This document shows positions 1 through 64,000 of a stretch of DNA of 64,000 bases, piece after piece; the stretch's first letter is position 1; every line of letters starts with the position of its first letter. A program made the position numbers and the translations under genes. The notes beneath the pieces are model-generated. The model had not been told where the DNA came from. It did no database searches and saw nothing but the letters and a program-made list of their open reading frames with translations. This DNA comes from Betaproteobacteria bacterium. Its GTDB lineage: Bacteria; Pseudomonadota; Gammaproteobacteria; Burkholderiales; SG8-41. The stretch spans positions 17,318 to 81,317 of the forward strand of contig JANYDY010000016.1 in the NCBI GenBank assembly GCA_025363435.1. The letters are read 5' to 3'.

Positions 1-356
1 TGTCCGGCGCCAGTCTCCGCAATGATGCGTTTTTTGCCGAGGCGCCGCGCCAGCAAGGCCTGACCGACCGTGTTGTTGATCTTGTGCGCGCCGGTGTGAT
101 TGAGATCTTCGCGTTTCAGATAAACCTGCGCACCGCCGAAATGTTCGCTCCAGCGGCGCGCGTGGTAGACGGGACTGGGACGCCCGACATAGTGCTTGAG
201 TTCGTAGTCGAACTCGGCGCAAAACTCGGGGTCTTCGCGGTATTTTGCGTAAGCCGCCTTCAACTGATCGAGCGCTTCAATCAATGTCTCGGCGACAAAC
301 ACGCCGCCGTACGGTCCGAAATGACCCTTGTCGTCGGGTAGATCACCCATCTGCAT
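1..356 (-). CDS. trpB: Tryptophan synthase beta chain, N-terminal part (runs off window)
   Basis: Manual minus-strand translation [25 protein letters not shown]...[16 protein letters not shown]...IIAETGAG; PLP-lysine motif GAHK; overlaps trpF stop; start could be 350. Confidence 0.97.
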
Positions 357-966
357 CGCGTACACCTTGAAAAAAATCGGCCATTTTCTGCGCGTCTTTG
401 ATACCTGGCACCGCTTCGACGCCGGAACTGACATCAACGGCGTAAGGCCTGACACGCCGGATCGCCGCAGCAACATTGCCGGCATTTAATCCACCCGACA
501 GCACTATCGGCAAAGGCAATTCAGCCGGAATCAGATTCCAGTCAAAATTGGCACCGGTGCCGCCGTGCGTACCCTCGACAAAGGCGTCGAGCAACAAACC
601 GCGCGCGCCTTCGTATTGACACGCGTATTGTAACAAATCCACGCCGGGTTTGACGCGCAGCGCCTTGATGTATGGTCGGCGAAACTGCGCGCAATATTGC
701 GGCGTTTCTTCGCCGTGAAACTGCAGCAGGTCGAGCGGCGCCGCATCGAGTACGCGTTCGACGTCATTTGCCTCGGCATTGACAAAAAGCCCGACCGGCG
801 TAACGAAGGGCGGCAGCCGGCATATGATTTCCGCCGCGCGCGCTGGTTCGATATAGCGCGGGCTGCGCGGATAAAAAACAAAGCCCAGCGCGTGCGCCCC
901 CGACTGCGCAGCAGCAAGTGCATCTTCGACGCGCGTCAAGCCGCAAATTTTGATGGCAGTAGTCAT
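343..966 (-). CDS. trpF: Phosphoribosylanthranilate isomerase
   Basis: [28 protein letters not shown] motifs; lies between truA and trpB. Confidence 0.97.
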
Positions 967-1757
967 AATCCTGAAACATTAAACCATACGCTGCGCCGCT
1001 GCTGCGGCAGAGCGAATTTTGCATCGTAACTCACGCCGCTCAAATACAAACCTGCCGCGGAAATCGTCGGCGCGGCGCGCGCGCGATCACGACCGTCGAG
1101 AACCTCGCGCAGCCATTGCGGCGGCTGCCGGCCGGCGCCGACATAGACCAGCGAACCGACGATATTGCGCACCATATGATGCAGGAAGGCATTGGCAACC
1201 AGTTCGAAAACGACGTAATCACCGCAGCGGTCGATAGTCAGTTCGCGCAGTTCGCGCACCGGTGAATTCGCCTGACATTCGGCCGAGCGAAACGCGCTGA
1301 AGTCGTGTCTCCCCAGCAATGCAACGGCGGCAGCACGCATGGGTTCGATCTCCAGCACCTGATGTATCCAGCCGACGTGATTGCGATTCAGCGCCGGCCG
1401 CACGGCCTGATCGAGCAACAGGTAACGATAGCGCCGCTCCAGTGCGCCGTAGCGCGCATGAAAATCTTCTGCCACCGGCAACATCCACGGCACCGCAACA
1501 GAATCCGGCAGCAGCGCATTGACGCCGCGTGTCCACGCCGATTCGGGGCGCAGCGCATCGCTGTCGAAATGCACCACCTGTGCAGTCGCATGCACACCGG
1601 AATCCGTGCGCCCCGCGCATATTGTTGCTACCGCGTGTCCGGCAATCCCGGCGAGCGCCTTTTCAATGACATCCTGCACCGCGCAGCCGCTCGGCTGCGT
1701 CTGCCAGCCGCAGAAACCGCTGCCGTCGTATTCGATGCCAAGGGCGATACGCGCCAT
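963..1757 (-). CDS. truA: tRNA pseudouridine(38-40) synthase
   Basis: [33 protein letters not shown] motifs. Confidence 0.98.
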
Positions 1758-1768
1758 CGGATGCCCCC

Positions 1769-1805
1769 AAAAAAAACTGCCGCCCGGTCAGTCACCGGGC
1801 GGCAG
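1769..1805 (-). terminator. Intrinsic terminator after fimV
   Basis: 12-bp stem ctgccgcccggt/accgggcggcag (1777-1805) followed on the minus strand by 8 T. Confidence 0.8.
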
Positions 1806-1827
1806 CGTTATCTCTAAACGGACCGGA

Positions 1828-4728
1828 TCAGGTGAGCGAGTCGAGCAGCGCTTTGGCCTCTGCCTGCTGCGCGGCGTCGCCGTCCTTGATTACTTCCTGC
1901 AGGATTTCGCGCGCACCGTCCTTGTCGCCCATTTCCTGATAAGCCTTGGCCAGATCGAACTTGGTTTGCACATCGTACCAATGATCGTCCTTGGCGCCGC
2001 CTTCAGCGGCAGCAGGTGCAGCAGCAGCCGGTTCGTCGGTGGGAATTTCAAAATTGAGACTGATATCGTCGAGCTTGAGGTCCGGCAGCAAAGGTGCGGC
2101 CGGCTCAGCTGCCGGTGCTGCGCCAATATCGACCGGCAGTTCCAGATTCAACTCGGGCAACATCGGAATCTCGGCGTCCACCTTGCCGGTTTTGCCAAGT
2201 TCGAAATCGACATCAAGTCCTGCCGCCTTTTCCTGATTCTCGGGCGTCATCACCATCGTTGCGTTTGGCGAAAATGCCGGCTCCGCAGGCGCCACAGCAT
2301 CGGGGGCAGGCGCGGTCATCGCTGTGGAATCGAAATTGAAGTCAATCATGTTGCCGCCCTCGCCCGCTTCGAGTTTGACGTTGGTCTGCGTCATATCGTC
2401 GGCGGCGGGAGGAGTGCTGTCGAGCGTAAAATCCGGTTCGACGGACGCGCTGCTCGCTGCGGCTGGAACATTCAGGGTGAAATCCGGCGACGCCGCTTCA
2501 CTCTCCACGGCTGCGCGCGCCGCACCGGAGTCGGCGGTAATGTCCTGCGTAGCCGACATATCGGCGGCGGCGAGACCTGCCAGTTCGCCCGGTTTCATCA
2601 TCACGGTTTTGCCGCTGTCGATGTCGAAATCGGTCTTGGTGCCGGTGGCAGTTCCATCCGGCGCCAACTCGAGATCGAAATCGAGATCCGTGCCGGCTAC
2701 ACCGGCAGTGGCAGGCATTTCCGCCGCAGGCGCAGAGCGCCCTGCTTCGTACAGAATATTGTCCGGATCAAGCGCATAGCCCATACCCGCGGCTTTGACC
2801 CAGTTGTCACCGCCGCCGCTGGTTTGCGCGTGCAGATCCTTGGCGATTTTCTCGAACGAGTCCTTGTCCTTGCGACCGGCGTAAATTTGCAGGAGTTTAA
2901 GTTTCGCTTCTTCGTGATTCGGATTCTTCGCCAGCGCGTCTTTCAACACTTCTTCGGCTTGCGTATCGCGCCCGAAATTCAAATACAAATCCGCCTCAGC
3001 TAGCGGATCAACGTCATCCACCGAGGCCTGCGCGACGACCGGTGCGGCGACTGCCACGGCCGCGGCGGCAACGCCTGCCGCGGCGGCAGCGCCCTTACCC
3101 TTGGCAGCGGGCGCTTCGTCCTCGTCGTCGGCGCGCGCGCGACGCCGGCGCATGAATACATAACCGCCGATACCGAGCACTGCGAGCAGTCCGGCGCCTC
3201 CCATGTAGAGCGGGTCGGAAGTCAATTGATCCAGCAGATCCGGCTCGGGCGGCGGGGACGGCGGCGCGACAATTTTGGGTTTCGGTTTGGGCGCAGGCGG
3301 CGCTTCCGCTTTGGGCGCTTCAGGCGCCTTCTCGGCATCCTTGACAGGTTCTGCCTTGGCGGCATCCTTTGCCGGCTCGGCTTTGGCCGCATCCTTCGCA
3401 GGTTCGGCTTTCGCGGCATCTTTCACCGGCTCTGCCTTCGGCGCCTCTTTGGCCGGTTCGGCTTTGGGCGGCTCAGCCTTGGCCGGCGCAGCTTTCGCCG
3501 GCTCGGCTTTGGCGACGGCCGGTGCGGGTGTCGGTTCCGGTTTGCTGCCGGGTGCAACGCCTTTCAGTTCCAGCAGACGTTGCATGTCCTTGATGTTTTT
3601 TTCCAGCTTGGCAATGCGGTCGTTGGCTTCCGCCAGCGCTTTTTCACGCACCGTCGCTTCATCTTCAAGCGCACGCATACGATCTTTGGCCGAGCCGGCG
3701 CCTTTGCCTGACTTGCCACCGCCCGGGGCCGACTCGCCTTTGGACAACTTGACGACTTCCTTCGGCGCTTCTTTCGTCGCCGCCTTATCCTCGACCGGCG
3801 CAATCTTGCCGCGTGCAACCGCGCGCGACTCGCTCGCCGGTGTATCGCCGGCTGCGTCCGCCACTTTCTGGCGATAAGTGTTCCAATTTGCGGCCTGAAC
3901 GCGCACTTCCTTCAGCGCATCCGCAGGCACTACTTCGGCCAGCTGTTCTCGTTCCGGCACGCGCAGTATCTGTCCGGATTTCAAACGGTTCATGTTGCCG
4001 CTAAATGCATCCGGATTTGTGCGATAAAGACCGAGCAGCGTCTGTTCGAGCGTGACGCCTTCAGGTTTTACATTGGCCGCAATGCGCGCCAGTGTTTCGC
4101 CGCGTTTGACCGGGCCGTACTGGCGCTCTTCAGCTTTCGCAGCGGCCGGCGCTGCGGCAGGCTTTGCAGCGGCGGGCGCCTTCGCTGCCGGTTTGGTTTC
4201 CGCCACCGGCGCTGCCGGTGTAGCCGGCGCAGTTGCGGCGGGGGCGATAATCGGTACCGGCGCCGGTTCAGGCGCTGCGGCCGCAACCGGCGGCGCCACC
4301 GGCGCAGCAGTAGCGACCGTCGGCGGAACGTTCGGCGGATCAATCAGCGCCGTATATTCGCGCAGCAAACGACCGCGCGACCAGCTCAATTCAACCAGAA
4401 CGCTGATGAACGGCTCGTTGACCGAGCGTGAAGAAACGATTTTTGCGTAAGGCTGACCGTCAGCACGCTTTTCGATACTCAAGCGCGCACCGATCAACGC
4501 CGGACTGAAGACGATGTTGGCCCTGGTAAATGCTTCAGGCGGCGCCAAACGGATGGCGAGGCTGGAGACCTCATCCTTTTGCACCGAAACCAGATCGATT
4601 TCCGCCGACAACGGCTGACCGAGAGCCGACAAAATTGTCAGCCTGCCGAGTCCGGCTGAAAATGCGACCAGCGGCGACAACAGCAAAACACCCGCTAAAA
4701 CCCACGATTTATACGGCAATTTTCGCAC
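1828..4728 (-). CDS. fimV: FimV/HubP-family polar landmark protein
   Basis: Signal peptide, LGRLTILSALGQPL N-terminal domain, LysM-like VKRGETL, coiled coil, TM helix, DPLAEADLY TPR region, C-terminal TKFDLAKAYQEMGD; asd-fimV-truA synteny. Confidence 0.93.
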   Translation of the reverse strand: MRKLPYKSWVLAGVLLLSPLVAFSAGLGRLTILSALGQPLSAEIDLVSVQKDEVSSLAIRLAPPEAFTRANIVFSPALIGARLSIEKRADGQPYAKIVSSRSVNEPFISVLVELSWSRGRLLREYTALIDPPNVPPTVATAAPVAPPVAAAAPEPAPVPIIAPAATAPATPAAPVAETKPAAKAPAAAKPAAAPAAAKAEERQYGPVKRGETLARIAANVKPEGVTLEQTLLGLYRTNPDAFSGNMNRLKSGQILRVPEREQLAEVVPADALKEVRVQAANWNTYRQKVADAAGDTPASESRAVARGKIAPVEDKAATKEAPKEVVKLSKGESAPGGGKSGKGAGSAKDRMRALEDEATVREKALAEANDRIAKLEKNIKDMQRLLELKGVAPGSKPEPTPAPAVAKAEPAKAAPAKAEPPKAEPAKEAPKAEPVKDAAKAEPAKDAAKAEPAKDAAKAEPVKDAEKAPEAPKAEAPPAPKPKPKIVAPPSPPPEPDLLDQLTSDPLYMGGAGLLAVLGIGGYVFMRRRRARADDEDEAPAAKGKGAAAAAGVAAAAVAVAAPVVAQASVDDVDPLAEADLYLNFGRDTQAEEVLKDALAKNPNHEEAKLKLLQIYAGRKDKDSFEKIAKDLHAQTSGGGDNWVKAAGMGYALDPDNILYEAGRSAPAAEMPATAGVAGTDLDFDLELAPDGTATGTKTDFDIDSGKTVMMKPGELAGLAAADMSATQDITADSGAARAAVESEAASPDFTLNVPAAASSASVEPDFTLDSTPPAADDMTQTNVKLEAGEGGNMIDFNFDSTAMTAPAPDAVAPAEPAFSPNATMVMTPENQEKAAGLDVDFELGKTGKVDAEIPMLPELNLELPVDIGAAPAAEPAAPLLPDLKLDDISLNFEIPTDEPAAAAPAAAEGGAKDDHWYDVQTKFDLAKAYQEMGDKDGAREILQEVIKDGDAAQQAEAKALLDSLT
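3334..3510 (-). repeat. Degenerate tandem repeat in fimV encoding KAEPxKDAA (mostly 27-bp units)
   Basis: Protein KAEPAKEAPKAEPVKDAAKAEPAKDAAKAEPAKDAAKAEPVKDAE; boundaries approximate. Confidence 0.8.
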
Positions 4729-4927
4729 CGCCTACCCTCTTATTATTCTCAGCCACAAGTAAATTAACATCAAATAGTTAGGGTTGCAAGCTCACCTTGC
4801 CTCTAACCATATCCTTGTATTCTCCCGCAGACGCTGGCGATTTTAGCAGAAAGGGCCGAATTTCCCGCCATTGCGGCCGCCGCAAACACGGCGTGCGGTA
4901 AGGCAATGCACTCAAAACCGGAGAAAT

Positions 4928-6055
4928 TTATTTTTCCAATAAAATCCGTAACATACGACGTAGCGGCTCGGCGGCCCCCCACAACAACTGGTCGCCCACG
5001 GTAAACGCCGACAGGTAATGCCCGCCCATTGCCAGCTTGCGCAAACGCCCGACCGCGATCCGCAGTCCGCCGGTCACTGCCGCCGGCGTCAATTCGCGTT
5101 CCGACGGCTCGCGCTGGTTCGGCACCAGCCTGACCCATTGATTTGCCGACGAAATCATCGCGGACAATTCGTCAATCGGCACATCGCGCTTAAGCTTGAT
5201 GGTCAGTGCCTGGCTGTGGCAACGCATCGCGCCGACACGCACACACAGACTGTCGACCGGGATCGCCGTTATGCCAAATGCATCGCCGCGACCGAGTATT
5301 TTGTTGGTCTCGGCGCCGCCCTTCCATTCCTCGAGCGACATGCCATTGCCCATGTCCTGATCGATCCACGGAATCAGATTGCCGGCGAGCGGCACGCCGC
5401 GGAAATTTTGCATCGGCAGCGAGCCGTCATTCTGTTTCGTCTGTACCTTGCGATCGATTTCAAGAATTGCCGACGCCGGATCAGCCAGCAGGTCGCGCAC
5501 TTCCGCATTGACGAGCCCGAATTGCGTCAGCAATTCGCGCATGTGCTGGGCGCCGCCGCCGGATGCAGCTTGATACGTCATGCAGGTCATCCATTCGACG
5601 AGATCATGCGCGAACAAACCGTGCAGCCCCATCAGCATGCAACTGACCGTGCAATTACCGCCGATATAATTCTTCACGCCTTTTGTCAGCGCACTCTTGA
5701 TCACCGCCAGATTGACCGGATCAAGCACGATCACCGCATCGTCCTTCATGCGCAGCGTTTTGGCGGCATCAATCCAGTAACCCTGCCAGCCGGCGGCGCG
5801 CAACTTGTCGTACGTTGCAATCGTGTAGTCGCTGCCCTGGCAGGTCAGAATTACATCGAGCTTCTTCAGCTCATTGATATCGGCAGCGTCTTTGAGCGGC
5901 GCACTATCTCGCCCGATCGCCGGCCCCTTGCCGCCGACCTGCGAAGTCGTGAAGAACACCGGCTCAATGAGGTCGAAGTCGCGCTCGGCCTGCATGCGCT
6001 GCATGAGCACCGATCCGACCATCCCGCGCCAGCCAACAAATCCTACACGTTTCAC
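4928..6055 (-). CDS. asd: Aspartate-semialdehyde dehydrogenase
   Basis: [35 protein letters not shown] motifs. Confidence 0.98.
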
Positions 6056-6092
6056 TGTGATCTCTTTCTGTATAGCCGCCGCAATCGCCGTA

Positions 6093-7160
6093 TCAATTCA
6101 GCGCCGCCACCACTGCATCACCCATTTCTTTGGTGCCGACTTTGCGGGTTTCAGTCTCGTAAATATCCGCAGTACGATAGCCCTGGGCAAGAACTTTTTT
6201 CACCGCCGCCTCGATGCGCCGCGCCGCTTCTTCCTGATTAAACGTATAACGCAGCATCATGGCTGACGACATGATGGTCGCCAGCGGATTAGCCATATTC
6301 TTGCCGGCGATATCGGGCGCTGATCCATGCGCTGGTTCGTAGAGCCCCTTATTATTCACGTCAAGCGAGGCCGACGGCAGCATGCCGATCGATCCGGTCA
6401 GCATCGACGCCTCGTCCGACAAAATATCGCCGAACATATTGCCGGTGACAATCACGTCGAACTGCTTGGGCGCGCGCACCAGTTGCATCGCCGCGTTGTC
6501 GACATACATGTGCGACAGCGCAACCTCGGGATATTTCTTCGCCATGTCGTTGGCGATTTCGCGCCACAGACGGCTCGTCTCGAGCACGTTTTCCTTGTCC
6601 ACCGAACAGAGTTTGCGGCCGCGCTTCATCGCCGCCTGAAAACCGACGTCGAGAATGCGCCGGATCTCCGGCTCCGAATAAAGCATCGTGTCGAAGCCTT
6701 CGCGCTCGCCGGCTGTGTTGTTGCGGCGGCCGCGCGGCGAGCCGAAATAAATATCGCCCGTGAGTTCGCGCAGGATCAGGATGTCGAGCCCGGCGACGAG
6801 TTCCGGTTTGAGCGAAGACGCGCTCGCCAGTTCTTCGAAAAGAATTGCCGGCCGCAGATTGGCGAACAAGCCGAGTTCCTTGCGCATGCGCAAGAGGCCC
6901 TGCTCGGGACGCTTTTCGCGCGGCAGCACATCGTACTTGGGGCCGCCAACCGCGCCGCACAGCACCGCGTCGGCTTCGCGCGCGAGCTTGAGCGTAGTTG
7001 CTGGCAGCGGATCACCATGCGCGTCGTAACCGGCGCCACCATAGGGCGCCTCTTCCAATTCCATCTTGAGGCCATCGCGCTTGAGAACTTCCAGCACACG
7101 CAATGCCTGTGCGATGATTTCCGGGCCGATGCCGTCACCGGCCAATACTGCAATCTTCAT
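6093..7160 (-). CDS. leuB: 3-isopropylmalate dehydrogenase
   Basis: [14 protein letters not shown] (start placed at 7160), [24 protein letters not shown]. Confidence 0.98.
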
Positions 7161-7173
7161 GATTACCCTTGTT

Positions 7174-7812
7174 TCAGTTAAACAACCAGGGGCACTGCTC
7201 GCGCCGGCCGGTTTCGAACGCCTTGATCTTGTCGGCATGCGCGAGCGTCAAGCCGATTTCATCCAGGCCGTTCTTCAGGCAATGCTTGCGGAACGCATCG
7301 ATCTCGAAGGAAAAATGCTCGCCACCCGGCGTGCTGATGCTCTGCTGATCGAGATCAATCGCCAGCCGGTAACCCGGCGACGCCTCGGACTCTTTGAACA
7401 GGCGATCGACGATCTTCGTATCGAGCTTAATCAGCAAAAGTCCGTTCTTGAAACTGTTGTTGTAAAAAATATCGGCGAAGCTTGGTGCGATCACCGCCTG
7501 AAATCCATATTGCAGCAGCGCCCACGGCGCGTGTTCGCGCGACGAGCCGCAGCCGAAATTTTCACGCGCAAGCAGAATCTGCGCGCCCTGATAGCGCGGT
7601 TGATTCAAGACGAAGTCCTTGTTGAGCGGCCGTTTCGAGTCGTCCTTGCCCGGCTCGCCCTGATCGAGATAACGCCACTCGTCAAACAGGTTCGGACCGT
7701 AGCCGGTGCGCAGTATCGATTTCAGAAACTGCTTCGGAATAATCGCATCGGTATCGACATTGGCGCGATCGAGCGGCGCCACCAGACCTTCGCGTGATAT
7801 AAATTTTTCCAT
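7174..7812 (-). CDS. leuD: 3-isopropylmalate dehydratase small subunit
   Basis: [24 protein letters not shown]. Confidence 0.98.
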
Positions 7813-7824
7813 GACTATGTCCTG

Positions 7825-9231
7825 TTACAGCTTGCGTGCATCAACAAAATGTCCAGCCACTGCAGCAGCGGCAGCCATCACCGGACTGACCAGATGCGTG
7901 CGTCCTCCGGCGCCCTGCCGGCCTTCGAAATTACGGTTCGACGTCGAGGCGCAACGCTCGCCCGGCGACAACTGATCGTCGTTCATACCGAGACACATCG
8001 AACAGCCCGGCTCACGCCATTCGAAACCGGCTTCGATAAATATCTTGTCGAGGCCTTCCTGCTCGGCCTGACGCTTGACCAAACCTGAGCCCGGCACGAC
8101 CAATGCCAACTTGATGTTCGACGCGACCTTGCGCCCACGCGCGATGGTTGCCGCCGCGCGCAGATCTTCAATTCGCGAGTTGGTGCACGAACCAATAAAA
8201 ATTTTGTCGAGTTTGATCTCGACGATAGGCGTGTTCGGCTTGAGATCCATGTACTTGAGCGCGCGCTCTATGCCCTCGCGCTTGATCGGATCTTTTTCTT
8301 TTGCCGGATCCGGCACGAAACCGTCGACCGTTGTTACCATCTGCGGCGAAGTTCCCCAGGTCACCTGCGGTTGTATTGCCGCCGCATCAAGCGTCACGAC
8401 GCTATCGAACTTCGCGCCGTCATCGCTTTTGAGCGTGCGCCAGTAAGCGACGGCGCACTCCCACACCGCGCCGGTCGGCGCCAGCGGACGGCCTTTCACG
8501 TAATTGATCGTGGTGTCATCAACCGCCACCATGCCGGCGCGCGCGCCGGCCTCGATCGCCATATTGCACAAAGTCATGCGGCCTTCCATCGACAGCGCGC
8601 GTATCGCGCTGCCGGCGAATTCAAGCGAATAACCGGTGCCGCCGGCGGTACCGATCTTGCCGATGATGGCCAGCGCAATATCCTTGGCGCCGACACCGGG
8701 GCCGGCAACACCGTCAACCACCACCTGCATGGCTTTGGTTTTTTTCTGTGTCAGGCATTGCGTCGCCATCACGTGCTCGACTTCGGAAGTGCCAATGCCA
8801 AAAGCGAGGCAGCCGAAGGCGCCGTGTGTGCTGGTATGCGAATCGCCGCACACCACGGTCATGCCCGGCAATGTGGCGCCGTTTTCGGGGCCGATCACAT
8901 GCACAATGCCCTGGCGCTCGTGACGAAACGGAAAATAGCTGAGTGCACCGGATTCCTTGATATTGGCGTCCAGCGTTTCAACCTGCAGACGCGACACCGG
9001 ATCCATGATGCCCTTGTTCCAGTCTTTGGTCGGCGTGTTGTGGTCGGCCGTCGCCACAATAGAACTGATACGCCAGACTTTGCGCCCGGCAAGTTTCAAT
9101 CCTTCATAGGCCTGAGGGCTGGTCACCTCATGCACAAGGTGGCGGTCGATATAAATCAAACCGGTGCCATCCGCGTCTTCATGCACGAGATGGTCCTGCC
9201 ACAATTTGTCGTAAAGCGTTTGCGCTACCAT
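7825..9231 (-). CDS. leuC: 3-isopropylmalate dehydratase large subunit
   Basis: [45 protein letters not shown]; start placed at MVAQ (9231). Confidence 0.98.
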
Positions 9232-9304
9232 AAAATGCGTCTCAACTAACGTAAGCCATTGGAAACGTGGAATTATCCCACAGATCACCGGCCCCGCGCC
9301 AGCA

Positions 9305-10465
9305 TCAGGCTGCGGTGGCGGGCGCCGTTTCGCGCAAATTGCGCCACAGAATCAGCATGCCGGCGAAGGCGCACAAGGCAGCGCCGGTAAAGGTCAGATT
9401 CGGCCCGAGCTTTTCCCACACACCGCCGGCATAAATTCCGCCGACAGTGCCGCCCACGCCGTAGGCGAGACTGGTGTAGAGCGCCTGCCCACGCGCTTGA
9501 TGACGGCCGCCGAAAAATCGATTCACGTAACCGAGCGCCGATGCATGAAACGAACCGAAACTCGCCGCATGCAGTGTCTGTGCGAACAGCAACATGGCGA
9601 GACTGTCCGCGCACCAGCCGATGACCAGAAACCGAATGGTCGCCAGGGCGAAGCTCGCGATCAACACCGCGCGCAGCGAAAACGCGCGCAGCAAATGCGC
9701 CAGCCAGTAAAAAATTGCGATCTCACAGACTACGCCCAGCGTCCACAACCAGCCGACTGCGCTCTTGCTGTAACCGTGATCGACCAGAAAAATTGAATAA
9801 AAGGTGTAATACGGCCCGTGCGCGACCGACATCAACGCACAGGCAACAAACAAGGCGATGACCTGCGGCCGGCGCAGAATCTGCCCGATCAGTGCTGCAG
9901 TGTCATCGTGTTCGCGACGCGGCGCATCTGGCACCACAATCAGCAATATTGAAGCTGCGATCAAAACCGCCAGCATGATCCACAGCAATATGCTGACCGG
10001 CAGTGCATCAAGCGCGTAACCGATCAGCGTGACCGCAGCAATAAAACCCAGCGATCCCCAGACGCGCACCCTGCCATAGCGGCCATGGTGCGTACCGAGA
10101 TGCGCAAGTGCGGTCGTTTCCAGCAACGGCAATGCCGCGCTCAGAAAAAAACTCATCAGCAGCACCACTGCGAACACCGCCTCGAAACCAGTGGCGGCGA
10201 ACAAACCGCAAAATATCGCAGTGCCGGCGATCGAACCGATGCGCGCCACGCGCAAGACGCGGCCGTCGCGATCGGCCAGCCAACCCCACAAATGCGGCGC
10301 CACGATTCGCACTAGTTGAGGCAACGACATGATGACGCCGATACCGGCGGCAGCGATGCCCAGACTGCTCAGATAAAGACTGAAATACGGCGCGAACGCG
10401 CCGAGATAGGCGAAATAGAAAAAATAGGCGCCGGCGAGCCGCCAGTACGGCAGTTCACTCATCAC
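9305..10465 (-). CDS. MFS transporter (MFS_1_like / HcaT-like)
   Basis: About 12 hydrophobic segments; [12 protein letters not shown] and LHAASFG motifs. Confidence 0.85.
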
Positions 10466-10495
10466 GGCGCGCCGCGCACAGCACGACGCGCGCGG

Positions 10496-11659
10496 TCATG
10501 CTTCGTCGGGATCGGGGTTTTCGGTCGCAGCCGCGCTGCGCAAACGCGCGATGACGTCGACCGGCGCCTGCGCGGCAATGCGCGGCGTCGTCGTCTGCAC
10601 GTCGGCATTTTGCGCGCGATGGCGCAGCGCGTGATCCATCAGCGTCAGCGCCAGCATCGCTTCACAGATCGGTGTGGCGCGGATGCCGACACAGGGGTCG
10701 TGGCGGCCGTGCGTTTCGATCGTCGTTGCATTGCCGGCGGCGTCGATGGTGCGCCGCGCGAGCCGTATGCTCGAAGTCGGTTTCACCGCGACATTGACGA
10801 CGATGTCTTGCCCGGTCGAAATACCGCCGAGAATTCCGCCCGCATTGTTCGACAAAAAGCCTTGCGGCGACATTTCATCCGAATGCACGGTACCGTTCTG
10901 CGCCACCGCAGCGAAACCGGCGCCGATTTCTACGCCTTTCACCGCGTTGATGTTCATCATGTTGTAGGCGATGTCGGCGTCGAGCTTATCGTACGCGGGC
11001 TCGCCCCAGCCGGCCGGCACGCCGGTCGCAATCGTGGTGATGCGCGCGCCGACCGAATCGCCGGACTTACGCAGCTTGTCCATGAACTCTTCGAGCTGCG
11101 CGACATAACTTTCATCGGCAACAAAAAACGGATTGCTGTTGACGCCGTCCCACGATTTGAACGGCACGACAATCGATCCGAGCTGCGACATAAAGCCGCG
11201 CACGACCACGCCGTACTTCTGCTGCAGCCATTTTTTGGCGATCGCCGCGGCGGCAACGCGCACCGCAGTCTCGCGCGCCGACGAACGCCCGCCGCCGCGA
11301 TAGTCGCGGATGCCGTACTTCTGCGTGTAGGTGTAATCGGCATGCCCCGGACGAAAGCTGTCCTTGATCTTCGAGTAATCCTTGCTGCGCTGGTCGATAT
11401 TGCGAATCAGCAAGCCGATCGGCGTGCCGGTGGTTTTACCTTCAAACACGCCGGAGAGAATTTCGACCTTGTCGTCTTCGTGACGCTGCGTGACATGGCG
11501 CGAAGTGCCGGGCTTGCGGCGGTCGAGATCACCCTGAATGTCCGCCTCGCTGATTTCCAGCCCCGGCGGGCAGCCGTCAACCACGCAGCCGATCGCCGGC
11601 CCGTGGCTCTCGCCGAACGAGGTCACGCAGAACAGTTTACCTAGTGTGTTGCCGGACAT
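10496..11659 (-). CDS. aroC: Chorismate synthase
   Basis: [29 protein letters not shown] signatures. Confidence 0.98.
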
Positions 11660-11731
11660 GATTGCGCCTGCTTTTACCTGTCATTCAACCCGCAAATTCG
11701 ATGCGCGAGTTTAGCATAGCGACTGCGCGAC

Positions 11732-14700
11732 TCAGCCGGTCTGCCGTTCAGCATCCCCCGGCGGCACCGGTGCCGCATAACCGATGATCATCAGCAGCAC
11801 GCCAACGCCGAGAAACGAAACGATGCGCTCGACCGTTCCCGAATTCGCCAGATCGAGCAAAAACAGTTTGCCGACCACCACCGCCAGCAAAGCTGCGCCG
11901 GCCAGCCACAACGGACGCTGCAACTTGCGTGTCGCAAACACCATCGCAACCAGCGCCGTCAACGTCCAGACGAGCGACAGCGCAGATTGCACGACGATCG
12001 ATGTGAACATGTTGTCGATTTCATACGGCACGCCGAGCCAGTGATGAATGCTGCGCAACAAAATGCAGTTGAGCCAGAGAAATTCCAACACCGCAAACAC
12101 AATGGCCTGAAAATTTTTCTGTGCCGGATCCGGTGCTGCCGCGACACGCAACCACGCATACAGCGCAAACATCACCGCAATCTGCGCCAGATCAACCGGA
12201 TTGATCAATGGCAAATAAGGCCACGGTGTGCTGATGGAGGGATTCCAGCTTGACGCCAGCGACCACAGAACAACGAACGCCGCGATCGCGCCGAGGCAGT
12301 TATTGCGGAATGCCGCGAAATCATCATGCCACGGTTTAAACACCGCAGCAAAACGCGTCAGCAGCATCAGGGCAATCGCAGGTAGCGCACCCCACATCGC
12401 AAATGCCCAGCTCGATCCTTGAAATGCAAACGAGCACTGCCAGGCCAGTTCCCAGGCGATCAGGCCCGTCGCCAGCCAGACGCCCAGCATGTATTGCGTA
12501 GCCGCCGCAATACTGACGCCTTCGCGCTGCTGTCGCCGCACGATGTAAAACAGTGCGGCGATGCCGCCGCCCCATGCCGCCCACGCCTCATCCGCAGCGG
12601 GATGCAGATAGCGTTCGATTTGTAATATCAAGGCGAGCGCCATCGACGGCAGCAACAACAGCTGCGCGCGCCGCAGCGCCGCCCATGCGATCCAGCCGCC
12701 GAAAATTTCGAACAGCAGGCAAGAGGCGACGGCAAATCCAAGCCCGTAGGCAATATGCAGATCCGGATCGTAGCGCCGTTCGATATAGGCAAGCCCCGAC
12801 GCCAACCAGAAGCCGAGGCCCCACAACAGCGCCCAACTGCTGATTGATGCGGCGGCATTGTCGCGTTCGCGCAGGTGGTAACGCAATGCGCCGGCAACGA
12901 TTCCAAGCGCGCCCATCAACAGACTCCAGCCGTAATAATGGTGATCGAACAACCACAGCGCCTCCCACGTTGCCAGCAGCGCCAGCAACAGCCAGCCAAA
13001 GCGGTAACGTGCGCCGTACACGGATGCCAGGTCGTCGCGCGCCTGCCAGTGCATGCACCAGAAAAACACCGCAAAATTCAGCGGCCAGGCCACAGCACCC
13101 AGTCCGGCCAGCGGATGATGGCTGCCCATGCCCAGAGTGCCGAGCGCAATCGCCGGCAGATGCGCGAGCGTGAGCAGGCGCAAGCCGCGCCATACCAGCC
13201 AGCCGCCGACGGTTTCAGCCAGCGCAAAAGTAGCGCCGGCAAAAATCAGTGCGGCAGAATGAAATTCATTGTGCGGCAAGCCGTCGTGCAACGCGTGCAA
13301 GCCGCCGGCAAACCACCAGCCGCAGGCCCACACCAGTATCGCCGTCGCCGCATCATCGCCGCCTTCAATCAAAACCTCGCGATACTTGTGCATCAACCAC
13401 GCGGTGATTGCGCCGGCTGTGGAAATCAGCGCACAACCGAGTATGAAATCATTCAGCCACGGCTGGCTGCGGTCGTATTCGCTGTAATGCAGCAGAAACA
13501 ACCACGCACCGGCGAATTGAAGCAATAGACCGAACAACCTGGCAAGCAAGCGCTGCTGCCGCAAGCCGATCCAGACGATGGCAGCCCCTTCGAGCGTCCA
13601 CAACGCAAACGTCGGATAGGCGTCGAGCGCGAAAAATACCGCCATGGTTGCCAGCACCACCGCAAGCGCGATATACGCCTCGCCAAGCAAACGCATGGCG
13701 TCGCGCCGCATCACCATCGCCGCAAGCAGCGCATAAAGCGCCGCGCCGAGGCCGGCGCTCCACGCCAGGCCGTACGGCAACTCGCGCACCAGCCCCGCCT
13801 GCATGAAGGCAACCGACAACGGCGTGCCGAACACCAGCGTGCCATCGACCAGCCCCTTCAACTGCGGCGGCTGGCGCTGTGCGAACAGGATCGGAATCAC
13901 CAGATACATCGCAAAGAAAATCAGCACGAACGGCTCGACCGTCGCAAACAGTTCGGGCCGGTAATTCGCTTGCCCCCAGAACACGGCGACGATGAAAGTA
14001 AATACAAAACCGGTCAGATTGAGATCGCGCCACGCCTTGAACCAGCTGATCGCAAGAATGAAACCGTTGAGCAGCGTGTAATAGGAAAACAGCACGACAT
14101 GCTGACCCGAGCCGCTGCTGGCGAGTATCGGCGCGAGAAACGCGCCGGTGAGCCCGATTACTGCCAGCACCTTCGCGTCCTGACGCACCGCCAATAACGT
14201 TGCGGTGATGCCGAGCAGCATGAACAGCGCAAAACCGAAGGTCGGGTGGATCAGCGCAAAAACGCGCAACGCGAAAAACACGTCGAGATAGAGCACGCCG
14301 ATGCCGGCGCCCTGCAAAATCAACCCGTACAAACGGCGGTGCGCAGTAAGCCGCCAACCCGCCGCCAGCATGGCAAACCCGCCCAATGCAACACCGGCAA
14401 GACGCACCGGCACCGGCAGTACCGCGTGGTCGTACGCATATTTGAGCAAAAAGCCAACGCCGAAAAACAGTATCACCGCGCCGGCCTTGGCAACGAGGTT
14501 GCCCGCCAATAAACGCTGCCACAGCGCTGCAGCGGCTGGTGGCGCCTGCGGTTCCGTTACTGCTTCTGCAGTTTGTTCGACAACAGGTCGGGTGTCCGCT
14601 GAAATTTTTTGTGCAGCAGCAGGATAAAGGTCCGCGCTTTCGGCAATCGGCAGCGTGACGGCAGGATCACCATTAAATGCCGCCCCGGTATCAACCGCTT

Positions 14701-15082
14701 CGCGATTTACCGCAGGCACTTCCGCCTCACTGACGCGCGCGATGTCCTCACGCATCGCCGCAACCGGGACTGCTGTTTGCCCATTTGCAGCAGGCGCCGG
14801 TTCGACTGGCGGTCGTGCATCAGCCGCAGCATCCGTGCCGGGCTGTTCGAGATGCCGCAACCGCCAGTGAATGTCTTCAAGCGACTTGTAAATGTGATCG
14901 ACCTTGCGTTCAAGCGCGTCGATACGGCGCGCCTGCACGCGGTCGTCGCCTGATTGCGCAGGATGAGCCGCGCGATAGGCCACACCCGCGATGATGCCAA
15001 GAATTGCACCGGCGAATGCACCGGGGCCATGACCCATCATTCCGCCAACAACCAACCCCGCCAGCAAGCCAAGAAACCACAT
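11732..15082 (-). CDS. DUF2339-like large polytopic membrane protein
   Basis: Many TM segments; GVGFLLKYA, LAVRQDA and C-terminal KLFLLDL...RIVSFLGVG pattern; start at MWFLG (15082) after a GGAG RBS. Confidence 0.8.
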   Translation of the reverse strand: MWFLGLLAGLVVGGMMGHGPGAFAGAILGIIAGVAYRAAHPAQSGDDRVQARRIDALERKVDHIYKSLEDIHWRLRHLEQPGTDAAADARPPVEPAPAANGQTAVPVAAMREDIARVSEAEVPAVNREAVDTGAAFNGDPAVTLPIAESADLYPAAAQKISADTRPVVEQTAEAVTEPQAPPAAAALWQRLLAGNLVAKAGAVILFFGVGFLLKYAYDHAVLPVPVRLAGVALGGFAMLAAGWRLTAHRRLYGLILQGAGIGVLYLDVFFALRVFALIHPTFGFALFMLLGITATLLAVRQDAKVLAVIGLTGAFLAPILASSGSGQHVVLFSYYTLLNGFILAISWFKAWRDLNLTGFVFTFIVAVFWGQANYRPELFATVEPFVLIFFAMYLVIPILFAQRQPPQLKGLVDGTLVFGTPLSVAFMQAGLVRELPYGLAWSAGLGAALYALLAAMVMRRDAMRLLGEAYIALAVVLATMAVFFALDAYPTFALWTLEGAAIVWIGLRQQRLLARLFGLLLQFAGAWLFLLHYSEYDRSQPWLNDFILGCALISTAGAITAWLMHKYREVLIEGGDDAATAILVWACGWWFAGGLHALHDGLPHNEFHSAALIFAGATFALAETVGGWLVWRGLRLLTLAHLPAIALGTLGMGSHHPLAGLGAVAWPLNFAVFFWCMHWQARDDLASVYGARYRFGWLLLALLATWEALWLFDHHYYGWSLLMGALGIVAGALRYHLRERDNAAASISSWALLWGLGFWLASGLAYIERRYDPDLHIAYGLGFAVASCLLFEIFGGWIAWAALRRAQLLLLPSMALALILQIERYLHPAADEAWAAWGGGIAALFYIVRRQQREGVSIAAATQYMLGVWLATGLIAWELAWQCSFAFQGSSWAFAMWGALPAIALMLLTRFAAVFKPWHDDFAAFRNNCLGAIAAFVVLWSLASSWNPSISTPWPYLPLINPVDLAQIAVMFALYAWLRVAAAPDPAQKNFQAIVFAVLEFLWLNCILLRSIHHWLGVPYEIDNMFTSIVVQSALSLVWTLTALVAMVFATRKLQRPLWLAGAALLAVVVGKLFLLDLANSGTVERIVSFLGVGVLLMIIGYAAPVPPGDAERQTG

Positions 15083-15096
15083 ATGAATCTCCCCTT

Positions 15097-16980
15097 CTAA
15101 CGCCAATCGCCGCGCAATCCGAGCACGATCTGCTGCAGCGCCTCGGGCGTTGCCTGTTGCGGCGGCACCGCGTCGCCGGCGACCAGCGCAATTCTTCTGA
15201 GCGGCATCAAGCGCGACGGATTCGACATGGCGCGTCCTTCAATGCGGCTGAAAAAACTTCCCCACAGTCCGCGCAGCGCCAGCGGCACCACCGGCACCGG
15301 CGTGCGTTCGAGGATGCGCGTAATGCCGGCGCGAAACGGATACAACTCGCCGCTATCGGTGATACGCCCCTCCGGAAATATGCCGACCAGATCGCCGTCG
15401 CGCAATGCCGCGGCGATATCTTCATAAGCCTTCTCAAGCAAAACCGGATCTTCCTTTTTCGGCGCAATCGGTATCGTTTTGCCGGTGCGAAAAATAAAAC
15501 TCAGCACCGGCACGCGGAAGATCTTGTGATCCATTACAAAGCGGATCGGCCGCCGGCAGGCCGCCGCAATGATCAGCGCATCAACAAAGCTGATGTGATT
15601 GCAGACGATGACTGCGGGCCCGTCTTCGGGAATTTTTTCGAGACCGCTCTTTTCCAGTCGATAGATCGTATGAATCAGCAGCCAGATCAGGAAACGCATC
15701 AGGAATTCCGGCACCAGCGTATAGATATAAATTGCCACTGCGGCATTCAACAATGCAGTCGCGAGAAATATCTGTGGAATGCTGAAACCCGCCGCGAGCA
15801 GGGCCACCGCCATCGCGGCGGATGCCACCATGAACAATGCGTTCAGAATATTGTTGCCGGCGATAATGCGCGACTGGTGGCTACGCTCCGAGCGCGTCTG
15901 GATCAAGGCATACAGCGGCACGATGTAAAAGCCGCCGAACACGCCGATCATGACCAGATCGAACAGTATTCGTACGCTGCCGGCACGGGCGAGAAACTCT
16001 CCGGCGCCGATGAGCGTGCCGCCTGCCGCTGCCGGACTGGCGAAAAAGAGATCAAGCGCAAATACCGTCAGGCCGATCGAGCCGAAAGGCACCAGACCGA
16101 TCTCGACCTTGTGGCCGGACAGTCGCTCGCACAACAAAGAACCGGTGCCGACGCCGAGCGAAAACATGGTCAACAACAAGGTCGCCACGTGTTCGTTGCC
16201 GCCCAGTACGTCCTTGCAATAGTTCGGAAACTGCGCGAGCAGTGTGGCGCCGTAAAACCAGAACCACGAAATGCCAAGCACCGACAGAAATACCGTGCGG
16301 TTCTGTTTGGTGAATTTCAGATTGGCCCAGGTCTCTGTAACCGGATTCCAGTTGATGTTGATATCCGGCGCCGCAGCCGGTGTAGCGGGAATCGCGCGAC
16401 TCGCCAGATAACCCAGACAAGCAACCGCTATCACCGTAATCGAGACAAGTTCGGCAAATTGCACCTGCGCCACCAGCAGACCGCCGACGATAGTACCGAT
16501 CAGAATCGCCAGAAAAGTACCCATCTCGACCATACCGTTGCCGCCGACGATTTCGTCCGCCTGCAAATGCTGCGGCAGTATCGAATATTTGACCGGCCCG
16601 AAGATAGTCGAATGCAAACCCATCAGAAACAGCGCCGACAGCAGCAAAACAAGATTGCCCTGAAAAAAACCGACCGCACCGATCATCATGATGCAGATTT
16701 CAAACAATTTCACATAGCGGATAATGGTGACTTTTTCGTACTTGTCGGCAAGCTGGCCGGCAGTCGCCGAGAAAAGGAAAAACGGCAGGATAAAGAGTCC
16801 CGCGCACAAATTGACCAGTGTGCCGGAACTGAGCGTCGTCATCGCAGCGGCGTGGAACGCCAGCAGAATAACCAGCGCGTTCTTGTAAACATTGTCGTTG
16901 AATGCGCCGAGAAATTGCGTGCAGAAAAACGGCAGGAAGCGCCGCTCGCGCAGCAGACAGAACTGACTTTGTCCCGACAT
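15097..16980 (-). CDS. MFS (LplT-like) fused to a PlsC-type acyltransferase
   Basis: TQFLGAFNDN and FGPVKYSILP MFS motifs; C-terminal NHISFVD (HX4D) and FPEG. Confidence 0.9.
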   Translation of the reverse strand: MSGQSQFCLLRERRFLPFFCTQFLGAFNDNVYKNALVILLAFHAAAMTTLSSGTLVNLCAGLFILPFFLFSATAGQLADKYEKVTIIRYVKLFEICIMMIGAVGFFQGNLVLLLSALFLMGLHSTIFGPVKYSILPQHLQADEIVGGNGMVEMGTFLAILIGTIVGGLLVAQVQFAELVSITVIAVACLGYLASRAIPATPAAAPDININWNPVTETWANLKFTKQNRTVFLSVLGISWFWFYGATLLAQFPNYCKDVLGGNEHVATLLLTMFSLGVGTGSLLCERLSGHKVEIGLVPFGSIGLTVFALDLFFASPAAAGGTLIGAGEFLARAGSVRILFDLVMIGVFGGFYIVPLYALIQTRSERSHQSRIIAGNNILNALFMVASAAMAVALLAAGFSIPQIFLATALLNAAVAIYIYTLVPEFLMRFLIWLLIHTIYRLEKSGLEKIPEDGPAVIVCNHISFVDALIIAAACRRPIRFVMDHKIFRVPVLSFIFRTGKTIPIAPKKEDPVLLEKAYEDIAAALRDGDLVGIFPEGRITDSGELYPFRAGITRILERTPVPVVPLALRGLWGSFFSRIEGRAMSNPSRLMPLRRIALVAGDAVPPQQATPEALQQIVLGLRGDWR

Positions 16981-17038
16981 TCAGCTCACCTCATGTTCCT
17001 GCAGCAATCGCCGGCCGCAGCCGGAGACGTTCAACTAA

Positions 17039-18481
17039 CTAGCGATGCGATTCGAGCAAGGCAATACCCCAACCAACACCGAAGCCGGTCAAATCCGAAG
17101 CCACCGCGCCGAGCCCGCCCTTGCAACTACTGGCCGAGAGATCGACGTGCAGCCACGGCGTGTCGGCGGTGAAACGCTTGAGAAAACGCGCTGCCAGAAT
17201 ATGGTCGGCATCGCCGTCGAGCGTGCATTGTTTGACGTCGGCAATTTTGCTGTCGAGCGCATCGTCGTAGTCGTCGTCGAGCGGAAACATGCAGATGCGC
17301 TCGCCGGCAACACGCCCCGCCGCAACAGCCGCAGCCGCGAGTTTGTCTGAAGTGGCAAACGCGCCGGTGTAGCGGTTGCCGAGGGCCACGTGCATGCTGC
17401 CGGTGAGTGTGGCGAAATCGACTATCAGATCGGGCTTTTTGCGCGCCGCCAGCGTCAGCGTGTCGGCCAGCACCATGCGTCCTTCCGCGTCCGTGTGCGC
17501 AATCTCGATGGTGGTGCCGTTCAGCGCGCGCACCACTTCGTTTTGGTGATAGGCGCGCGGACTGATGTCGTTGCGCGAGATTGCCATCCAGCAATCGATA
17601 CTGACGGCGAGCTTCAAACGCGTGGCCGCGAGCAGTATGCCGAGCGCCACCGCCGAACCGTTCATGTCTTCATGCATGCCATACATATAACGTGCCGGTT
17701 TCAGGTTGTGCCCGCCGGTGTCGTAACAGATGCCTTTGCCGACCAGGGCAATCGTGCGTTTGGCTTTTGCATGGCTGTAGCGCAAATGCACGATGGCGGC
17801 ATCCATCGCAGTGCTGCCCTGTGCAACCGCGCAGAATGCGCCGGCGCCCATTTTGCGCAATTTGGCGAAATCGAATTCCGCATGCTTCCATTTGTTTTCG
17901 CGCGCCAGTTCGCGCACGCGCCGGCGATATGCGCCCGGCGTCAATTCATTCGGCGGCAATGCGGTCAATTCGCGGCACAGCACATTGCCCTCGGCCTGCG
18001 CGCGCCACGCGGCGAATGCGCCAGCGTCGCGCGCGCCGTACAAATGGATTGCGCGCAACGGCTTGCGCATGCCCTTGCTTTTGCGTTCCGGTAATGCAAC
18101 GCCGTTGACTGAGGCGCAATAGACCGCCAGCCCGGCCGCGTGCGTTGCGCCGGGCGCGGCAACGATGGCGATTTCAAGCGGATTTTCGGCAAACAGCAAA
18201 TCAAGCGCGGCACGCATCGCCGCTAGCGCCTGGAACGGCGTGTGTTTCGCATCGGGCATGGTCCACGCCACCAGCGTGCCATCGGCAAGATTGGCGCACA
18301 GCGGCTTCTTCGCCAATTCCTTCGGTTTCAGATTGCGCCGCTTGAGCAAGGCATGCAGCACCGCTTGCGGCTCACCTGTACCGGAAAGCTTATCCGAGGC
18401 CGGAAGAATTACCAGAGTGTGACGATGTTGGCGAAACGCGGCAGTTGCCGAACCCGCATGTATCTGCAATCTGGCAAGCAT
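17039..18481 (-). CDS. M17-family leucyl aminopeptidase
   Basis: [30 protein letters not shown] motifs; start placed at MLARL. Confidence 0.9.
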
Positions 18482-18490
18482 GAATGTCCT

Positions 18491-18519
18491 TTGTGTACCG
18501 CGACCGGGCAAATTATAAT
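18491..18519 (+). promoter_or_regulatory. Putative sigma70 promoter of thyA-folA
   Basis: TTGTGT-N17-TATAAT, 46 nt before the thyA ATG. Confidence 0.55.
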
Positions 18520-18565
18520 CGCTAATCGTCTCTCACCATTACTCCGGGCTCTCAATTCCGCAGCT

Positions 18566-19360
18566 ATGCGCGCCTACCTCGATTTGATGAAACACGTGCT
18601 CGAACACGGCGCCCGCAAGAGCGACCGCACCGGCACTGGCACGCTCAGCGTGTTCGGCGCGCAGCTGCGTTTTGACCTCGCCGCCGGCTTTCCGCTGCTG
18701 ACGACCAAAAAGGTGCATCTGAAGTCGATCATTCACGAACTGCTGTGGTTCCTCAAAGGCGACACCAATACGCGTTACCTGAAAGAAAACGGCGTCACCA
18801 TCTGGGACGAATGGGCCGATGCGAACGGCGACCTCGGCCCCGTCTACGGTTATCAGTGGCGTTCGTGGCCACGCCCCGACGGCGGCCATATCGACCAGAT
18901 CAGCCAGGTGCTAGAACAGATCCGCAAAACGCCGGATTCGCGTCGCATGATCGTCTCGGCGTGGAACGTCGGCGATCTCGACCGCATGAAGCTGATGCCC
19001 TGCCATGCCTTCTTCCAGTTCTACGTCGCTGACGGCAAACTGTCCTGCCAGTTGTATCAACGCAGCGCCGACTTTTTTCTCGGCGTGCCGTTCAACATCG
19101 CGTCGTACGCGCTGCTCACCATGATGATTGCGCAGGTCTGCGGCCTCAAGCCCGGCGACTTCGTGCACACTTTCGGCGACACCCATTTGTATCTGAATCA
19201 CCTCGAACAGACGCGTGAGCAATTATCGCGCGCGCCGCGCGCGCTGCCGGCAATGCGTCTGAATCCATCGGTGAAAAATCTGTTCGACTTCAAATACGAA
19301 GACTTCACACTCGAAGGCTACGACCCGCATCCCGCGATCAAAGCAGCGGTCGCGGTCTGA
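18566..19360 (+). CDS. thyA: Thymidylate synthase
   Basis: DRTGTGT, ELLWFL, GPVYG, PCH, YQRSAD, PFNIASY; 264 aa from ATG 18566. Confidence 0.98.
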
Positions 19361-19377
19361 TTTCGCCGACGCCCGCA

Positions 19378-19896
19378 ATGGCTGACAGCAATTCACGCAT
19401 TTCGATCATTGTCGCCATGGCGCGCAACCGCGTGATCGGCGCCGCCAACAAGATACCGTGGCATCTGCCGGCCGAACTCAAGCTGTTCAAAACCATTACG
19501 ATGGGCCATCACATCTTGATGGGACGCAACACCTGGGAATCGATCGGTCGCCTGCTGCCGGGGCGCACCAGCGTGATCGTCACGCGCCAGCCTGATTACC
19601 GCGTTGAAGGCGCAATCATGGCGACTTCGATTCAAGCAGCACTCGCCGCGTGCAAAGGTGACGACGAAATTTTTATCATCGGCGGTGCCCAGCTTTATGC
19701 GGCGGCAATGCCGTACGCAAACCGGCTTTATCTGACGGTAGTCGATGCCGACGTCGCCGGCGACGCACACATGCCTGAATTCAATCTCGATACATGGCGC
19801 AAATGTTCGGCGCAGTCTTTCACCGTCGACGACAAAAACCCGTATCATTATGTGCAGACGGTTTACGAAAAGGCATCCCGCCATTCCGATGCGTAA
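19378..19896 (+). CDS. folA: Dihydrofolate reductase
   Basis: VIG..NKIPWHLP, MGRNTWESI..LPGR, IIGGAQLY; follows thyA. Confidence 0.95.
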   Translation: MADSNSRISIIVAMARNRVIGAANKIPWHLPAELKLFKTITMGHHILMGRNTWESIGRLLPGRTSVIVTRQPDYRVEGAIMATSIQAALAACKGDDEIFIIGGAQLYAAAMPYANRLYLTVVDADVAGDAHMPEFNLDTWRKCSAQSFTVDDKNPYHYVQTVYEKASRHSDA

Positions 19897-20557
19897 TCTG
19901 CGCGCCATAATCGTTGCGATCGCTTGCGCCGCAGGCCTCACCGGCACCGCGTCGGCGCAGGTCAATATTCCTCTCAACGATTTGAAAATCCGCGCCGAGG
20001 CCGGCGACAGGACAGCGACGCGTCAGCTGGCTGAAGCCTATTATCTCGGCAAGGGCGTCGAGCAGGATTTCAAACTCGCCTCGCAATGGTACGAGAAGCT
20101 GGCCAAACAGGGCGATGTGCGCGCGCAAACCAGCCTCGGCCTGATGTTCGCGCGCGGTTACGGCGTGGAAAAAAATATCGATCTGGCTCTTAAGTGGTGG
20201 AAACTCGCCGCAATCCAGAACGACCCCGGCGCGCAATTCAATCTCGGCACGCTGTATTTCGAAGGCAAAAATATCGAACGCAATTACAGCGAGGCGGCGC
20301 GCTGGTACCTGCAAGCGGCGATGCGCGGCCACCTGCCGGCGCAATTCAATCTGGGCATGATGTACTGGGACGGCAAAGGCGTCGAAAAAGATCCGCGCCG
20401 CGCCTATTACTGGCTCTCGGTCGCCGCCGAACAGGGCGACGACGAAGCGCCGGGCCAGTTAAAACGCATCGCAGCTGACATGAGTCCGGAAGACGTCAAG
20501 GAAGCCGACAGCAAGGCAAAAGAATGGATGAAAACGGCGAAGAAAATGTGGCGTTAG
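19889..20557 (+). CDS. Secreted Sel1-repeat protein
   Basis: Signal peptide MRNLRAIIVAIACAAGLTGTASA; 4-5 AQxxLGxxYxxGxGVxxD repeats; overlaps folA stop by 8 nt. Confidence 0.9.
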   Translation: MRNLRAIIVAIACAAGLTGTASAQVNIPLNDLKIRAEAGDRTATRQLAEAYYLGKGVEQDFKLASQWYEKLAKQGDVRAQTSLGLMFARGYGVEKNIDLALKWWKLAAIQNDPGAQFNLGTLYFEGKNIERNYSEAARWYLQAAMRGHLPAQFNLGMMYWDGKGVEKDPRRAYYWLSVAAEQGDDEAPGQLKRIAADMSPEDVKEADSKAKEWMKTAKKMWR

Positions 20558-20573
20558 ATTTGCAACCTGACGT

Positions 20574-21917
20574 TCAGTCCTTGCATTCCGAAACAAAATC
20601 CTCGAATTTGTAATTTCCGCTGCGCCCAATTTCTCCGACGCGCTCCACCGTCATTCTGAACGGATGACCCAGGCAGCCCTGCAGGACTTCGATCAACTGC
20701 GACGCTTCATCCGCCGACAAATCGCGCGGCGCGACGATGCGCACGTGCATCTCCAGCAGCGTTTTCTGCACGATCTGCAACTGCCGGATGACCGGCACCG
20801 CGCTCGACCACTTATCGATCGGAAAACTCGGCCAGTGACGCCGGCCGTCGGGCAGCCTGAGAATATTGCGCTCGCGGCCGATAACACGCCGTATCGCCGG
20901 CAGACCACGTCCGCACGGACAGGCCGCTCCGGCCTCCGCATAGTCACCCAAGTCGTAACGAAAAAGCGGCATCGCGAAATTGTGCAGTGTCGTTACGACA
21001 ACGCGGCCGATCTGCCCTGCCTCGCACGGCCTGCCGTCTTCACCAAGAATTTCGGTGATCAGATTTTCGGCTTGCAGGTGATAGTTATCGCTGTCGGGGC
21101 ACTGCAAGGCGATGTATCCGACCTCTTCCGCAGTATATAAATCTGCAATATCGACATTCCAGGCGTCGCGCACCGACTGGCGCGCGCGCTCATCGACAGG
21201 CCCGCCAAAACTGCGCGTCTGCAGCAAACCCGGCAAACGCAAGCCGCGTTCCAGCGCGCGTTCCGCCAGCCAGCGCAGATTGGTCGCATTGCTGATCAGG
21301 TATTGCGGCGCCTGCCGTTCGAGCCAGTCAAGCTGGTCGTCGATATCGGTGCGCAAATTGAGCAGCGCACAGGGCCCTGTTTGCAACACACTGTCGGTTG
21401 CCGGCCCCCAGCCCGGCGTCTCGCCGTTCTCGACCTTGAGACGGATCGCCGCGAGCTTCCCGGAGAAATCGCGCCGGTGCCAGAAATGTTCGCGCAGGGT
21501 AAACGCGCGCCAGAAAAAATCCGTCAGCCCCGTTCCATAATAAGTCACCGGTATGCCGGTCGAACCGGAGGTGCCGCCACGAGTCACCGTGCCGTGTTCC
21601 GGAGGAACCGCCGGACTCAGCAATTCACTGCGGGACGTCAGCATATCCTCGCGACGCAGCAACGGCAACAATCTGAAAGCGTCAAAATCCGGCGTAGTCG
21701 CTGGATCAAAACCCGCCGCATCGAAACGCCGGCGCCAGAACGGTATGGTTTCACGCGCATGCGCAAGCACCGTATGCAACTGCCGCAATTGCCATTGCGC
21801 AAGCTGCGCAACACTCCACCACTGCGACATTTCCAGTTGAAACTGCAGCGCCAGCGCTGCGGCGGCGACATTGCCAGGCAGCGCCGGCCAAACCATGGCG
21901 GCATCGGCTGATCGCAT
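20574..21917 (-). CDS. PaaK/CapK-like adenylate-forming ligase (copy 1)
   Basis: TSGSTG P-loop, YTAEEVG, NFAMPLFRYDLGD, GRGLP, KFEDF; start uncertain (21917 or 21896). Confidence 0.85.
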   Translation of the reverse strand: MRSADAAMVWPALPGNVAAAALALQFQLEMSQWWSVAQLAQWQLRQLHTVLAHARETIPFWRRRFDAAGFDPATTPDFDAFRLLPLLRREDMLTSRSELLSPAVPPEHGTVTRGGTSGSTGIPVTYYGTGLTDFFWRAFTLREHFWHRRDFSGKLAAIRLKVENGETPGWGPATDSVLQTGPCALLNLRTDIDDQLDWLERQAPQYLISNATNLRWLAERALERGLRLPGLLQTRSFGGPVDERARQSVRDAWNVDIADLYTAEEVGYIALQCPDSDNYHLQAENLITEILGEDGRPCEAGQIGRVVVTTLHNFAMPLFRYDLGDYAEAGAACPCGRGLPAIRRVIGRERNILRLPDGRRHWPSFPIDKWSSAVPVIRQLQIVQKTLLEMHVRIVAPRDLSADEASQLIEVLQGCLGHPFRMTVERVGEIGRSGNYKFEDFVSECKD

Positions 21918-21965
21918 TCGATTAAATATATCCGTCACGATGCCGGCAACCGTGTTTGTCCTGTC

Positions 21966-22925
21966 ATGGTCAGCAGTCAATACTACATTCTCGACCGGGT
22001 AGCCGTTCAAGGCTATCATAACGATCCGCGTTTTCCACGGCCTTCCCGTTTGAAAAAAATCGACGAACTGCTGAATATCAGCGCCCCGCTGGCATGGCAA
22101 TTCGCACAACAGCTCTGTCGCAGGGATACGGCGACGGAGTCCGGCTGCGCGTGGACCCATGGCATCTGGCAGTACCTGAGATTGATGGGATTGGTCGGTT
22201 CAATTGAATATCGCGCCGATTTTTACCGGCAGGCCCTGACGGCAGTCTCGGGCTCCGGCGGCACGCCGCGGATACTGGTTTCCGGAACAGCCGATTGCGC
22301 CATGCTTGCCCACGTGCTCGCGGCATTCCGCGAACGCGGGATTGAACCGGACATCACCGTGGTCGATTTGTGTGGCACGCCGCTGGCGATGAATCACTGG
22401 TACGCGGGGCACGCCGGTTGCAAAATCGAGACAATACGCTGCGACATACTTGCCTATTCGACCGACACAGCCTTTGATGCCATCTGCACCGATGCATTTA
22501 TCGGCAGGTTCGCACCACCCAGCCGCCCCGCATTGATTGCAAAGTGGCACGAACTTCTGCGCCCCGGCGGCTTGTTAATTACCTACAACCGGCTGCGACC
22601 GCCAAGCGCGGGGGAGCGCGTCGGTTTTACGCCCGCGCAAGCACGGGTATTTCGCGAAACGGTGTTGAGCGCTGCACTGACTATGCGTGAGGTGATCGAT
22701 ATTGATCCGCAACAACTGGCGGAATGCGCTGAAATCTATGCACGCCGGCACGTGACCTATTCAGTGCACTCGGCGCAGGAAATTCAAACACTGTGTGAAA
22801 ACGCGGGTTTCAAGACGGAACAACTCGCGACAATAACTGCGAGCGCAACTGATGGACGCGGCGTCAGCGGACCATCGATGCACGAAGGCGCTGATTATTT
22901 GAGTATCGTCGCCAGGCGCACTTGA
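21966..22925 (+). CDS. Class I SAM-dependent methyltransferase-like protein
   Basis: RILVSGTAD, VVDLC, FDAICTD, LLRPGG motifs; start uncertain. Confidence 0.75.
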   Translation: MVSSQYYILDRVAVQGYHNDPRFPRPSRLKKIDELLNISAPLAWQFAQQLCRRDTATESGCAWTHGIWQYLRLMGLVGSIEYRADFYRQALTAVSGSGGTPRILVSGTADCAMLAHVLAAFRERGIEPDITVVDLCGTPLAMNHWYAGHAGCKIETIRCDILAYSTDTAFDAICTDAFIGRFAPPSRPALIAKWHELLRPGGLLITYNRLRPPSAGERVGFTPAQARVFRETVLSAALTMREVIDIDPQQLAECAEIYARRHVTYSVHSAQEIQTLCENAGFKTEQLATITASATDGRGVSGPSMHEGADYLSIVARRT

Positions 22926-22931
22926 CCGGTA

Positions 22932-24326
22932 TCACAAACGGGAATTCGCCACTTCGGATATAAAATCCTCGAATTTTCCGCCGGCACTGCGGTCAATGCG
23001 TTCGCAGTACACCAGATTCAACTTTAGCGGCACCGGCAATCTCGACAGTATCAGCTTGCGCACGCGATCTTCCTGCTCAAGCGTAAGCGGTGCCGCAACA
23101 ACGAGCCGCACCTCGACCAGATCGAAGGTTTTTTGTACCACTTGATATTGCCGGACCGGCGCCGCTTCGGCGATTGCACGCGAACCTAGCGCCGGCCAGA
23201 AGCGCCGGCCGTCGGCGGTAACCAGCATATTGCGCACGCGGCCGATGATCCGCTGCAAGACCGGCAAGCCGCGACCGCAGGCGCAGGGTTGGCCGACCTC
23301 CGCATAGTCGCCAACGTCGTAACGAATCAGCGGCATGGCAAAGTTGTGCAGATCAGTGACGACCACACGACCGGTTTCGCCCGGCGTGCAGAGGCGACCT
23401 GCATCGTCGAGAATTTCAACCACAACGCCTTCGGCCTGCACGTGATAGTGCGACTGCCCCGGACATTGCAGCGCGATATAGCCGACCTCGGTACTCGAAT
23501 AAGCGTCGGTCACGCGCACATTCCAGGCCTGCCGGCACAGTTCACGCGTTTCGGCGTCGAGCAATTCGCCGTAGGTGCGCACCTCCTGCAGCCGCGGCAT
23601 TCGTATACCGCGCGCGATTGTCAGCCGCGCCAGTTCCGCCGCCATCGACGGGTGCGTAATCAGATAATCAGGTTCTTCCTTCAGCAGCCAGTCGATCTGG
23701 CTTGCCGCATCCTCTTCAATGCCGCGCACTGCAGAAGGACCGGTAGCGACGATATCGTCCGTTGCACTGCCCCAGCCGTCGAAATTACCCGGCGTGACGC
23801 CCTGCCGTATGCCGGCCAGTTTGCCGGCGAGATTGCGTTTGTTCCAAACGTGATCACGCAAGGCAAACGCGTTCCACATCACGCCGCAGACCTGCGTTTT
23901 CAAAATAGTCACCGGCGAGCCGGTCGAACCCGAGGTGCGCGACGCCTGCGGTACCCCGTGCGACGGCGGCGGCGCCGCGCTCTTTAAAGCTTCAAATTGA
24001 TCCTGCAGATCGCGGCGCGTCAGCAAGGGCAAGGCGGCAAACTGTGCGGCGCCCAGCTTCGCTGCCGGGTCATATACATCCTGCCAGCGTTGCCGGTAAA
24101 ACGGCACCGCGGCAAAAGCATGTGCGGTTAGAAGGCTGAGTTGAGTGAACTGCAGCTCACGCAAACGTTCGGCGGAAAGCCGTTCGCTCTGCAAAAACTG
24201 GAACTGCATCGCCAGCGCAAGATTGGCAGCGGGGCTGCCGATCGCCGGCCAGTCGGCGCCGCGCAGCGCGCTCAGGTACTGCCAGGCCGGCGCCGGCCCT
24301 GAACTAGCCGCGACTGTCGCGTTCAT
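22932..24326 (-). CDS. PaaK/CapK-like adenylate-forming ligase (copy 2)
   Basis: TSGSTG, YSSTEVG, NFAMPLIRYDVGD, GRGLP, KFEDF; clear paralog of 20574-21917. Confidence 0.87.
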   Translation of the reverse strand: MNATVAASSGPAPAWQYLSALRGADWPAIGSPAANLALAMQFQFLQSERLSAERLRELQFTQLSLLTAHAFAAVPFYRQRWQDVYDPAAKLGAAQFAALPLLTRRDLQDQFEALKSAAPPPSHGVPQASRTSGSTGSPVTILKTQVCGVMWNAFALRDHVWNKRNLAGKLAGIRQGVTPGNFDGWGSATDDIVATGPSAVRGIEEDAASQIDWLLKEEPDYLITHPSMAAELARLTIARGIRMPRLQEVRTYGELLDAETRELCRQAWNVRVTDAYSSTEVGYIALQCPGQSHYHVQAEGVVVEILDDAGRLCTPGETGRVVVTDLHNFAMPLIRYDVGDYAEVGQPCACGRGLPVLQRIIGRVRNMLVTADGRRFWPALGSRAIAEAAPVRQYQVVQKTFDLVEVRLVVAAPLTLEQEDRVRKLILSRLPVPLKLNLVYCERIDRSAGGKFEDFISEVANSRL

Positions 24327-24366
24327 GCGCCGGCAACCGCGTCAAAACAAATGCCGGCCGCCCCTG

Positions 24367-26610
24367 CTACGAGGCAACGCAGTCAACGTAGTAGCGCGAA
24401 CGGCGGCTGGTTTCGTCGGAGACCAGGCCGTGGATGTCGGTGTCGAAACCGGGGAATTTCTGGTTGAACGACTTCGCGAACTTCAGGTAACGCACGATGA
24501 TCGCGTTGAAACGCTCGCCCGGGATCAGGAGCGGAATGCCCGGCGGGTAGGGTGTGAGCAGCACGCTGGTAATGCGGCCTTCAAGCTGGTCGATTTCGAC
24601 GCGTTCGATCTCGCGGTGCGCGAGCTTCGCCCAGGCATCGGCCGGACGCATCGCCGGCTCCATGTTCGACAAATACATTTCGGTGGTCAGCCGCGCGATG
24701 TCGTTGGCTTTGTAAACACCGTGGATCTGCGTACAAAGATCGCGCAAGCCCACTTTTTCGTACTGCGGATATTTGCCAACGAACTCGGGCAGGATGCGCC
24801 ATAGCGGCCGGTTGTTGTCGTAGTCGTCCTTGAACTGCTGCAGTTCGGTGACCAGAGAATTCCAGCGGCCCTTGGTGATGCCGATGGTGAACATGATGAA
24901 AAACGAATAAAGGCCGGTTTTCTCGACAATGATGCCGTGCTCTGCGAGGTATTTGGTCACCACCGCTGCGGGCATGCCCGGATTGGAAAACGCGCCCGAG
25001 ACATCGAGACCCGGCGTAATCACGGTGGCCTTGATCGGATCGAGCATGTTGAAACCCGTCGCCAAATCGCCGAAACCGTGCCAGCGGTCGTTGGATTTCA
25101 AAACCCAGTCTTCGCGATCACCGATGCCTTCTTCCGCCAGGTGCTCCGGGCCCCATACCTTGAACCACCACGATTTACCGAACTCGTCGTCGATTTTGCG
25201 CATGGCGCGTCGAAAATCCAGTGCCTCTAGTATCGATTCCTCTACCAGTGCGTTGCCGCCGGGCGGCTCCATCATCGCTGCGGCGACGTCGCACGAGGCG
25301 ATGATCGAGTACTGTGGCGAAGTCGAGGTGTGCATCAGATAAGCCTCGTTGAAGCTGTGGCGGTCGAGTTTGCGCGTTTCGCTGTCCTGCACCAGAATCT
25401 GCGAAGCCTGCGAGAGGCCGGCCAGCATCTTGTGCGTCGACTGCGTAGCAAAAATCATCGACTCCTTGCAGCGCGCGCGATCGGTGCCGATGGCATGCAT
25501 GCCGCGATAGAAATCGTGGAAAGTGGCATGCGGCAACCACGCCTCGTCGAAATGCAGGGTGTCGACCTTGCCGTCGAGCATCTCTTTGATGGTATCGACG
25601 TTATAGACCACGCCGTCGTAGGTGCTTTGCGTCACCGTCAGCACGCGCGGCTTCGATTTGGATTCGCGCGCGAACGGATTGGCAGCGATTTTCTTCTGGA
25701 TGTTCTCCCATTTGAATTCCTCGAGCGGAATCGGCCCGATGATGCCGAAGTGATTGCGCGTCGGCATCAGAAACACCGGCACCGCGCCCGTCATGGTGAT
25801 CGCGTGCAAAATCGATTTATGGCAATTGCGGTCGACCAGCACGATATCGCCCGGCGCCACCGTCGAATTCCACACCATCTTGTTCGAGGTCGAGGTGCCG
25901 TTGGTAACAAAGAACAGGTGGTCGCAATTGAAAATGCGCGCGGCGTTGCGCTCGGACGCCGCCACCGGCCCCGAGTGATCGAGCAACTGGCCGAGTTCAT
26001 CGACCGCATTGCAAACGTCGGCGCGCAGCATGTTCTCGCCGAAAAACTGGTGGAACATCTGGCCGACCGGGCTCTTCAGAAAGGCCACGCCGCCCGAGTG
26101 CCCCGGGCAATGCCACGAGTAGGAGCCGTCCTGCGCGTAGTTGGTCAAGGCGCGGAAAAACGGTGGCGCCAGACCATCGAGATACGAGCGCGTTTCACGG
26201 ATGATATGGCGCGCCACGAATTCCGGCGTGTCCTCGAACATGTGAATGAAACCGTGCAGCTCGCGCAGGATGTCGTTCGGCATGTGGCGCGACGTCTTCG
26301 TCTCGCCGTAGAGATAAATCGGAATGTCGGTATTGCGAAAACGGATTTCCTCGATGAATTTGCGCAGGTTCAACACCGCCGGATCGAGTTCCGGGCCCGG
26401 CGTGAATTCTTCGTCGTCGATCGACAGAATGAAGGCCGAGGCGCGCGACTGCTGCTGCGCGAACTGCGAGAGATCACCGTAGCTGGTGACGCCGATGACC
26501 TCGACGCCCTCATCTTCGATCGCCTTCGCCAGCGCGCGTATGCCAAGGCCGCTGGCATTGTCCGAGCGGTAGTCTTCATCGATGATGATGACTGGAAACT
26601 TGAGTTTCAT
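24367..26610 (-). CDS. Orn/Lys/Arg decarboxylase (wing-domain PLP family)
   Basis: Receiver-like wing domain, HCPGHSGG, NGTSTSN, DRNCHKS, HFDEAW, QSTHK PLP lysine, PYPPG. Confidence 0.95.
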   Translation of the reverse strand: MKLKFPVIIIDEDYRSDNASGLGIRALAKAIEDEGVEVIGVTSYGDLSQFAQQQSRASAFILSIDDEEFTPGPELDPAVLNLRKFIEEIRFRNTDIPIYLYGETKTSRHMPNDILRELHGFIHMFEDTPEFVARHIIRETRSYLDGLAPPFFRALTNYAQDGSYSWHCPGHSGGVAFLKSPVGQMFHQFFGENMLRADVCNAVDELGQLLDHSGPVAASERNAARIFNCDHLFFVTNGTSTSNKMVWNSTVAPGDIVLVDRNCHKSILHAITMTGAVPVFLMPTRNHFGIIGPIPLEEFKWENIQKKIAANPFARESKSKPRVLTVTQSTYDGVVYNVDTIKEMLDGKVDTLHFDEAWLPHATFHDFYRGMHAIGTDRARCKESMIFATQSTHKMLAGLSQASQILVQDSETRKLDRHSFNEAYLMHTSTSPQYSIIASCDVAAAMMEPPGGNALVEESILEALDFRRAMRKIDDEFGKSWWFKVWGPEHLAEEGIGDREDWVLKSNDRWHGFGDLATGFNMLDPIKATVITPGLDVSGAFSNPGMPAAVVTKYLAEHGIIVEKTGLYSFFIMFTIGITKGRWNSLVTELQQFKDDYDNNRPLWRILPEFVGKYPQYEKVGLRDLCTQIHGVYKANDIARLTTEMYLSNMEPAMRPADAWAKLAHREIERVEIDQLEGRITSVLLTPYPPGIPLLIPGERFNAIIVRYLKFAKSFNQKFPGFDTDIHGLVSDETSRRSRYYVDCVAS

Positions 26611-26646
26611 TGTCCGTCCCTTGTTTGCCCAGACCCGCCGGTCGCT

Positions 26647-27735
26647 TTATGTATTTTGCACCACGATCTTCGGAAACGCCGCCGAGTGATCCTTCTGCTG
26701 CTCGGCAATTTTGACCGCGACGCGGCGCGCGATCTGGCGGTAAATTTCCGCTGAGCGCCCGTTAGGGTCGGCCACCACCGTCGGTTGACCGGAGTCAGCC
26801 TGCTCGCGGATTTTGATATCGAGCGGCAGCGAACCGAGCAGATCGATGCCGTAATCCTTCGCCATGCGGTCGCCGCCGCCGGAACCGAAAATGTCTTCTT
26901 CATGACCGCACTTCGAGCAGATGTGCAGGCTCATGTTCTCGACCACGCCGAGAATCGGAATATTCACCTTCTCGAACATCTTGAGGCCCTTGCGCGCGTC
27001 CATCAGCGCGATGTCCTGCGGCGTGGTGACGATCACCGCCCCCGTCACCGGCACGCGCTGCGCCAGCGTCAGTTGAATATCGCCGGTGCCCGGCGGAAGA
27101 TCGACGACGAGGTAATCGACGTCGCGCCAGTTGGTTTCGTTGAGCAGTTGCTCGAGCGCCTGCGTCACCATCGGGCCGCGCCACACCATCGGCGTTTCGA
27201 CGTCGATCATGAAGCCGATCGACATTGCCTGTATGCCATGGCCTTCCATCGGCTCGATGCGCTTGCCGTCCTTCGATTCCGGTTTACCGACGATGCCAAG
27301 CATGGTCGGCTGCGACGGGCCGTAGATGTCGGCATCGAGCACGCCGACCGTGGCGCCCTCGGCGGCCAGCGCCAGCGCGAGATTGACCGCAGTGGTTGAT
27401 TTGCCCACACCACCCTTGCCGGAAGCGACGGCAATGATGTTCTTGACGCCGGGCACCAGCTTGACGCCGCGCTGCACCGCGTGCGAGACGATTTTCATCG
27501 TCACATTGGCCGTAACCTTGCCGATGCCGGGTATGGTTTTGAGTTTCGCTTCGACCGCCGCGCGCACCGGTTCGATTTGCGTTTTCGCCGGATAACCGAG
27601 CAGCACGTCGAGCGTGACGTTGTCGCCGTCGATCTTGATGTTGCGCGCTTCCTTGCCGGTGATGTAATCCTTGCCGGTGTTCGGATCGATCAATTCGCTG
27701 AGTGCTTCCTTGATCTGCTGCTCGGAGATTGCCAT
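26647..27735 (-). CDS. apbC: Fe-S cluster carrier ATPase Mrp/ApbC
   Basis: SGKGGVGKST, DADIYGPS, WRGPM, DLPPGTGD, CSKC; divergent from metG. Confidence 0.96.
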   Translation of the reverse strand: MAISEQQIKEALSELIDPNTGKDYITGKEARNIKIDGDNVTLDVLLGYPAKTQIEPVRAAVEAKLKTIPGIGKVTANVTMKIVSHAVQRGVKLVPGVKNIIAVASGKGGVGKSTTAVNLALALAAEGATVGVLDADIYGPSQPTMLGIVGKPESKDGKRIEPMEGHGIQAMSIGFMIDVETPMVWRGPMVTQALEQLLNETNWRDVDYLVVDLPPGTGDIQLTLAQRVPVTGAVIVTTPQDIALMDARKGLKMFEKVNIPILGVVENMSLHICSKCGHEEDIFGSGGGDRMAKDYGIDLLGSLPLDIKIREQADSGQPTVVADPNGRSAEIYRQIARRVAVKIAEQQKDHSAAFPKIVVQNT

Positions 27736-27826
27736 TAGGGGTATCCCGGTTCATGTGTGATGAGGGCGCAATTCTAAACAATTCAGGGGACAACGCCTAC
27801 AGGAAAGGGGGCAAATTCGAGTGGTT

Positions 27827-27835
27827 TGTTACAAT
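27827..27835 (+). promoter_or_regulatory. Putative extended -10 promoter of metG
   Basis: TGtTACAAT, 27 nt before the ATG at 27863. Confidence 0.45.
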
Positions 27836-27862
27836 TCGCTGCTTGATCGGAATGCCCGCCAA

Positions 27863-30355
27863 ATGACTCGCAGAATCTTCGTCACCACCGCCCTGCCCTA
27901 CGCCAACGGCTCGTTCCACATCGGCCACATCATGGAGTACATCCAGGCCGATATCTGGGTGCGTTTCCAGCGCATGCAAGGGCATGAAGTCCATTTTGTC
28001 TGCGCCGACGACGCCCACGGCGCGCCCATCATGCTCAAAGCCGAATCCGAGGGCATTACACCTGAACAACTGGTCGGCCGCATCGCCGCCGAGCGCCCGA
28101 AATACCTCGAGGGCTTCCACATTGCCTTCGATAACTGGCATTCGACCCACTCGCCGGAGAACACCGAACTCTCGCAGGATATCTACCGCAAGCTGAAGGC
28201 GGCAGGGCTGATTTACACCAAGTCGATCGAGCAGTTCTACGACCCGGTCAAACAGATGTTCCTCGCCGACCGCTACATCAAGGGCGAATGCCCGAAATGC
28301 TCTGCCCGCGACCAGTACGGCGACGCCTGCGAAGTCTGCGGCGCCGTCTACGCGCCGACCGATCTGAAGAACCCGTACTCGACCCTGTCGGGCGCCAAAC
28401 CGGTAATGAAATCGTCGGAGCATTACTTCTTCAAGCTCTCCGACCCGAAGTGCAAGGAATTCCTGCAGAACTGGCTCGACCAGAGCGGCCATCTGCAGCC
28501 GCAAGTCGCCAACAAGGCGCGCGAATGGCTGACCGGCGACGGCGACAAAGCGCTCGGCGACTGGGACATTTCGCGCGACGCGCCCTACTTCGGCATCCCG
28601 ATTCCCGACGCGCAGGGCAAGTATTTCTACGTCTGGCTCGACGCACCGGTTGGTTACCTGGCGAGCTTCAAGAACTACTGCGCGAAGAAGGGTATCGACT
28701 TCGACAAATTTCTCGCCGACCCGGCGACCGAGCAGATCCACTTCATCGGCAAGGACATCATTTACTTCCACACGCTGTTCTGGCCGGCCATGCTGCACTT
28801 TGCGCAGAAGAAAACGCCAAACCAGATCAACGTGCACGGTTTCATCACCGTCTCCGGCGAGAAAATGTCGAAGTCGCGCGGCACCGGCATCAGCCCGCTG
28901 CGCTACCTCGACGTCGGCATGAATCCGGAATGGCTGCGCTATTACATCGCCGCGAAGTTGAATGCGAGCGTTGAAGACATTGACTTCAATCCGGATGACT
29001 TCATGGCGCGGGTGAATAGCGATTTGATTGGGAAGTACGTGAATATTGCAAGCCGCTGCGCGGGCTTTATCAATAAGCGATTTAATGGCCAACTCGTAGC
29101 AGTTGAACCAACCAACGAGCTCATTCAACAGATTCAAGCATCCGCTAAAAAAATCAGTGATTATTTTGATAATCGAGAATATGGGAGAGCAATTCGCGAA
29201 ATTATGTTCGATATTGATAACGCGAATGCATTTGTAGATCAGGTAAAACCCTGGGAACTCGCAAAACAAGCAGGTGCCGAAACGCAACTCCAGCAAGCGT
29301 GTTCTGATGCCCTAAATATGTTTCGCCTATTCACCATTTATTTGAAACCTATATTGCCAAGATTGGCTCATCAGGTCGAAGAATTCTTTGGTATCGATTC
29401 ACTAACTTGGTCTGATGCTAAAACCCTTCTACCTGCTAGACACCGAATCAATAATTACAGTCATCTCATGTCCCGCGTCGAAGAAAAACAACTCGACGCC
29501 CTGCTCGAACTCGACGCGCCGCCCCCCTCTCCCTCCGGGAGAGGGGCTGGGGGTGAGGGAAAAAAGCACAAACGTCCACTCCCGGAAAATCTCCTCGGCT
29601 TCGCCAGAAAACTCCGCAGCGAGCAAACCGATGCTGAGCAACTCATCTGGGGCCTGCTGCGCGATCGCCGACTCGCCAACGCCAAATTCCGTCGCCAGCA
29701 CCCGATCGAAGCCAGCGGAAAAAACTACGTCCTCGATTTCTACTGCGACGAGCTGAAACTCGCCATCGAACTCGACGGCGGCCAACATCAAACTGCGGCG
29801 ACGGTCGATGCCGCGCGCACGGCTGCGCTGAAAAAGGCCGGAATTACCGTCGTTCGCTATTGGAACAACGACGTTCTGCAGCAAACCGAAGTCGTCCTCG
29901 AGTCAATCTGGAATGCGATCATGGAAAAGTCTCCGCAAGATAAAAATCTTCCCTCACCCCCCGCCCCTCTCCCGGCGGGAGAGGGGGGCAAACCCGACGC
30001 CAGAGCAACTGCGGCGGCAGCAAGCAATACCATCTCGATCGACGATTTTTCGAAAATCGATCTGCGCATTGCCAAGATCGTCAATGCAGAAACGGTGGAA
30101 GGCGCCGACAAGCTCTTGAAGCTCACGCTCGACGTCGGCGCGCTCGGCACCAAGCAGGTTTTCGCCGGCATCAAATCCGCCTACGATCCGGCGACGCTGG
30201 TCGGCAGGCATACAGTGATGGTGGCCAACCTGGCGCCGCGCAAGATGAAGTTCGGCATGTCCGAAGGCATGGTGCTCGCCGCTTCCGGCGACACACCCGG
30301 ACTTTTCATACTCTCGCCGGACAGCGGTGCGCAGCCCGGAATGAAAGTGAAATAG
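27863..30355 (+). CDS. metG: Methionyl-tRNA synthetase with an in-frame DUF559 endonuclease insertion (830 aa)
   Basis: ALPYANG.HIGH, CPKC/CEVC knuckle, WDISRD, KMSKS, C-terminal tRNA-binding OB domain ([12 protein letters not shown]...SEGMVLAA); about 155 extra aa in the linker. Confidence 0.97.
29521..29561 (+). repeat. Left palindromic arm of the cassette
   Basis: 10-bp hairpin cccctctccc-tcc-gggagagggg followed by ctgggggtgaggg; reads [13 protein letters not shown] in the metG frame. Confidence 0.9.
29949..29989 (-). repeat. Right palindromic arm of the cassette
   Basis: ccctcaccccccg then hairpin cccctctccc-ggc-gggagagggg; reads [13 protein letters not shown]. Confidence 0.9.
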
Positions 30356-30429
30356 CCGGCGTCTTCTTCTGCAGCAGCAGTACGCGAGCGGAAATTATCG
30401 CCGCGAAATAATCGCGGCACTAAGCGAAG

Positions 30430-30861
30430 TTACGGACGGATGTAAGCCCAGCCTTCGCTCTGCCGCAGCATCAGGGCGGTGACGCCGGCTTTGACGAAAC
30501 CGATATTCGGCAACAGATCGGCCTTGGTCGTCTTGGTGTTTCTCATGGTGTTTTCGCAGGCGAACACGCCGGCGCCGGCGCTCAGCGTCTCGGCGATGCG
30601 CGCGGCCACCACCGAATCGACCTTCAGCATATTGAGCCCGGGGCCGTAGGTGATGAGTTCGATGTCGACATTCTCGCGGCCGAGGTCCTGCTGAACGTTA
30701 CGAATGTTGTTGAGCGCGAGGTTCCACTTGGCCGGATCGTTGTCGCTGACCTGGAACACCACTTTGTGGCGCGCGGCGGCCGTTTCCGCCGCCTGCACGG
30801 CCGGCGCAACTGCAGTCGCAAACGCAGCCAATACGGTAAGAATTTGCAGCAGCTTTTTCAT
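30430..30861 (-). CDS. Periplasmic DsrE-family protein
   Basis: Signal peptide; KVVFQVS, ALNNIRN, YGPGL, ACENT, GWAYIRP. Confidence 0.88.
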   Translation of the reverse strand: MKKLLQILTVLAAFATAVAPAVQAAETAAARHKVVFQVSDNDPAKWNLALNNIRNVQQDLGRENVDIELITYGPGLNMLKVDSVVAARIAETLSAGAGVFACENTMRNTKTTKADLLPNIGFVKAGVTALMLRQSEGWAYIRP

Positions 30862-30979
30862 GCTTCGCTCCGTTCATGACAGGCGCGGCGCGGTGCCGGC
30901 GCAGAGCGCGCATTGTAACAGCGCAGCGGCACGGCTGGCACGGCGGGACAATACGGTCGAACCGAACTATTATTTGCTT

Positions 30980-31258
30980 ATGCCGATTGCCAGACATCTC
31001 GTCATCAGCGGCCGTGTACAGGGCGTGGGTTTCCGCCAATTCATGAGCCACGCTGCGTTCGACCTGCATATCACCGGCTGGGTTCGCAACCGCCACGATG
31101 GCAGCGTCGAAGCCGTTATCAGCGGCACACCGGAAGCCGTCCACACCATGATCGAACGCGCGCGGCGCGGTCCGTTGCACGCCATGGTCAATGAATGCTG
31201 CGTCAGCGACGCGCATGGCAGCGGGTTCACGCGCTTCGAGACGCTGCCATGCGCCTAG
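30980..31258 (+). CDS. acyP: Acylphosphatase
   Basis: GRVQGVGFR and GWVRNRHDGSVE; 92 aa from ATG 30980. Confidence 0.93.
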   Translation: MPIARHLVISGRVQGVGFRQFMSHAAFDLHITGWVRNRHDGSVEAVISGTPEAVHTMIERARRGPLHAMVNECCVSDAHGSGFTRFETLPCA

Positions 31259-31261
31259 CAA

Positions 31262-34200
31262 CTAGCCGTAGAGAACCTTGACGTTGTCTTCGGAGAGCCA
31301 CGCGCCGAGCGACTGCATCAGGTTGTCGTTGAGATTGATGCGCCAGTCGTCGCCCAACTGGATTTCGCAGCTCGCGGACTGATTGTGATAAACCAGCGTG
31401 ACCGGGCAGTTGCCGTTGCGGTACGGCGAAAGCAATTCTCTCAATTTGGATGCCGATGACTGGCCGTTACAGGTCAAACGCACACCGCGTGCAAATTTGG
31501 CGCGCGCCGCTTCGAGATCGTAGATTTTTTCGGCGGTGATGCGGGTGAAGGTCTCGCCCTCGTCGCCGCGCGTGATATTGCGCACTTTGACTTCCATCAC
31601 CAGCACCGCATCATCGACGACGATTTTACGGTACTGGTCGAAATTTTCGCCGTAGACCACGATCTCCTGCGTCGCGTTGCCGTCGGAAAGCGCGATGATC
31701 ACCATGCGCGATGTCGCCGTTTTCATGAAACGCACCGACTCGACCACACCGGCGATCATCTGCACGGGCGCGCTGTTGCCGTAACCCTGCGACGGTTGCA
31801 GACGATCGAGCGTGGTGCGCACAAACTGGCCGACCTCGTCTTTGTAGGCCGAAAACGGATGGCCTGACAGATAAAAACCCAGCGCGGTTTTTTCTTCGCG
31901 CAAAAACACGCGTCGATCCCACGGCGCCGCTTCGATCAGTTTCGGCCGCACCTGCGCGGATTCGTCAGCGCCGCCGAACAGGCTGACCTGCTGCGCATTG
32001 CGTTCGTTCTGCTCCGCTGCGCCCAGCGCGATGCCAACCGAGGCCAGCAGCCGCGCACGGTTATCGTCGATGGCGTCGAAGGCGCCGGCACGGATCAGCG
32101 CTTCAACCACGCGCCGGTTGACCAGACGCTTGTCGACACGTTCGCAGAAATCGAAGAGGTCGCGGAAAGCGCCGTCTTTCTCACGCGCGGCGACGATCGA
32201 ATTGATCGCCGACTCGCCGCCACCCTTCACCGCCCCAAGACCATAACGAATGGTTTTGACGTCGATCGGCACGAAACGGTATTCGCCGCTGTTGATATCG
32301 GGCGGCAGAATGTGCAAACGATTGGCCAGCGAGTCTTCGAAGAATTGCTTGACCTTGTCGGTGTCGTCCATCATTGCCGACAAGTTGGCCGCCATGAAGG
32401 CGGCCGGATGGTGCGCTTTATAGAAAGCGGTCTGAAACGCCACCAGCGCGTACGCCGCGGCGTGCGACTTGTTGAAACCGTAACCGGCAAACTTTTCCAT
32501 CAGGTCGAACAGTTCGTCGGCCTTGCCCTGCTTGAGTCCGTTTTTTCCCGCGCCCTCCTGGAAAATGGCGCGCTGCTCGGCCATCTCCTCGGCCTTTTTC
32601 TTGCCCATCGCGCGGCGCAACAGATCGGCGCCGCCGAGACTGTAGCCGCCGAGAATCTGCGCCATCTGCATGACCTGTTCCTGATAGACCATGATGCCGT
32701 AGGTCTCAGCGAGAATCGATTCGACGCGCGGTTCCGGATAATCGAAACGCTTGCCGTGTTTACGCGCGATGAAATCCGGAATCAGATCCATCGGGCCCGG
32801 ACGGTAAAGCGCAACGAGCGCAATAATGTCCTCGAAGCGATCGGGCCGCGCCTGCTTCAACATGTCGCGCATGCCGCGCGATTCAAACTGGAACACCGCC
32901 GTCGTGTTCGCCGTCGAGAATATTTTGTACGACTCGACATCATCGAGCGGCAGCATTTCGAGCGGCGTGTCGTATGACGGATCGAGCCGCTTGATGTAGC
33001 GCAGCGTCCAGTCGAGTATCGTCAGTGTGGTAAGCCCGAGAAAGTCGAACTTGACCAGCCCCGCCGCCTCGACGTCGTCCTTGTCGAACTGACTGACCGC
33101 GCTGCTTGAACCTTCAGCCATGTAGAGAGGGCAGAATTCAGTCAGCTTGCCCGGCGCAATCAGCACACCGCCCGCGTGCATGCCGACGTTGCGCGTCAAA
33201 CCTTCAAGCTGGCCACCGAGTTCCAGCAGGCGCGCCACTTCTTCCTCGTTTTTTTCGCGCTCGCGCAACTGCGGTTCCATGTCACGCGCCATTTCAAGCG
33301 TAATCAGTTTGCCCGGCTGAAACGGAATCAGTTTGGCAATCTGGTCGCAGAAGGTATAACCGAGATCGAGCACGCGACCGACGTCGCGCACCACCGCCTT
33401 GGCAGCCATGGTGCCGAAGGTCGCGATCTGCGAGACGCTGTCAGCGCCGTATTTCTGCCGCACGTAATCGATCACGCGGTCGCGGCCGTCCTGACAGAAA
33501 TCGATGTCGAAGTCGGGCATCGAGACGCGTTCGGGATTGAGGAAGCGCTCGAACAGCAGCTTGTAGCGCAACGGATCGAGATCGGTAATGCCGAGACTGT
33601 AGGCAACCAGCGAACCGGCCCCCGAACCGCGTCCCGGCCCCACCGGCACGCCGTTGTTCTTCGCCCAATTGATGAAATCGGCGACGATCAGGAAGTAACC
33701 GGGGAAACCCATCTGAATGATGGTCTTGATTTCAAATTCAAGCCGGTCCGCGTATTCGGCAGTGCGCGCCGCACGCGCATCCGCGTCGGGATAGAGCTGC
33801 GCGAGGCGTTCCTGCAAACCTTCATTGGCGCGCTCGCGCAGATAATCATCCAGCGTCTTGCCGGCGGGCACGGGAAACAGCGGCAGGCGGCTCTTACCCA
33901 ATTCAATCGAGAGGTTGCAGCGCCGCGCAATTTCAAACGTATTGGCCAGCGCCTGCGGAATATCGGCGAACAGCTCGGCCATCTCCGCCTGCGTTTTGAA
34001 ATACTGGTCGGGGCTGAAGCTGCGCGGGCGCCGCTGGTCGGCGAGCATTTGCCCTTCAGCGATGCAGACACGCGCTTCGTGTGCAGTGAATTCATCGGGC
34101 TTGATGAACTGCACGGCGTGCGTCGCCGCCACCGGCAGCTTGAGGTCGGAGGCCAGCTGCAGTGTCTGCTGCACACAGTTCTCGACTGCTGCGGCATTAC

Positions 34201-34735
34201 CGGCGAGTTGCGGCAGGCGCTGCAATTCGAGGTAATAACGCTGCGGCAGCACCTTTGCCCAGGCGCGCGCAAACTGCTGCGCCTGTTTTTGATTACCGGC
34301 GGCGAGCGCCATGCCGACGTCGCCATGATGCGCGCCCGACAGCGCAATCAGACCGTCGCCGGCCGCTTCGGCAAACCACTCGCGTTTGATTTCCGGGCGG
34401 CCGCGGTATTGATTGACGCGATAGGCCTGCGTAATCAGTTCGCACAGATTGCGATAGCCGGCGCGCGACTGGCACAGCAGTAAAAGGCGGTGCGGCTTGT
34501 CGCGGTCGGTTTCGTTTTCGATCCAGACGTCGCAACCGATGACGGGCTTGATGCCTTTGCTGCGCGCCGCGAGGTAAAACTTGACCATACCGAACACATT
34601 GGCGAGATCGGTCAGCGCCAGCGCCGGCATGCCATCGGCCGCCGCCGCCGCAACCGCATCATCGATACGCGCGATACCGTCGGTAATCGAGTATTCGCTG
34701 TGTAACCGAAGATGAACGAACGGCGGCGTGGACAT
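31262..34735 (-). CDS. dnaE: DNA polymerase III alpha subunit
   Basis: HLRLHSEYS PHP domain, GRGSGAGS, PDFDIDF, YGFNKSH; normal length (1157 aa). Confidence 0.98.
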   Translation of the reverse strand: MSTPPFVHLRLHSEYSITDGIARIDDAVAAAAADGMPALALTDLANVFGMVKFYLAARSKGIKPVIGCDVWIENETDRDKPHRLLLLCQSRAGYRNLCELITQAYRVNQYRGRPEIKREWFAEAAGDGLIALSGAHHGDVGMALAAGNQKQAQQFARAWAKVLPQRYYLELQRLPQLAGNAAAVENCVQQTLQLASDLKLPVAATHAVQFIKPDEFTAHEARVCIAEGQMLADQRRPRSFSPDQYFKTQAEMAELFADIPQALANTFEIARRCNLSIELGKSRLPLFPVPAGKTLDDYLRERANEGLQERLAQLYPDADARAARTAEYADRLEFEIKTIIQMGFPGYFLIVADFINWAKNNGVPVGPGRGSGAGSLVAYSLGITDLDPLRYKLLFERFLNPERVSMPDFDIDFCQDGRDRVIDYVRQKYGADSVSQIATFGTMAAKAVVRDVGRVLDLGYTFCDQIAKLIPFQPGKLITLEMARDMEPQLREREKNEEEVARLLELGGQLEGLTRNVGMHAGGVLIAPGKLTEFCPLYMAEGSSSAVSQFDKDDVEAAGLVKFDFLGLTTLTILDWTLRYIKRLDPSYDTPLEMLPLDDVESYKIFSTANTTAVFQFESRGMRDMLKQARPDRFEDIIALVALYRPGPMDLIPDFIARKHGKRFDYPEPRVESILAETYGIMVYQEQVMQMAQILGGYSLGGADLLRRAMGKKKAEEMAEQRAIFQEGAGKNGLKQGKADELFDLMEKFAGYGFNKSHAAAYALVAFQTAFYKAHHPAAFMAANLSAMMDDTDKVKQFFEDSLANRLHILPPDINSGEYRFVPIDVKTIRYGLGAVKGGGESAINSIVAAREKDGAFRDLFDFCERVDKRLVNRRVVEALIRAGAFDAIDDNRARLLASVGIALGAAEQNERNAQQVSLFGGADESAQVRPKLIEAAPWDRRVFLREEKTALGFYLSGHPFSAYKDEVGQFVRTTLDRLQPSQGYGNSAPVQMIAGVVESVRFMKTATSRMVIIALSDGNATQEIVVYGENFDQYRKIVVDDAVLVMEVKVRNITRGDEGETFTRITAEKIYDLEAARAKFARGVRLTCNGQSSASKLRELLSPYRNGNCPVTLVYHNQSASCEIQLGDDWRINLNDNLMQSLGAWLSEDNVKVLYG

Positions 34736-34966
34736 GCGGCCATTTTAGCTTGTCCGTCGCAACTTGAGTACGCCGGCGGCGCGTCGTACAAGTGCCTGAT
34801 TGGTCAACGACTGTTATCGCAGCGCGTTAATGTTCAGACCGGCAGCGCGCTGCGCCGTGCCAGCGGCGGCCACCGGCTTGACAGGTTTGCTGTTCACGCT
34901 CAGATTCCAATATTCCCCGGCGACGGCAACGGGTCACCGGCAAACTGACGACTGGAGTCATCTACC

Positions 34967-35416
34967 ATGCGCACCATGCGGCTCGCACTCATCCTCCTGC
35001 TCCCGGCGTTCTGCGCGGGCGCGCAGGCGCAGGCCATTTATCGTTCCGTGATGCCGGACGGCAAGATCGTCTTCGGCGACAAGCCCGCCCCCGGCGCCAA
35101 GGAATCAAAACCCGTCGTGCTGCGCCCGTCGAATGTTGCCACGCCGGGGCCGACTTCCGGCACCGGCGCCACGCCACGCCAGCAGACGCTCGACGGCGCC
35201 AGCAACGACGCCAATGCAGCGCAGCAGAATCTCGAGCGCGCACGTGCTGCGCTTGAAGCGGGGCGTGAACCCGGGCCGGACGAACGTATCGGCACCAAAT
35301 CCGGCACGCGCACCACTGAAGGCTACGACACGCGCGTCAAAGGGCTCGAACAGGAAGTTTCCAACGCGCAAAAACAGCTCGAAGAAGCGCAATCGAAGCG
35401 CAACGACGCGCGCTGA
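34967..35416 (+). CDS. Secreted DUF4124-like protein
   Basis: Signal peptide, IYRSVMPDGKIVFGDKP, C-terminal coiled coil. Confidence 0.8.
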   Translation: MRTMRLALILLLPAFCAGAQAQAIYRSVMPDGKIVFGDKPAPGAKESKPVVLRPSNVATPGPTSGTGATPRQQTLDGASNDANAAQQNLERARAALEAGREPGPDERIGTKSGTRTTEGYDTRVKGLEQEVSNAQKQLEEAQSKRNDAR

Positions 35417-35573
35417 ACAAAAACGCTGCGGCGCAAGGCGCGCCGCCATTTAATTCACACAGAATTCGTATCGGCGCCGGCTTGTTCAGTCGCACGCTGA
35501 CGCGCCACGCATACAAAAATTGCGCAGTCGCAATTTCTGCATCTGACTCCAGAATCCCGAACCGGCTCTGCGC

Positions 35574-36485
35574 ATGAAATTTTCATCTCCCCATCACCGC
35601 ACTGTGCCCGCGATGTGCGCCTTGTGGTTCATCTGGTCGTACAACTGGATCGTTGTCAAAGAGGGGCTGCGTTTCGCCGGCCCCTTCGACTATTCGGCGC
35701 TGCGCTGCATTTTCGGCGCCGTCGTCATGTTCGGTGTGCTGAAAATCATGAAAAAGCCATTGGCGCCGCCACCGCTCGGCCGCACCTTCATGCTGGGCCT
35801 TTTCCAGACCACCGGATTCCTGTGCTTCTCAAGCTGGGCGCTGGTCGAAGGCGCCGTCGGCAAATCCGCAGTATTGATTTATACCTTTCCGTTCTGGACG
35901 CTGCTGTTCGCATGGATCGCGCTCGGTGAGCGCATCCGCGGGCTGCAATGGTTCGCCGTCACGCTGGCGGCAGCGGGCCTCACACTGGTGCTCGAGCCAT
36001 GGGATCTTGCCGGTAGCCTGACGAGTCGCATACTCGCCGTGCTCGCCGGCGTAAGCTGGGCCATCAGCACCGTCATCGCCAAAGACTGGCGCAGCCGCGG
36101 CAACTTTGATTTGCTCAGCGTGACCACCTGGCAGATGCTGTTCGGCGGCATCATTTGCTGCGTCATTGCGGCAGCAGTACCATCGCGGGCGATCGAATGG
36201 AACGGTTATTTCATTCTGTTGATCGCAGCCAGCGGCATCGTTGCCACTGCATTGGGCTGGCTGCTGTGACTGTATATTCTCAAGCAGTTGTCGGCCGGCG
36301 TCGCCGGTCTGGGCATGATGGCAGTGCCGGCGTTGGGCGTGCTGTTTTCGCGCCTGCATTACGGCGAAAGCTTCGAGCGCATCGAAATCGCCGGCATGCT
36401 GCTGCTCGGCGCCAGCCTGGTGCTGCTGTCGTGGCTGAACATGCGCGCCCAATCCGCGGCGACGCCGCTGCTGGCGCAGGAGTAA
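35574..36485 (+). pseudogene. EamA/DMT transporter interrupted by an in-frame TGA at 36267-36269
   Basis: ORFs 35574-36269 and 36288-36485 share a frame: LGWLL*LYILKQLSAGVAGLGMM; joined length 303 codons, typical for EamA. Confidence 0.8.
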
Positions 36486-36526
36486 GGGCAGGATTCGGGA
36501 TTCAGTATTGAGGGTTCAGTAAAAAC

Positions 36527-37390
36527 ATGAAACCAAGTACTTCGCAGTTTCACCACATCCGCAATCTGCGTTATCACCTGCGCTGCTGGGGCAATGCGAA
36601 CGCGCCGAAGATTTTCCTGCTGCATGGTTGGATGGATGTTTCGGCGTCGTTTCAGTTTCTGGTCGATAGCTTCGCGCGCGATTGGTGTGTCATCGCGCCG
36701 GACTGGCGTGGCTTCGGCCTCACTGAATGGGCGCGCGACGGCTACTGGTTTCCCGACTACTACGCCGACCTCGATGCAATACTGAATATTTACCAGCCCG
36801 ATGCGCCGGTGAATCTGATCGGCCACAGCATGGGCGGCAACGTCGCCTGCACTTACGCCGGCGTGCGACCGCAGCGCGTGGCAAAACTGATTTCGCTTGA
36901 AGGCTTCGGTGCTTCGCGCACGGCGCCCTCGGAGGCACCGAAGCGTTACGCGCGCTGGCTCGAACAACTGGCTGCGCCGCCGGCATTCAAACCATACGCA
37001 TCGTTCGATGCAGTCGCCGCACGCATGCAAAAAAGCAATCCGCGCCTGACCACGGCGCGCGCGCAATTTCTGGCGCAACACTGGGCGCAGCAAAACGCCG
37101 CCGGTGAAGTCGTGCTGCGCAGCGACCCCGCGCACAAAATCGTCAATCCGGTATTGAGCCGCATCGAAGAACTGCTGGCCTGCTGGCGCCGGACAACCGC
37201 ACCGGTCTTATGGTTACGCGGCGACGCGTCCAGCGCACCCGGATGGCGCAGCGATGACACCTCGCAATTCGACGAGCGCAAAGCGGCGTTTACCCACCTG
37301 ACCGAAAGCGTGATTGCCGATTGCGGCCATATGCTGCACCACGACCAGCCACAGAAAATGGCCTCCGCTATTGAAGATTTCCTGCGTTAG
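36527..37390 (+). CDS. Alpha/beta hydrolase
   Basis: LHGWMD, PDWRGFG, GHSMGG nucleophile elbow, CGHMLHHDQP. Confidence 0.92.
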   Translation: MKPSTSQFHHIRNLRYHLRCWGNANAPKIFLLHGWMDVSASFQFLVDSFARDWCVIAPDWRGFGLTEWARDGYWFPDYYADLDAILNIYQPDAPVNLIGHSMGGNVACTYAGVRPQRVAKLISLEGFGASRTAPSEAPKRYARWLEQLAAPPAFKPYASFDAVAARMQKSNPRLTTARAQFLAQHWAQQNAAGEVVLRSDPAHKIVNPVLSRIEELLACWRRTTAPVLWLRGDASSAPGWRSDDTSQFDERKAAFTHLTESVIADCGHMLHHDQPQKMASAIEDFLR

Positions 37391-37525
37391 ATCAAATATA
37401 TTTGGTTCTGCAGGAAGACTGCATGTAGATTTGGCGGTAGAGTAGATACCGTTTGTAGGTCCGGTTCAAACAGGATCGGCAAAAAGTTCCGTCAACGACG
37501 GACACCCTGACTGGAGGAAGTGAAA

Positions 37526-38500
37526 ATGAAATCGCAACTCTCGCGTCTTGCATTCGCCGGTTTATTGACTGCCGCATCACTTGCCGGCGCGCAGGACTAC
37601 CCAACCAAAGCCGTCAACGTCATCGTGCCGTTCGCCGCCGGCGGACCGACCGACACGCTGGGACGCAATCTCGGCGTCGCACTGACCGCGCCGATGAAAC
37701 AGCAGATCATTATTGAAAACGCCGGCGGTGCCGGCGGCACCATTGGCATCAACAAAGTCGCCAAGGCAAAACCGGACGGCTACACGCTGCTGCTGATGCA
37801 TATCGGCATGTCTACCGCGCCGTCGCTCTATCGCAAGCTGCCGTACGACACCATGAATGATTTCGAATTCATAGGCCAAGTTGCCGACGTGCCAATGACG
37901 CTGATTGCGAAAACCGCATTACCGCCGGATAACCTGAAAGACCTGATCAAGTATGTGCAGGCAAACAAGGCGACCATCAACCTCGCCAATGCCGGCATCG
38001 GCGCGGCCTCGCATCTGTGCGGTCTGTTGTTTACCTCGGCGATCAAGACCGATCTGACCACCATCCCGTTTACTGGCACCGCGCCGGCGATGACCGCGCT
38101 GATGGGCGGCCAGGTTGATCTCATGTGCGATCAGACGACGAACACGACGCAACAAATCAAATCGGGCAAGGTCAAGGTCTACGGCGTCACTACCAAAGCG
38201 CGAGTGGCGTCACTGCAATTCGTGCCGACGCTGAGCGAAGCCGGCCTGCCGAATTTCGAAGTCGCGGTCTGGCACGGTCTCTACGCACCGAAGGGCACGC
38301 CAAAACCGGTCATCGACAAACTGGTTGCATCACTGCAGACCGCGGTGCAGGACGCCACGTTCAAGTCACGCCTCAACGAACTCGGTGCGCAGGTAGTGTC
38401 GAAAGAAAAAGCCACGCCCGACTCGTTGCGCACCCATCTGCAGGCAGAAATCAACAAGTGGGCGCCTATCATCAAGGCGGCCGGGATCTACGCAGACTGA
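37526..38500 (+). CDS. Bug/TctC tripartite tricarboxylate transporter substrate-binding protein
   Basis: VPFAAGGPTD, ENAGGAGGTIG, PDGYTLL, WHGLYAPKGTP; start could be GTG 37520. Confidence 0.93.
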   Translation: MKSQLSRLAFAGLLTAASLAGAQDYPTKAVNVIVPFAAGGPTDTLGRNLGVALTAPMKQQIIIENAGGAGGTIGINKVAKAKPDGYTLLLMHIGMSTAPSLYRKLPYDTMNDFEFIGQVADVPMTLIAKTALPPDNLKDLIKYVQANKATINLANAGIGAASHLCGLLFTSAIKTDLTTIPFTGTAPAMTALMGGQVDLMCDQTTNTTQQIKSGKVKVYGVTTKARVASLQFVPTLSEAGLPNFEVAVWHGLYAPKGTPKPVIDKLVASLQTAVQDATFKSRLNELGAQVVSKEKATPDSLRTHLQAEINKWAPIIKAAGIYAD

Positions 38501-38525
38501 GACGCTGCCTGAAACACCGGCTGCG

Positions 38526-38906
38526 CTAAAGCAGTTCGGTGTCGTCGTGCGCGTAGGCCGGCGCGCATGCGCAGAGTATTTTCAGCTGCACGGCACCGGT
38601 ATTTGAGATGCAATGCGGCGTGCCCGGCGCGATGCAAACGGTGTCGCCGACGCTTACCGCAAACTGTCTGTCGCCAAGCGTCATCAGCCCCGCCCCCGCA
38701 GTGATGTGATAAATCTCTTCGGTCAGGCGATGGCGGTGTAACACCGTTTGCGCGCAGGGTTCGACAATCGCCTCGGCAAAACTCTGATTTTGGTTGCCGT
38801 GCTGCGACGGATGCATCAACTCGCGTATGGTTGAACCGTCTTTGGTGACATAAGCCGCGACCGCGCCATAAGCGGTTTTCATCGCACCGTCCGTCGCGTC
38901 GGTCAT
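38526..38906 (-). CDS. Cupin-domain protein
   Basis: HRHRLTEEIY...PGTPH cupin metal motifs; ATGA overlap with the upstream gene. Confidence 0.88.
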   Translation of the reverse strand: MTDATDGAMKTAYGAVAAYVTKDGSTIRELMHPSQHGNQNQSFAEAIVEPCAQTVLHRHRLTEEIYHITAGAGLMTLGDRQFAVSVGDTVCIAPGTPHCISNTGAVQLKILCACAPAYAHDDTELL

Positions 38907-39778
38907 GAAAGTCCGGCGCGTTCGGCGATGTAATCCGCCAGTGACGCCCAATCCTTGTCGCCGAGACCGCGATTCAACGCCCCCAGATGCTGTTCGCGGA
39001 TAACGCCGGCGAGCGGCAGCGGCACTTGTGTTTCGCCGCCGGCGGCCAGCGCGAGCTCGACGTCTTTCAAACCGAGCCGCAGCGTGAATGACGCATTATC
39101 GAAATTGCGCTCGACCATCAGCTTGCCGTAATTGCGATAAGACGTGCCGGAAAACGAAGTGGTGGTTACCAGTTCGTAAAACGCTTTGACATCAACACCG
39201 GATTTGCGCACCAGCGCGAAAGCCTCGCCCATGCTTTCTACCGCCGCCGCCAGCATGTAGTTGCGCGCGATCTTCACGATATTGGCGGTGGCAGGTTCGT
39301 CGCCGGCAATAAAAACGTGTTTTCCCATTGCAGCGAACAGGGGCTCGCAGCGCATGAGCGCCGCCGGCGCACCGCCGGCAATAATATCGAGCTGCCCCTT
39401 TTCCGCTGCCGCCGGGCGCCCGAACACCGGTGCGGCAACATAATCGCTACCCGCCTCGCGATGCAACTGCGTCAGCCGTTTGGCCATGTGCAAACTCACG
39501 GTCGCCATATTCACATGCAGACTGCCGGCTTGCATGCCCGCAATCAGACCCGGCGCTATGCACATCGACTCAACTGCGGCGTCGTCAGCGAGCATCGAAA
39601 TGATGACTTCAGTGTCGAGCAATTCCAGCGGCGCAGCGGCGACGCGTGCACCGCGTAACTGCAATGGCGCGGCGGCAGCCGCGGTGCGGTTATAGACCAG
39701 CAACTCGTGGCCGCCATCGAGCAACCGGCCCGCCATGCCGCGCCCCATCTGCCCGAGCCCCATGAATCCGACTTTCAT
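38903..39778 (-). CDS. NAD(P)-dependent beta-hydroxyacid dehydrogenase family protein
   Basis: GLGQMGRGMA, YNRT, APVFG, VKIARN, KDVELA. Confidence 0.9.
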   Translation of the reverse strand: MKVGFMGLGQMGRGMAGRLLDGGHELLVYNRTAAAAAPLQLRGARVAAAPLELLDTEVIISMLADDAAVESMCIAPGLIAGMQAGSLHVNMATVSLHMAKRLTQLHREAGSDYVAAPVFGRPAAAEKGQLDIIAGGAPAALMRCEPLFAAMGKHVFIAGDEPATANIVKIARNYMLAAAVESMGEAFALVRKSGVDVKAFYELVTTTSFSGTSYRNYGKLMVERNFDNASFTLRLGLKDVELALAAGGETQVPLPLAGVIREQHLGALNRGLGDKDWASLADYIAERAGLS

Positions 39779-39934
39779 TGCCGCACGCCCCCGCAGGTTT
39801 ATATCGATCAAATGTTAGCACCTCCACTGCTGCATCCGCGCAGGCATCCGCCTCGCGCTGCATCGCTGGACAAGCCCATGTTCCCGCGCTAGATTGACAC
39901 GATTGCCGCCCAGGCCACTCTTCAGGAGACGCAA

Positions 39935-40822
39935 ATGCGCAGATTTATCACTACCATAATCACCGCCGCGCTACTCGGCGGCCCGGTCGCCGCGCAGGAC
40001 CTCGGCGGCACGCTGAAAAAGATCAAGGACACCGGCACCATTACGCTGGGACATCGCGAATCTTCCATCCCCTTTTCCTATCTCGACGACAAGCAGCAGC
40101 CGATCGGCTACGCGCTCGACCTGTGCATGAAAATCGTCGATGCAGTGAAAACCGAGCTGAAAATACCCAATCTCAAAGTCACGCTGCAACCGGTGACCTC
40201 GAGCAACCGTATCCCGCTGCTGCAAAACGGCACTATCGATCTCGAATGCGGCTCAACCACCAATTCGGTGGCGCGCCAGGAGCAGGTGTCGTTCGGGCCG
40301 ACCTATTTCGTCATCAATGTCAGCGCAGCGGTAAAAAAAAGCTCCAGCGTCAACACGATCGCCGACCTCGACGGCAAAACGGTTTCGACAACCTCGGGCA
40401 CTACCTCGGTGCCGCTGATCAAGTCGTATGAGAAAGCCAAGGGCGTAGACGTCAAGGAAATTTACGGTAAGGACCACGCCGAATCATTTCTGCTGCTCGC
40501 CGACGACCGTGCCGCGGCCTTTATCATGGACGACATCCTGCTCGCCGGCCAGATTGCCAATGCGCGCAATCCCGCCGACTATCGCATCCTGCCCGAATCG
40601 CTGCGACAGGAGCCTTACAGCATGATGCTACGCAAAGGTGATGCGCCGTTCAAGGCGCTGGTCGATCGCGCCGTCGGCGCCGTGATGAAATCGGGCGAGA
40701 TCGAAAAAATCTATGCGAAGTGGTTTACCGCACCGATTGCACCAAAAGGCGTCAATCTCAACTTTCCTATGACACCGGTGATACGCGACGCCTTCAAGAA
40801 CCCGAACGACAAGGGCGTCTAA
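39935..40822 (+). CDS. gltI: Glutamate/aspartate-type ABC substrate-binding protein
   Basis: GHRESSIPFSY, NRIPLLQNGTIDLECGSTTN, KDHAESF, MDDILL. Confidence 0.85.
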   Translation: MRRFITTIITAALLGGPVAAQDLGGTLKKIKDTGTITLGHRESSIPFSYLDDKQQPIGYALDLCMKIVDAVKTELKIPNLKVTLQPVTSSNRIPLLQNGTIDLECGSTTNSVARQEQVSFGPTYFVINVSAAVKKSSSVNTIADLDGKTVSTTSGTTSVPLIKSYEKAKGVDVKEIYGKDHAESFLLLADDRAAAFIMDDILLAGQIANARNPADYRILPESLRQEPYSMMLRKGDAPFKALVDRAVGAVMKSGEIEKIYAKWFTAPIAPKGVNLNFPMTPVIRDAFKNPNDKGV

Positions 40823-40839
40823 GCTTTATTTTCCGAATG

Positions 40840-40873
40840 AGCCGGACCGCTGAAAAAACGGTCCGGCTTTTTT
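40840..40873 (+). terminator. Intercistronic hairpin/terminator after gltI
   Basis: 10-bp stem agccggaccg/cggtccggct followed by a T-run. Confidence 0.75.
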
Positions 40874-40886
40874 ATTTCAGGGATCG

Positions 40887-41612
40887 ATGAAACTCGACAT
40901 CTTTCTGCAGCAGGTTCCGGACGGCGACGGCACATGGTGGCAATCGCTGGCCTCCGGTTTGCAGTGGACACTGTTGGTCGCGCTGCTGGCATGGATCATG
41001 GCCTTTGCGCTGGGCTCACTGGTCGGCGTTGCGCGCACCACCGACAAGCGCTGGCTGACACGCCTTGGCGACACCTACGTCGAACTGTTCCGCAATATTC
41101 CGCTGCTGGTGCAGTTTTTTCTCTGGTACTTCGTCGTGCCTGGCCTGATTCCATCGGTCAAGGTCTGGGTCACCACACTTGATCCGACGCAGCATCAACT
41201 CGTCACCGCCATCGTCTGCCTGGGCTTTTTCACCTCGGCGCGCATCGCCGAGCAGGTGCGCTCGGGCATTCAGTCGCTGGCGCGCGGCCAGCGCAATGCC
41301 GGTTACGCCGTCGGCCTGACGCAAGTACAGACCTACCGCTTTGTGCTGCTGCCAATGGCGTATCGCATCATCATTCCGCCGCTGACCTCGGAACTGATGA
41401 ACCTGATCAAGAATACGGCCGTGGCTTACTCGATCGGACTCACCGAACTGTTTTTCCGCACGCGTGAAATGGGCGAAATGACCTTTCGCTATTTCGAAGC
41501 TTTCGCTGCGGCAACGCTGATCTACATCGTCATCTCAATGGCAGCGAATCGCGTCATGGCATTCATCGAGCGCCGCGTCGCCGTGCCCGGCTACATTGCA
41601 GGATCGCACTGA
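40887..41612 (+). CDS. gltJ: Amino-acid ABC permease
   Basis: YVELFRNIPLLVQ, AEQVRSGI. Confidence 0.85.
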   Translation: MKLDIFLQQVPDGDGTWWQSLASGLQWTLLVALLAWIMAFALGSLVGVARTTDKRWLTRLGDTYVELFRNIPLLVQFFLWYFVVPGLIPSVKVWVTTLDPTQHQLVTAIVCLGFFTSARIAEQVRSGIQSLARGQRNAGYAVGLTQVQTYRFVLLPMAYRIIIPPLTSELMNLIKNTAVAYSIGLTELFFRTREMGEMTFRYFEAFAAATLIYIVISMAANRVMAFIERRVAVPGYIAGSH

Positions 41613-42298
41613 TGGGCGACCTTGATTTTGAAATCATTGGCCGCGCCCTGCCCTATCTCGCCGGCGGCCTGCGCTATACGTTTCAGCTGACGCTGGTCGC
41701 TGCTACCGGCGGCGTTATCTTCGGCACCCTGCTCGCCATGGCGCGCCTGTCGTCGTTCAAACCGCTGGCGCTGGCCGCAGCCGGCTACGTCAATCTGATG
41801 CGCTCGATTCCGCTGCTGCTGGTGATTTTCTGGTTTTATTTCATGATGCCGGTGCTGCTGCAATCGCTGACCGGCGCCGAACGGCCGCCGCAGATCGGCG
41901 CCGAACGCTCGGCTTACATTACGTTCGTGATGTTCGAGGCGGCGTTTTTCTGCGAGATCATGCGTGCCGGCATACAGAGCATTGCCAAAGGCCAGGCCGG
42001 TGCCGGTTACGCACTGGGACTCAACTACTGGCAGGTGATGGGGAAAATCGTGCTGCCGCAGGCCTTCCGCAACATGCTGCCCATATTACTGACACAGTCG
42101 ATTATTCTTTTCCAGGACGTCTCGCTGGTCTCGCTGCTCAACGTCACTGACTTCGTCGGCGCCGCCGTCAAGGTCGCGCAGCGCGACAGCCGCGTGGTAG
42201 AGATGTACCTGTTTGTCGCCGTCGTCTATTTCGTGCTGTGCTTCGCGCTGTCGGCAGCAGTCAAGCGCCTGCAGTTACGTATTGCAATTGTCCGGTAA
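41612..42298 (+). CDS. gltK: Amino-acid ABC permease
   Basis: RSIPLLLVIFW, EIMRAGI, LPQAFRN. Confidence 0.85.
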   Translation: MGDLDFEIIGRALPYLAGGLRYTFQLTLVAATGGVIFGTLLAMARLSSFKPLALAAAGYVNLMRSIPLLLVIFWFYFMMPVLLQSLTGAERPPQIGAERSAYITFVMFEAAFFCEIMRAGIQSIAKGQAGAGYALGLNYWQVMGKIVLPQAFRNMLPILLTQSIILFQDVSLVSLLNVTDFVGAAVKVAQRDSRVVEMYLFVAVVYFVLCFALSAAVKRLQLRIAIVR

Positions 42299-42309
42299 CA
42301 TAGGCCTTC

Positions 42310-43038
42310 ATGATTGCCATCAACAACATCAGCAAATGGTACGGCGGCTTCCGCGTGCTGACCGACTGCAGCACGGCGGTCGCCAAAGGCGAAGTCGTGG
42401 TCGTCTGCGGCCCCTCCGGCTCGGGCAAATCGACACTGATCAAATGCGTCAATGCGCTTGAACCGTTTCAGCAGGGCGAAATCACCGTCGACGGCGTGTC
42501 GGTCGGTGCCAAAGACACCGATTTGCCGAAGCTGCGCGCGCGTATCGGCATGGTATTTCAGAATTTCGAGCTGTTTCCGCACCTTTCAGTGATGGAAAAC
42601 CTCACGCTTGCGCAGATCAAGGTGCTCGGGCGCACGCCGGAAGCGGCAACCGCCAAAGGCGCTGCCTTGCTTGAACGCGTCGGCCTCGCCGCTCATGCGG
42701 CAAAATTCCCCGGGCAGCTGTCGGGCGGCCAGCAGCAGCGGGTGGCGATTGCACGTGCACTGGCGATGGATCCGATCGCCATGCTGTTCGACGAGCCAAC
42801 CTCGGCGCTCGATCCCGAAATGATCAACGAGGTACTCGACGTCATGGTTGATCTGGCGAAAGAAGGCATGACCATGATGGTAGTGACACACGAAATGGGC
42901 TTCGCGCGCAAAGTCGCCCACCGTGTTGTCTTCATGGACAAGGGCGAAATCGTCGAGGATGCACCAAAAGAGGATTTCTTCGGCAAGCCGCGCTCCGAAC
43001 GTGCGCAGTTGTTTCTCTCAAAAATCCTGCAACACTGA
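42310..43038 (+). CDS. gltL: Amino-acid ABC ATPase
   Basis: [25 protein letters not shown]. Confidence 0.9.
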
Positions 43039-43138
43039 TTCCAGCACGGCCGTGCAATCAAAAACTGTTCCAAAGCGGGCGATGCTCGCGTAAAATCCTG
43101 CGGTTACCGTTTCGCGCTTCGCGCTCAGCAAAGACATC

Positions 43139-43585
43139 ATGCCCGCCACGCAACGACGCATCATCCCGATCAAGCTTGTTACCGCTGTAACCGCCGCAAA
43201 AAAGAAGGCCAAAAAGAAAAAACCCGCTTACGACTGCCGTAAGTGCCCCGGCTATTGCTGCAGCTATCCGCTGATTGAAGTCAACAAGCGCGACGTCGCG
43301 CGGCTCGCCAAGCACTTTGAAATCACCTACGAGCAGGCCGAAAAGCGCTATACGCGTTACGACAAGTCGGAAAAAGCGATCGCGCTGCGCCGCCAGAAAG
43401 ACAAGCATTTCGGCCACATCTGCAAAATGTTCGACACGAAGAAGCGTCAGTGCACGGTCTATGAAGCGCGCCCCGGCGTCTGCCGCGAATATCCGGTCGC
43501 CAAGACCTGCGGCTACTACGACTTCCTCGAATTCGAACGCGACCAGCAGGAAGACAAGAAATTCGTCGCTACGACGAACTCGTAA
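43139..43585 (+). CDS. YkgJ-family CxxCxxCC cysteine-cluster protein
   Basis: CRKCPGYCC...CKMFD...CTVYEARPGVCREYP. Confidence 0.88.
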   Translation: MPATQRRIIPIKLVTAVTAAKKKAKKKKPAYDCRKCPGYCCSYPLIEVNKRDVARLAKHFEITYEQAEKRYTRYDKSEKAIALRRQKDKHFGHICKMFDTKKRQCTVYEARPGVCREYPVAKTCGYYDFLEFERDQQEDKKFVATTNS

Positions 43586-43607
43586 CAGCCGGGTAAGCTC
43601 GCCCCCT

Positions 43608-43700
43608 CCGTTCATGGTGAGCTTGTCGAACCATGAACGGGGCGCTGATTAAAATCAATCTGCTCAAACGTTCGCCCTTCGACAAGCTCAGGGCGAACGG
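43608..43700. repeat. REP-like inverted hairpin doublet (REPIN-like)
   Basis: Unit A ccgttcatgg-tgagcttgtcgaa-ccatgaacgg (43608-43640); unit B cgttcgccc-ttcgacaagctca-gggcgaacg (43669-43699); the loops are exact reverse complements. Confidence 0.85.
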
Positions 43701-43752
43701 GACTTGTTCAGCATTTCCCGCGTGAGCAGCCGCCGGGCCTGCGGACCGACAG

Positions 43753-44931
43753 TCACACTGTCGTGCAGATGCGCGCCATCAGGCGGCGCATGAATTCCTC
43801 GCACTTCAGAACCTGCTCGATCTCGACGTATTCGTCGGCCTTGTGCGCCTGCGCAATCGATCCGGGGCCACAAACTACTGCCGCAATACCGCGCCGCTGA
43901 AAATGCGCGGCCTCGGTGCCGAACGAAACCTTGCCGAAATCCTGATTACCGGACAGTTCCTGCGCGAGTCCGACGACTGCAGACTCCGGCGTATTGTTAA
44001 GCGCCGGCATCGCCGACAGCGGCGTGATGGAAAACCCGCATGACGCATCGACCGCGTGCATCTCCGGCTCGATAGCCGTTGCAATATATTGCGTGAACTC
44101 GGCATACATCGCCGCCGGATCGTCACCGGGCAAATTGCGAAACTCGAAGTCAAATGTGCATTCGTTGGGCACAATATTAAGTGCGGTGCCACCGCGCATG
44201 ACGCCGGTATGCACGGTCGTGTGCGCAATGTCGAAGCCGCGGTCATACGGCCCGCTGTCGCGATAACGCCGTGCCATGCGCTTTAAGTACGCCACTGCCT
44301 CGGCTGCCGCTTCAACCGCATTGACGCCGTGCGGCGCATACGCGGAATGGCAGGACAGCCCGCGCACCGTGCAGCGGTAACCGACCTTGCCCTTGTGCGC
44401 GATCACCGGGCGCATCAGTGTCGGCTCACCGACGATGCAGGCATCGGGCCGGATGCCCGCGGCTTCAAGATCCTCGATCAAGCGGCCGATGCCAAGGCAG
44501 CCAACCTCCTCGTCATACGACAGCGCAAAATGCAACGGCCGTATGAGGCCGCGGCGCGCGAATTCCGGCGCGAACGCCAGCGCAATCGCAACAAAGCTTT
44601 TCATGTCGGCGCAACCACGCCCGTACAAGCGGCCGTCGCGCTCAGTCAGGGTAAACGGATCGCTGCGCCAGGCCTGCCCCTCTACAGGAACCACATCGGT
44701 ATGCCCGGACAACACCACACCGCCATCAGTCGCCGGTCCCAGCGTGGCAAACAGATTGGCCTTGCGACGGTCGTCGTCATAGGTCAAGCGCGTCACCGCA
44801 CCTGCCGCCGCCAGGTGTGCGCGCGCAAATTCGATCAACTCGAGATTGGATTCGCGGCTGACAGTGGCAAACGCAATCAGCCGGCGTATCAATTCGAGGC
44901 TCGCGGGCGCGGCAGCGCCGGTGGAATTCAT
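43753..44931 (-). CDS. argE: Acetylornithine deacetylase (M20 family)
   Basis: SGHTDVVP, GRGCADMK, DEEVGC, GEPT, AHKADE. Confidence 0.9.
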   Translation of the reverse strand: MNSTGAAAPASLELIRRLIAFATVSRESNLELIEFARAHLAAAGAVTRLTYDDDRRKANLFATLGPATDGGVVLSGHTDVVPVEGQAWRSDPFTLTERDGRLYGRGCADMKSFVAIALAFAPEFARRGLIRPLHFALSYDEEVGCLGIGRLIEDLEAAGIRPDACIVGEPTLMRPVIAHKGKVGYRCTVRGLSCHSAYAPHGVNAVEAAAEAVAYLKRMARRYRDSGPYDRGFDIAHTTVHTGVMRGGTALNIVPNECTFDFEFRNLPGDDPAAMYAEFTQYIATAIEPEMHAVDASCGFSITPLSAMPALNNTPESAVVGLAQELSGNQDFGKVSFGTEAAHFQRRGIAAVVCGPGSIAQAHKADEYVEIEQVLKCEEFMRRLMARICTTV

Positions 44932-45077
44932 GAAAGGTGTCCGCAGTAAAACGGCAGAATAGGTGCGCAGTCCGCGGGTGTCAAACCGCCCCGCATAATA
45001 CGCGGTGGCGCTTTCCGCGACGCATTGCCGGTGCTACCATAACCGCCATTCAAATCGCATGTTTCAGGGGGAGTACC

Positions 45078-46991
45078 ATGCAGTCTGATAACGAAAATAA
45101 AATCGATCGTCGCTCGTTTCTCAAAGGCGCCGCTGCCGCTACCGGCGCTGCAGTCGCCACCGCCAGCAAAATCGCTGCTGCCGCTGATAGCACCGTCGAA
45201 GGTGCAAAGCCGGCGGAAAAACCCAAAGCGGCGACAAAACTACCGAGCGAAACTTTCATTACACACCCCGGCTCGGATTTCATGGCCGATGTGCTGAAAA
45301 AAATCGGCCTGCAATATATTGCGATCAACCCGGCGGCAGGCTTTCGCAGCCTGCAGGAATCGATCATCAACTATCTCGGCAATAAAAACCCCGAGATCAT
45401 CACCTGCCTGCACGAAGAATCGGCGACGGCAATGGCGCACGGCTACGCCAAGGCCTCGGGTAAACCGATGGCGGTCATGGTGCACGGCACCGTCGGCCTG
45501 CAGCACGCCTCGATGGCCGTCTACAACGCCTATTGCGACCGCGTACCGATGCTGATTTTCGGCGGCAACGGTATTGATGCGGAAACACGGCGCCCCGGCG
45601 TCGAATGGATACACAGCGCACAGGATCCAGCTGCGCTGGTGCGTGAATTCGTCAAATGGGACGATCAACCGGCATCGCTGCAGCATTTTGCTGAATCGAC
45701 GGTGCGCGCCCACCAGTTCACCATGACCGCACCGATGGCGCCGGCCTTCATTGCCATCGATATGGATCTGCAGGAAGAGGAAGTCGAACATCCGGAGAAA
45801 CTCAAGATCCCGAAAATCTCGCGCTTGATCCAACCGCAGGGCGACACCAGTGCGCTGCGCGATGCGGCAAAACTGCTCGTCAATGCGCAAAAGCCGTTAA
45901 TCATGGCCGACCGCGCAGTACGCTCGCAGCAAGGCGTGAAAATGCTGGTCGAACTGGCCGAGTCGCTGGGTTCGCCGGTGGTCGATCTGGGTTCGCGCAT
46001 GAATTTCCCGACCACCCACGATCTCGATTGCACCTTCATGAAACAGTCGCTGGTGCGCGATGCCGACGTGATTCTGCTGCTCGAAGTCGGCGACCCCTGG
46101 GGCAATCTGAATTCCTTTTCCGACCCGTACAAAAACTATCGCGCGATCCACAAGCCCGACGTCAAGGTGATTTCGATTTCCATGCTCGACATCGCGCGCA
46201 GCTCCAACTATCAGGACCTGCAGCGCTTCATGCCGTCGGATCTGGCGATCGGCGGCGACGCCGAAGCCACACTGCCCGATTTGATCGACGCCGTAAAACG
46301 CGCCACCACGCCGGAACGCAAAGCCGCATTTGCCGAACGTGCCAATGCCGTTGCCAAAATGCATCACGAAATGCGCGCGCGCGACAAGGAACTGGCAGCA
46401 GTCGGCTTTGATGCAACGCCGATTTCCACCGCGCGCCTCAGCGCGGAAATGTGGAATGTCATCAAAAACGAAAAATGGGCTCTGGTGGTCAGCGACCGCA
46501 TGCCGTGGGCGCGCCGCCTTTGGCCAATCACCGAGCATTATCAGATGCTCGGCGGTAACGGCGGCTATGGTCTCGGCGGTTATGCGCCGATCGCGGTCGG
46601 CGCAGCACTCGCCAACAAGGAAAAAGGCATCATCTCGGTGACTTTCCAGCCCGACGGCGACATGATGTATGCGCCGGGCGTCCTGTGGACTGCGGCGCAC
46701 CACAAGATTCCGCTGCTGATGCTGATGCACAACAACCGCTGCTATCACCAGGAAATCATGCACGTACAGCGCATGGCGGCGATCCACAACCGGCCGCAGG
46801 CGAACGCGCGTATCGGCACCGAAATAACCGATCCGAATATCGACTTTGCCAAAGTCGCGCAGGGCATGGGCGTGTGGGCGGAAGGCCCGATCACCGACCC
46901 GGCAAAACTCGGCGCAGCGCTGCGGCGCGCCCTCGACGTTGTCAAAAAAGGACAGCCGGCGCTGCTCGATGTAATCTGCCAGCCGCGCTGA
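45078..46991 (+). CDS. ThDP-dependent enzyme (acetolactate synthase/decarboxylase superfamily) with Tat signal
   Basis: DRRSFLK twin-arginine motif plus Ala-rich helix; HEESA catalytic Glu; PDGD-X24-NN cofactor motif; GGGGAG RBS before ATG 45078. Confidence 0.88.
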   Translation: MQSDNENKIDRRSFLKGAAAATGAAVATASKIAAAADSTVEGAKPAEKPKAATKLPSETFITHPGSDFMADVLKKIGLQYIAINPAAGFRSLQESIINYLGNKNPEIITCLHEESATAMAHGYAKASGKPMAVMVHGTVGLQHASMAVYNAYCDRVPMLIFGGNGIDAETRRPGVEWIHSAQDPAALVREFVKWDDQPASLQHFAESTVRAHQFTMTAPMAPAFIAIDMDLQEEEVEHPEKLKIPKISRLIQPQGDTSALRDAAKLLVNAQKPLIMADRAVRSQQGVKMLVELAESLGSPVVDLGSRMNFPTTHDLDCTFMKQSLVRDADVILLLEVGDPWGNLNSFSDPYKNYRAIHKPDVKVISISMLDIARSSNYQDLQRFMPSDLAIGGDAEATLPDLIDAVKRATTPERKAAFAERANAVAKMHHEMRARDKELAAVGFDATPISTARLSAEMWNVIKNEKWALVVSDRMPWARRLWPITEHYQMLGGNGGYGLGGYAPIAVGAALANKEKGIISVTFQPDGDMMYAPGVLWTAAHHKIPLLMLMHNNRCYHQEIMHVQRMAAIHNRPQANARIGTEITDPNIDFAKVAQGMGVWAEGPITDPAKLGAALRRALDVVKKGQPALLDVICQPR

Positions 46992-47010
46992 TTCGCCGGC
47001 GTAATCGGTT

Positions 47011-47040
47011 AAAAACACGCCGTCCGCGGCGTGTTTTTTT
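47011..47040. terminator. Intrinsic (bidirectional-type) terminator
   Basis: aaaaacacgccg-tccg-cggcgtgttttttt. Confidence 0.85.
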
Positions 47041-47185
47041 ACGCTCGTTTTGCCGTTACAAATGCTTACCATTGCTGACATCTTGTGCGTGGACTCGTCT
47101 CACTGCACGGCGTCTAATCTTCCCAACGGTCGCGAAATTGCGGTCGCAGCAATACAGGGAAACTCAACGTCATCAGGAGAACGCC

Positions 47186-47989
47186 ATGAATCCGACCCGC
47201 AAACTGTTAGTTACCGCAGCTCTTACCGCACTATCCTTCGCCGCCTCAGCCCAAAACACCGGCAACAGCGGCACCAACAGCACCCCGACCTTTTCCGACC
47301 GCAATGTCGAACAACAACGCCGCATTGAACAGGGTTTGCGCAGCGGCGACCTGAACGTGCGGGAAGCGTCGCGTCTCGAAGGCGAAGAGTCGCGCGTCAA
47401 TCGCATGGAATCACGTGCGCTGCGCGACGGCACCGTCAGTGACGCCGAGCGTGCAAATATCAACCGCGCACAGGATCGCGTCAGCCAGGACATCAATCGC
47501 GAACGCAACGATGCGCAAAGGGGCAATCCAGATTCGCAGTCGTCACGCCGCATGCAGGCCGATGTGCAACGCAACGTCAACGAACAGGAACGCATCAATC
47601 AAGGCATGCACTCCGGTCAGTTGACCAACCGCGAAGCCGGCCGACTGGAGAACGGGCAGGCCCGCGTAGATCGCCGCGAAGCACGCGCCGGCGCCGACGG
47701 CCATATCGGCCGCAACGAACAACGCGGCATCCAGAACGCGGAAAACCACCAGAGCCGTCAGATCCACAATGAGCGTCATGACGGTCAGGCGCGCAATGGC
47801 AACGATCATCGCCAGAGCTGGGGCAATCGCGGTGACAACGGTTTCCGCCACCACAACGAGCACCGTCAGGCATCCGCTTATCGCCATGACGGCGGTTTCC
47901 GCAGCGGTTCACAACAGCACTCGTTTCAGCAGCACTCCTTCCAGCAACGTTCCTACGCGCAGGCCGGCGGCGGTCGTCGCGGCCGCTGA
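47186..47989 (+). CDS. Secreted Arg/Gln/Asn-rich repeat protein of unknown function
   Basis: AGGAGA RBS, signal peptide, two RIxQGxxSGxLxxREAxRLE...DG repeats, low-complexity tail. Confidence 0.8.
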   Translation: MNPTRKLLVTAALTALSFAASAQNTGNSGTNSTPTFSDRNVEQQRRIEQGLRSGDLNVREASRLEGEESRVNRMESRALRDGTVSDAERANINRAQDRVSQDINRERNDAQRGNPDSQSSRRMQADVQRNVNEQERINQGMHSGQLTNREAGRLENGQARVDRREARAGADGHIGRNEQRGIQNAENHQSRQIHNERHDGQARNGNDHRQSWGNRGDNGFRHHNEHRQASAYRHDGGFRSGSQQHSFQQHSFQQRSYAQAGGGRRGR

Positions 47990-48005
47990 TCGCACTGCCT
48001 GAAAC

Positions 48006-48039
48006 AAAAAAGCCCCTCGCGAGAGGGGCTTTTCTTTTT
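48006..48039. terminator. Bidirectional terminator between convergent genes
   Basis: aaaagcccctc-gcga-gaggggctttt. Confidence 0.88.
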
Positions 48040-48056
48040 GCAGCCGCAGAAGCAAA

Positions 48057-48407
48057 TCAGAAACCGCTCAGCAGCGGAATGTCCTTTGCTGCAGGGCCGG
48101 ACTTGATCGAGGCCACGTAAGCGTAGATATCAGCGAGATCTTGATCGGGCAGAGTCTTCTCGCTGAAAGGCGGCATTTCGCCGCGCGGCTTGCGCACCTG
48201 TTGTGCAAATGCAACCCACGGAAACGGATTCGGCGCGATCTTCGGACCGGTAACACCGCCGTTCTGCCCGATGGTGCCGTGGCAGTTGTAGCACATCTGA
48301 TGCATGTAAATTTTTTGCCCGCGCTCGGCGGAACCAGCCGGCGTATTCTGCGCATAACTGCCGGCTGACAGCAGCAGAGCAGTTGCTGCGATTATTGTTT
48401 TATTCAT
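48057..48407 (-). CDS. Monoheme c-type cytochrome
   Basis: Signal peptide, CYNCH heme motif, distal EMPPF Met. Confidence 0.92.
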   Translation of the reverse strand: MNKTIIAATALLLSAGSYAQNTPAGSAERGQKIYMHQMCYNCHGTIGQNGGVTGPKIAPNPFPWVAFAQQVRKPRGEMPPFSEKTLPDQDLADIYAYVASIKSGPAAKDIPLLSGF

Positions 48408-48504
48408 ATCCCCTCCCCGCATTCATTGCCGGCCATTCTGTCGCCAACACGAAGGCGCGTCAACATTTCCGCTAAAATCCGCACTCTTTTGCAGCGGATT
48501 TGCC

Positions 48505-48888
48505 ATGCCTGAAGCGCCTTACGATATGCTCGGCGGCGACGCTGCGGTACGCCGCCTGATCGACCGTTTCTACGACCTGATGGACAGCGTGCCAGAGTAT
48601 TTCGTCATACGCACACTGCATCCGGCGGATCTGGCGGGTTCACGCGAAAAACTCTACCTGTTTTTATCCGGCTGGCTGGGCGGGCCGCCACTCTACGCCG
48701 AAAAATACGGTCGTCCGATGCTGCGCGCGCGGCATCTGCCGTTCGCCATTGGACTGGCAGAACGCGACGCCTGGCTTGCCTGCATGACGCAGGCGATGAC
48801 GGATTGCGGAATCGAAGCCGGCCTCAAAATGGGGCTGCTCGATTCACTGTTCAAAACCGCAGACTGGATGAGAAACAAAGAGGGCTAG
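48505..48888 (+). CDS. Group II truncated hemoglobin
   Basis: LGG...FYD, WLGGPPLY, LRARHLPF, RDAWL. Confidence 0.92.
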   Translation: MPEAPYDMLGGDAAVRRLIDRFYDLMDSVPEYFVIRTLHPADLAGSREKLYLFLSGWLGGPPLYAEKYGRPMLRARHLPFAIGLAERDAWLACMTQAMTDCGIEAGLKMGLLDSLFKTADWMRNKEG

Positions 48889-48916
48889 CGTATCGCTACG
48901 CCAGCCCTCTTGTTTT
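48873..48916 (-). terminator. Terminator downstream of the DEAD-box helicase
   Basis: Long stem agagggct-agcgta/tacgcc-agccctct; the mismatch becomes G-U on the minus strand and is followed by tttgtttct. Confidence 0.65.
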
Positions 48917-48954
48917 GATCCCGGATTCAGGCCGGAATCAATACTGCCTGTTTC

Positions 48955-50298
48955 TTAGCTGCGTCCGCGCGGACGATTGCCGCCGAAGCCGCTGCCGCCG
49001 TCACGTGCCGGACGCGCACCCGCGAACGGCTTGCCGCTGGCCGAACGTGAACCGCCACGGTCATTGGCGGCCCAGCGTGAATTGCTGTTGCTGGTCGGGC
49101 GCGCGTTGCGATTGCCGCCAAAACGTTTTTGCGGACCCGACGGCGGACCGCTGCGCGGCTTCACCTTCGGCTCCATGCCTTCGACGACATGGCGCTCGAT
49201 CTGGTGACCGGTATAGCGTTCGATCTGCTTCAACTGATGACCTTCGTCCGGCGCCGCAAAAGAAATTGCAATGCCGGTGGCGCCGGCGCGGCCGGTACGG
49301 CCAATACGGTGCACATAATCTTCCGCCACGCGCGGCAGATCGTAATTGATGACGTGCGTGATGCTGGCAACGTCGATGCCGCGCGCGGCAACGTCGGTCG
49401 CCACCAGCACGCGCACATTGCCGCTGCGCAAACGCGCCAGCGTGCGATTGCGCTGCGACTGATTCAAGTCGCCGTGCAGTGCAGCCGAAGCGTGGCCTTT
49501 TTCGTTAAGCGACTCGGACAAACGATCGGCACCGCGTTTGGTCGCGGTGAAAACGATAGCCTGGGTCATGTCAACGTCGCGCAACAGATGATCGAGCAGG
49601 CGATGTTTGTGGCTGCCGTCATCAACATGATGCAGGCGCTGTTCGATATTTTCGTTACGCGATTTTTGCGCTGCGACTTCGATCAGTTTCGGATTGCGCA
49701 TCAAACGTTTGCCGAGCGTGCCGATACCGCCGTCGAGCGTCGCCGAGAACAGCAGCGTCTGGCGGCCTGCGGGGGTTGCCGCGCAGATACGTTCAACCGG
49801 TTTGATAAAGCCCATATCGAGCATGCGGTCGGCTTCGTCGAGCACCAGCATTTCGAGGCGCGAGAAATCAACCTTGCCTTGATCAATAAAGTCGATCAAA
49901 CGGCCCGGCGTTGCGACCAGAATGTCGAGCGGCATTTCCAGGAGACGGCGTTGTTTCGGGTAAGGCATGCCGCCGAGCACCGTGCCGGTACGCACACGCG
50001 GCATGAACTTGCTGTATTTCTCGACCGCACTCGTTACCTGCATGGCGAGTTCGCGCGTCGGCGTCAACACCAGCACGCGCGGGCCGCGGCCCGGCTTCGC
50101 CGGTTGCAGCAGACGTTGCAGTGCGGGCAGCACAAAGGCCGCCGTTTTGCCCGTGCCGGTCGGCGCCGAGCACATCAAATCATGGCCGGCCAGCGCTTCC
50201 GGTACGGCTTTTTCCTGTACCGGCGTCGCCGCCGTATAACCTGAGGCGGTCAACGCCTGCAGAATCGATGAATTTAAATTGAGTGATACAAATGACAT
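48955..50298 (-). CDS. DEAD-box RNA helicase (RhlE-like)
   Basis: GTGKT, PTRELA, DEAD, SAT, ARGID, HRIGRTGRAG; basic G/R-rich tail. Confidence 0.95.
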   Translation of the reverse strand: MSFVSLNLNSSILQALTASGYTAATPVQEKAVPEALAGHDLMCSAPTGTGKTAAFVLPALQRLLQPAKPGRGPRVLVLTPTRELAMQVTSAVEKYSKFMPRVRTGTVLGGMPYPKQRRLLEMPLDILVATPGRLIDFIDQGKVDFSRLEMLVLDEADRMLDMGFIKPVERICAATPAGRQTLLFSATLDGGIGTLGKRLMRNPKLIEVAAQKSRNENIEQRLHHVDDGSHKHRLLDHLLRDVDMTQAIVFTATKRGADRLSESLNEKGHASAALHGDLNQSQRNRTLARLRSGNVRVLVATDVAARGIDVASITHVINYDLPRVAEDYVHRIGRTGRAGATGIAISFAAPDEGHQLKQIERYTGHQIERHVVEGMEPKVKPRSGPPSGPQKRFGGNRNARPTSNSNSRWAANDRGGSRSASGKPFAGARPARDGGSGFGGNRPRGRS

Positions 50299-50659
50299 AC
50301 GAGCTTTCATAACAATGAAAACAACAAAAGCGCGGACCTGCAGACAATAGTTGTCTGTCGTAAACGACAGGCGAATGCCGTCAGCGCACGGGTATCGTCG
50401 CTAACCGTGGCAGAAGCAGCTATTCGAGGAAGGGAGCTGAAACGAAGGGGTCAGGGACAGATGCAACTCGTATTTCAGCGGCCAAAGCCGCTTCGAGGTG
50501 CGCGCATAATACTCGCAATGCAGCAAAATAGCGAATTAATTTACACACTTATCTACACACCGGACGAAAATCATCCCGACAGCGGCGCGAGCACTGTCGC
50601 GCCGGACCGCTGCCATCCGCGGGAAATTTATAAAAAATTCAAGGCTATAGGGCGCGCCG

Positions 50660-50676
50660 TGCTATACTCGCGCGCT
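50660..50676 (+). promoter_or_regulatory. Putative extended -10 promoter of typA with GC-rich discriminator
   Basis: TGcTATACT followed by cgcgcgc. Confidence 0.55.
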
Positions 50677-50704
50677 TTTCAAATCAGCCTCCGAGGGTCG
50701 CACC

Positions 50705-52519
<1,815 letters not shown>

Positions 52520-52533
52520 CGCGGGATTTCCAG

Positions 52534-53436
52534 ATGCCGAACCGGGGCGGCAGTGCCGGCGTAGTATTTGCGTTTGCCCCCGCTCTCTTCGTGCTGTTGT
52601 GGAGTAGCGGCTTCATCGGCGCCCGGTTCGGCGTGCAGTACGCCGAACCGTTTACCGTTCTGCTGCTGCGCTTTTCCGTGGTGCTCGCTATCATGCTGCC
52701 GCTTGCGCTGATGCTGCGCGTACGCTGGCCGGGCGGACGCCAGACCACACATATCGCCACCGCCGGTCTTCTGATACAGGGCGGCTACCTCGGCGGCTGT
52801 TTCGCCGCCGTCTATCACGGCATGCCGGCCGGCGTGATTGCCCTGGTCACCGGCGTGCAACCGATACTCACCGCATTTGCCGCGGCGCCCATGCTTGGCG
52901 AGTCGGTGTCGCGACTGCAATGGCTGGGGCTCGCACTGGGTTTCGGCGGTGTTGCGATGGTGGTCTGGCAGAAAATAAATTTTCAAGGCCTCGATCTCAT
53001 CAGCGTCGCGTGGTCGCTCGAAGCACTGGTCGCCATTACAGTCGGCACGCTGTATCAGAAACGCTACTGCCCGAGCTTTGATCTGCGCGCCGGCTCCGTG
53101 ATCCAGTTCGTCGCCGCCTTCACACTGCTGCTGCCGCTGGCAATCGCCACCGAAACCATGCACGTCGAGTGGACTATGCAGTTCGTTTTTTCCATCGGCT
53201 GGCTCGCCATCGTTTTATCGATCGGCGCGGTCTCGCTGCTGTTCGTGCTGATCAAACACGGCGAAGCGACGCGCGTATCAAGTCTGTTCTATCTCACGCC
53301 GCTGGCGACCGCTGCGATGGCCTATCTCGCCTTCGACGAACATCTTGATGCGGTCGCACTGATCGGCATGATCATCGGCGTCACCGGCGTCGCACTGGTG
53401 CTGCGTAAACCCGGCATCGCAACGCCCGAGGCCTGA
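52534..53436 (+). CDS. EamA/DMT transporter
   Basis: LLWSSGF, QPILTA, GTLYQKR; about 10 TM segments. Confidence 0.9.
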   Translation: MPNRGGSAGVVFAFAPALFVLLWSSGFIGARFGVQYAEPFTVLLLRFSVVLAIMLPLALMLRVRWPGGRQTTHIATAGLLIQGGYLGGCFAAVYHGMPAGVIALVTGVQPILTAFAAAPMLGESVSRLQWLGLALGFGGVAMVVWQKINFQGLDLISVAWSLEALVAITVGTLYQKRYCPSFDLRAGSVIQFVAAFTLLLPLAIATETMHVEWTMQFVFSIGWLAIVLSIGAVSLLFVLIKHGEATRVSSLFYLTPLATAAMAYLAFDEHLDAVALIGMIIGVTGVALVLRKPGIATPEA

Positions 53437-53461
53437 AATAAAAAACGGGGTTGTGCGGACT

Positions 53462-53926
53462 TCAGATCTGCGGCATTTTAATTTCAGGCCATTGATCGCC
53501 CGCCGCATCGCAAACCATCTCCGCCGCGGCTCCGTAAATACGCAACGGTATCTCCGGTGCCTGACGGAATTTCAGTTCAATGTAATCAGAAAACCAGCGG
53601 CGGCCGCGTGTGACTGAAATATCGGCCCACGGAAAAAACAGATCCGGATTGTTGATGCGAAACAGGAACTGCATGCGCAAACATAAACCCTGCGTGCTCA
53701 CCCAAAGCGTCAACACATTGCGGTACTGCCCGAGAAACTGGCACCCCATGTGCACGGCGCGCAGGCGTACCGGAATACCGGCAGCCTCATCCCTGGCGCA
53801 ATAAATCCGCGCCAGTGCCGCCCAGCCACTGGCGTACGACAATAACCAGTTCACGAATACCCACAGCGCGACAAAACAAACCGCCGCAAGCAGCGGTGAT
53901 CCCCATTGCATCGCAGCGGGCGCCAT
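53462..53926 (-). CDS. Hypothetical membrane-anchored protein
   Basis: N-terminal TM segment, SGWAALARIY, FPWADI; co-oriented 6 nt after hemD. Confidence 0.65.
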   Translation of the reverse strand: MAPAAMQWGSPLLAAVCFVALWVFVNWLLSYASGWAALARIYCARDEAAGIPVRLRAVHMGCQFLGQYRNVLTLWVSTQGLCLRMQFLFRINNPDLFFPWADISVTRGRRWFSDYIELKFRQAPEIPLRIYGAAAEMVCDAAGDQWPEIKMPQI

Positions 53927-53932
53927 CGATGC

Positions 53933-54733
53933 TCAATTCGTCAATGCCGCGTCGAGCGCATTGATCAGCGGCCCGAGTTTCGGCGGTTTCGCCTCAATTT
54001 GCGGATGCACGCCGAATTGTGCGAGCGCCACGGTGCAGACCGGCCCGATCGACGCCACCTTTGATGCATTGAGATATGCGGCCAGGGTAGTGTCCGTGCC
54101 TTGCGTTTTTGCGTAATCGAACAGATTGTGCACCTGCGACGCACTGGTAAAAACAACTGCCGCGACTTCATGGCGCGCCAATGCAGCAATCAGATCAGCA
54201 AGCGGCTGCGTGTTTTCCGGCATCGCCCACCGATAAACAGGGATTTCCAGCACTGTCGCGCCCTGCGCCTGAAGCCACGACTCAAGCTCGACGTTCTTCC
54301 CGCCATAGCGCTGCACCACCACGCACTCGCCGGCCAGTTGCAGGGTGTCGAGCTGCGCAATCACTTCCGTCGTCGTATAGGGATCGCCTGCAACAAGATC
54401 GATGCGCACGCCGCGCGAATTCAAAGCGCCGGTCGGTTTAGGGCCGCGCACAATTACCGTGGACGCCGCCAACAGCGCCAAAAGTTTTTCGCTAAGACCG
54501 AGTTCGTCGGTTGCTTTGAACAAAGCACGTGTGCCGACACCCGTTTGAAAAATCGCCGCCTTGACCGGCGCCGCCTCCCATTCGCCAATAAGCTTTGCGA
54601 TAAACGCCGGTTCGAGATCCGGAATTTCCGATAATGCCGGTGCGTGCAGCGGTTTGCCGCCACGCTTGGCAATCAGTTCAACGATCTGCGCACCGAGGCG
54701 ACTTTCGAGTATCGCTACCGTCTGGCCATTCAT
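53933..54733 (-). CDS. hemD: Uroporphyrinogen-III synthase-like protein
   Basis: FQTGVG, RGPKP, PVYRW, FTSASQV, SIGPVC. Confidence 0.85.
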   Translation of the reverse strand: MNGQTVAILESRLGAQIVELIAKRGGKPLHAPALSEIPDLEPAFIAKLIGEWEAAPVKAAIFQTGVGTRALFKATDELGLSEKLLALLAASTVIVRGPKPTGALNSRGVRIDLVAGDPYTTTEVIAQLDTLQLAGECVVVQRYGGKNVELESWLQAQGATVLEIPVYRWAMPENTQPLADLIAALARHEVAAVVFTSASQVHNLFDYAKTQGTDTTLAAYLNASKVASIGPVCTVALAQFGVHPQIEAKPPKLGPLINALDAALTN

Positions 54734-56457
54734 TTTGCCGGCGTGCGTGCGGTAACCGGCGTCGTCAGAAATTCGAAATCACAGCCGCGGTCGGCCTGCT
54801 GCACCGTTTCCATGAACAGTTTGCGATAACCGCGCTCGTCGCCTTTGTGCGGTTTGGGTTTTTTCCATTGTTTTCGCCGCGCCGCGAGTTCTTCGTCTGA
54901 TACCAGCAGCTCAAGACGACGGCCTTTGACATCAAGGCGTATGCGGTCGCCGTTTTTGACCAGCGCGAGCGGACCACCCACCGCCGACTCCGGCGTGATG
55001 TGCAAAACAATTGCGCCGAAGGCCGTGCCACTCATGCGCGCGTCCGACATGCGCACCATATCCTTCAAGCCTTTCTGCGCGAGCTTTTTCGGAATCGGTA
55101 TATAACCGGCTTCCGGCATGCCCGGCGCGCCTTTGGGCCCGGCGTTACGTAATACGAGAATGTCATCTGGCTTTACATCAAGGTCCGGCGAATCGATGCG
55201 TGCCGCCATATCCGGCAGCGAATCGAACACCACCGCACGGCCTTCGTGCTGCATCAGCGCCGGCGTTGCCGCGGCCTGTTTGACAATGGCCCCGCCCGGC
55301 GCGAGATTGCCGCGCAGCACCGCGATGCTGCCGCCCTTGAAAATCGGATTCCTGAACGGCCGCACGACTTCCTGCGCCCAGCCGGCCGGCGCGTTGTCGA
55401 TGTTTTCACCGAGCGTTTTGCCGGAGATGGTCAGCGCCTTGAGTTTCAGCTGCGGCTTGAGTTCGCGCAATATCGTCGTCACGCCACCGGCCTTGTCGAG
55501 GTCTTCCATGTAATGCTGGCCGGTCGGCTTCAGATCAACCAGCACCGGCGTGTCGCGCCCCATGCGGTCGAACGCTTCGAGATCGAGCTCGATGCCGAGC
55601 CTGCCGGCCATCGCCGCCAGATGCACGATCGCATTGGTTGAGCCGCCGATCGCCAGCAGCATGCGCAGGCCGTTCTCAAATGCATCCGGCGTCATGATGC
55701 GTGACGGCGTCAGCTTTTCTTTGGCGATCGCCACCGCGCGCGCACCGGTCGCTTCGGCGTTGCGCAGGCGCTCCGACATCACCGCCGGTATGCAGGCGCC
55801 GCCCGGCAGCATCATGCCCATTGCTTCGGTGACACAGGCCATGGTGCTCGCCGTGCCCATCACCATACAGGTGCCGGCGCTGGGCGCGAGCTTCGATTCA
55901 ACTGCGGTGATTTCTTCCTCATCGATATCGCCGGCGCGAAAACGCGCCCAGAAACGACGGCAGTCGGTGCAGGCGCCAAGACGCTCGCCTTTGTGGTCGC
56001 CCGTGATCATCGGGCCGGTCACCAGCATGATCGCCGGCACATCCGCGCTCGCCGCGCCCATCAGCAAAGCTGGCACCGTTTTATCGCAGCCGCCGATCAG
56101 CACCGTCGAATCGACCGGCTGCGCCTTGATCATTTCTTCGGTATCCATCGACATCATGTTGCGCAAATACATGCTGGTCGGGAACGCAAACGATTCGTGC
56201 AGCGTGATCACCGGGAACTCGACCGGCAGGCCGCCCGCCAGCATAACGCCGCGTTTCACCGCCTCGATCAAATCCGGCACATTACGATGGCAGGCATTGA
56301 AGCCGCTGAAGGTATTGGTGATGCCGATGATCGGCCGGTCGAGCGCATCATCGCTGTAGCCCATCGCCTTGATGAAAGCCTTGCGCAGAAACAGCGAAAA
56401 TTCTTCGTCGCCGTAGGCCGTCAGCCCGCGCCGCATGCCGCGTTTTTCTTTTGCCAT
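54730..56457 (-). CDS. IlvD/Edd-family dehydratase
   Basis: GGCDKT, CMVMGTASTM, GGSTN, SDARMSGT, HITPES; substrate not determinable. Confidence 0.93.
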   Translation of the reverse strand: MAKEKRGMRRGLTAYGDEEFSLFLRKAFIKAMGYSDDALDRPIIGITNTFSGFNACHRNVPDLIEAVKRGVMLAGGLPVEFPVITLHESFAFPTSMYLRNMMSMDTEEMIKAQPVDSTVLIGGCDKTVPALLMGAASADVPAIMLVTGPMITGDHKGERLGACTDCRRFWARFRAGDIDEEEITAVESKLAPSAGTCMVMGTASTMACVTEAMGMMLPGGACIPAVMSERLRNAEATGARAVAIAKEKLTPSRIMTPDAFENGLRMLLAIGGSTNAIVHLAAMAGRLGIELDLEAFDRMGRDTPVLVDLKPTGQHYMEDLDKAGGVTTILRELKPQLKLKALTISGKTLGENIDNAPAGWAQEVVRPFRNPIFKGGSIAVLRGNLAPGGAIVKQAAATPALMQHEGRAVVFDSLPDMAARIDSPDLDVKPDDILVLRNAGPKGAPGMPEAGYIPIPKKLAQKGLKDMVRMSDARMSGTAFGAIVLHITPESAVGGPLALVKNGDRIRLDVKGRRLELLVSDEELAARRKQWKKPKPHKGDERGYRKLFMETVQQADRGCDFEFLTTPVTARTPAK

Positions 56458-56674
56458 CTTTGTCCCGTGAGATTGGTGGTTCGTCCTTCACAATAAACGA
56501 AAATTATCAGGCGGCGCAACCGCTATATTGACCGCGTCGTCGCGTGTATCGGGCGATTTTCGCAAAACCTGTTCTTGCCTTGCCCGAGAACCCGGTGCTA
56601 ATGTCCAAGCACAGCTAAAGCCTTGTGCGTACAGTCTCTGCCTGCCGCCACCCGCCAATCACGGACTACACTCC

Positions 56675-57799
56675 ATGCCGAACGCGCCGCACAACCCGCC
56701 CTTCCGCGCCGATCAGGTCGGCAGCCTGCTGCGGCCCGCGCATCTGATCGAAGCGCGTGCGCAAATGAAAAAAAAGCTGCTATCGGTCGCCGAGTTAACA
56801 AAAATTGAAGACGCGGCAATACGCGAGGTCGTGGCAAAACAGGAAGCTGCAGGACTGCAATCAATCAGCGATGGCGAATTCCGGCGCCAGAACTATATTG
56901 TCGATTTCTTCCGCAAGGCGCTTGGCTCGGGCGGCCTGACTGCGGAACCGGGCGATTTTTTTCATCGCAACGCGCGCGGCGAAACGATCCCGATCGAAAA
57001 ACTTGTCGTGCACAAGCCGGCCAAGTGGACGGGGCCGATCTTCGCCGAGCACCTCGCATTCGTCAAATCGATCACTAAGCGTACGCCAAAGATGACTGTG
57101 CCCTCGCCTATCGTCCTGCATTTCATGGGCGGCAGCGACGCCATCCTGCGGGAGGCTTATACGTCGCTCGATCAGTTCTGGAGCGACGTCATCGAGGTCT
57201 ATCGCAATGAGTTCGCAGCCCTGCACAAGGCCGGCTGCACCTATCTTCAGGTTGATGAGACCTCACTGGTGAAATTCGGCGATCCGGAGATCCGCGCCAT
57301 CATCGAACGGCGTGGCGACGACTGGCAAAAACTGGTGGAAACCTACGTCGATGTGATCAATGCGGTACTCTCCAGCGCGCCGCCGGGCATGACCGTCGGC
57401 ATCCATGTCTGCCGCGGCAACCGCCTTGGTTTCTGGCAGGCCGACGCCGGTTATGAATTCATGGCTGACCAGTTGTTCCGGCGCTTGAAGGCGCAGTTTT
57501 ATTTCCTTGAATTCGACAGCCCGCGCGCCGGCCCGATCGATGCCTTGAAATTTATGCCTGATGACAAAACGGTCGTGCTGGGTCTCGTTACGACGAAATC
57601 ACCCGAACTCGAAGACAAGGAAATGCTGAAGACGCGCATCAAGCAGGCGTCAGCCCATATCGGCATGGATAGGCTCTGCCTCAGTCCGCAATGCGGGTTT
57701 TCCGGCAACGTCGGCAACACCGTCATGAATGCGGAACAACAGTTCGCCAAGCTGGAGCTGCTGGTTGAAACAGCACGCGAGATGTGGGGCGATGCCTAG
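56675..57799 (+). CDS. Cobalamin-independent methionine synthase II-like (single-barrel MetE/YxjH family) protein
   Basis: RADQVGSLLRP, SDGEFRR, HVCRGN, FLEFD, LSPQCGF Zn ligands. Confidence 0.9.
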   Translation: MPNAPHNPPFRADQVGSLLRPAHLIEARAQMKKKLLSVAELTKIEDAAIREVVAKQEAAGLQSISDGEFRRQNYIVDFFRKALGSGGLTAEPGDFFHRNARGETIPIEKLVVHKPAKWTGPIFAEHLAFVKSITKRTPKMTVPSPIVLHFMGGSDAILREAYTSLDQFWSDVIEVYRNEFAALHKAGCTYLQVDETSLVKFGDPEIRAIIERRGDDWQKLVETYVDVINAVLSSAPPGMTVGIHVCRGNRLGFWQADAGYEFMADQLFRRLKAQFYFLEFDSPRAGPIDALKFMPDDKTVVLGLVTTKSPELEDKEMLKTRIKQASAHIGMDRLCLSPQCGFSGNVGNTVMNAEQQFAKLELLVETAREMWGDA

Positions 57800-58793
57800 C
57801 ACAACAACGCCAAACTATCTCCGCTTGCGGCGCGCAGCGACCTCCCGCCTGTTTGCACTTGCAACATTGCTCGCGGCTTCTGCTGCGGCGCAGAGTTATC
57901 CCGCCAAGCCGATCCGCATGATCATCCCGTTTCCGCCCGGCGGCGGCAGTGACGTGACGGGACGCGTAGTCGCTGCCGCACTCAGTGAGCGCTTCGGCCG
58001 CCAGGTGATCGTCGATAATCGTGGTGGCGCCGGCGGCATTATCGGCTCCGAACTTGCCGCTAACGCACCACCGGACGGTTACACCCTGCTGTTGGTGTCA
58101 CTGGCGCACACGGTCAATCCCTGGCTGTATGATCTGAAAGGTCGTTATCACCCGATCAACTCCTACACGCCAGTCGTTGCGATTGCAGCAAGCCCGGTCG
58201 TGCTGGCGGTCAATCCCGGCGTGCCCGTGCACTCGGTAGCAGAATTGGTCAGTGTCGCAAAAGCACAGCCGGGCAAACTGCAATACGCCTCCGCTGGAAT
58301 CGGCAGTGTGACGCATCTCGCCGGCGAGTTATTCAAATTCACCGCCAAAATTGACATGCTGCACGTGCCGTTCAAAGGCGCCGGCGCGGCGATGCTCGAC
58401 GTCATGTCCGGTCAGACTAATCTTTTTTTCGGCGGACTGCTCGCCACCGTCTCGCAGGTTCGCGCAGGCAGACTGCGCGCACTCGGCGTCGGCTCGCTCA
58501 AGCGCAATCCCATACTGCCCGACGTGCCGTCGATCGCCGAAGCCGGTGTAGCCGGTTACGAAACCGTTAACTGGTTCGGCTTGCTGGCGCCCGCCGGCAC
58601 ACCGGCAGCCATCGTTGAGCATCTGCATCGTGAGATATCCACAGTGCAAAATCTTCCAGAAGTGCAAAAACAGTTCGATGCGGATGGCGCGACTGTACTG
58701 CGCATGACGCCAGCCGCATTCCGCGCCTATATGGTCACGGACATGAACAAGTGGGAACGGGTCGTCAAGGAAGGCGGCATCAAGGCGCAATAA
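57792..58793 (+). CDS. Bug/TctC substrate-binding protein
   Basis: IPFPPGGGSD, DNRGGAGG, PDGYTLL, WFGLLAPAGTP. Confidence 0.93.
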   Translation: MPSTTTPNYLRLRRAATSRLFALATLLAASAAAQSYPAKPIRMIIPFPPGGGSDVTGRVVAAALSERFGRQVIVDNRGGAGGIIGSELAANAPPDGYTLLLVSLAHTVNPWLYDLKGRYHPINSYTPVVAIAASPVVLAVNPGVPVHSVAELVSVAKAQPGKLQYASAGIGSVTHLAGELFKFTAKIDMLHVPFKGAGAAMLDVMSGQTNLFFGGLLATVSQVRAGRLRALGVGSLKRNPILPDVPSIAEAGVAGYETVNWFGLLAPAGTPAAIVEHLHREISTVQNLPEVQKQFDADGATVLRMTPAAFRAYMVTDMNKWERVVKEGGIKAQ

Positions 58794-58795
58794 AT

Positions 58796-59737
58796 ATGAC
58801 TTTAACTGAACTCCGTTACATCGTCGCCGTCGCACGCGAGCGCCATTTCGGCCGCGCCGCTGAAAAATGCTTCGTCAGCCAGCCGACGCTGTCGGTGGCG
58901 GTGAAAAAACTCGAGGAAGAACTCGGCGTTGCGCTGTTCGAGCGTACCAATACGGACGTTGTCGTAACGCCGCTGGGCGCGCAGATCATCGAGCAGGCGC
59001 AGCGCGTGCTCGAAGAAACCGCCGCGATCAAACATATCGCAACGGCCGGCAAGGATCAGCTCGCCACCCCCTTGCGCGTCGGTGCGATCTACACCGTCGG
59101 CCCTTATCTGTTGCCGCAATTAATCCCAATAATGCACAAGCGCACGCCGAAAATGCCGCTGCTGCTGCAGGAAAACTACACGGCAAAACTGGCTGCCACG
59201 CTCAAAGCCGGCGATATCGATGTGATTATTTTCTCGCTGCCGTATGCCGAACCCGGTATCAGCACCCAGGCGGTCTACGACGAACCTTTCCGCGTGGTTA
59301 TTCCCTCAGAACATGCCTGGAAGGCACGCAAGTCGGTCAGTGCAGAAATGTTGTGCGGCGAAACCCTGCTACTGCTCGGCGCCGGCAATTGTTTCCGCGA
59401 CCAGGTCATGCAGACCTGCGCACGCGCCAAACGCAGCAGCACGAGCGCGATCCAGCAGGCGCTTGAAGGCAGTTCGCTGGAAACCATCCGGCAGATGGTC
59501 GCCTCCGGCGTCGGCATTACCGTGCTGCCCTCGTCCGCCGCCGACGCCAGATCGGCAGCCAGTCCGTTGATCGCAACAAAACCGTTTACTGCACCGGCGC
59601 CGAGCCGGCGCATCGCGCTGGCCTGGCGCACCGGTTTTCCGCGTCCGCAAGCGATAGAAGCACTGCGGCAGGCCGTCCTCGCCTGCAAGCTGCCGGGCGT
59701 GACGCTGCTGCCCGACGCGCGGACGCACTCCCCCTGA
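58796..59737 (+). CDS. oxyR: Hydrogen-peroxide sensor LysR regulator
   Basis: MTLTELRYIVAVA..RHFGRAA..CFVSQPTLS HTH; GNCFRDQVMQTC carries both redox cysteines; SSLET. Confidence 0.93.
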   Translation: MTLTELRYIVAVARERHFGRAAEKCFVSQPTLSVAVKKLEEELGVALFERTNTDVVVTPLGAQIIEQAQRVLEETAAIKHIATAGKDQLATPLRVGAIYTVGPYLLPQLIPIMHKRTPKMPLLLQENYTAKLAATLKAGDIDVIIFSLPYAEPGISTQAVYDEPFRVVIPSEHAWKARKSVSAEMLCGETLLLLGAGNCFRDQVMQTCARAKRSSTSAIQQALEGSSLETIRQMVASGVGITVLPSSAADARSAASPLIATKPFTAPAPSRRIALAWRTGFPRPQAIEALRQAVLACKLPGVTLLPDARTHSP

Positions 59738-59745
59738 CGTCCGCA

Positions 59746-59823
59746 TACCTTCCTTTGGACAAAAAGGGAAAGGTAAAAACCAAACGTCAACTAGAAGGTC
59801 CCTTCCCCCTCAAGGAGGGAAGG
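59746..59823. repeat. Two imperfect purine/pyrimidine hairpins after oxyR
   Basis: taccttccttt...agggaaaggta (59746-59775) and ccttccc...gggaagg (59801-59823). Confidence 0.5.
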
Positions 59824-59886
59824 AAAAAACCCGTGCTTCGTCTCACACCCCCTTCGCTGAAAATATCCAGTGGGACAAGCTAAACG

Positions 59887-59923
59887 ATAGTTATTAACTA
59901 TCGCTTTAATTGTATCAATCCAT
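59887..59923 (+). promoter_or_regulatory. OxyR binding site
   Basis: ATAG-N7-CTAT-N7-ATTG-N7-CCAT, 14/16 match to the ATAG-N7-CTAT-N7-ATAG-N7-CTAT consensus. Confidence 0.8.
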
Positions 59924-60004
59924 TGGATCAATTGTTTTTCCAGCGCCAGAATGCGTCCCATGCAGTCAGCGGACTGCCCGATCAACCCGATAAGGAGACG
60001 CACA

Positions 60005-60475
60005 ATGAAACCGGAATCCGTCACAGTCAAAAACATCGAAGCCGCGTTTGCCGGCGAATCCATGGCGCATATCAAGTACATGTATTTCGCCAAGATCAGC
60101 CGCGCCGCCGGCGACGAAGCGACTGCCAAAGTATTTGAAGAAACCGCAGCGCAGGAAGTGCAGCACGCCTTCGGCCATCTCGACCTGCTCTACCCTGCCA
60201 GCGAATTGACTCCGGCCAAAGCACTCGACATGGCGATTGCCGGCGAGACTTACGAATACACCGAAATGTATCCGCAGTTCCGCCGCCTCGCCGAGCAGGA
60301 AGGCAACAGCAAGGCGATCAAGGAAATGGACGGGCAGATCGAAGAGTCGAAGGAACACGCGCAACGTTTCCGCGACACGCTCGCCAAAGCTGCCAAACGT
60401 TTTGCTGCGCTGGCGAAGGTTGAAGAACGTCACGCCAATCACTACAAGGCAACGCGCGCGAAGATCGCCGCTTGA
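60005..60475 (+). CDS. Rubrerythrin (ferritin-like di-iron domain only)
   Basis: [41 protein letters not shown]; AGGAGA RBS. Confidence 0.92.
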
Positions 60476-60501
60476 TTGAACTAAATACAAGGAGACTTGA
60501 A

Positions 60502-60672
60502 ATGAAGAAATGGCAATGTATCGTTTGTGGTTACGTATATGACGAAGCGGCCGGCGACCCCGAGCACGGCATCAAAGCCGGCACGCGCTGGGACGATGTG
60601 CCGGCCGACTGGGCCTGTCCGGAATGCGGCGTAGCGAAAGCCGACTTCGAAATGGTCCTGCTCGCCGCGTAA
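60502..60672 (+). CDS. Rubredoxin
   Basis: CIVCGYVYD...WACPECG; AGGAGA RBS. Confidence 0.96.
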
Positions 60673-60706
60673 TACGCAGCCACGTCGCGTAAAATGCGCA
60701 CTCACT

Positions 60707-60735
60707 CCCTGTCGGCACGTCGCCGGCAGGGTTTT
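60707..60735 (+). terminator. Hairpin/weak terminator after rubredoxin
   Basis: ccctgtcggc-acgtc-gccggcaggg then tttt. Confidence 0.55.
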
Positions 60736-60762
60736 CGCACTCTCTTTTGAATCGATACGTCC

Positions 60763-61908
60763 ATGCATCCTATAGTCATCCTCGGCAGCGGCCTCGCCGG
60801 TTACAACACTGCGCGTGAACTACGCAAGACCGACAAGGAAACGCCACTCACCATCATCAGTGCCGACAGCGGCTCGTTTTACTCCAAACCCATGCTGTCG
60901 AGCGCCTTCGGCTCCGGCAAGACGGCGCAAAGTATCGCGATGAATAGCGCCGAGCAGATGGCCGCACAACTTAATGCGACGGTACGCGCGAACACCAGGG
61001 TGACAGCGATTGATACCGCAGCGCGTACGGTCAGCATCGGCAGTGAATCCATCGCCTATTCGAAACTCGCCATCGCGCTGGGCGCCGACCAGATCCGGCT
61101 GCCGATAGCCGGCGACGGCGCAACCGACATTATGACGGTCAACGATCTCGACGATTACGCAAAATTTCGCAACGCATTGAAGGACAAATCGACCGTCGCT
61201 TTGATCGGCGCCGGCCTCATCGGCAGTGAATTCGCCAACGATCTGACCGCCGGCGGTCACTCCGTGCATGTGATCGATGTGGCTGCTTACCCGCTGTCGC
61301 GCCTGCTGCCGCCGGAAGGCGGCGCACTGCTGCAAAACAAACTGGCAGCCATCGGCGTTACCTGGCATCTCGGCACCAGTGTCGCGTCGATTGCAAAAAC
61401 CGACGCTAAATTGAAAGTCATGCTCGCCGACGGCACGGCTTTCGACGCCGACCTTGCGCTATCCGCAGTGGGCTTGCGCCCGCGCATTGCGCTGGCGCAA
61501 GCCGCCGGCATCACCGTCAATCGCGGCATCACCGTCAATCGCATGCATGAAACCAGCGCACCGGATGTATACGCGCTGGGCGACTGCGTTGAAATCGAGG
61601 GGCTGGTCATGCCCTACGTGATGCCGCTGATGAATTCGGCGCGCGCGCTCGGCGCCACACTCGGCGGCAAACCAACACGAGTCAGTTATCCGGCGATGCC
61701 GGTGCTGGTCAAAACGCCGGCCTGCCCGACTGTCGTCGCGCCGCCTGCTGTTAACGCCACAGGCAAGTGGGAAGTTACTGCAGACGGCGAAGGCGTCGAG
61801 GCGCTGTTCAAATCCGCTGAAGGCAAACTGCTCGGCTACGCGTTGAACGGCAAGGCCACAGCAGAACGCGCCGCGTTAACGCAGCAACTGCCGCCGGTGC
61901 TGATCTGA
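60763..61908 (+). CDS. Rubredoxin-NAD(P)+ reductase (FAD-dependent)
   Basis: GSGLAG, YSKPMLS, GAGLIGSEFAND, YALGDC, VKTP; next to rubredoxin. Confidence 0.92.
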   Translation: MHPIVILGSGLAGYNTARELRKTDKETPLTIISADSGSFYSKPMLSSAFGSGKTAQSIAMNSAEQMAAQLNATVRANTRVTAIDTAARTVSIGSESIAYSKLAIALGADQIRLPIAGDGATDIMTVNDLDDYAKFRNALKDKSTVALIGAGLIGSEFANDLTAGGHSVHVIDVAAYPLSRLLPPEGGALLQNKLAAIGVTWHLGTSVASIAKTDAKLKVMLADGTAFDADLALSAVGLRPRIALAQAAGITVNRGITVNRMHETSAPDVYALGDCVEIEGLVMPYVMPLMNSARALGATLGGKPTRVSYPAMPVLVKTPACPTVVAPPAVNATGKWEVTADGEGVEALFKSAEGKLLGYALNGKATAERAALTQQLPPVLI

Positions 61909-61917
61909 CAATTCCGG

Positions 61918-62943
61918 CTACTGCTTGAGCAAACCCAGCTGCTTCAGCATGGTGCTGTACATCTGGTTGTCACGGTCGAGCGCGGCGCGGAAACCGTCCG
62001 CCTCGAAAGTATTCACCCACTGATTTTTTTCGAGCTCGGCTTTCCAGCCCGGGCTTTGCACCATCTTGGCGAGCGCGTCGCGCCAGTACTGGACAACCGC
62101 CGGCGGCATCTCGGGCGGCCCGAACAGGCCGCGCCAGTTCTCGTTGATGACGTCATACCCCTGTTCGACAAAGGTCGGCAGCTTCTGAAAACGGCTGCCG
62201 AGCCGCTTTGGTGAACTGATGGCGAGCACGCGCATACGGCCCGACTCAACGTGCGTAATTAAATCAAGCCCGCCCATGCCAACACTGACGTGGCCACCGA
62301 TAATCGCCGGATTGGATTCACCGCCCGAATACGGGATGTAATTGATTTTGGTCGGATCGACACCGATTGCGTTGGCAAACAGCGCCACTGCAATATGATC
62401 CGCGTTGCCGAGCGAAGCGCCACCGAAACTCAGGCTGCCCGGATCTTTTTTCAACGCCGCCTCGACATCTTTCAAGCTCTTGATCGGCGACTCTGCACGC
62501 ACCACCATCATCTGGTATTCGGAAAAAACCTTGGCAATCGGCGTCATATCCTTGTACGAATAGCCGATGCCCAGCGTCAGCGGCGTGACTACCGCATGAA
62601 TCGCAATGCCAAGCAGGTTGTAAGGGTCACCTTTGCGCTGCACCATCAGCGTCATGCCGAGCGAACCGCCGGCGCCGGGTTTGTTCACGACCTGTATCGG
62701 TTTGCTGACCAGCTTCTGATCGTTCAACAGTTGCGCTACCGTGCGCCCGAACAGATCGACACCGCCGCCCGGCGCAAACGGAATGGTCAGCTCGATGTAG
62801 CGGTTGGGGTAATCACCCAGAGCGGCGGGTCGCACACTTTCTGCCGCATGGCTGTGCGCGCACGCCATGGCGATCGTCATCACGATCAATCGCGCCGCCG
62901 AAAAACATTTGCTCTGCCCGCACTGTATCGATTGTGTGCTCAT
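61918..62943 (-). CDS. Bug/TctC substrate-binding protein
   Basis: IPFAPGGGVD, NKPGAGG, NWRGLFGPP. Confidence 0.9.
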   Translation of the reverse strand: MSTQSIQCGQSKCFSAARLIVMTIAMACAHSHAAESVRPAALGDYPNRYIELTIPFAPGGGVDLFGRTVAQLLNDQKLVSKPIQVVNKPGAGGSLGMTLMVQRKGDPYNLLGIAIHAVVTPLTLGIGYSYKDMTPIAKVFSEYQMMVVRAESPIKSLKDVEAALKKDPGSLSFGGASLGNADHIAVALFANAIGVDPTKINYIPYSGGESNPAIIGGHVSVGMGGLDLITHVESGRMRVLAISSPKRLGSRFQKLPTFVEQGYDVINENWRGLFGPPEMPPAVVQYWRDALAKMVQSPGWKAELEKNQWVNTFEADGFRAALDRDNQMYSTMLKQLGLLKQ

Positions 62944-62969
62944 GACCTGCCCCCCCTGCGGCAACCCGA

Positions 62970-64000
62970 TTAGATAACGCCGTCTTTTTTCAGCGCTTCC
63001 AGCCTGTCCTGATAGCCAAGCGCGCCGATGACTTCCGCCGTGTGCTGCCCCAGAAGCGGTGCCGGCGTGCGCACGCTGCCCGGTGTTTCCGACAATTTGA
63101 CCGGCACGCCGATGACGCTGATTTCACCGGCGGTCGGATGCTGTTGCTTGACGATCATTTCGCGCGCGATCACCTGCGGATCATCAACCATGCGGCCTAC
63201 CGTATTGACCGGCGCCGCCGGCACGCCTGCCTTGACCAGCAGATCGACCCAATAATCGCAGGGCTTCGCTGCATAGATCGGTGCGATAAAGTCATGCAAT
63301 GCTTCAGCATTGACAGTGCGCGCATCGCGCGTGGCAAAACGCGGATCGTCGGGCAGATGCTTGAGATCCATCACTTCGACGAAACGGTCCCACAACGCCG
63401 GATAACTCGCGAACACCGTCAGGTATTGGCCGTCCGAACATTTGAAAAAACCGGACGGCGCATTGCTGTCGTTGCGCCCGGTTTGCGCCACCCAATCGCC
63501 CTTGACATGAAAATGCTGCGCGACCGGGCTTACCATCAACGAAAGACCGGCTTCCAGCAGCGACATATCGACGTGCTGCCCCTTACCGGTTTTCAGACGA
63601 CGTATATAGGCGGCTTCAATGCCGTGCGTCGCCCACATCGAAGCGACGACGTCGCACAAGGCATAACCCATCGGCACCGGCGGCAGATCATCGATGATGG
63701 TGGTCGCCGCCAGGCCGGATTCCGCCAGCGCAATCATGTTGACGCCGGGGTAAGCCGTCTTGGGACCACTGTTGCCGTAACCGGACAGCGATGCATAAAC
63801 CAGCGCCGGGTTGATCAACTTCAGTTCGTCGTAGGTCAAGCCGAGCTTTTTCATCAGGCCTGGCCGGAAATTCTGAATCAGGATATCGGCGGTGCGCACC
63901 AGTTCAAGAAAAATTTCCCTGCCGGCAGGGTTCTTCAGATCGATGGTGACGCTTTTCTTGTTGCGATGAAGCATCATAAAAATGACACTCTCGCCGCCGA
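62970..64000 (-). CDS. CaiB/BaiF family III CoA-transferase, 5'-truncated by the window edge
   Basis: RNKKSVTIDL, QNFRPG, SLSGYG, APLLGQHT. Confidence 0.92.
   Translation of the reverse strand, partial: GGESVIFMMLHRNKKSVTIDLKNPAGREIFLELVRTADILIQNFRPGLMKKLGLTYDELKLINPALVYASLSGYGNSGPKTAYPGVNMIALAESGLAATTIIDDLPPVPMGYALCDVVASMWATHGIEAAYIRRLKTGKGQHVDMSLLEAGLSLMVSPVAQHFHVKGDWVAQTGRNDSNAPSGFFKCSDGQYLTVFASYPALWDRFVEVMDLKHLPDDPRFATRDARTVNAEALHDFIAPIYAAKPCDYWVDLLVKAGVPAAPVNTVGRMVDDPQVIAREMIVKQQHPTAGEISVIGVPVKLSETPGSVRTPAPLLGQHTAEVIGALGYQDRLEALKKDGVI

What the first reader, a model, noticed from the sequence alone, without database searches (positions are those of the whole stretch)
28955..29468. Low-GC patch covering the MetG anticodon-binding domain directly upstream of the nuclease cassette
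Seen: a hand count gives 145/360 (40%) GC over 29101-29460 versus 81/120 (about 67%) over 28501-28620 of the same gene. Codons shift to A/T-ending (att, gat, aat, cta, cga) while the frame stays open and motifs such as KPWELAK and YLKPILP are retained. Inference: the tRNA-recognition domain of an essential gene was replaced by a foreign allele or is a recurrent recombination/mutation hotspot. It may be a co-conversion tract linked to the adjacent endonuclease, or diversification under phage or toxin pressure.
Basis: partly seen in the sequence, partly recalled or inferred. Interest (0 to 1): 0.72.

Follow-up and report, generated by a model that had tools for sequence, protein, structure and literature searches.

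The report
Swapped low-GC anticodon domain in metG
The low-GC stretch is real: the tRNA-anticodon-binding part of the essential methionyl-tRNA synthetase gene has been replaced by a very different allele, and in this bacterial family that part is exchanged like a cassette between close relatives.

Summary
Observation confirmed. GC3 in metG falls from about 0.85 to about 0.30.

The low-GC stretch is a divergent block, window 29050-29461, covering the helical anticodon-binding domain (ABD). Its flanks are 90-100% identical in DNA to genus-mates; the block is 33-60% identical. One 556-nt Logan contig spans both junctions, so it is not a chimera.

G000 is not alone.
- In its family, genes with 90-95% identical catalytic domains have ABDs about 45% identical. 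In other families the figure is 81-96%.
- 110 metagenomic MetRS with catalytic domains at least 84% identical to G000's fall into 44 ABD types. 20 of 68 pairs with at least 97% identical catalytic domains carry ABDs under 60% identical.
- The ABD tree contradicts the catalytic tree (AU p = 5e-8).
- dS in the block is saturated while dN/dS stays low.

This points to recombinational exchange of old, functional alleles. No donor above 71% identity exists in the collections searched.

Co-conversion with the adjacent DUF559 cassette is not supported. The selective driver is unknown.

The parts
27863..30355 (+). metG (methionine--tRNA ligase), 830 aa from ATG 27863. The open frame starts at GTG 27821, and residue numbers in this report count from 27821.
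   Evidence: ORF. Pfam tRNA-synt_1g residues 19-413 (E 4e-148), Anticodon_3 431-558, DUF559 593-700, tRNA_bind 748-841. The database copy P0001 is 830 aa.
28868..29049 (+). Left conserved anchor: end of the catalytic/KMSKS part and the first ABD helix with the VNIASR motif. Inferred site of the left crossover.
   Evidence: 82-98% nt identity to the nearest genus-mate L003 in 15-codon windows. blastn alignments of all 5 genus-mates end at 29049-29068. Codon alignment.
29050..29461 (+). Replaced low-GC block: the helical anticodon-binding domain (residues about 410-547), GC about 0.41, GC3 about 0.33.
   Evidence: 33-60% nt identity to genus-mates. 37-49% aa identity, against 82-96% in the catalytic domain. 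In runs X1 and X2, contigs of co-occurring relatives join 29049 to 29461, skipping 411 nt.
29462..29520 (+). Right conserved anchor (last ABD helix, [16 protein letters not shown]), lying between the block and the DUF559 cassette. Inferred site of the right crossover.
   Evidence: 90-100% nt identity to L003, L002, L005 and L012. blastn resumes at 29456-29468 in all 5 genus-mates.
29521..29989 (+). In-frame DUF559 (Vsr-like nuclease) cassette in the MetRS linker, bounded by 41-nt inverted repeats (29521-29561 and 29949-29989). It neighbours the finding but has a separate history.
   Evidence: Inverted repeat 95% complementary. Pfam DUF559 E 3e-33. Absent from L002-L007, L009, L011, L012 and L015, as judged by gene length and the alignment gap.
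30062..30343 (+). C-terminal tRNA-binding (Trbp111-like) domain, of native genus type.
   Evidence: Pfam tRNA_bind E 1e-23. 79-98% aa identity to genus-mates, 98% to L003.

Best explanation
The low-GC patch is a recombinant cassette. About 410 bp encoding the helical anticodon-binding domain (ABD) of MetRS were replaced by a deeply diverged but functional allele. The inferred route is two homologous crossovers, one in each of the conserved stretches that bracket the domain (28868-29049 and 29462-29520). This is one instance of a family-wide state. In this Burkholderiales family (GTDB sense) the MetRS ABD exists as dozens of allele types about 40-50% identical to each other. These types are exchanged among strains, species and genera, while the catalytic and C-terminal domains stay 80-99% identical. 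Shown here: the sharp breakpoints, the native flanks, the phylogenetic conflict, the saturated dS with low dN/dS, the bimodal identity distribution, the conserved anticodon-recognition residues and the unchanged tRNAs. Inferred: that exchange goes by homologous recombination in the anchors, and that the alleles are functionally equivalent. Low GC3 is a property of the cassette pool, not of a sampled donor; G000 holds its most extreme member. Why the pool is so diverse is unresolved. It could be balancing selection by an unknown antagonist, or a recombination hotspot tied to the mobile elements in the linker.
For: - **Breakpoints.** nt identity to L003 is 93-98% in the windows just upstream (28853-28913), 80-96% up to about 29030, 33-60% across 29048-29440, and 90-93% from 29468. 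All 5 genus-mates stop and resume at the same places. This is the only hole inside a long ORF in about 60 kb colinear with G002.
- **Not a chimera.** In runs X1 and X2 a 556-nt Logan contig covers 29005-29560 without mismatch. X3 and X4 bridge the right junction.
- **Family pattern.** For pairs with catalytic identity 90-95%, family clade A gives n=21 with ABD median 45% (33-80). The 12 pairs from 7 other families with catalytic identity of at least 90% give ABD 81-96%.
- **Phylogeny.** Clade A is one starred clade in the catalytic tree but needs 17 changes on the ABD tree. The AU test rejects the catalytic-tree clade on ABD data (p = 5e-8) and clade A monophyly (p = 2e-4).
- **Rates.** L001/L003 dN is 0.571 in the block against 0.044 in the catalytic domain, with dS saturated against 0.53. 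dN/dS in the block is 0.03-0.14 for other family pairs. Six of nine control pairs (five other families, plus L022/L054) have block dS within about 25% of catalytic dS. L075/L080 have block dS 0.93 below flank dS 1.36, which indicates a recent transfer between genera.
- **Population scale.** 110 complete MetRS fall into one catalytic cluster at 85% but 44 ABD clusters at 70%. 20 of 68 pairs with catalytic identity of at least 97% have ABD under 60%, for example P0178/P0187 at 99.5/44.5. The ABD identity histogram is bimodal.
- **Function kept.** 23 of 144 block positions are at least 95% conserved, including N408, R412, P477 and W478. Two tRNA-CAT genes are 97-100% identical in most genus genomes that match.
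- **Composition.** Catalytic-minus-ABD GC3 drop: 37 family alleles average 0.21, 27 are at or above 0.15, and G000 is the largest at 0.48. The 41 alleles of other families average 0.03, with 3 at or above 0.15.
Against: - No donor was found. The best ABD match is 71% among 5.8 billion proteins, 61% in 401 genomes of the order, 64% full-length in the species collection, and 45% and 53% in phages and plasmids. The event cannot be dated or sourced.
- Even within allele types the block is more diverged than its flanks at synonymous sites. A locally raised substitution rate on top of exchange is therefore not excluded.
- Nearly all the data are MAGs or metagenome contigs. Conserved flanks shared by co-occurring relatives (flank depth about 100-190, patch depth 13) could let assemblers mis-pair catalytic domains and cassettes. 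Some of the '99% catalytic / 45% ABD' protein pairs may be assembly artefacts.
- Pairs are not independent.
- The control families contribute only 12 close pairs.
Confidence: 0.85

Rival explanations
1. Co-conversion tract of the adjacent DUF559 nuclease cassette. On this view, homing of the cassette into the metG linker copied the donor's upstream exon sequence, the ABD, along with it.
For: - The patch ends 60 bp from the cassette.
- The only other member of G000's ABD type at 70% or more, P0003, also carries DUF559.
- All three lineages seen with DUF559 in MetRS also show ABD swaps: this family; L037/P0095, with catalytic identity 94% and ABD 61%; and the P0035 lineage.
- Among pairs with catalytic identity of at least 96%, ABD-swapped pairs (n=30) also differ more downstream. 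Their C-terminal median is 93.4%, against 98.2% in 38 unswapped pairs.
Against: - Among 12 DUF559-bearing MetRS, DUF559 identity does not follow ABD identity (Spearman -0.14, p 0.26). It does follow C-terminal identity (0.69).
- G000's DUF559 is closest to L008's (83%), whose ABD is 50% identical. P0003's DUF559 is only 67% identical to G000's.
- 10 DUF559-positive proteins lie in 8 of 44 ABD clusters, and 4 of those clusters also hold DUF559-free members.
- DUF559-free genus-mates are equally divergent.
- The stretch 29462-29520 between block and cassette is of native genus type, 100% identical to the DUF559-free L012 over the windows at 29468-29527.
- GC3 is about 0.33 in the block and 0.60-0.73 in the cassette.
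Confidence: 0.1
2. In-situ accelerated evolution or targeted hypermutation of the ABD, with no import. AT-biased mutation would lower the GC.
For: - No donor has been found.
- Low GC3 is shared by most family alleles, whatever the host GC3.
- Within allele types the block has higher dS than the flanks: L002/L003 2.04 against 0.45, L007/L008 2.55 against 0.79.
Against: - ABD identity is bimodal, with modes at about 40-50% and 75-100% and a trough at 65-70%. It is not a continuum.
- Allele types are shared across genera against the catalytic tree, for example {L012, L074, L075, L080} with 100% SH-aLRT support (AU tests).
- In one pair the block is younger than its flanks (L075/L080).
- Both borders are sharp.
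- No variant positions were reported between 28984 and 30151, which includes the whole patch, in the four runs. Contigs hide rare variants.
Confidence: 0.04
3. Assembly artefact: the MAG contig joins two organisms inside the conserved parts of metG.
For: - The assembly is a 118-contig MAG.
- The sample holds many relatives that share the flanks.
- metG is broken at contig ends in several related MAGs: G042, G010, G015, G017.
Against: - One unbranched 556-nt contig from an independent assembly (Logan) carries the patch with 45 nt of genus-type sequence on its left and 100 nt on its right, in X1 and X2.
- Both flanks and about 60 kb around them are colinear with genus-mates.
- No other organism in the collections searched holds this ABD at more than 71% identity.
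- X1 and X2 may be the sample the window was assembled from, so they are independent in assembler only.
Confidence: 0.01

Closest known systems
Mosaic alleles of essential genes made by interspecies homologous recombination (penA and pbp2x of Neisseria and Streptococcus; recalled, not read here)
   Same: Blocks of foreign sequence with sharp borders inside a conserved essential gene. The flanks follow the species tree and the block does not.
   Different: In those cases a known antibiotic selects a catalytic-domain block with a changed property. Here the block is the tRNA-anticodon domain. Its recognition residues and the tRNAs are unchanged, there are dozens of allele types, and no selective agent is known.
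Homeoalleles of aminoacyl-tRNA synthetases (PMC3191353; passages read)
   Same: Divergent forms with the same function coexist in a higher taxon. They replace each other among relatives, sometimes by recombination in conserved flanking regions.
   Different: Homeoalleles are described as whole genes in two forms (TyrRS, ThrRS, SerRS). Here the unit is one domain inside the gene, and there are at least 33-44 types. MetRS is not mentioned in that paper ('methionyl' occurs 0 times).
Segmentally variable genes (PMC387263; passages read)
   Same: A variable region of at least 70 residues is embedded in a conserved gene. The paper names aaRS as a family with a conserved catalytic part and a less conserved tRNA-distal part.
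   Different: That concept describes variability across distant genomes. It does not address strain-level cassette replacement, phylogenetic conflict or a composition shift. Its aaRS example is the ProRS insertion domain.
Co-conversion of flanking sequence by homing endonuclease genes, including intron-less homing in T-even phages (recalled)
   Same: A nuclease gene sits beside a sharply diverged stretch of an essential gene.
   Different: The shared history of nuclease and tract was tested and not found; the nuclease cassette travels with the other (C-terminal) flank.
Hypervariable central domains between conserved ends, as in flagellin fliC or the target-recognition domains of hsdS (recalled)
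   Same: Conserved anchors flank a swappable, highly polymorphic, often lower-GC middle part.
   Different: Those domains face antibodies or phages, or set DNA specificity, so variation changes function. The MetRS ABD is cytoplasmic and its specificity (anticodon CAU) is fixed.

Membership tests
Bacterial class I methionyl-tRNA synthetase (MetG with C-terminal Trbp111-like domain) | Catalytic Rossmann domain with HIGH and KMSKS motifs | tested here: met
   Pfam tRNA-synt_1g, E 4e-148, residues 19-413. FHIGH and KMSKS are present in the translation.
Bacterial class I methionyl-tRNA synthetase (MetG with C-terminal Trbp111-like domain) | Helical anticodon-binding domain with the anticodon-contacting Asn/Arg and Trp | tested here: met
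   Pfam Anticodon_3 at 431-558. The stretch aligns without gaps through the domain to E. coli MetRS 1qqt_A residues 353-545 (E 1e-48). N408, R412 and W478 are at least 95% conserved in 110 alleles. Their equivalence to E. coli N391, R395 and W461 is recalled, not tested.
Mosaic gene made by homologous recombination | Sharp breakpoints with flanks that keep the identity level of the surrounding genome | tested here: met
   breakpoints at 29049/29050 and about 29461. Flanks are 90-100% identical in DNA to the nearest genus-mates; the block is 33-60%.
Mosaic gene made by homologous recombination | The block has a different phylogeny from the flanks | tested here: met
   Trees. AU tests give p = 5e-8 and p = 2e-4.
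Mosaic gene made by homologous recombination | An identifiable donor lineage | tested here: not met
   Best matches are 71%, 61% and 64%. The nearest relatives outside the family have high GC3, 0.69-0.97.
Homing-endonuclease co-conversion tract | The tract is contiguous with the nuclease insertion and shares its history | tested here: not met
   60 bp of native type lie between them. Spearman correlation of DUF559 with ABD identity is -0.14, and with the C-terminal domain 0.69. ABD clusters mix DUF559-positive and DUF559-free members.
aaRS homeoalleles | Deeply divergent forms of identical function with a patchy distribution among close relatives | tested here: met
   with low dN/dS. Identical function is inferred from conserved residues and unchanged tRNAs; it was not assayed.
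aaRS homeoalleles | The unit of replacement is the whole gene | tested here: not met
   Here only residues of about 410-547 are replaced. Whole-gene replacement does also occur in the family: G011, of the same genus, has a clade-B metG.

The most novel reading that the evidence does not exclude
The MetRS anticodon-binding domain may be a polymorphic intracellular target. On this reading a phage protein or an injected or secreted toxin docks on this domain. Negative frequency-dependent selection would then keep dozens of old, functionally equivalent cassettes circulating, much as for surface antigens but inside the cell. Unchecked notes of this scan report similar AT-shifted, swapped tRNA-binding ends in cysS and gltX of other phyla. 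If those hold, this could be a general feature of class I synthetases.
Probability: 0.2. Interest if true: 0.9.

Novelty: new variant of a known kind. Interest (0 to 1): 0.7.

Why it matters
Aminoacyl-tRNA synthetases are textbook conserved housekeeping genes and are widely used as phylogenetic and MLST-type markers. Here one whole functional domain of an essential synthetase behaves like a hypervariable, horizontally exchanged cassette. There are at least 33-44 types among genes whose catalytic domains are at least 84% identical to G000's and link into one cluster at 85%. Swaps occur between genes that are 99% identical elsewhere.

If single molecules confirm this, three things follow.
- metG is an unsafe marker in these lineages.
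- The helical ABD is a modular unit that tolerates exchange.
- There is a concrete, testable question: what maintains such diversity in a cytoplasmic domain whose substrate does not change? The candidates are an unknown antagonist or a recombination hotspot created by in-frame mobile elements.

It also explains why metG breaks MAG assemblies in this group.

Tried and rejected
- **Donor search.** The ABD alone was searched against 5.8 billion proteins, 401 genomes of the order, one genome for each of 185,579 species, phages and plasmids. Nothing exceeded 71%.
- **Low-GC donor lineage.** The nearest relatives by amino acids have GC3 of 0.69-0.97 in this domain (L091-L106). Only L107 (0.51) is depressed. 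Rejected.
The count of third positions that are A/T in G000 only shows no excess in 28961-29049, so the breakpoint is placed at 29049/29050.
- **Co-evolution with tRNA.** Rejected. Two of the three tRNA genes with anticodon CAT were searched in 29 genus genomes. One matched in 24: 6 non-self copies at 100%, 15 at 99%, and 4 partial hits at 79-82%. The other matched in 22: 12 non-self copies at 100%, 7 at 97%, and 6 weaker or partial hits. The third was not searched.
- **A general property of class I ABDs in this genus.** The IleRS control (20 relatives) shows no hypervariable ABD. Only this one control gene was run.
- **Silent ABD copies in G000 for intragenomic conversion.** Only one match to the ABD exists in G000.
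- **Earlier notes of this scan.** Those near this place and on look-alike DNA returned nothing.
- **Literature.** Searches for DUF559 as a mobile element, for MetRS mosaicism or recombination, and for hypervariable aaRS core genes found no paper describing this. Only listings were seen for those hits.
- **Timeout.** The alignment timed out and was rerun with faster settings.
Full report
**1. Observation.** GC over 28955-29468 is 0.422, against 0.601 for the 2.97-Mb, 118-contig assembly G000. In 30-codon windows GC3 is 0.70-0.93 in the first 380 codons, 0.27-0.40 over codons 421-550, and 0.53-0.90 afterwards. GC1 and GC2 barely change, so the shift lies in synonymous codon choice. Of 29,208 500-bp windows in the genome, 36 are at or below 0.45 GC. 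They form 11 regions, one of which is this patch. By ORF inspection only, the other ten look intergenic (one lies between dnaA and dnaN) or cover whole small or accessory ORFs.

**2. Anatomy.** The gene is metG. Its open frame runs 27821-30355, and the likely start is ATG 27863, which gives the 830-aa database copy P0001. Residue numbers below count from 27821.
- Pfam finds the class I catalytic domain at residues 19-413, the MetRS anticodon-binding domain at 431-558, an in-frame DUF559 nuclease domain at 593-700, and the C-terminal tRNA-binding domain at 748-841.
- The DUF559 cassette is bounded by 41-nt inverted repeats at 29521-29561 and 29949-29989.

**3. Breakpoints.** Twelve same-genus metG genes were compared. 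They are 82-96% identical in the catalytic domain and 79-98% in the C-terminal domain, but only 37-49% over residues 421-550.
- At DNA level, identity to the closest relative (L003 from G014) is 93-98% in the windows just upstream (28853-28913) and 80-96% up to about 29030. It is 33-60% across 29048-29440 and 90-93% from 29468.
- The codon alignment places the borders at 29049/29050 and about 29461.
- blastn of 20 kb against five genus-mates ends at 29049-29068 and resumes at 29456-29468 in all five.
- Over about 60 kb colinear with G002, the only alignment hole inside a long ORF is this one, together with the DUF559 insert.
I found no excess of G000-specific A/T third positions there.

**4. 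Not a chimera.** Four runs of one study hold the stretch. They are kept as contigs, and X1 and X2 may be the source sample.
- In X1 and X2 a 556-nt contig covers 29005-29560 without mismatch. It therefore bridges both junctions. A 717-nt contig then continues through the cassette.
- X3 and X4 bridge the right junction.
- Summed depth is about 100-190 on the conserved flanks and 13 on the patch, so many relatives in the sample share the flanks but not the patch.
- Contigs of such relatives join 29049 to 29461, skipping 411 nt, at depth 7.6 in X1 and 6.4 in X2. These are the same borders as in G000.
- 13.1 + 7.6 is close to the flank depth of this organism's own contigs (19-29). This hints at two alleles in one population, but contigs cannot prove it.

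**5. The whole family does this.** I extracted 78 metG genes: genus, family f1 and the order.
- In family clade A, pairs with 90-95% identical catalytic domains (n=21) have ABDs at a median of 45% (33-80).
- Genus g176 of the same family, which has a different catalytic clade, gives 38-62% at 86-90%.
- The 12 pairs from 7 other families with catalytic identity of at least 90% have ABDs at 81-96%.
- Across all identity bins the family's ABD identity is flat at about 44%. It does not decline further with distance.
- One locus, L073, comes from a genome flagged unpublished (G432). It is one of the 37 family alleles, and no claim depends on it alone.

**6. Phylogeny and rates.**
- The catalytic tree puts 28 genes in one starred clade A. 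On the ABD tree the same label needs 17 changes.
- ABD types are shared across genera, for example {L012 g1, L074 g172, L075 g20, L080 g169} with 100% support.
- ABD data reject the catalytic-tree clade {L001, L002, L003, L005, L006, L012} (AU p = 5e-8) and clade A as one clade (p = 2e-4).
- Nei-Gojobori estimates: in six of nine control pairs the block dS is within about 25% of the catalytic dS (0.39/0.42, 0.80/0.77, 0.65/0.67, 0.68/0.60, 1.09/1.29, 1.10/0.87). In the other three, one side is saturated or both are very high.
- Family pairs have a much older block: L002/L003 2.04 against 0.45, L007/L008 2.55 against 0.79. For L001/L003 dS is saturated against 0.53, with dN 0.571 against 0.044.
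- dN/dS in the block stays at 0.03-0.14.
- For L075/L080 the block (dS 0.93) is younger than the flanks (1.36), which indicates a recent inter-genus transfer.

**7. Population scale.** The 119 non-self database proteins closest to G000's catalytic domain are 84-92% identical to it. Of the 120 sequences including G000's own, 110 are complete.
- Their catalytic domains form one single-linkage cluster at 85%. Their ABDs form 44 clusters at 70% and 33 at 60%.
- The ABD identity histogram is bimodal, with modes at 40-50% and 75-100% and a trough at 65-70%.
- 20 of 68 pairs with catalytic identity of at least 97% have ABD under 60%. Examples are P0178/P0187 (99.5/44.5) and P0193/P0218 (99.2/49.6, with C-terminal identity 100).
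- Only 23 of 144 block positions are at least 95% conserved, among them N408, R412, P477 and W478. In the catalytic domain 265 of 385 are.
- Caveat: these are metagenome assemblies, in which shared flanks could cause mis-pairing.

**8. Donor and composition.**
- No donor was found. Best matches are 71% (P0002) and 70% (P0003) among 5.8 billion proteins, 61% in 401 genomes of the order, 64% full-length in one genome for each of 185,579 species, and 45% and 53% in phages and plasmids.
- The nearest relatives outside the family have GC3 of 0.69-0.97 in this domain.
- Low GC3 belongs to the family's cassettes. The catalytic-minus-ABD GC3 drop averages 0.21 in 37 family alleles, with 27 at or above 0.15 and G000 the largest at 0.48. 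In 41 other alleles it averages 0.03, with 3 at or above 0.15.
- One allele type keeps a GC3 of about 0.5 in hosts whose catalytic-domain GC3 ranges from 0.70 to 0.89.

**9. Link to DUF559.** The insert occurs in 7 of the 78 genes, judged by Pfam on G000's own gene and 11 of the other long frames, and in 10 of the 120 proteins.
- Among 12 DUF559-bearing MetRS, DUF559 identity tracks the C-terminal domain (Spearman 0.69) and the catalytic domain (0.37), but not the ABD (-0.14).
- P0084 against L075 gives catalytic 61, ABD 39, DUF559 86 and C-terminal 96.
- The ten DUF559-positive proteins lie in 8 ABD clusters, 4 of which are shared with DUF559-free members.
- Points in favour of some link remain. 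G000's only ABD-type mate, P0003, also has DUF559. Swapped pairs also differ more downstream (C-terminal median 93.4% against 98.2%). A second, gammaproteobacterial-looking lineage with DUF559 inserts also shows swaps, though fewer: 119 proteins fall into 23 ABD clusters, the largest with 78 members, and 27% of 51 pairs at 94-97% have ABD under 60%.
- Palindromic repeat units lie in the metG linker region in 9 of 37 family genes and 2 of 41 others.

**10. Controls.**
- Two of the three tRNA genes with anticodon CAT are 97-100% identical in most genus genomes that match. The ABD is therefore not tracking its substrate.
- IleRS, another class Ia enzyme, shows no hypervariable ABD in 20 genus relatives.

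**11. Interpretation.**
- Shown: a domain-sized, sharply bounded, phylogenetically foreign, functional allele sits between native flanks, and this is a recurrent state of the family.
- Inferred: exchange goes by homologous crossovers in the two conserved anchors, and the alleles are functionally equivalent.
- Unresolved: why so many old alleles persist and why they are AT-shifted. Candidates are balancing selection by an unknown antagonist, a hotspot linked to the linker's mobile elements, or a mobile vector pool.

**12. Comparison with what is known.** The nearest concepts are:
- mosaic essential genes (recalled);
- aaRS homeoalleles, which are whole-gene, come in two forms, and sometimes replace each other through flanking recombination (PMC3191353, passages read);
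- segmentally variable genes (PMC387263, passages read).

Full-text searches found no description of a hypervariable MetRS ABD. Two others report similar swapped tRNA-binding ends in cysS and gltX; I did not check those two.

Noticed in passing
window 29521-29989: An in-frame DUF559 nuclease cassette with 41-nt inverted repeats sits in the MetRS linker. The same kind of insert recurs in at least three MetRS lineages. Its sequence similarity follows the C-terminal domain rather than the ABD: P0084 against L075 gives catalytic 61%, DUF559 86% and C-terminal 96%.
   Followed up: partly
G000:C87:76943-79891 (locus L174/L175), IleRS residues about 265-320: G000's ileS carries a 28-residue insertion plus a diverged stretch with GC3 of 0.40-0.45. 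It is 11-39% identical to 20 genus relatives in that window, and the 18 relatives without any insert there share a near-identical motif at this point. Only G005 has a partly similar, shorter insert.
   Followed up: no
loci L026 (G011), L078-L090: The family holds two deep catalytic-domain clades of metG. One genome of the same genus (G011) has the other clade, at 67% identity. Whole-gene replacement therefore also occurs.
   Followed up: partly
G042:C85, G010:C17/C105, G015:C260, G017:C416: metG is cut at contig ends in several related MAGs. This is as expected if co-occurring strains share flanks but differ in the cassette.
   Followed up: no
loci L006, L007, L086, L049 (metG linker): Palindromic repeat units like those flanking the DUF559 cassette occur in linkers that lack DUF559. 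They could be footprints of the cassette or independent insertions.
   Followed up: no
phage and plasmid collections (hits H3-H6, H13): Full metG genes are carried on E. coli phage and plasmid records of about 108 kb: 190 Escherichia plasmid records match. None is close to this ABD (43-44%).
   Followed up: no
G000:C46:37201-37900: A low-GC region lies between ORFs that read like dnaA and dnaN. It is probably the replication origin.
   Followed up: no

Follow-up and report, generated by a model that had tools for sequence, protein, structure and literature searches.

The metG gene and its insert

The window, that is, the whole 64,000-nucleotide stretch of betaproteobacterial DNA analyzed here, includes metG, the gene for methionyl-tRNA synthetase (MetRS; protein P0001), the coding sequence of which holds a nuclease domain bracketed by two inverted repeat arms (Table 1). 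The metG frame is open throughout, with no internal stop. In a profile scan of P0001, the Pfam domains tRNA-synt_1g (amino acids 5–399) and Anticodon_3 (amino acids 417–544) are followed by DUF559 and tRNA_bind. The MetRS of congeners that lack the insert consist of 690–730 amino acids (n = 9), compared with 830 amino acids here. Over amino acids 1–555, the identity between P0001 and the MetRS of congeners is 74–79%; it reaches 84–93% in amino acids 1–390, in contrast to amino acids 400–545, where the anticodon-binding domain is hypervariable in the genus and the identity to every congener is only 40–53%.

Table 1. Features of the metG locus, with positions in the window
Feature	Position	Strand	Description
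metG (methionyl-tRNA synthetase, P0001)	27863..30355	+	ORF of 830 amino acids plus stop; host of the cassette
Low-GC patch	29000..29480	+	~41% GC compared with 55–65% around it (composition profile); codes for the anticodon-binding domain
Left arm, predicted triplex motif	29521..29561	+	Pyrimidine stem 29524-29533, loop 29534-36, purine stem 29537-29546, spacer 29547-49, third strand 29550-29559 (triplet rule and published consensus)
DUF559 domain (Vsr/EDxHD-like PD-(D/E)XK)	29597..29920	+	Amino acids 579-686; Pfam PF04480
Right arm, predicted triplex motif	29949..29989	-	Third-strand complement 29951-29960, spacer 29961-63, stems 29964-29973/29977-29986
tRNA_bind, C-terminal OB domain of MetRS	30062..30343	+	Pfam, amino acids 734-827; 3' of the cassette

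The DUF559 match covers positions 5–108 of the 109 in the Pfam profile and scores 114.2 bits (E = 3.3e-33), far above the cut-off of 20.6. Among the structures in the PDB, the domain matches 3HRL (E = 5e-38) and 3R3P, the homing endonuclease I-Bth0305I (E = 2.8e-4). The invariant residues (T, E, W, FRRQ, D, E-x-D-G, H, D, R and R-x-W), which are defined at the level of the family, are complete in the metG copy and unchanged across 35 aligned MetRS fusions. At the level of 50% identity, 42,444 protein clusters match the DUF559 profile with E≤0.001, and 21,740 with E≤1e-10; to our knowledge, no role is known for this large family, even though a structure (3HRL) has been solved. In the genome from which the window comes (G000), the metG copy is the only match to PF04480. 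Its frame has neither a start codon nor a stop codon of its own, so that the nuclease can be produced only within MetRS, from which it is not spliced out. The Pfam scan of P0001 detected no intein/Hint splicing domain (E up to 0.01) and no transposase within the cassette, and no Rfam family that would indicate an intron was found at 28800–30500 (E up to 1), where the sole match is a chance snoRNA (E = 0.31). By all sequence evidence, the insert stays in MetRS and is not removed from the protein.

The two arms, which form a 41-nucleotide inverted repeat with 95% complementarity, each contain a perfect 10-bp hairpin with a 3-nucleotide loop; of the two mismatches between the arms, one falls in the hairpin loop and the other in the spacer that follows the hairpin. 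Both arms are translated, without stops, into Pro/Gly-rich spacers of 13 amino acids. Together with the ~110-amino-acid DUF559 frame between them, these inverted arms constitute a discrete unit, hereinafter the cassette. The right arm is the best match to the left arm in the entire genome (score 35; the two next-best sites score 33 and 29).

Judged by the consensus and by the triplet rule, the arms belong to a published repeat, the bacterial intrastrand triplex motif (TM), the folding of which is predicted here. In this motif, a loop separates a pyrimidine stem from a purine stem, and a G/T ‘third strand' follows after a short spacer. The consensus of the arms, CCCTCTCCC-loop-GGGAGAGGG-spacer-GGG(G)TGAGGG, is identical to that of the Escherichia coli TM. 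Both metG arms present 10 allowed antiparallel triplets (G.G, A.A or T.A) with a 3-nucleotide spacer, and the third strands of both point toward the DUF559 reading frame. The pattern CCCTCTCCC-N1-7-GGGAGAGGG has two matches in the window and none in 100 shuffles. The folding energy of the arms is unremarkable (−11.8 to −13.7 kcal/mol, z of −1 to −2), and accordingly, their significance derives from comparison across sequences rather than from thermodynamics. Runs of at least 8 allowed triplets occur in 91 of 141 arms, compared with a mean of 30 and a maximum of 43 after the third strands had been exchanged among arms with different stems, which indicates that changes in the stem are matched by changes in the third strand, in accordance with the triplex rule. 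For the E. coli motif, formation of the intrastrand triplex in vitro has been reported (Holder 2015, PMC4666352), with TM/TMECO cited in the same article as having been described earlier by Hoyne et al. 2000; the repeat has been described also as a hairpin–G-quadruplex switch (PMC5100583).

An earlier note on this DNA had described MetG as over-long, with an extra block in the linker before the C-terminal OB domain, had assigned this block to DUF559 and had noted the absence of transposase, intein and intron machinery, the 41-bp inverted repeat with its 10-bp hairpins and both mismatches outside the stems, and the stop-free Pro/Gly-rich translation of the arms. The protein lengths and domain layout, the PF04480 profile, the Pfam and Rfam scans, the coordinates and the ORF translation, respectively, agree with this description. 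What has to be given up is the idea that the palindromic ends are the nuclease's own: they are copies of a published repeat that occurs genome-wide.

Triplex motifs and DUF559 across genomes

The TMs are numerous in G000. The canonical pattern matches 24 sites, 12 per strand, compared with none for the reversed control pattern, and a hairpin-only pattern likewise yields 24 sites, with none for its control. With a looser pattern, 29 TMs with a third strand are identified, for a single DUF559 domain, and solo TMs and TM pairs without a nuclease lie in frame in the genes for LeuRS, PurH and Mfd.

The association between the TM and DUF559 extends far beyond metG. Within the genus, the score of the flanking inverted repeat is at least 17 in 16 of the 23 full-length DUF559 loci and at least 12 in 20. 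In a multi-phylum set of 77 loci (those with full flanks among the best 80, with one genome per species), 49 have an inverted repeat with a score of at least 17, and 47 have the hairpin motif on both sides; for comparison, only one of the 146 control windows, shifted by 900 nucleotides, passes in each case. Thus, the link between the repeat and DUF559 elsewhere, on which the earlier note had made its case depend, is borne out. Perfect hairpins of at least 7 bp are found in 157 of 204 DUF559 flanks, with the purine half and the G-box toward the ORF, and in several phyla, the arms abut the ends of the ORF. The subtype of the arms clusters on the DUF559 tree, with 36 changes compared with 48.2 after shuffling, a number as low being reached in none of the 200 shuffles.

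The two elements also tend to occur in the same genomes. Among 300 scored genomes from 265 genera, DUF559 is present in 44 of the 74 TM-positive ones and in 27 of the 226 TM-negative ones, an odds ratio of 10.8, for which Fisher tests overstate the significance because related genomes are not independent. When three genomes flagged as unpublished are left out, the table becomes 43/29/26/199, and the odds ratio is 11.3. The overlap is incomplete in both directions: 9 of the 40 genomes with at least 5 TMs lack DUF559 (31 have it), and 27 of the 71 genomes with DUF559 lack a canonical TM. Within the genus, no dependence of the repeat number on DUF559 was detected (p = 0.63): the median number of hairpin repeats is 22 in the 19 genomes with DUF559 and 15.5 in the 10 genomes without it, and one of the latter (G002, 99% complete) has 46.

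In Pfam, DUF559 is found in frame in MetRS, ValRS, LeuRS, HrpA, PriA, YgiQ and aconitase, as well as in HsdM, HsdR, MmeI/Eco57I-type enzymes, Type ISP enzymes and a DUF1156 methylase, which fits the suggestion of the earlier note that the cassette persists as a tolerated domain in housekeeping proteins. Altogether, the cassette, free-standing or in frame, spans several phyla and no fewer than 13 families of host proteins. All 18 in-frame copies group in one 36-row part of the 101-row DUF559 tree, and all 18 retain the full set of family-invariant residues. MetRS, with P0001 included, accounts for 86 of the 120 best large proteins with this DUF559, and thus, for at least 85 other fusions, among which are those in the cultured Ferriphaselus and Methyloversatilis. 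The MetRS copies share a 4-amino-acid insertion; their nearest relatives reside in LeuRS, YgiQ and MmeI of other taxa.

Within the genus of the window, the metG cassette is present in 5 of the 29 genomes. Of the full-length metG alleles that were read, nine are empty and three are filled, with two partial filled copies in addition. The allele with the flanks nearest to those of G000 (G014; 93% in the catalytic part and 98% in amino acids 715–830) is nevertheless empty. In the empty alleles, the position of the right arm is occupied by a solo TM, the subtype of which differs by species. In the comparison of filled and empty alleles, ~24 amino acids of the ancestral linker are replaced and no target-site duplication is seen; the cassette has inverted ends, and its presence represents replacement rather than clean insertion, so that of the in-frame insertion proposed earlier, the frame stands and the clean insertion does not. 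The distances between the DUF559 domains hardly follow those between the catalytic domains of the hosts (Spearman 0.11) and follow those between the adjacent C-terminal domains with r = 0.48. The nine empty alleles and the low Spearman coefficient speak against vertical descent of the domain in all relatives, one of the three outcomes that the earlier note had named as fatal to its case.

The dN/dS of the DUF559 core is 0.10–0.18 among the metG copies of the genus, L076 and L077, and in the pairs of these with L088, with one outlier, the pair L076–L088 (0.40). The dS between the metG DUF559 copies is at least 1.2, that is, saturated and as deep as in the C-terminal domain of the host, which fits long co-residence or domestication as well.

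Of the 23 loci at which relatives have the cassette, two could be mapped to G000 by both flanks; at these two intergenic sites, the arms and the ORF of the free-standing cassette are both absent from G000, with the DNA not alignable base by base and the junctions unreadable. Relatives were found in 43 of 72,556 plasmid records, several of the 43 being of chromosome size, and in two of 50,697 phage records. This rarity leaves no evident vehicle for transfer from one cell to another, and carriage by plasmids or phages was rejected as an explanation. Programmed inversion at metG was rejected as well, because according to the reading of the frame, an inverted cassette would bring a stop into metG; in the accessible part of one study, DUF559 genes are listed as 14-fold enriched among predicted inversion targets (PMC9881135).

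Origin of the cassette and its rival explanations

The reading that we consider probable (about 0.6) is that the sequence at 29521–29989 represents a single copy of a selfish nuclease cassette that is flanked by TMs and tolerated as a protein domain. That the arrangement is an assembly artefact, with a repeat-induced chimera placing a free-standing DUF559 locus into metG, is highly improbable. The left arm is indeed a high-copy repeat, with a summed depth of ~290 compared with 13–19 alongside, and contigs from public runs break inside it, overlapping by just 29 nucleotides. However, a mismatch-free contig of 717 nucleotides connects the left arm, DUF559 and the right arm with the C-terminal domain, and another one, of 556 nucleotides, joins the anticodon-binding domain to the left arm; both come from one study and may derive from the window's own samples, and among the contigs of that study, none spans the whole stretch and none has a strand-changing joint at the arms. 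Furthermore, the metG frame is open, the same in-frame layout is present in G022, G024, L076, L077 and L088, and the 85 other MetRS among the best 120, which come from several sources, share it. These contigs and fusions agree in dispelling the concern over misassembly raised in the earlier note. A different history, which we regard as unlikely, is exaptation, whereby the domain would have been captured once by an ancestral metG, retained for a service to the host, such as cleavage or binding of RNA or tRNA, or repair of DNA near transcribed genes, inherited with metG and shuffled by homologous recombination, leaving the TM arms as capture scars or linkers. The low dN/dS (~0.1) and the depth of dS, the predominance of MetRS among the fusions, cultured bacteria included, and the correlation with the adjacent C-terminal domain are all compatible with this history, and the 4-amino-acid insertion common to the MetRS copies fits a single origin; in addition, a Vsr-like domain that acts on RNA, in FASTKD4, is described in the accessible part of a published report (PMC11879112). 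Exaptation is at odds, however, with the patchy presence of the cassette in the genus, including the emptiness of the allele closest by its flanks, with the near absence of correlation with the catalytic domain, with the relatedness of the MetRS copies to those in unrelated hosts from other taxa, and with the existence of the same cassette in intergenic and free-standing form elsewhere.

Somewhat less likely still is that DUF559 is a passenger, a housekeeping Vsr-like repair nuclease trapped between, or regulated by, TMs that are unstable or mobile through host functions, without driving any movement itself. The excess of TMs over DUF559 in G000 (29 to 1), the abundance of TMs in genomes free of DUF559, and the nuclease-free solo TMs and TM pairs within the frames of LeuRS, PurH and Mfd speak for such a passenger, and TM loci are reported as rearrangement hotspots in the accessible text of PMC4666352. 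Chance trapping, however, leaves unexplained the constant architecture across phyla, with third strands facing the ORF and arms abutting its ends, as well as the arm subtype that follows the DUF559 clade, the odds ratio of 10.8 and the sub-lineage that lacks start and stop codons and hops among host proteins.

Under the selfish-cassette reading, DUF559 would nick or cut sites that bear TMs or lack the cassette, and recombinational repair from a filled copy would duplicate the cassette in a homing-like manner, with the TMs and the conserved metG flanks providing homology. The earlier note had likewise proposed homing-like spread, as well as a nuclease activity that MetRS might gain. Arms of ~40 nucleotides represent short homology for RecA-type repair. 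The TM pairs without an ORF would be empty or non-autonomous forms of the cassette. In essential genes, the survivors would be stop-free, in-frame insertions into permissive loops, and because only such insertions would survive there, the cassette would take on the appearance of a domain. With 29 TMs in the genome and a nuclease that would be produced constitutively as part of MetRS, an enzyme that makes double-strand cuts at TMs should be toxic; hence, if TMs are cleaved at all, the activity must be limited to nicking, depend on structure or be restrained in some other way.

Relation to known elements and significance

In part, the cassette resembles several known systems. The RAYT genes of REPIN-RAYT systems, for one, have REPs on either side. 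As in the REPIN-RAYT system, in the portion of its description that is accessible (PMC3337134), a low-copy enzyme gene is combined with a genome-wide hairpin repeat that forms inverted pairs with a spacer. The RAYT, however, is an HUH tyrosine transposase and the REPs are extragenic, in contrast to the PD-(D/E)XK nuclease and the triplex-type repeat predicted here; no repeat-flanked Y1 transposase is found in G000, where no TM flanks the single Y1_Tnp (PF01797) match (C79:5147-5473). The EDxHD/Vsr-like homing endonucleases, as the accessible parts of the respective articles present them (I-Bth0305I, for which homing nuclease activity is described; Dassa 2009, PMC2677866; Taylor 2011, PMC3239194), have a related catalytic fold and are also embedded in host genes that encode DNA and RNA enzymes. 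These, however, are located in group I introns, inteins or ‘fractured' split-intein genes and possess a large DNA-binding N-terminal part, whereas the metG cassette, polymorphic for presence at one site as expected of homing endonucleases, has no intron, intein or additional DNA-binding domain and lies inside the coding frame, neither free-standing nor housed in an intron or intein, so that the insert stays in the protein. Inteins with homing domains are likewise found in frame in conserved enzymes of nucleic acid metabolism, with a patchy distribution and an intact nuclease, but no Hint or splicing domain was detected in P0001, and the flanks are TM-derived Pro/Gly peptides. The Rickettsia palindromic elements (RPEs) and other intragenic MITEs (PMC10969869) are short in-frame palindromes in unrelated housekeeping genes, too, with a tolerated peptide; in the accessible part of that work, the RPEs are ~150 bp long, ascribed to Rickettsia and said to encode only a conserved peptide, with no enzyme mentioned, compared with a TM repeat of ~35–40 nucleotides that is found in several phyla and of which a pair can carry a nuclease. 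With the published TM repeats, the cassette shares the consensus, the three-part logic, the multiple copies per genome and the frequent inverted pairs; the E. coli copies, however, are described in the accessible text of PMC4666352 as always intergenic, without association with mobile elements or functional correlation, whereas the metG copies are translated within an essential gene and bracket a nuclease. No literature that links TMs to DUF559 was found in the main texts, to which the search extended (supplements, outside this scope, could bear on priority), and the words ‘endonuclease' and ‘DUF' are absent from the texts of PMC4666352 and PMC5100583. The TM-flanked cassette recurs across many bacteria and in a wide range of proteins, which suggests a type of selfish DNA for which we found no description.

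A broader and more tentative possibility, which we hold to be less probable than not, is that DUF559 might be the missing enzymatic partner of the triplex repeats, a small PD-(D/E)XK nuclease with specificity for structure or sequence, recognizing the folded TM, keeping the TM populations moving and copying itself between TM pairs. The cassette would then be a REPIN/RAYT-like replicator that operates on triplex DNA, with one sub-lineage that resides, unspliced, in essential proteins. We know of no partner protein for the TM repeats, which are conserved and linked to instability in E. coli and in hundreds of other bacteria. If such a partnership exists, it would provide a function for a family of more than 20,000 clusters and for a repeat that has gone unexplained since 2000. 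The link can be tested in E. coli K-12, which has both TMs (18 loci) and a DUF559 gene, ycjD. Through unspliced residence, selfish DNA would be able to supply essential enzymes with new domains and linkers without the help of inteins or introns, as seen in MetRS, LeuRS, ValRS, PriA, Mfd-type and restriction-modification proteins, and annotators of such ‘long' synthetases should be aware that these proteins are mosaics.

A DUF559 domain between triplex motifs inside metG

The DUF559 nuclease domain that the earlier note placed inside metG, between inverted hairpin arms, is confirmed by the Pfam match and by the 41-nt repeat around it. A perfect 10-bp hairpin lies within each arm, and both arms are translated as part of the frame of the methionyl-tRNA synthetase (MetRS). 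The reported lack of intein or intron machinery also holds, as the Pfam scan of MetRS detected no intein domain and Rfam no family, such as an intron, in the cassette region.

Features of metG in the window and of triplex motifs (TMs) in other genes of the same genome, G000 (C-numbers are its contigs; L-numbers, individual loci)
Feature	Position	Strand	Basis or description
metG, methionyl-tRNA synthetase, 830 aa	27863-30355	+	ORF and translation
MetRS catalytic domain	aa 5-399		Pfam
MetRS anticodon-binding domain	aa 417-544		Pfam
DUF559 in MetRS	aa 579-686		Pfam, E 3.3e-33
MetRS C-terminal tRNA-binding domain	aa 734-827		Pfam
Cassette arms	29521-29561 and 29949-29989		41-nt inverted repeat, 95% complementary, around the DUF559 part
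TM pair in LeuRS (L003)	G000:C5:863-954		Inward-facing; outside the window
TM in PurH (L158)	G000:C91:27931-27951		Solo; outside the window
TM in Mfd (L159)	G000:C10:55078-55100		Degenerate; outside the window

The arms had been taken for private palindromes of the nuclease, a reading that has to be abandoned. The hairpin pattern is found at 24 sites in the 2.97-Mb genome (versus none for the reversed control pattern) and a G-rich segment follows the hairpin at 29 sites, whereas the only DUF559 match in this genome is the one in metG. Judged by sequence, the consensus of the metG arms is exactly the published one for the 'intrastrand triplex motif', CCCTCTCCC-loop-GGGAGAGGG-spacer-GGGGTGAGGG (Holder et al. 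2015, PMC4666352), in which the G-rich third strand (G-box) comes last. That paper describes 23 copies in E. coli K-12, presence in >260 genomes, folding as a triplex in vitro, a link to genomic instability and frequent arrangement in inverted pairs; it reports that the E. coli copies lack an association with mobile elements or a functional correlation with neighbouring genes, and its text contains neither 'endonuclease' nor 'DUF'. The repeat has also been treated as a hairpin-G-quadruplex switch, and that source likewise does not mention a nuclease (PMC5100583).

The third strand obeys the triplex rule (antiparallel; allowed triplets G.G, A.A or T.A) over at least 8 consecutive positions in 91 of 141 DUF559-adjacent arms, whereas exchange of third strands among arms with different stems leaves a mean of 30 such arms and a maximum of 43. 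Stem variants come with the matching third strand, among others GGGAGAGGG with GGGTGAGGG, GGGGGAGGG with GGGTGGGGG and AGGGGAAGG with GGATGGGGA. Both metG arms satisfy the rule over 10 positions and are each other's best match within G000.

Most intergenic TMs of G000 (on C19, C36, C48, C54, C57, C65, C66, C76, C109 and C116) belong to a longer composite repeat, in which the TM is preceded, ~10 nt upstream, by another hairpin whose core (..TTCGCATCAGCGAA..) is conserved and whose outer stem co-varies; this second hairpin is missing from the metG arms. Other REP-like palindromes (GGCGGATAAGCG...) are scattered elsewhere, e.g. on C50, and the sole IS200/RAYT-type Y1 transposase gene of the genome (G000:C79:5147-5473) has no TM flanks.

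TMs are reported to be always intergenic in E. coli (PMC4666352), but in G000 they are also translated in frame within other essential genes that carry no nuclease (see the table; hosts confirmed by Pfam). In the metG linker of a congener, G024 (L024), three to four TM-derived units, translated GEG(Q/K)NKA(L/P)VPPL(S/P)P, stand in tandem to the left of the cassette, and each arm is doubled in the metG cassette of G022; the arms multiply locally with the frame kept open. Extra solo TM peptides lie within a catalytic-domain loop of two MetRS fusions (P0105 and P0078), where a related protein (P0088) has a 4-aa stretch, which is consistent with insertion of TMs as discrete units of ~36-40 nt.

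Cassettes across genomes

DUF559 is present in 19 of the 29 genomes of the genus. The inverted-repeat flanks score at least 17 at 16, and at least 12 at 20, of the 23 full-length loci, and the flanking repeats are all of the hairpin-plus-G-box type, with the G-box facing the ORF. A wider scan covered one genome per species and yielded 589 relatives; the best 80 belong to Beta-, Gamma-, Alpha-, Zeta- and 'Delta'-proteobacteria, Chloroflexota, Nitrospirota, Melainabacteria and Tectimicrobiota. Among the 77 of these with full flanks, an inverted repeat scoring at least 17 surrounds 49, compared with a single one of 146 control windows, displaced by 900 nt at the same loci, so that the proposed tie between the repeat and DUF559 genes elsewhere is borne out; the hairpin motif lies on both sides at 47 of the 77 (again 1/146 in controls). 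A perfect hairpin of at least 7 bp, in the same orientation, is present in 157 of 204 DUF559 flanks. The arm subtype follows the DUF559 clade (36 changes on a 101-row tree versus 48.2 when shuffled, as low in 0/200), and one clade has kept CC(C/T)TCCCCT-TCA-AGGGGA(G/A)GG arms across Burkholderiales, Xanthomonadales-type and Geobacter-type genomes. Free-standing cassettes of relatives could be mapped onto G000 at 2 of 23 loci; there, G000 lacks both the ORF and the arms, which were therefore gained or lost together at these two sites.

TM-like remnants also lie beside E. coli ycjD and beside the gene in N. gonorrhoeae that encodes PDB 3HRL. The former (L156) has a degenerate hairpin directly after the stop, a canonical TM ~200 nt further on and no TM upstream; the latter, examined as the 3HRL homologue at L157, has a variant motif, CCTCTCTCCC-TGT-GGGAGAGAG..AGAGAGAGGG, on both sides, in direct rather than inverted orientation.

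The class was sampled evenly with 300 scored genomes of at least 90% completeness, drawn from 265 genera. A TM of the canonical pattern is present in 74 of them, DUF559 matches strongly (E up to 1e-19) in 71 and 44 have both; the odds ratio is 10.8, in a kind of test that relatedness inflates, and removal of three genomes flagged unpublished yields a table of 43/29/26/199 and an odds ratio of 11.3. DUF559 is found in 31 of the 40 genomes with at least 5 TMs; clear exceptions are the 9 TM-rich genomes without DUF559, and also 27 DUF559 genomes without a canonical TM. Within the genus, the repeat number is independent of DUF559 (median 22 vs 15.5, p 0.63).

Residence in host proteins

Long open frames house many of the DUF559 copies closest to that of metG. 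Pfam places the domain in mid-protein in tRNA synthetases (ValRS, LeuRS and the MetRS of three more taxa, Variovorax among them), in HrpA, PriA and the radical-SAM protein YgiQ, in HsdM, HsdR, four enzymes of the MmeI/Eco57I type, one Type ISP enzyme and a DUF1156 methylase, and in aconitase. In every case examined at the sequence level, TM-derived peptides such as PSPPxPLPxGEG, read in various frames, flank the in-frame domain. The 18 verified in-frame copies are all confined to a single 36-row part of the 101-row tree, the other 65 rows having none (8 changes versus 16.8 when shuffled, as low in 0/500); likeness to the metG copy determined the ranking of the sample, so this clade is over-sampled. 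Every family-invariant residue is retained in all 18.

A word-indexed search of 5.8 billion proteins (E up to 1e-10) yielded 340 proteins that carry this domain and are 456-1453 aa long. MetRS accounts for 86 of the best 120 of these, including the fusion in the window (P0001) and also cultured Ferriphaselus sp. R-1 and Methyloversatilis, all annotated plainly as methionine--tRNA ligase. A 4-aa insertion common to the MetRS DUF559 copies, that of Variovorax included, points to one MetRS-resident lineage.

A DNA methylase of 1445 aa (P0055) has two DUF559 domains, the first adjoining intein-like end motifs and a match to intein splicing that is weak (E 8.7e-5) and falls short of the cut-off; this protein may combine an intein-borne DUF559 with a TM-type one. 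At five loci (L103, L147, L138, L151 and L144), DUF559 frames continue without a stop into the downstream gene, encoding an EpmA-like class II synthetase paralogue (twice), an agmatine deiminase-type PAD_porph, a TadA-type deaminase and one unknown protein; these may be either N-terminal fusions or read-through frames.

History of the metG cassette and its interpretation

The insert is present in metG of 5 of the 29 genomes: whole in G000, G022 and G024, at a contig end in G003, and in G021, an assembly with many frame errors. Empty alleles exist among close relatives, as nine full-length alleles of the genus lack it. These share a linker, IEKEPAKVT..TPHPATPAKSGVT, after which a solo TM occupies the site of the right arm of the cassette; the subtype of this solo TM varies between species, and the changes in its two stem halves and third strand compensate each other. 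Because the filled alleles lack a 24-aa piece of this linker and share an '(L/I)DAP' junction, the event was a replacement; of the in-frame insertion claimed in the earlier note, the reading frame stands but the clean insertion does not.

In their flanks, the filled alleles are not mutual nearest relatives: the nearest to G000 is the empty G014 (93% over aa 1-390 and 98% over aa 715-830), and the nearest to G024 is the empty G016. Across 62 MetRS fusions, pairwise DUF559 distances correlate with those of the adjacent C-terminal domain at r 0.48 but hardly with those of the catalytic domain (r 0.11), and the two host domains correlate at only 0.33. The gene metG is therefore a mosaic; the low correlation with the catalytic domain and the empty alleles speak against vertical descent of DUF559 with a congruent host tree. 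The dN/dS of the DUF559 core is 0.10-0.18 for the metG copies of the genus, two further MetRS-fusion loci (L076 and L077) and their pairs with a third (L088), with L076-L088 the single outlying pair (0.40); dS exceeds 1 and is thus saturated. Purifying selection has acted on DUF559 throughout the divergence of the host domains.

The anticodon-binding domain (29000-29480, aa 390-545) is hypervariable, with 40-53% identity to every congener, in contrast to 84-93% for the catalytic domain; identity is higher (57%) with a genome from another family, and its GC content is ~41% versus 55-65% around it. Other congeners, too, have unrelated versions of the domain that differ in GC. The pattern suggests that the segment adjoining the TM-bearing linker has been replaced repeatedly.

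A misassembly is very unlikely to account for the fusion. Contigs from public runs, possibly the window's own samples, match metG without mismatch, one entering the left arm from the anticodon-binding domain and another extending from the left arm across the nuclease and right arm to the C-terminal domain, with breaks only within the repeated left arm; a stronger argument is the identical architecture across many independent genomes. The main rivals are that DUF559 is a domesticated MetRS domain, for which the purifying selection speaks and against which the empty alleles speak, and that it is a passenger nuclease trapped between autonomous repeats, which the TM-rich genomes lacking DUF559 favour but which does not explain why the arm subtype follows the DUF559 clade.

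The DUF559 family, Vsr-like homing nucleases, TM repeats and in-frame palindromic elements are known; these parts were not found combined in print, in literature searches that included few subscription journals. The 14-fold enrichment of 'DUF559 domain-containing protein' among predicted programmed-inversion targets, given in PMC9881135, fits widespread inverted repeats flanking DUF559.

A homing-like mechanism would be the most economical. Its simple version is weakened because a genome with 29 TMs would express the nuclease constitutively, repeat populations thrive in genomes without DUF559, the arm homology is short, dS is deep, and the cassette is rare on plasmids (43/72,556 records) and phages (2/50,697). 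The sequence comparisons support a discrete, horizontally moving cassette of TM, DUF559 and inverted TM, which can reside between genes or, in a sub-lineage devoid of start and stop codons, in permissive loops of large proteins; inside such hosts, the TM arms would serve as flexible linkers and the nuclease would be produced as part of the host protein.
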